A stretch of DNA of 20,000 nt, from IMG/VR virus record IMGVR_UViG_3300042546_000459; one strand, written 5' to 3'. Within the stretch, counting starts at the first letter, position 1. Each line of letters opens with the position of its first letter. The notes under the pieces were generated by a model. That model made no database searches, had not been told where the DNA came from, and was given only the letters and a program-made list of their open reading frames with translations. This DNA comes from an uncultured virus (IMG/VR IMGVR_UViG_3300042546_000459). Taxonomy: Duplodnaviria > Heunggongvirae > Uroviricota > Caudoviricetes. Below, piece by piece: positions 1 through 20,000 of the stretch. Both the position numbers and the translations under genes were made by a program.

Positions 1-1431
1 ATAATTAATTTTATTGTTTGGACTTTACTTGGTCGTTTGATGGTCAAGTTTATAGATTGGATATCAGACAAAAAGAATAAGAAGAAAATTGATACTTTAG
101 TTAGATTTATTGGTGATTGGTGGCCTGCTTTATTGGGGGCATTTCTATTATTCGCAACTCCTTTAGGCGGATTTGTTAGATCTATTATTGGAACGGTTGC
201 TAAATTAACATTTAGATTGAGTAAATTTGCAATCCCTAAACTTCTTAATTTTGTAAAGGCAAATCCTGTTGCGGCAGCTCTTATTGGTGGTAGTATTGCT
301 GCTGGGGTTGGTGCTTATGCATCCACACAACAAGTAGATAAGACTAGAAAAGAAAACAAAAAATCAGATCCTTCTACAGTACTACCTCAAGAAACTGCAA
401 AAACTGGTAAAGCACCAGGTGCTGCACAGTTATCGCAAGAGCAAATACAAAGTCGTGGATTTAATATGTTTAGGGGTGGAGGACTAATCCCTAAATTTGG
501 AGATTATCAAAAACCAACTCCAATTAGAGATATTGGATTTGAAAGTGGTGGTGCTATAACCGATGATACTGGTGTTAGAATTGCTGGTGCTGGAAAGGAT
601 ACTCAATTAATTGCTGCTCAACCTGGAGAGATTGTTATTTCTAAACCAGCAGTTGATAAGTATGGGGCAAACTTCTTTTTAGGATTAAACAAGTCTGGTG
701 GGGGAACCAATGTTCCTAAGATGGTGAACAATATTCAACTAGCTGCTGGTGGAGGAATGGTTGGAACAATAGTTCCAGAAAAACCATCTGCTGCTGCTAA
801 AAAATCTGTTTTTAATCCTGAGGTTGCTAATAAAAAATCTATGATGGGTCTTAATAATATTATGAATGTGACTAATTCTTTTGACCAAAATAAAAAAATG
901 ACAACTCCAACAAAAATGTTTGGAGATACCGCAGATACTTTACAAAATACACCAACTACAAATAAAAAATCAAATCAAAAAACATCTTCCATTAAACCAT
1001 TTTCCCTTAAACCATCAAGAATACAACCAAATAATAAACCATCCAATTTACAAATATCTAATGATACAAACTCAGTTCCGATAAAAGACGCTGCGTTACA
1101 ATCATTTAGACCATTATCTCAAAAAATGCCTTTCATTGTACCATTCATTAATAATGCAATGACAATGATAAGTGGTGTGGGTGATACTTTAGTCGATCTT
1201 AGAAAAAGAAATATTAATATACAACCAAATATTAAGCAGTATATTCCAGAACCACCTAGTGTAAAATCAAAATCAAATATTATTACATTACCACCTGTTA
1301 TAAAACAGTCAACTGAATCTTCTGGAACTAAAATGAGTGCTATAAGAGATGTGGAAGATTTCCCTGCATTTATGATGAGTTCTCATCGAAAAAATAATAT
1401 TCAAATATACGGAATAGGTGGTATAAACTAA
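1..1431 (+). CDS. Tape-measure-like / baseplate-hub-associated virion protein, 5'-truncated
   Basis: Frame 1 is open from base 1 (IINFIVWTLLGRLMVKF...), so the true start lies upstream. It has hydrophobic N-terminal helices and a 'GGAIT..G..DTQLIAAQPGEIVISKPAVDKYG..F..LN' motif typical of tape-measure-like proteins. It sits upstream of baseplate hub genes. Confidence 0.6.
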   Translation: MINFIVWTLLGRLMVKFIDWISDKKNKKKIDTLVRFIGDWWPALLGAFLLFATPLGGFVRSIIGTVAKLTFRLSKFAIPKLLNFVKANPVAAALIGGSIAAGVGAYASTQQVDKTRKENKKSDPSTVLPQETAKTGKAPGAAQLSQEQIQSRGFNMFRGGGLIPKFGDYQKPTPIRDIGFESGGAITDDTGVRIAGAGKDTQLIAAQPGEIVISKPAVDKYGANFFLGLNKSGGGTNVPKMVNNIQLAAGGGMVGTIVPEKPSAAAKKSVFNPEVANKKSMMGLNNIMNVTNSFDQNKKMTTPTKMFGDTADTLQNTPTTNKKSNQKTSSIKPFSLKPSRIQPNNKPSNLQISNDTNSVPIKDAALQSFRPLSQKMPFIVPFINNAMTMISGVGDTLVDLRKRNINIQPNIKQYIPEPPSVKSKSNIITLPPVIKQSTESSGTKMSAIRDVEDFPAFMMSSHRKNNIQIYGIGGIN

Positions 1432-1432
1432 A

Positions 1433-4400
1433 ATGGCTGTACTAGATCCTAAAAAATTATTACCATCTTCTAAGGAAGAAAATAAAAGGGCATCTTATAG
1501 TAATGTTACTAGATTTTTAGTACCAGCAAAAAATGTGCAGTATAGGGATACTGCACCAGTTTCTCCAGAACCTGATGAACAAGAATCTAACATTGATTTA
1601 AAAAAAGATGTTTTAATTATTAAAGAAAAAGTAATATCTATAGAGGATATTTTAAAAAAGAGTTTAGATTTACAAAAGAAAACTTTAATAGGAAAAAGTA
1701 AAGATTTAGAAAATAGAAAAAGAGCAAAAAAAGAAAGTATTTTAGAACAAAAAAAAGATAAACCTGTTCTAGGTGGATTATCTGTTCCCACTAAAAGAAT
1801 GGGACTACTTGACAGCATTAAAAATTTTGTTACTAGTACTTTACTTGGATTTGTTTTAGTAAGACTAGTAAAATATCTCCCACAAATAATTGATTTTGCT
1901 AAAAAAATAACTCCAGCAATAACTTTTATTGAGAGTTTTGTTGGTGGAATGGCTAATAAATTAATTAGTTTTATTGAGATTGGATATGGTGTATATGATA
2001 AAGTCAGAGATACTATTAAAAATATTGGTGGAGAGAATCTTCAAAAAACTTTTGATCAATTTTCTGGGCAGTTAAACACTTTTATTAATCTTGCTATAAT
2101 TGCTGGAATGTCCACCATGGGTGGAACTGATTTTGGAATGGGTAAAAAAAGTCCAAAGGGACTGCCTACTAAACCTGGAACAAAACCTACAGCACCATCA
2201 AATCAATCTCTTAACAGATATTTAAATCGAGGGAAGGAAGCAAAATTAATTGAAAGAAAATTTGGTAATAGTGCAGCAAGATATTATGAAGAACTAAGAG
2301 ACTCTGGTAAAAATTCTACACAAGCATTCAAAGAAGTTAAAAGAAGATTTCAACCAAGAGGATTATTTAATCGCAGAAATATTTCTGGACTTGCTGGAGA
2401 AGGACAAACTGCTGGGCAAGTCGGTAGGAGAGGGCTTGGAAGAACTGCAACTAGATTTGCTACAAAGAACTTTGGTAAGGGTGGGGCAAAAATTGCTAGT
2501 GGTGCTACTAAAGCACTCGGTAGATTTCCTATTATTGGACCTTTAGTTGATTTTGCTTTTAGATATTTTGTTCTTAGAGAACCACTTGGTAAATCTGCTG
2601 CTGGTGCTGTTGGTGCTGGAGTTGGGCAAGCACTTGGTACATGGTTGGGTGGAACTGTAGGTGGTGTTGCTGGAACTGTAGTCCCAATTATTGGTAATTT
2701 AATTGGTGCTGGTGCTGGTGCTGCGATTGGAGGTCTTCTTGGTGGATTAATTGGAGATCAATTGGGTGTAAGTTTGTATGAAACCATTGTTGCTTATCAA
2801 AAACCACCAAAAATTGAAGGCCGTGCTAAAGGTGGACAGGTATCTACAAGAGGTGGAAAACAAGTTGGTGGAAAAATACAAAGATCTTTTAAAAGAGCAA
2901 AACCAAAACCACCAAAAATAAATGAAAGACCAGTTCAAATTGGTAGAGATATTGGTGGACAAGAAGTAATTGAAAAAGTATTTACTCCAGAAGATCCAAA
3001 AAATTCTCAGCAAATGAGTTCTTTGAGGGTTTTAACAACTGCATCTAGTGAACTTAAAAAACCAAATAGTTCATTTTTTGGTCAAATTATGGGTGTTGGT
3101 GTTGATCTTGTAATGGGTCAAAAACCAAATAAGAATTTTTATAATCAAGTTGGCAATGCTTTTGGTTCGGTTATTCAACAATTAATTGATACAAATGCTG
3201 ATATGGCAGTCAATGATACTGCAAGAACTATTCTAGCAATGGCTAATGGTGGAATAGTTCCGACTATGTTATCAAATGATAAGTTAAATTTTGGTGAAAG
3301 AGTTGGAAATGCTGTTGCTGGAATGTTTAGGCAATTTGTAGAAAGACAATCTGATATAATATTAAATTCGATTAAATTGGAATCTGAAAAGACACCTCCT
3401 GCTGGGTCTGTTACTGGAGACCCTACTGCTGGATTAGATGGAGAACTTGCTGCTGGAACTGTGGCAAGAGGGCAAATAACTATTGAACAACTTGTTGGTT
3501 TGGCTAAAGGTGCTGGATTTAGTCAGTCTGATGCTATAATTATGGCTGCAATTGCTATGGCAGAATCTGGTGGAAATTCCAACGCACATAATGCAAAACC
3601 ACCAGATAATTCATATGGTTTATGGCAAATTAATATGATTGGTAATTTGGGTCCAGAGAGAAGAAAACAAATAGGAATAACAAGTGATGACCAATTAAAA
3701 GACCCAGTTATAAATGCACACGCTGCAAAATTGATAAAACAAAGTCAAGGATTTAGTGCATGGACAGTATATAAAACTGGGGCATACAAAAAACATTTAA
3801 ATGCTGCACAAAAATCTGCAAGTGCTTCACCAATTACAGTATACAAACCATCAACTGGTGCAAATATTGATCCAAATATGCAGCTTGGAAGTGGGCGAGG
3901 GAATTTACAATCTGTTAGATCATTAGCAGAAAGTATGGGTGTTCCTTTATTCTCTAGTTATCGCCCAGGATCTAGAGGTTATCATGGAGTTGGTCGTGCA
4001 ATGGATTTCTCAAATGATTCTAAAGGATTAGGAACACCGCAACAACTTGCTTTGGCAAAAGAAATTGTAAAAAGATATGGAAGTTCCGTTCAAGAATTAA
4101 TATATACTCCTCTTGGATTTGGAATTTCTGGAGGTAAAAAAGTTCCTTTAACACATTGGGGACCACCATCAAAATCTAAATGGGCTGGGGGAGATCCTTC
4201 CAATACTAATGCTGCACATTATGACCATGTTCACGTAGCATTTAAAAAGGGTGGTTATACTGGTGATGGTGGTGTAGGATTACTTCACAAAAATGAAATG
4301 GTTATGTCTTCAAAGGCAGTTAATCTATTTGGCAGAGAAACTTTTGAAGCAATGAATGAGATGGGTAATAAAATGCATGATATGAAACCATCTGCAAAAA

Positions 4401-4600
4401 TATCAAAAGTAAATAAAAAATCTTATGTTCCTGAAAGCATAAAATCTCAAGCATCATATGAATCTACTGGAATGACCGTTGTAATACTACCAATACATGA
4501 AAGAATTAAATCAACATCTACTGTTGGGTCTGGTGGAGGAATTCCTAATATTGGAAGATCTGCACACATAGATAATAGTATCGAATCCGCACTAGCATGA
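1433..4600 (+). CDS. Tape-measure-like virion protein with glycine zipper, lysozyme-like (SLT) domain and M15-type Zn peptidase domain
   Basis: 1055 aa. Coiled N-terminus; glycine-zipper segment ~2597-2760; SLT motif 'AAIAMAESGG...SYGLWQIN...DPVINA..A......GFSAW..Y' ~3473-3800; 'R.....YH......D...HYDHVHV' Hedgehog/DD-peptidase-type motif ~3900-4245. Confidence 0.75.
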   Translation: MAVLDPKKLLPSSKEENKRASYSNVTRFLVPAKNVQYRDTAPVSPEPDEQESNIDLKKDVLIIKEKVISIEDILKKSLDLQKKTLIGKSKDLENRKRAKKESILEQKKDKPVLGGLSVPTKRMGLLDSIKNFVTSTLLGFVLVRLVKYLPQIIDFAKKITPAITFIESFVGGMANKLISFIEIGYGVYDKVRDTIKNIGGENLQKTFDQFSGQLNTFINLAIIAGMSTMGGTDFGMGKKSPKGLPTKPGTKPTAPSNQSLNRYLNRGKEAKLIERKFGNSAARYYEELRDSGKNSTQAFKEVKRRFQPRGLFNRRNISGLAGEGQTAGQVGRRGLGRTATRFATKNFGKGGAKIASGATKALGRFPIIGPLVDFAFRYFVLREPLGKSAAGAVGAGVGQALGTWLGGTVGGVAGTVVPIIGNLIGAGAGAAIGGLLGGLIGDQLGVSLYETIVAYQKPPKIEGRAKGGQVSTRGGKQVGGKIQRSFKRAKPKPPKINERPVQIGRDIGGQEVIEKVFTPEDPKNSQQMSSLRVLTTASSELKKPNSSFFGQIMGVGVDLVMGQKPNKNFYNQVGNAFGSVIQQLIDTNADMAVNDTARTILAMANGGIVPTMLSNDKLNFGERVGNAVAGMFRQFVERQSDIILNSIKLESEKTPPAGSVTGDPTAGLDGELAAGTVARGQITIEQLVGLAKGAGFSQSDAIIMAAIAMAESGGNSNAHNAKPPDNSYGLWQINMIGNLGPERRKQIGITSDDQLKDPVINAHAAKLIKQSQGFSAWTVYKTGAYKKHLNAAQKSASASPITVYKPSTGANIDPNMQLGSGRGNLQSVRSLAESMGVPLFSSYRPGSRGYHGVGRAMDFSNDSKGLGTPQQLALAKEIVKRYGSSVQELIYTPLGFGISGGKKVPLTHWGPPSKSKWAGGDPSNTNAAHYDHVHVAFKKGGYTGDGGVGLLHKNEMVMSSKAVNLFGRETFEAMNEMGNKMHDMKPSAKISKVNKKSYVPESIKSQASYESTGMTVVILPIHERIKSTSTVGSGGGIPNIGRSAHIDNSIESALA

Positions 4601-5868
4601 CGGCAAATAAAGAAGCACAATCTGCCAATATTAAAAAGTTTATTGTCTACTCGAATCGAGGTAGTGGTTCTTGTGATGTATCTACTGGTGTGGTATTATT
4701 TGATTATTATGAAAGTGTACTAGAACATACTATAACTGTTTCTACTACTATTATTGATACTGGAAATGCTCCTGGTAGTAAAACTGTATTGGAAGGATTA
4801 AAATTATCTGGATTTGAAAAGGTAGAACTTGAATTTGAAGACAATTATGGTAATGTTTTAAAATTTGATGAGTTGTATATTTCTAAGATTAGAAATATTT
4901 TTTCCGATAGACAAAATGCTGTATTTACTTTAGATATTGTAAGTAAAGAATTTTTGACAAATCAATTCACAAATTCTGAAGTGTATAGGAGATTTGATGG
5001 GGAAATATCAGAATCTGTAATGAGAATTTTGCGAGATAATATAAAAACTGATAAAATTATAGATGTTGATACAACAGTAAACAAATATAATTTTATTGGT
5101 GGTGGAAAAAAACCATTTAAATTGGCAACAGAAGTTGCAAAGTTATCTGTTCCCAGTGGATCATCTGGAACTTCTGCGGGATATTTTTTGTTTGAAACTT
5201 ATGATGGATTTAAATTTAAATCCATTGATAAATTATTTGAACAAGAACCAGTAGCAAAATATATTTTTAATGGTACTACATTATTACCTCCTGGTTATGA
5301 TGCCAAAATATTAAGATATGATGCAAGTAAAACAATTGATGTTATGTCTAATTTGGTTATGGGTTCTTATGAAAGTAAGATTGAAACATTCGACCCATAT
5401 ACCGATAAATTTAGGACTACCAAACAGTTATCTTCAGAACAACAAGAAGAACTTGGTGGTTTAGAATCTCCCAAACTGGGTGAGGGTTTTGAAGGTGCAA
5501 CTAGAAGATCGTACAAAAGAATGGATGTTGGGCATTTGCCAGAACCTGCAAATAATAGTAATTCTCAACTTCAAAAAGCGACAAAAGAAAATTTAGATTC
5601 TAATAATGTTCTCATTCAATCTTCTATGAGATATAATCAAGTTTTTACTTTAGTATTAAGTATTATTATTCCAGGAGATTGTTCATTAAGAGCTGGTGAT
5701 TTAGTTTTTTGTGATTTTCCAGAACAAGGGGAAAAAGAAACAATTATGGCAGACAAGGAATTAAGTGGTATATATATGATATCAGATATATGTTTTCACA
5801 TTACACCAAGTTCAACTCTAACAAAAATGAACTTAGTCCGTGACTCATTTGGAAGAAAACCAAGGTAA
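4597..5868 (+). CDS. Baseplate hub protein, gp27/late-control-D-like
   Basis: 423 aa with ATGA overlap to the upstream gene. Motifs 'YFLFETYDGFKFKSIDKL' and C-terminal 'IPGDCSLRAGDLV...SGIYMISDICFH....TKMNLVRDS' resemble contractile-tail hub proteins. Lies upstream of gp5. Confidence 0.6.
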   Translation: MTANKEAQSANIKKFIVYSNRGSGSCDVSTGVVLFDYYESVLEHTITVSTTIIDTGNAPGSKTVLEGLKLSGFEKVELEFEDNYGNVLKFDELYISKIRNIFSDRQNAVFTLDIVSKEFLTNQFTNSEVYRRFDGEISESVMRILRDNIKTDKIIDVDTTVNKYNFIGGGKKPFKLATEVAKLSVPSGSSGTSAGYFLFETYDGFKFKSIDKLFEQEPVAKYIFNGTTLLPPGYDAKILRYDASKTIDVMSNLVMGSYESKIETFDPYTDKFRTTKQLSSEQQEELGGLESPKLGEGFEGATRRSYKRMDVGHLPEPANNSNSQLQKATKENLDSNNVLIQSSMRYNQVFTLVLSIIIPGDCSLRAGDLVFCDFPEQGEKETIMADKELSGIYMISDICFHITPSSTLTKMNLVRDSFGRKPR

Positions 5869-5875
5869 AAAAATC

Positions 5876-6088
5876 ATGGATACAATCAATCAACACATTG
5901 AAAAGGATAAAAAAATTCTTGATGATCCACAAACATCTCCACAAGCTCGTAGACATACTCAAGAAGAATTGTCTTCTTTAGAGAAATATAAAGAAAATCA
6001 CCCAAATGATGAACACGATCCATCTCCTTTAGAGTTGTTTTGTGATGAAAACCCTGATGCTCCAGAATGTAGAATATACGAAAGTTAA
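5876..6088 (+). CDS. cp12: CP12 Calvin-cycle inhibitor (phage auxiliary metabolic gene)
   Basis: 70 aa from ATG 5876: MDTINQHIEKD...EEL...DPSPLELFCDENPDAPECRIYES. It has the CP12 C-terminal C-x8-C signature and no N-terminal Cys pair, as in cyanophage CP12. Confidence 0.93.
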   Translation: MDTINQHIEKDKKILDDPQTSPQARRHTQEELSSLEKYKENHPNDEHDPSPLELFCDENPDAPECRIYES

Positions 6089-6091
6089 TAA

Positions 6092-8434
6092 ATGGAATTT
6101 GCTGGATCTTTTTTATTCGAGTCTGATAAACCCTGGTTAATATGGGAAGGTATTGTTGCACCTAGAACTGAATGGCCTAGGGATGATGAAGGTCTTGAAA
6201 CCAGGGAACAATTAAAAAATTGGGCTTATCGTGTTAAGGTTAGAATACAACATGTTCACCCTGAAGATAAGAAGATACTTCCAGATTCTGCCCTTCCTTG
6301 GATTGAAGTACCAACAACCATTATGGGTTCTGGGCACAAAGGAACTGGAATAACACCTGGAATTACTCAAGGAACTAGAGTTTGGGGTATTTGGGGTAGC
6401 CCTTCCACAAAAACTAATCCTATAATGTTGGGAGTTAAAGTAAATAATGACCAAACAAAATTAGTAAAAACTCAACCAACTAACGCTGCTTTTACTCCTT
6501 ACAGTGGATATACTCCTGAAGATACTGTTGCTGGATATGATGTACCTCTAGCAAAAGGATTGCCTTTAGAGGGAATAAATTATCCAAATATATGGAGTAT
6601 TTCTGATTTAGACATATTAGATGAACCAAAATTTGCTGTTGCTGCACCATCAGACTGTGAAAAAATTCCTTTACGAGGAATTCAAAAAGCAATTCAGGGT
6701 TTGATACAGGACATTGAAAAAACTCAACGCCAATTAAAAAGATGGCAAAATGCTGCTCAAGGATGGATTGCTGATAAACAAGCATATATTCAAAAATTAA
6801 TTGATAAGGCAGCAAAATTTATTGCCAAAGCACTTAAGTGGGTATTTGAAGAAATTAGAAAATTTGTATTAGAACAAATAAATGATAAGACAAAAAAACT
6901 TTATTATCTTGTAAATCCACCAGATAGAGATAAAGTAAAGGCTGCTAAAGACACTGTTGTAGAATTAATTGTTTGTTTGTTTAATAAGTTAATTGCCAAC
7001 TTAATTAAAATGGTTGGCAGATTCTTATTCAATGCCTTTGATAAGTTTATTACAGTTCCTGAATGTGTTGTTGAGAATTTTATTGGTAATTTGTTGGGAA
7101 ATGTGTTGGGTCTTGTTGGGGGACTTGTAGATAAAATACTCGGAACTTTATCATCTATTTTAGGTGCTGTTTTTAGTATTGCTGATGGTATTCTTGGACT
7201 TCTTAAAGCAATTCTTGGGTTTTTCTTGTGCGATGAAAAACAAGAATGTCCACAAGCTAAAGAATGGGATATATTTGAAGCAGGAGAACCTGGAGCAATT
7301 TTTGATTTTGATTCTATTATAAGCAAAGCTAAAAGTATTTCTGCTAGTGTAGCTGGATTGTCTAGTATTGATGATTTAAATATCAACTTTTCTAATATGA
7401 TTTCTGGTGCAGGATCTGCATTTGACTCTTGTAATACTGGACCAGTATTTTGTGGACCTCCTAGTATTCAAATTTGGGGTGGTGGGGGTTCTGGTGCAGT
7501 AGGAAATGCAATAATAAGTGCTACTGGTGACTTATTGGGTGTTGATATAATTGCTGGTGGATCTGGATATACTGAGGCACCATATGTTAATTTTAAAGAT
7601 TCTTGTGGAAAAGGTAAAGGTGGTAGAGGTAGAGTTATAGTTAATGATGATGGCACAGGAAATGGAACTAGAACAGTATCGAATGTAGTTATTTTAGATG
7701 AGGGTTATGGATATCTACCATCACCAAATGGAGATCTTGGTGGTGATGGAAGAACTTGGGCAACAAATAATCAAACAGTTGTTCAGAGAGTAAATGGAAG
7801 TTATGATGTTCCCTATGATCCAGGTGAAGAAATAACACCAGAACTAAGAGATGGTGATAGAGTAATTAGACCAGAAGATAGAACAATATTAAATACAATT
7901 GCTGTTTTGGGTGGAGGTTCTAATAATCCTATTAATTTTGGACCTACAAATACTGGAATTGCTGGAAGTAGTACTGGTAGTCCAAGTATAGGATTTGCTG
8001 GAACTGATACTGCATCTAATAATATTGCAACACCACCTATTCCAGGTTCTGGTGTTAATGGTGCAACTGATTTTAAATCTTTCCCAAGAGTTAATGTTGG
8101 TTCTTATCCTGTTATTTTATATCTTTGTGGTATTGACATTGAAAATGCTGGTATAAATTATTCTAGTGAAGATAAAATTGTTATAGAACCAAATACTGGT
8201 GGTGCTGTTGTTGAACCAATTTTTGGACCTTTTGGTGTTTTGACTGGAATTAATATTGTTGATGGTGGAAAAGGATTTACTGAAAGACCAAGTATTTACA
8301 TTAATTCTGAAACAGGTTATAATGCAAAATTAAATCCTATATTTTGTGTTAGTAGATTTGGCGATGATACTGAAGGCGAAGTTCCAGAAAATGTTAATGT
8401 TATTAGAGTAGTAGATTGTGTTGGTAAAGTTTAA
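6092..8434 (+). CDS. gp5: gp5-like baseplate hub subunit (N-terminal OB-fold, helical region, Gly-Tyr beta repeats)
   Basis: 780 aa. The N-terminal 'YRVKVRIQHVHP....LPD..LPW......G.....G.RVWG.W......P.MLG' matches the gp5/VgrG OB-fold pattern. C-terminal repeats 'VDIIAGGSGY', 'VVILDEGYGY', 'IDIENAGINY' and 'INIVDGGKGF' are typical of cyanomyovirus baseplate proteins. Confidence 0.8.
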   Translation: MEFAGSFLFESDKPWLIWEGIVAPRTEWPRDDEGLETREQLKNWAYRVKVRIQHVHPEDKKILPDSALPWIEVPTTIMGSGHKGTGITPGITQGTRVWGIWGSPSTKTNPIMLGVKVNNDQTKLVKTQPTNAAFTPYSGYTPEDTVAGYDVPLAKGLPLEGINYPNIWSISDLDILDEPKFAVAAPSDCEKIPLRGIQKAIQGLIQDIEKTQRQLKRWQNAAQGWIADKQAYIQKLIDKAAKFIAKALKWVFEEIRKFVLEQINDKTKKLYYLVNPPDRDKVKAAKDTVVELIVCLFNKLIANLIKMVGRFLFNAFDKFITVPECVVENFIGNLLGNVLGLVGGLVDKILGTLSSILGAVFSIADGILGLLKAILGFFLCDEKQECPQAKEWDIFEAGEPGAIFDFDSIISKAKSISASVAGLSSIDDLNINFSNMISGAGSAFDSCNTGPVFCGPPSIQIWGGGGSGAVGNAIISATGDLLGVDIIAGGSGYTEAPYVNFKDSCGKGKGGRGRVIVNDDGTGNGTRTVSNVVILDEGYGYLPSPNGDLGGDGRTWATNNQTVVQRVNGSYDVPYDPGEEITPELRDGDRVIRPEDRTILNTIAVLGGGSNNPINFGPTNTGIAGSSTGSPSIGFAGTDTASNNIATPPIPGSGVNGATDFKSFPRVNVGSYPVILYLCGIDIENAGINYSSEDKIVIEPNTGGAVVEPIFGPFGVLTGINIVDGGKGFTERPSIYINSETGYNAKLNPIFCVSRFGDDTEGEVPENVNVIRVVDCVGKV

Positions 8435-9018
8435 TGGCAAAGGCTAAAATACATAACCCACTAAGAGTTGGTAATGATTATGGACAAATAAAATTTGGGC
8501 ACATTAACATTAATAATCATGTTGCTGGTGTAATGATTCGTAATGGTCCCCCAGCACCCGCAGCAGAGCATTACATGCAGTTCATGTCTACTGGGACTAT
8601 GGCTGGTGGAACAATTAATAGATGTCCTGGAGTTTATCAAATATGGTGTGGGAATAATCCAGTAACCAATGTATCATTTGTTTTAAATGCTGTTGATGGT
8701 GACATCATTATTCGTGCTCCAAATGGGCGAATAATGATGGAAGCAAAAAATATTGATATTAGAGCAAATGGTGATAGTAATAAAAGTGGATTTGTAAATA
8801 TTGATGCTAATGAAAAAGTAGTCATTCGCTCTAAAAATATTGAAATTAATGCCTCTTCTGTGGCAAAATTTTTCTCCTCTGGATTATGTGAGATAGTTGG
8901 CAAAAATACTTTAAATTTTGCTGGCGGTTTAATTGATTGTGCAGATGGTGCTACATCTGTTAGAAAATCTAAAGGAATATCTAACTTAGAAAATCAAGAA
9001 GCAAGGGACTCGACTTAA
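8434..9018 (+). CDS. Putative baseplate spike protein (gp5 C-terminal-like beta-strand repeats)
   Basis: 194 aa, TAATG-coupled to gp5. Periodic short beta strands 'GDIIIRAPNGRIMMEAKNIDIRAN...VNIDANEKVVIRSKNIEINAS' suggest a trimeric beta-helix. Confidence 0.5.
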   Translation: MAKAKIHNPLRVGNDYGQIKFGHININNHVAGVMIRNGPPAPAAEHYMQFMSTGTMAGGTINRCPGVYQIWCGNNPVTNVSFVLNAVDGDIIIRAPNGRIMMEAKNIDIRANGDSNKSGFVNIDANEKVVIRSKNIEINASSVAKFFSSGLCEIVGKNTLNFAGGLIDCADGATSVRKSKGISNLENQEARDST

Positions 9019-9019
9019 T

Positions 9020-9799
9020 ATGAAATTACCTGACGTAGAAGTTAAAAAAAGATTATTTGTTGGTGTTGGTGATCCGTCACTTGTACTTGGATTAGGTCCA
9101 ACAGAAATTAGAGGTTCTGCATATGTAGAAGGTCCAGAAGTTGTTGGAGACCCAAAAGTTTTTGGTGCTGGACCAAAAGCTACATTGATGGTTGGTCCAA
9201 ATAAAAACTCAGACTCCCCACCAAATATTATTCCTGGTGCTCTATGTACTGGTAATAATTCACCTTATTCTTTAGGTGTTATTGGAAATGCTGCTATCTT
9301 TACGCATCTTGATGTAAATGGTAACATCAGTGCTGGTAACAATATTATTGCTCAGGGTGAAGTGATGTCACGTTGCGGTGGGCATATTCTTTCTGCTAAA
9401 AAGAATTTTGACATTCCACACCCAACAAAAGAAGGGTGGAGACTTCGCCATACTTGTCCAGAAGGACCATCTAATGATGTATATTTTCGTGGTAAAACTA
9501 AAAAAAATATTATAGAACTTCCAGAATATTGGTTAAATTTAGTTGATGAAGATTCTATAACTGTTAATTTAACACCGATTGGAATAAATCAAGACCTAGT
9601 TGTTGAGGATATTAAAGACAATAAAATTTATATAAAAAATAACGGATTCCCAATACATTGTTTTTATCATGTTTATGGTGAAAGAAAAGATGGTGAAAAA
9701 CTAATTCCTGAATATGAGGGTTCTACCCCTGCTGATTATCCAGGTAATAATGATGAATACTCTGTATCTGGATATCATTATGATATTAAGGAGGATTAA
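9020..9799 (+). CDS. Tail/spike-associated protein with fibre-type C-terminal (putative intramolecular chaperone-like) domain
   Basis: 259 aa. C-terminal 'KNFDIPHPTKEGWRLRHTCPEGP...YFRG....IELPEYW..LVD..SITVNLTP' from ~9398 is a domain type seen at the ends of cyanophage fibre proteins. Confidence 0.6.
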   Translation: MKLPDVEVKKRLFVGVGDPSLVLGLGPTEIRGSAYVEGPEVVGDPKVFGAGPKATLMVGPNKNSDSPPNIIPGALCTGNNSPYSLGVIGNAAIFTHLDVNGNISAGNNIIAQGEVMSRCGGHILSAKKNFDIPHPTKEGWRLRHTCPEGPSNDVYFRGKTKKNIIELPEYWLNLVDEDSITVNLTPIGINQDLVVEDIKDNKIYIKNNGFPIHCFYHVYGERKDGEKLIPEYEGSTPADYPGNNDEYSVSGYHYDIKED

Positions 9800-9801
9800 A
9801 A

Positions 9802-10458
9802 ATGGCTGAAGAAGGAACTTTTGTATCAAAAAGAGTTGGAAGAAGGAATTGTGGGGATAAAGGTATTAAAGGACCATTCTCTACAAAGTTTGATTATATC
9901 TTAAAGTCCTTAACTGGAGATGATGATTATCCTAAAGAGGCATGTACTCCTTGGATTCATTACAACGTTAAAGTTGGTAATTTAAAAGCAGATCAAATTG
10001 TTCAGGCTGCAGATGTTAAAACTTCTGCAGTGTACTCATTGAATGCAAAGTCTGCTATTTGGGATGCTAAAAAATCTTTTGATATTCAGCACCCAACTAA
10101 ACCAGATCATCGTCTTAGATATATTTGTCTCGAAGGTCCAACAGCAGATGTATATCTGAGGGGTAAACTGATTAATGAGTCATACATTCAACTACCAGAT
10201 TATTGGAAGAATTTTGTTGATATGGACAATTTGGTAATAAATTTAACACCAAATGGGCATTGGCAAGAATTATTTGTTGATAAAATTGAATGGGGAAATA
10301 AAATCCACATCAAAAATAATGCAGGAACTGCAATTAATTGTGATTATGTTGTATTTGGTGAGCGTATTGATACCACTAAAAATATTTCTGAATACCAAGG
10401 CTTGACACCAGCGGACTATCCAGGAGATAATAGAGAATATAATATCAACGGTAAGTGA
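9802..10458 (+). CDS. Paralog of the upstream tail/spike-associated protein
   Basis: 218 aa with SD GGAGG upstream (~9790). 'KSFDIQHPTKPDHRLRYICLEGP...YLRG....IQLPDYW..FVD....INLTP...EYQGLTPADYPGDN' aligns by eye with the C-terminal half of 9020..9799. Confidence 0.6.
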   Translation: MAEEGTFVSKRVGRRNCGDKGIKGPFSTKFDYILKSLTGDDDYPKEACTPWIHYNVKVGNLKADQIVQAADVKTSAVYSLNAKSAIWDAKKSFDIQHPTKPDHRLRYICLEGPTADVYLRGKLINESYIQLPDYWKNFVDMDNLVINLTPNGHWQELFVDKIEWGNKIHIKNNAGTAINCDYVVFGERIDTTKNISEYQGLTPADYPGDNREYNINGK

Positions 10459-11132
10459 TGCATAGAGTACATGAAGCATTTCCTCTGATTGTTTATCAGG
10501 GAATGGTGGAATCTCACGATAAAATTAAAATTTATTTAGAAGAACTTCGTGATTATTGGTTTGATGGATATCAAAATGAAAGTCCAGAGTATTCTGGTAG
10601 AATTTTTGCACATCAAAATAAAATTTATCGTCCATTTTTTGAAGAACTTCGTACTCATGTAGATAATTATTTTGAATATCTTAATGTAGATTATTCAAAA
10701 CTTGATTATCATATCATCAAATCTTGGGTAGGATATCATAAAGATGATGAGACTCCATCAATCAAACCTCATAATCACAATGCATCTGATTTGAGTTTTG
10801 TTTTTTATGTTAAAACTGATGAAACTTCGGATAAATTTTGTGTAGCACAAGAAAAAAATCTTAATGAGTGTGTTGGTGATATGTTCACTGAGGCATTGCA
10901 AAAGAATTTAATCACTGGATATAATCGTTATAATTGTAATGTATACAGTATTACTCCAATAGAGGGAAGTGTAGTAATCTTTCCTAGTAAAATTGGGCAT
11001 TTTACTCAAAAATTTACTGAGAGGAAGGGTGAACGTCTTGTGATTCCTGGTGATATTCGTGTTACTTTAAAACCAGAACATCCAGATTATCACCAAGGGT
11101 CTACTCACCCATCCCAGTGGTTACAACTTTAG
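10458..11132 (+). CDS. Putative 2OG-Fe(II) oxygenase (TIGR02466-like)
   Basis: ATG 10458 overlaps the upstream TGA (TGATG). It carries the motifs 'SW......','HNH...LSFVFYV','P.EG.VVIFPS...H' and 'R......I' of the HxH-type double-stranded beta-helix oxygenases common in cyanophages. Confidence 0.8.
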   Translation: MHRVHEAFPLIVYQGMVESHDKIKIYLEELRDYWFDGYQNESPEYSGRIFAHQNKIYRPFFEELRTHVDNYFEYLNVDYSKLDYHIIKSWVGYHKDDETPSIKPHNHNASDLSFVFYVKTDETSDKFCVAQEKNLNECVGDMFTEALQKNLITGYNRYNCNVYSITPIEGSVVIFPSKIGHFTQKFTERKGERLVIPGDIRVTLKPEHPDYHQGSTHPSQWLQL

Positions 11133-11841
11133 TGGGTTCATATTTTGTATAAATTTTTTGAACGTTAGACATCCAAGGTTCATCTCTCATTTTCCAATCC
11201 ATATCATAATCGAGTGTGATATGTGCTGAACCAATATACCTATCGATGTATGATTTGATTAGGGTTTCTCCAATAGAGACATCACCCCAATCATTATCAT
11301 GCATTATTTTTATTTTTGTATATAATTTAAGATACTTCTTCATCCAATAATAATTACCGTGGGCAAAGTAATCAACATAAGAATCTTCTGGATTGCATGG
11401 TCCTGGATGAACCTTCCATACAGGTAAAACTAAATCTTTATCTGATTGAAGATTGAAATTTTTTATTGATAAATCTGCTCTACATTTAATAATAATATCA
11501 TATTCTTTTGGTTCAAAAAGATATAATCCAAGAAAGTTTGTATACCACTGTCTTAGTATTCTATAAGACCATTCTCTTCCATGTGCTTCTAATCCATTTG
11601 ATTTGAATTCAAAATTTGGAAGAGATTCTTTATCTCTAAACAAATAATTTTTTGGTTTATATTTTTCTATTACTTTATTTACATTTACTTGGACTATTTC
11701 AGACCCCATGTAAAGTTCAGAGTAAGTATATGAACTAATATATACATCTGCCGAATACTTATCAATTATATTTTGTTTTATGTTTTGGAAGTGGTTCTCC
11801 CAATTCCTCATATATCCAGTTAATAATAGAGCAACTTTCAT
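11101..11841 (-). CDS. Putative glycosyltransferase-like / sugar-modifying protein
   Basis: 246 aa. 'MKVALLLTGYMR', 'DVYISS', 'YDIIIKCRADL', 'DYFAHG' and 'ETLIK.Y' fit a pattern of GT-A-like viral proteins. It is the only plausible minus-strand gene in the window. Confidence 0.55.
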   Translation of the reverse strand: MKVALLLTGYMRNWENHFQNIKQNIIDKYSADVYISSYTYSELYMGSEIVQVNVNKVIEKYKPKNYLFRDKESLPNFEFKSNGLEAHGREWSYRILRQWYTNFLGLYLFEPKEYDIIIKCRADLSIKNFNLQSDKDLVLPVWKVHPGPCNPEDSYVDYFAHGNYYWMKKYLKLYTKIKIMHDNDWGDVSIGETLIKSYIDRYIGSAHITLDYDMDWKMRDEPWMSNVQKIYTKYEPTKVVTTGMGE

Positions 11842-11862
11842 TTCGATTAAAAATGTGATATA

Positions 11863-11874
11863 TATAAATTTATA
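11863..11874. promoter_or_regulatory. Palindromic late-promoter-like element between divergent genes
   Basis: TATAAATTTATA is a perfect palindrome that gives TATAAATT (1 mismatch to the T4 late TATAAATA) on both strands, within a 46-bp divergent intergenic gap. Confidence 0.4.
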
Positions 11875-11887
11875 ATGATAATTTAAA

Positions 11888-12664
11888 ATGTCTGAACTTG
11901 TAAATTTATTAACATTAGAAGCATCTCAGTTAGAACAAAATTCTGAAGGACTTCCAGAATATCGTGATAGAGCTGCTGGATTGGCTGCTTCTTATAGATT
12001 GCCATCAAAACAATTTGATGACTTGGCATTAAATCTTTTAACATCTGCAAATGCAGCAAAAGTTACTGCAGTATCTTTAGGTGGTAATACTGGATTAAAT
12101 ACTGCATGTTACACTGCAGATACATCTTGGATTACTTCTACATATGGAAGTCTTGTTGCTAGTGTTGGTGTTGCATCTGCAGCGTCTTTAGGTGTTGTTG
12201 GACTGGGTTCAATATCAATTGCTTATGGTGTAATTAAAGGTGATGTTCTAGAAGCATATACTTATCCAAAAGTGGAGAGTTTGGATGTAAGTGTTGAAAA
12301 TCCATTTGTTGGTGAAGGATATGTTACTGTAAATTCTGGTAATTCTGGTATTGGTAAAGATACTAGATATACTATAAATGGTGGATCTGTGATTGGGAAT
12401 GTTTTTGCAGTATCCGTGGCAGGAACTTGTGGTGGGTCTACTATTGCGAGTAATGTGTCACCACTAAAAATTCAATACACAAATTCATCTGCTGGAATTT
12501 CTTCTTATAATACTTTAGCAACTAAAGTAAAAAAATATAAGACTGAATATGAATTTCATGTGTGGTCTTATAATAGGAAAATAAAAGAAAATGATGATGA
12601 TTCTGCAGATCAAATTGTAGTTGCAGGAATTCTCACCGACCCTGTGTATGGTGGACCATACTAA
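11888..12664 (+). CDS. Hypothetical protein, probably virion structural
   Basis: 258 aa, Gly/Ser/Thr/Val-rich core flanked by helical ends. Codon style matches neighbouring genes. Confidence 0.7.
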   Translation: MSELVNLLTLEASQLEQNSEGLPEYRDRAAGLAASYRLPSKQFDDLALNLLTSANAAKVTAVSLGGNTGLNTACYTADTSWITSTYGSLVASVGVASAASLGVVGLGSISIAYGVIKGDVLEAYTYPKVESLDVSVENPFVGEGYVTVNSGNSGIGKDTRYTINGGSVIGNVFAVSVAGTCGGSTIASNVSPLKIQYTNSSAGISSYNTLATKVKKYKTEYEFHVWSYNRKIKENDDDSADQIVVAGILTDPVYGGPY

Positions 12665-12671
12665 GGGGGGG

Positions 12672-12700
12672 TTGACAACCCCCAAAGACCCTGCTATTAT
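12672..12700 (+). promoter_or_regulatory. Sigma70-type (early) promoter with extended -10
   Basis: TTGACA (12672-12677), 17-bp spacer, TG at 12692-12693, TATTAT (12695-12700). Confidence 0.8.
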
Positions 12701-12732
12701 ATGGAGGTAAACAACGCAAAACCTTGATAAAT

Positions 12733-12939
12733 ATGATTGATGAAAACATTGATGAATATTTGACTCGTTGCGTTGTTGATACCAGTACACGAACCTTTTT
12801 AATTTACTCAAATCTGGGTGACGAAAAAGTAATTGAGTGTTCTAATAGTGAAGAGTTCTTAAATGTTCTTTCTTTTGTGAGAGGTGTTCTTGGTGAAGAC
12901 ATTCTTGTTTATGCCGATCCTCTTGTAAAGAACAACTAG
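12733..12939 (+). CDS. Small acidic hypothetical protein
   Basis: 68 aa from ATG 12733 (MIDENIDEYLTRCVVD...), downstream of the promoter and ending 1 nt before tRNA-Gly. The start codon is uncertain. Confidence 0.7.
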   Translation: MIDENIDEYLTRCVVDTSTRTFLIYSNLGDEKVIECSNSEEFLNVLSFVRGVLGEDILVYADPLVKNN

Positions 12940-12940
12940 T

Positions 12941-13011
12941 GCGGGTGTGGTGTAGCGGTAACATACCATCCTTCCAAGTTGTAGTCACGGGTTCGATCCC
13001 CGTCACCCGCT
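12941..13011 (+). tRNA. trnG: tRNA-Gly(TCC)
   Basis: Acceptor GCGGGTG/CACCCGC, D stem GTGT/ACAT, anticodon loop CT-TCC-AA (12971-12977), T arm ACGGG-TTCGATC-CCCGT, discriminator U. CCA is not encoded in register. The anticodon stem has 2 mismatches. Confidence 0.9.
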
Positions 13012-13082
13012 TACCAAAATTTGGATTTAATTCCATTTTTGGTCGAAAAAAATTCCGCCAAAATTTGCTAAAAAACCTTTTT

Positions 13083-13292
13083 ATGAATCCTTATAAAATT
13101 TCTTATAGGAACCTGTGCGAATCTGTAGTTAAAACAACTCCAGAAAATGTTAAAGAAGCAAATGAAGGTTTATTTAACTGTACTATGACATTGCCATCTG
13201 CTGCTAAGCATTGTGGTATGTCTCAAAAAGAAATGAAATTAACTTTTTATGAATATTTAAAGTATAATCCTTCTACTTATAAATTTGATTGA
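13083..13292 (+). CDS. Small hypothetical protein, possible helix-turn-helix
   Basis: 69 aa from ATG 13083 (MNPYKISY...). 'MTLPSAAKHCGMSQKEMK' has an HTH-like pattern. The longer ORF-track version runs through the tRNA. Confidence 0.7.
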   Translation: MNPYKISYRNLCESVVKTTPENVKEANEGLFNCTMTLPSAAKHCGMSQKEMKLTFYEYLKYNPSTYKFD

Positions 13293-13336
13293 GGGGAATA
13301 TCTAAAGGGATTGAGCATAACTCTCCGCCCCTCATA

Positions 13337-13344
13337 TATAAATA
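13337..13344 (+). promoter_or_regulatory. T4-type late promoter
   Basis: Exact TATAAATA, intergenic, 13 nt before ATG 13358. Confidence 0.7.
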
Positions 13345-13357
13345 AATGGTGATTCTT

Positions 13358-13627
13358 ATGAAGTATAGAATCGATACCACATATTGTTGGTATAATAAAG
13401 GAAGTATGATTGTAAAAATGTATTTTATCAATCACATACCATTCACTTTTGATGAACTTCCATCTATCTCTTTAGAAGATCCAGAATTAATCTCTATCGC
13501 TGACAAAAATAGAAGATACGATCCAGAAGATTTGTATAAAACTTCTTTTTATTTAATTGATGAACAAGCACATCCATGCTTGTTTCCGATAGAACTGGAA
13601 AATCCAGAAGATCTTCCAGTAGATTAA
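13358..13627 (+). CDS. Hypothetical acidic protein
   Basis: 89 aa from ATG 13358 (MKYRIDTTYCWY...). The alternative ATG 13346 is too close to the late promoter. Confidence 0.75.
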   Translation: MKYRIDTTYCWYNKGSMIVKMYFINHIPFTFDELPSISLEDPELISIADKNRRYDPEDLYKTSFYLIDEQAHPCLFPIELENPEDLPVD

Positions 13628-13631
13628 TGTA

Positions 13632-13663
13632 GTAGACCTTATAAATAAAACAACACGGTCTAC
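13632..13663 (+). promoter_or_regulatory. Late promoter inside a translation-sequestering hairpin
   Basis: GTAGACC (13632-13638) / GGTCTAC (13657-13663) inverted repeat enclosing TATAAATA (13640-13647). The 3' arm ends 1 nt before the HNH ATG. Confidence 0.75.
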
Positions 13664-13664
13664 C

Positions 13665-14081
13665 ATGTTAGGAACTTGCTCTTATTGTTCGCAAAAGTTT
13701 AAGTACAAACCATCACAACAAAGTGGTAAGTATTGCTCTAACACTTGTCAGCAAGAGATTCAAAAAAGACAAAGGATTTCTGAGTGGTTATCTGGGGGAA
13801 AACTTCCAGGTAAAACTACACTAAGAGAATATCTCACAGAAAAACACGGCTATAAATGTTCGTGCTGTGGGATAACTGAATGGAACAATAACCCAATCAG
13901 TTTAGAGGTTGACCATATTGATGGAAACCCCTATAATGATAGTCCTGACAATCTCAGGTTTATCTGTCCTAACTGTCATTCTCAAACACCTACATATAAG
14001 GCAAAGAATAAAGGTAACGGCAGAGTTCATAGACGTGAGAAAGCAAAATTAGATTTTCATAAACAAAAAATATGCTCCTAA
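13665..14081 (+). CDS. Free-standing HNH (putative homing) endonuclease
   Basis: 138 aa. N-terminal CxxC...YCSxxC zinc-binding motif, then 'CSCCG...LEVDHIDGNPYNDSPDNLRFICPNCHSQT' HNH core. Confidence 0.92.
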   Translation: MLGTCSYCSQKFKYKPSQQSGKYCSNTCQQEIQKRQRISEWLSGGKLPGKTTLREYLTEKHGYKCSCCGITEWNNNPISLEVDHIDGNPYNDSPDNLRFICPNCHSQTPTYKAKNKGNGRVHRREKAKLDFHKQKICS

Positions 14082-14146
14082 AGCATTTAGTGGCGATGTA
14101 CCTGACTTGTAATCAGGAGAGGATGGTTCAATTCCGTCTGGGAGCT
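14074..14146 (+). tRNA. trnT: tRNA-Thr(TGT)
   Basis: Acceptor GCTCCTA/TGGGAGC, D stem GCAT/ATGT, anticodon stem CCTGA/TCAGG with loop CT-TGT-AA (14106-14112), T arm GATGG-TTCAATT-CCGTC. No encoded CCA. Confidence 0.9.
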
Positions 14147-14166
14147 TAAGTTTTATAAAACTTCAA

Positions 14167-14322
14167 ATGTCACTAATTTCACAACGAGATCGAGATGTTG
14201 CTATTGAAGCACTCAATTTTTATATCTTTAGTAAAGGTGTTGATTTTACTGAAGAAAAAAGAATGGAAATCAATGCCCTTATTAATTGGTTGAAGTTGGA
14301 GAAATCTAAGAATGAAAATTAA
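14167..14322 (+). CDS. Small hypothetical protein (51 aa), not in ORF track
   Basis: Manual translation MSLISQRDRDVAIEALNFYIFSKGVDFTEEKRMEINALINWLKLEKSKNEN*. Helical, fills the gap after the tRNA and overlaps the next start. Confidence 0.7.
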   Translation: MSLISQRDRDVAIEALNFYIFSKGVDFTEEKRMEINALINWLKLEKSKNEN

Positions 14323-14476
14323 TTTGTGGTATTGTAAAGATATGAATCAGTGGCGTTGGACATTGACTGATGATTATCGTCCCGTTGTCAAACAGGAATC
14401 TGGTCAGCAACCAGAATTAAGAGTTGCCATGAATGATATCGCAACTACTGTAGAATATATGCTTGACAACCATTAA
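14312..14476 (+). CDS. Small hypothetical protein (54 aa), not in ORF track
   Basis: Manual translation MKINLWYCKDMNQWRWTLTDDYRPVVKQESGQQPELRVAMNDIATTVEYMLDNH*. Overlaps the upstream ORF by 11 nt. Confidence 0.7.
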   Translation: MKINLWYCKDMNQWRWTLTDDYRPVVKQESGQQPELRVAMNDIATTVEYMLDNH

Positions 14477-14491
14477 AATTTCTCTTATAAT
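14463..14491 (+). promoter_or_regulatory. Perfect consensus sigma70 promoter
   Basis: TTGACA (14463-14468), 17 bp, TATAAT (14486-14491). Confidence 0.85.
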
Positions 14492-14497
14492 TAATAA

Positions 14498-14562
14498 TGC
14501 GATACTAATTCGCAGTGACCCAAAAAGTGTGACGGTAGAACCCTCCTTGTGAGGGTTTTATT
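14498..14562 (+). ncRNA. Candidate ~65-nt small RNA
   Basis: Begins at the expected TSS of the consensus promoter. 5' hairpin TGCGA/TCGCA, single-stranded linker, then an intrinsic terminator. No convincing ORF. Confidence 0.55.
14539..14562 (+). terminator. Rho-independent terminator
   Basis: AACCCTC-CTTGT-GAGGGTT followed by TTATT. Confidence 0.75.
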
Positions 14563-14588
14563 GTATTTCTATTGCGGATTTTTAAGTG

Positions 14589-14596
14589 AATAAATA
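14589..14596 (+). promoter_or_regulatory. Late promoter (NATAAATA) for the giant structural gene
   Basis: AATAAATA, intergenic, downstream of the terminator and 29 nt before ATG 14626. Confidence 0.55.
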
Positions 14597-14625
14597 AAAC
14601 ATAATAGAAATCTTAGTATAATAAA

Positions 14626-17600
14626 ATGGGTCTCAGTCGCTTAGATAATTTCTTAAAGAATAGTAGAGGTGATATTATATATGTTGATCCCTCAAGTATA
14701 GATTCAACTGACAGTATTGAGAATCAAGGTAATTCTCTAGTCAGACCCTTTAAAACTATTCAAAGAGCTTTAATAGAAGCAGCAAGATTTTCATATCAAA
14801 GAGGTTTAGATAATGACCGATTTGGTAGAACAACAATTATTGTATATCCAGGTGAGCATTTAATCGATAATAGACCTGGATGGATACCAATTCATGACAA
14901 TCCAGTAGCTGGAAATAATTGGTTAACCAGAGGTGGTGCAGTATCTAATGAATTTCCAGAGTTTAACTTAAATTCCAACTTTGATATTAATAATGATACT
15001 AATGATCTTTATAAAATGAATAGTGTATTCGGGGGTATTATTATTCCTCGTGGTACATCTATTGTTGGTATGGATCTTAGGAAAACTAAAATTAGGGCTA
15101 AATTTATCCCTAATCCAGAAGATGATACTATTGATAGAACATCAATCTTTAGAGTAACTGGTTCTTGTTATTTTTATCAGTTTACGTTTTTTGACGCAGA
15201 CCCAAATAGTGTAGTATTTAAAGATTATGGTCCTACAAAGTTCGTTCCAAATTTTTCACACCATAAACTAACTTGTTTTGAATATGCTGATGGTGTAAAT
15301 CCTGTTATTTTCGATGACCAATATATTACATATAAGACTACAAAAACCGATCTAGATTTATATTATGATAAAATCGCACTTGCATATGGTTCATCTAGTG
15401 GAAGATTAATATCTCCAGATTTTCCAACTGATGGTGTAGATGTACAAACAAAAATTGATGAATATAGAATTGTTGGTTCAAAAGGTCAAAATGTTGGTAT
15501 CACCAGCATTAAGGCGGGTGATGGTGTAGTATCTTCGACTACAATCACCGTTGATATTGAAGAACCAATTGGTGGACTAGATGTAGATACTCCAATTAGA
15601 ATCGAAGGTGTACCTACTGCTGGTTATAATGGACAATATGTTGTAAGCACATCTGAAAGTCCTACTCGAATTACCTATAAAACTTCTTCTTCTCCAGCAA
15701 ATCCGCTTCCTACTATTGTAAGTGGAACACCTACATTAAACATTGTAGTTGATACTGTAACATCAGCTTCTCCATATATCTTTAACTGTTCTCTTAGATC
15801 AGTATTTGGTATGTGTGGTCTTCACGCTGATGGTAGTAAAGCCGATGGATTTAAATCCATGGTTGTTGCCCAGTTTACTGGTATCGGTCTACAAAAAGAC
15901 GATAATGCATTCTTAAAATATAATACTACCTCTGGTGTATATGAAGACAAAACTGCAGTATCGAATATTCACACAAATTCTTCTGCGGTATATAAACCAG
16001 AATACGAAAACTTCCACATTAAAGCATCGAATGATGCATTCTTACAGTTAGTTTCTGTATTTGCTATTGGTTATGCAAATCACTTCTTAGCGGAAAGTGG
16101 TGGTGACCATTCTATTACAAACTCTAACTCAAACTTTGGTGCAAAATCTCTTGTTGCTAGAGGATTTAAAAAAGAAGCGTTCTCAAGAGATGACACTGGA
16201 TTTATAACTCATATTATTCCACCACAAGAAATTCAAAGTGAAGATATTAATGTTGAGTATACTTCTATTGACGTAGAAACAACTGTAGGTATTGGAAGTA
16301 CCACAAGATTATATCTTTATAATGAAACTGATTTAGATAATCCACCACTATCAGTTGTTGATGGATACAGAATTGGTTCTAAAATAAATGATGAATTAAA
16401 GGTTCTTCTTAACATTAACGGGCAATCTACTACAAAAACATCTAAAATTATAATGCCAAATACCCAGTCAACTGGGATTTATGAAAGTTCTTCTTATAAA
16501 GAAGCTGTTGTTGGTAGAACAAATATTGGTATTAATAGTATTTCTTCTAATACTTTTACTTTAACTGCACCTCACCAATTCATACAAGGCGAATCTTTAA
16601 GAGTTTTTAGTAGTGATGGTGAACTTCCTGATGGATTAAATCATAATCAGGTTTATTATGCAATTACTGCTGGAATTAATTCTGACCAAATTAAACTTTC
16701 CCAAACATTTAACGATACAATTACTGAAGATGCAGTAACTGTTAACAACAAAGGTGGCATTTTAACAATTGAAAGTAGAGTATCGGATAAAAAGTCTGGT
16801 GATATTGGGCATCCAATTCAGTTTGATAGTAATATTGGTCAATGGTATCTTACTGTTAGTGGAATATCTAGTTACAATCAAATATACTCTAGTGTTGTTG
16901 GTCTTGGAACTACTACTCTTGGAAGAACAACACCAAGAACATTTATCACTAGAAAGTCTGATACCAGATCATTAATTGATAAAATCTATAAAGTTCGTTA
17001 TGTAATTCCAAAAGATTCTGCAGTTATTGCACGACCACCTAGAGATGGATTCGTAATTCAAGAATCTAATACTACTATTGGTGCTACTCAAGAAGAAATT
17101 GGCAAGTACAATAGTGTTGATGCTGTAATTTTAAATAATTCTTCTGAATTAAGAAATTACAGATTTATATCTAATGCAGTTTGGGATTCTGTTGGTATTG
17201 CTACTCTTACAACTGAAGTTCCACACGAATTATCTGTAGGTTCATTAATTCAAATTAATAACATTAAGTCTGGATTTAACACTACAGGTGTTGGTAATAG
17301 TGGTTTTAATGGTGAATACTTTGTAACTTCAAAACTTTCGAGAAGAGAATTTACAATTGGATTAACTACAAATCCAGGACTATTCCAAAGTGACACCTCT
17401 ATTAGAGACGTAGAGTTACCATATTATAAGAGAGTTAGATTTAATAATACTTTTGTAGTATATAAGTCCGAAGAAATTCAGCAATATGTTCCAAATACAA
17501 AAGATGGTGTTTATCATTTAACTATTATTGATTCTTCAAATTCCCCATCTGTTGAACCATTTACTCAACTAAGATTCTCTCAACCAGTAAAAAATCTTTA

Positions 17601-20000
17601 TCCACAACTAGATAGAGATAATATTACTTCTGACCCAGATCCAACAGTATCTTTTGCATTACCTTCTCCATTAGGATTAGTCGAAGTTAATAATCCAGAG
17701 AATTCTGTTACTAGAGAAAGTATTGTAAAGAGCATTAATGATTTTGCTGTAGGATTTGGATTGACTGATATCCAATCTGCTACTGGATTTGCACATACAT
17801 TATATACTAGAATTGACCATGGATTAAACAGAATTACTAGAGTTGGTATAGTAAGTGCTGGTGAAAATTATGGTTCTGGTTCTGGTTCTATTGAAACTCT
17901 TTATAATGCTAGGTTAGTAGGATTTGCTGGTTCAACAACTGGCAACTATGCAACTGCAAATATTAAAGTTGATGCTTTAGGTAGAATAACTGATGTTAGA
18001 ATTGTTGATGGTGGTTCTGCGTATGGAATTGGTAATACCCTTTCCGTGGTTGGTGTTGGTACAACATTAGGACATATTGTTGGTGTAGTATCTGTAACCC
18101 AAATTAATAATGATATTGGTAATGTAATTTCTATAAGTGGACTATATGATAAAGTATTTGATACTTACAATAATCTTTATAGAATTACTGGAATTAACGT
18201 AGGGCAAACAAATCAAATTCAAGTTACTTCTTCTTCTGAAGTAGTTGCCCAATATCCATTTACTGGTTCTACTGCAATTGCTGGTGTTAATACTAATGGA
18301 TTAAGTAAAATTAATGCAACTTTTTTAAATACTGTCGAGTCTTATGTAACTGGCAATTCTCTTGGAATCACTTCATTTACTTATAACAACTCTACTGGAA
18401 TTGCTAGTGTAACAACATTACAATCTCATGGATTTGTAAATGGTACAAAGTTTAAAATTGGTGGATTTAATCAAAGTCTTTATAATGGTGATTTTATTAC
18501 CACAAAAATTGTTGGATTAAATGATTTTGAATTTAATATTGGTATAGGTACAACTTCTCCAGTATCTTCTGGAATAGCATACATTTATATTCCAGGATTT
18601 GCCGCACAAGGTGGATTATTGGCTGCGGATAATGAAGCAAATTCCAGTAGACTTGTTGCACAATATGCGGGTATTACAACTACTTTGGATGTTGCTTTAG
18701 TAGATCCAACAATCAATACATTGACAGTTACAAATGCATTAAACCGCAATTGGCAAGCTGGGGATTATATTATTGTAAACAAAGAAATAATGCGTATTAG
18801 TGAAACTGTCGTAATTGACACTGCAATAGATGTATTCCGTGGATTGTTTGGAACTTCAAAACAAGTACATCCTGCTGGATCTGTTGTTAGAAGAGTAAGA
18901 TTTAAACCAATTGAATTTAGAAGAAACTCTATTCTACGTGCTTCTGGTCATACTTTTGAATATCTGGGTTATGGTCCAGGTAACTACTCTACAGCACTTC
19001 CAGAAAGACAAGATAGACAATTTATTGATGTTGAAAGAGTCTTATCACAGTCTGTAAGTGATGATGGTGGAACTCCAATTTATAATGGATTGGACGATAA
19101 TGGTAATACATATACAGTTAATAAACTAACAAATGCTTCTACTGGTCAAGATTTATTAACTAAAGCACCAATCCCAACTGTCAGGGGTGAAGATATTACA
19201 TCGAATACACAAGCAGTTGGATTTGATGTAGATTCCACTGATGATTTAACAGTTGCTAGAGGTTTAAAGGTTGAGGGTGGTTCTGAGTCTACTATTATTT
19301 CTGAATTTAACGGTCCCGTAATCTTTACCGAAAAAATAACATCGACTTCTGAAGATGGTATTTTGGCATCATCGTTATTCCTTCAAGGAGAATCGACAAC
19401 TTCTAGAAAATATACCGTAGGAATTGCTACTCCACTATTATCTGGTAATGCTGGAGATATTGTTTATAAAGCAGATCCTAATGGCGGTGTTGCTGTTGGA
19501 TGGGTTTATACTTTAGAGAATTCCTGGCAAGAATTTGGTCCTATTAAATCTGTAGGAACTGAAAGATATTGTGGTATCTTTAGTGGTGCATTTGTTGGTG
19601 ATGGTTCTGGTCTTGATAATGTATCTGATGTTTGGGTGTTCGATGGTATTGGTATCTCTACCACAAGAGCTGTTGGTATGGGAACAACTACATCTGTTCC
19701 AAGCGTTGCACTATATGTTGGTGGTAATGCAATTTTTGCTGGTGTTACAACAATTAGAACAAATCAGCTAACATTTGATGTTCCAAATGGATTCCTCGTT
19801 AATACAGGTATAACAACCTTTAATCAGCAAGTTAATGTTAATACATTAAGAGCGATTGGTATTTCTACATTCCAAAATGACGTTATTATTACAACAAATC
19901 CAGCAACAACTGGAGATACTGCAGGTAACTTCTTAAGATTTGTTCAATCTGATACCGCAATTACTTCTGCTTATCAATATGGGGGAATTAATTGGGAGGG
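14626..20000 (+). CDS. Giant tail fibre / virion structural protein, 3'-truncated (>1790 aa), absent from ORF track
   Basis: ATG 14626 gives MGLSRLDNFLKNSRGDIIYVDP...GNSLVRPFKTIQRALIEA (beta-helix-type N-terminal motif). Spot checks show the frame open to the end (...YGGINWE). It has repeated 'T..PH....G..I.I.G...YNG.Y.V' modules and late 'FVGDGSGL', 'GITTF', 'GISTF' fibre repeats. Confidence 0.9.
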   Translation, partial: MGLSRLDNFLKNSRGDIIYVDPSSIDSTDSIENQGNSLVRPFKTIQRALIEAARFSYQRGLDNDRFGRTTIIVYPGEHLIDNRPGWIPIHDNPVAGNNWLTRGGAVSNEFPEFNLNSNFDINNDTNDLYKMNSVFGGIIIPRGTSIVGMDLRKTKIRAKFIPNPEDDTIDRTSIFRVTGSCYFYQFTFFDADPNSVVFKDYGPTKFVPNFSHHKLTCFEYADGVNPVIFDDQYITYKTTKTDLDLYYDKIALAYGSSSGRLISPDFPTDGVDVQTKIDEYRIVGSKGQNVGITSIKAGDGVVSSTTITVDIEEPIGGLDVDTPIRIEGVPTAGYNGQYVVSTSESPTRITYKTSSSPANPLPTIVSGTPTLNIVVDTVTSASPYIFNCSLRSVFGMCGLHADGSKADGFKSMVVAQFTGIGLQKDDNAFLKYNTTSGVYEDKTAVSNIHTNSSAVYKPEYENFHIKASNDAFLQLVSVFAIGYANHFLAESGGDHSITNSNSNFGAKSLVARGFKKEAFSRDDTGFITHIIPPQEIQSEDINVEYTSIDVETTVGIGSTTRLYLYNETDLDNPPLSVVDGYRIGSKINDELKVLLNINGQSTTKTSKIIMPNTQSTGIYESSSYKEAVVGRTNIGINSISSNTFTLTAPHQFIQGESLRVFSSDGELPDGLNHNQVYYAITAGINSDQIKLSQTFNDTITEDAVTVNNKGGILTIESRVSDKKSGDIGHPIQFDSNIGQWYLTVSGISSYNQIYSSVVGLGTTTLGRTTPRTFITRKSDTRSLIDKIYKVRYVIPKDSAVIARPPRDGFVIQESNTTIGATQEEIGKYNSVDAVILNNSSELRNYRFISNAVWDSVGIATLTTEVPHELSVGSLIQINNIKSGFNTTGVGNSGFNGEYFVTSKLSRREFTIGLTTNPGLFQSDTSIRDVELPYYKRVRFNNTFVVYKSEEIQQYVPNTKDGVYHLTIIDSSNSPSVEPFTQLRFSQPVKNLYPQLDRDNITSDPDPTVSFALPSPLGLVEVNNPENSVTRESIVKSINDFAVGFGLTDIQSATGFAHTLYTRIDHGLNRITRVGIVSAGENYGSGSGSIETLYNARLVGFAGSTTGNYATANIKVDALGRITDVRIVDGGSAYGIGNTLSVVGVGTTLGHIVGVVSVTQINNDIGNVISISGLYDKVFDTYNNLYRITGINVGQTNQIQVTSSSEVVAQYPFTGSTAIAGVNTNGLSKINATFLNTVESYVTGNSLGITSFTYNNSTGIASVTTLQSHGFVNGTKFKIGGFNQSLYNGDFITTKIVGLNDFEFNIGIGTTSPVSSGIAYIYIPGFAAQGGLLAADNEANSSRLVAQYAGITTTLDVALVDPTINTLTVTNALNRNWQAGDYIIVNKEIMRISETVVIDTAIDVFRGLFGTSKQVHPAGSVVRRVRFKPIEFRRNSILRASGHTFEYLGYGPGNYSTALPERQDRQFIDVERVLSQSVSDDGGTPIYNGLDDNGNTYTVNKLTNASTGQDLLTKAPIPTVRGEDITSNTQAVGFDVDSTDDLTVARGLKVEGGSESTIISEFNGPVIFTEKITSTSEDGILASSLFLQGESTTSRKYTVGIATPLLSGNAGDIVYKADPNGGVAVGWVYTLENSWQEFGPIKSVGTERYCGIFSGAFVGDGSGLDNVSDVWVFDGIGISTTRAVGMGTTTSVPSVALYVGGNAIFAGVTTIRTNQLTFDVPNGFLVNTGITTFNQQVNVNTLRAIGISTFQNDVIITTNPATTGDTAGNFLRFVQSDTAITSAYQYGGINWE

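Follow-up and report, generated by a model that had tools for sequence, protein, structure and literature searches.

The RNA gene described here resembles the cyanobacterial small RNAs Yfr1 (RF01116) and Yfr2/Cyano-1 (RF01701) in its size and in its hairpin-linker-terminator layout, according to the accessible text of their descriptions (PMC2190773, PMC2518516, PMC6778093). Yfr2 offers a further likeness, in that it inactivates a second small RNA by base-pairing to a CACAC-containing stretch left exposed there (accessible text of PMC2518516 and PMC6778093). The unit differs from both in having neither the ACUCCUCACAC motif nor the GUGAGGAG 5' motif, in being encoded by a phage, and in carrying 28 nt of complementarity to a tRNA. 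The phage and prophage base-pairing RNAs and sponges SprY, OOP, sar, and CfrI (PMC12197685, in its accessible part) are similar as stand-alone phage RNA genes with predicted base pairing in trans. Unlike the unit, however, they target mRNAs or sRNAs, and the accessible part of that 2025 review does not contain the word tRNA. The attP copies of tRNA halves in temperate phages share sequence identity with part of a host tRNA gene. In contrast to the unit, they are contiguous and exact and sit beside an integrase, with no promoter-terminator pair on the antisense strand.

T-box riboswitches are large cis-acting leaders that form 3-4 nt of pairing at each end of an intact tRNA. The unit is comparable in that it would contact a tRNA both at its anticodon and close to its 3' end; by contrast, it stands alone at 65 nt and would unfold half the tRNA. 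T-even phages cleave host tRNA-Leu(CAG). Here the likeness is that a host tRNA for a G-ending codon is eliminated or circumvented by an AT-rich phage, which supplies its own isoacceptor; known tRNA removal is the work of protein nucleases, whereas the agent of the unit would be an antisense RNA. The tRNA genes of phages are described as serving codon compensation or escape (PMC11726456; PMC10264068). Our full-text literature search, judged on titles and the starts of abstracts and mostly covering papers outside subscription, returned nothing that describes a phage RNA complementary to a host tRNA. The RNA reported here is very probably aimed at tRNA-Val(CAC), which appears to be the target of no described family. 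It would act in the manner of a base-pairing sponge and is neither Yfr1, Yfr2, nor an att site.

We analysed a window of 20,000 nucleotides, which corresponds to positions 55699-75698 of a complete virus genome of 246,502 bases (G+C 33.8%). The source virus is a T4-like cyanophage. Its genome encodes 27 tRNA genes and one tmRNA, psbA, and the cyanophage RNA motifs wcaG and PhotoRC-II, and the relatives of its tail fibre among cultured phages (461 records) are all cyanophage or marine-virus records. The tmRNA is of the permuted cyanobacterial kind and, like the wcaG and PhotoRC-II RNAs, lies outside the window (L341:3149-3412, L341:8674-8777, and L340:169-263, respectively); the tRNA genes include an odd Arg(GCG) call. 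Because the 91-93% matches of PsbA include Cyanobium and Synechococcus records, a genome titled Cyanobium (G001) was used for host comparisons, which thus refer to a stand-in.

The unit lies on the plus strand, as do the genes on either side of it. It starts with a sigma70-type promoter at 14463-14491 (TTGACA at 14463-14468, a 17-nt spacer, and TATAAT at 14486-14491), whose -35 box falls within the last codons of a 54-aa ORF (phrog_2818, 14312-14476). The first-pass annotation had called this promoter perfect, and it is indeed the sole 12-of-12 site in the window and one of five perfect sigma70 sites in the 246.5-kb genome; a looser class of promoter occurs at chance level (90 found versus 96 expected). 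The predicted small RNA, which we call type A, runs from 14497 to 14564 (about 65-68 nt, with ends placed from promoter and terminator). Its proposed hairpin-linker-hairpin shape was recovered: a predicted 5' hairpin of 5 bp with a 7-nt loop (TGCGA-TACTAAT-TCGCA, 14498-14514), a linker, and a 14-pair intrinsic-terminator hairpin (14532-14564) with a G+C core at 14541-14555 and a U-rich 3' side at 14556-14562. The motif GUGUGA was found where it had been placed, at 14527-14532. The terminator U tract can also pair back with 14532-14540. The fold has a z of -4.4, matched by 0 of 200 shuffles. No open frame with both start and stop lies inside the unit, and no second copy was found elsewhere in the phage genome. 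RNA data comprised one contig-level run with three 151-nt records, none overlapping the unit. Candidate DNA-level NtcA, CRP, or pho boxes, judged by eye against consensus sequences, were dropped, as they explain neither the promoter-terminator frame nor the tRNA match.

Downstream lies the tail fibre gene (phrog_529), which extends from 14626 past the window end at 20000. It marks the slot and is outside the RNA unit. As had been claimed, this gene has a motif of its own, TAAATAAA at 14591-14598 ahead of the ATG at 14626, which corresponds to the T4-type late-promoter motif of T4-like phages.

The unit is gained and lost as a module. We selected slots by the fibre protein alone, giving 80 loci, 79 of them usable and 64 distinct. 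An RNA of this family is present in 31 of the 64 distinct slots and absent from 33; a promoter accompanies it in 25/31 slots versus 0/33 without the RNA, and a terminator in 29/31 versus 1/33, although these slots, like the alignment rows below, come from related genomes and are not independent events. The fibre TAAATA motif is kept in 64/64 slots, whether the unit is there or not. Since promoter, RNA, and terminator track together slot by slot, the unit is gained and lost whole and is not a leader of the fibre gene, which bears out the earlier description of it as self-contained and speaks against its being the fibre gene's 5' UTR.

Type A is conserved beyond chance. The first-pass annotation had proposed looking for conserved linkers and stems in related phages, and both exist: the linker 19-mer (14515-14533) is exact in 42 IMG/VR viral contigs representing 29 distinct contexts, and the terminator helix covaries, pairing in 97.6% of 330 cells with 29 two-sided changes (0/500 shuffles as good; slid controls 42-67%). 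The outermost pair of the back-paired U tract shows a two-sided change in eight rows, which suggests a protected 3' end. The 5' hairpin is present in the predicted fold of 33/33 type A rows, with arm variants GCGA/UCGC, ACGA/UCGU, GACGA/UCGUC, and GUGA/UCGC; RNAalifold missed it because MAFFT misaligned the 3' arm. A sigma70-like promoter was detected by pattern in 29 of 33 distinct type A RNAs, one of them doubtful, and is kept despite divergent spacers. The genes upstream vary among contigs. Relatives that keep the RNA have other ORFs or a tRNA gene in place of the 54-aa ORF, one copy sits directly after a tRNA gene, and at least three copies precede a gene other than the fibre (L099, L106, L122). 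In many relatives (L081, L083, L084, L086, and others), the -35 box lies inside the end of a different, longer ORF, which precedes types A, B, C, and D (described below) alike.

Database searches yielded no known family. Rfam, suggested earlier as a check, gave no family for the unit: the only matches in the window were two tRNAs, and the best E-values were 1-8. Rfam 15 likewise gave no match on units of types A-D in 20 + 14 further sources. BLASTN of 14440-14630 against 50,697 phage records found no match covering more than 28% of the query, and the exact type A linker occurs in 0/151 host genomes, with five one-mismatch matches. What marks a trans-acting RNA is nevertheless found here, namely a promoter and terminator of its own, no reading frame, and conserved, specific complementarity. 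We regard the unit as almost certainly a real, conserved RNA gene.

The 5' half of the RNA is complementary to a host tRNA. We find that 28 of the first 34 nt of the type A RNA form Watson-Crick pairs with picocyanobacterial tRNA-Val(CAC), in four ordered blocks. An 8-nt block (14499-14506) faces gene positions 62-69, the 3' strand of the T stem plus acceptor stem; a 5-nt block (14508-14512) faces positions 55-59 in the T loop; and a 9-nt block (14513-14521) faces positions 43-51, the variable loop and 5' T-stem strand. A spacer of five A's (14522-14526) then lies opposite the 3' strand of the anticodon stem, equal to it in length and not complementary. It is AAAAA in 14 of 18 distinct type A cores and always 5 nt long. 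Finally, GUGUGA faces positions 32-37, the anticodon loop with CAC included; this is the part common to all types and likely the toehold. In most type A members a weak internal hairpin of the linker can half hide it (unpaired probability about 0.35), compared with 0.70 in the window RNA.

Predicted energies place tRNA-Val(CAC) first. The window RNA forms a duplex of -43.7 kcal/mol with it, rank 1 among the 39 tRNAs found in the stand-in host (a sample of its full set), the other 38 of which average -20.0 +/- 4.1 kcal/mol. Host Val(GAC) reaches -33.4, phage Val(UAC) -29.6, host Val(UAC) -20.9, and Yfr1 -14.8 kcal/mol. With both folds subtracted, the net energies are -12.0 for Val(CAC), -9.8 for Val(GAC), -7.0 for Yfr1, -3.9 for phage Val(UAC), and 0 for host Val(UAC), in models that treat the tRNA as unmodified and without tertiary structure. 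Of 300 dinucleotide shuffles, none attains -43.7 even with the best of the 39 tRNAs. Outside tRNA genes, the window RNA is the phage genome's best match to the Val(CAC) complement, and Val(CAC) is top by duplex energy in 18/18 distinct type A and 26/26 type B cores. Among the distinct slots, antisense to Val(CAC) occurs in 31/64 on the transcribed strand and in 0/64 on the opposite strand.

The complementary blocks are more conserved than the surrounding terminator and promoter spacer. Within blocks, C>U and A>G predominate among the changes, and both preserve G-U pairs: one acceptor-facing place has C>U in 8/44 cores, and wobble-keeping AACCA variants occur in 5/26 type B cores. Such changes point to pairing, in a test that was partial because letters fixed by the search patterns could not vary. 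Pair-breaking changes sit at block edges (8/44 at each end of the first block; 3/26 at one type B edge).

The proposed partner is widespread among potential hosts. Of 121 Cyanobiaceae genomes, 86 carry the tRNA-Val(CAC) core; among the 35 that lack it, 30 are no larger than 2.0 Mb, and we read these small genomes as mostly Prochlorococcus. ARAGORN called tRNA-Val(CAC) at 17/17 loci given to it, out of 30 fetched. Of 27 host copies extracted from these 30 loci, 25 share one sequence; another departs from it in its called ends alone, and the last has one changed base in the T loop. On these sequence comparisons, host tRNA-Val(CAC) is very likely the pairing partner of the type A RNA. The host tRNA itself is unusual: its 4-bp D stem is interrupted midway by an A-C mismatch in 27/27 copies (L465-L494; L519, G001:C8:235511-235582), unlike the fully paired D stems of host Val(GAC) and Val(UAC). 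The mismatch may ease invasion of Val(CAC) or mark a special role.

Specificity for one isoacceptor is clearer for the sister types than for type A, in which Val(GAC) appears to be a close second target. Across the 33 type A RNAs, net energy ranks Val(CAC) first in 16 and Val(GAC) first in 17 (means -12.0 and -11.6), and plain identity scoring puts Val(GAC) one point above Val(CAC) for the window RNA. In the slots free of search patterns, the two letters that distinguish these tRNAs fit CAC, and types B-D have CAC-specific complementarity. Disabling Val(GAC) would also affect GUU, the commonest Val codon of the phage. A search for Val(GAC)-specific units returned 16 matches, of which one was a true tRNA gene and none, by eye, had the promoter-terminator layout. 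Antisense units against other tRNAs were absent from 107 intergenic stretches of the phage genome; by plain identity scoring the unit was the top site (41, to Val(GAC)) and the next scored 35. None of 19 matches in a Pro(CGG) antisense search was a unit. A metagenome scan gave no type A unit among the matches listed, 95 of 122 being true tRNA genes.

RNAs of other types occupy the same slot and complement the same tRNA. The 31 filled slots hold 18 RNAs of type C or D, 7 of type B, 5 of type A, and 1 unassigned; GUGUG is common to types A, B, C, and D. Type B (26 distinct cores) has the first and last motifs of type A with a different middle and is complementary to the 3' anticodon strand and the acceptor of tRNA-Val(CAC). 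Type C, found in at least 120 contigs, consists of a 16-nt head, an exact antisense 16-mer to tRNA-Val(CAC) from the anticodon loop through the D stem, followed by a terminator. Among the matches listed, 55 lie ahead of the fibre gene, and the rest follow the major capsid gene or belong to tRNA clusters; several copies sit behind a late-promoter motif. Type D (28 contigs, 21 distinct) extends type C, and its antisense continues to the 5' D strand. The covered parts of the tRNA thus differ yet overlap, and every type retains the anticodon-loop block. A full antisense copy of tRNA-Val(CAC) would, by predicted fold, form a mirror cloverleaf. One strand of the mirror anticodon stem is missing in types A and B and most of type C, and type D keeps part of it, so that the anticodon-loop block is left open. 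Some long type C variants (L230, L243, L254, L274, L280) have the head, then a conserved structured tail and directly a tRNA gene, with no terminator; Rfam gave no match on this tail.

Type C also occurs in cultured phages. In a hand-picked sample of 17 cyanophages, the exact head with terminator is present in 5/10 Synechococcus phages (Syn9, Syn19, Syn33, S-SM1, and S-SM2) versus 0/7 phages recorded from Prochlorococcus. The copies of Syn9 (NC_008296) and S-SM2 (NC_015279) are located around positions 119,424 and 22,968, respectively. BLASTN with 33 nt of the tRNA complement, a search that misses matches below 17 nt, returned 129 records, 90 of them named Synechococcus phage and 0 named Prochlorococcus phage. 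In phage S-RSM4, 16 nt within a tRNA cluster match the complement of the Val(CAC) variable loop and anticodon arm (L609, W14:C1:29609-29620, minus strand); the part matched belongs to the 3' side of the tRNA, and the layout is unlike types A-D.

Codon use suggests what the phage could gain. GUG makes up 53% of Val codons in the stand-in host (145 ORFs, 240 kb of G001) versus 7% in the phage (191 ORFs), in which GUU and GUA together account for 85% and whose own tRNAs include Val(UAC) but not Val(CAC). All five type C carriers have tRNA-Val(UAC), four of them among only 5-6 tRNAs. Codon reasons by themselves account for how common this tRNA is among cyanophages, and S-PM2 has it with the type C pattern absent. 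Predicted pairing of the type C head with the carriers' own Val(UAC) ranges from -13.8 to -23.0, versus -30.6 for the predicted target. In Synechococcus WH5701, host Val(UAC) was below detection (accessible text of PMC11726456), which would leave GUG to Val(CAC).

On balance, we favour the reading that this phage small RNA base-pairs with host tRNA-Val(CAC) and disables it for translation. Host RNA polymerase would transcribe the RNA early from the consensus promoter. From the computed complementarity, GUGUGA would pair first with the open anticodon loop, after which the five A's would bridge the anticodon stem and the other three blocks would invade the T arm and acceptor stem; the 5' hairpin would have to open before the outer blocks could reach the tRNA. 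The opened tRNA, or its precursor, might then be blocked in maturation, charging, or delivery, or be degraded. GUG-rich host mRNAs would slow, while phage mRNAs would use GUU, GUA, and their own tRNA-Val(UAC). The late-promoter motif before several type C copies is harder to reconcile with early shut-off. The RNA family may well have arisen from a captured, inverted tRNA half. More broadly, we lean slightly towards a scenario in which T4-like phages of Synechococcus and Cyanobium repeatedly made anti-tRNA RNAs from captured, inverted Val(CAC) pieces, trimmed to avoid a mirror cloverleaf and free an anticodon-loop toehold, which would remove one host tRNA by strand invasion without a protein and shift translation in favour of AT-rich phage mRNA.

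The RNA could also pair with tRNA-Val(CAC) to another end, such as blocking a defence or signalling role of the tRNA, shielding it from a host nuclease, or targeting its gene or precursor where competing elements would integrate. We consider such a non-codon aim unlikely but the main rival. Host-to-phage codon ratios are 42 for CGG, 32 for CCG, and 17 for CUG, against 7.7 for GUG, and three tests turned up no matching RNA for these larger gaps, so codon logic alone leaves the choice of a single tRNA unexplained. The conserved, unusual D-stem mismatch of Val(CAC) and the seemingly late expression of some sister copies favour the same reading, as do Val(CAC) halves that occur as att-like copies in metagenomes and beside an integrase in another phage. 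However, no defence gene or partner protein accompanies the unit, whose flanking genes vary, and a duplex over the anticodon and acceptor stem would disable the tRNA whichever purpose it served. As for a DNA target, the gaps between blocks coincide with tRNA stems and loops, which is a better fit to a folded RNA.

It is far less probable that the RNA acts as a decoy for a host RNA-binding protein, with tRNA complementarity merely its origin. An invariant linker with a weak internal hairpin whose five pairs never vary would suit such a decoy, as would the C after GUGUGA, which is invariant in 33/33 RNAs and unpaired with the tRNA. Yet types A-D share only GUGUG and differ in their folds, while each complements its own part of one tRNA; the wobble-keeping changes indicate pairing, and the AC after GUGUG is accounted for by pairing with the 3' tail.

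Just as improbable is a decaying relic, an inverted piece of tRNA gene or att site caught between the promoter and terminator of its neighbours. Like att copies, the four blocks together cover one half of the tRNA, here the 3' half, and such a capture could be how the RNA began. Copies of att type, however, are contiguous, exact, and reach the tRNA end, as in the best 70 of 96 Leu(CAG) contexts and in Val(CAC) copies, one of them with an integrase beside it, whereas the unit is gapped, with four blocks and a 5-nt mismatch. Slots without the RNA, moreover, lack its supposed frame (promoter 0/33, terminator 1/33). A search for tyrosine-type integrases (PF00589) found none in the complete phage genome. 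The Leu(CAG) 16-mer gave at least 120 rows in 96 distinct contexts among the matches listed, the best 70 of which are all att-type. At least 120 viral contigs (L794-L913) carry an exact 5' half of picocyanobacterial tRNA-Leu(CAG) that ends at the anticodon loop, in the form of an att site.

The likeness to Yfr1 noted in the first-pass annotation holds for layout (54-69 nt, 5' stem-loop, 16-20 nt linker, terminator, according to the accessible text of PMC2190773) and fails for the motif: ACUCCUCACAC is absent from the unit and from the whole phage genome, and RF01116 has no match at E<=10. The reported match of GUGUGA to the Yfr1 motif is genuine and limited to 6 nt, and arises because that motif shares UCACAC with the Val(CAC) anticodon loop. 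The suggestion that the RNA is a sponge or partner of Yfr1 fared poorly, as the duplex with Cyanobium Yfr1 is worth -14.8 kcal/mol versus -43.7 for tRNA-Val(CAC). Yfr2/Cyano-1 is marked by a conserved loop motif and by a 5' motif that complements the entire Yfr1 motif; a test for these features found only GUGUGA, internal rather than at the 5' end, and no Rfam match.

That the unit is a Yfr1 sponge mimicking the Yfr2 5' end is a most improbable reading: Yfr2 neutralises Yfr1 through a 5' motif starting with GUGUG (accessible text of PMC2518516 and PMC6778093), Yfr1 is present in 86/101 host-family genomes and comes fourth by net energy for the window RNA (-7.0), and the type C 16-mer can pair with it using two bulges (-18.9), but Yfr1 pairs with 6 nt of the window RNA and leaves the other 22 paired nt without a partner, the two "extra" A's of type C fit the tRNA exactly, and the GTGAGGAG carried by host Yfr2 5' ends at 8/9 loci, or the GTGAGGAA of the ninth, is found in no phage type. 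The sponge was dropped once a chance match to the type C pattern (L265) was recognised as a tRNA-Val(CAC) gene read from the opposite strand. The Yfr1 motif and its 5' neighbours equal the D-stem-to-anticodon stretch of Val(CAC) minus two U's (Yfr1, L422-L464; Yfr2, L427-L435), and host Yfr2 5' ends are therefore near-antisense to Val(CAC) too. The resemblance of the Yfr1 motif to this arm of the tRNA may belong to the same conflict. One host Yfr1 locus (L447, G098:C1:688510-688592) is a long inverted repeat, which gives a second Yfr1-like copy on the other strand.

Targeting of tRNA-Val(CAC) by the phage RNA would bear on host shut-off by T4-like cyanophages and on the reason for their tRNA genes. 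If it is true, tRNAs would join the targets of natural base-pairing RNAs, and the unit would give phage biology a first natural example of a tRNA inhibited by antisense pairing. Phage tRNA-Val(UAC) would gain a rationale beyond codon supply, and the RNA could mark host types by whether they possess Val(CAC) and serve as a compact natural design for codon-specific control of translation in cyanobacteria. The predicted target is single, one tRNA and one codon, and sister copies exist in the cultured phages Syn9, S-SM1, S-SM2, Syn19, and Syn33. The window itself contributes type A, whose four blocks leave out the anticodon stem, together with module gain and loss at the level of the slot and the caveat of CAC versus GAC.

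Upstream of the unit, the window contains an HNH endonuclease gene (13665-14081) whose last codons overlap the start of a tRNA-Thr(UGU) gene (14074-14146), a possible homing element that uses the tRNA gene.
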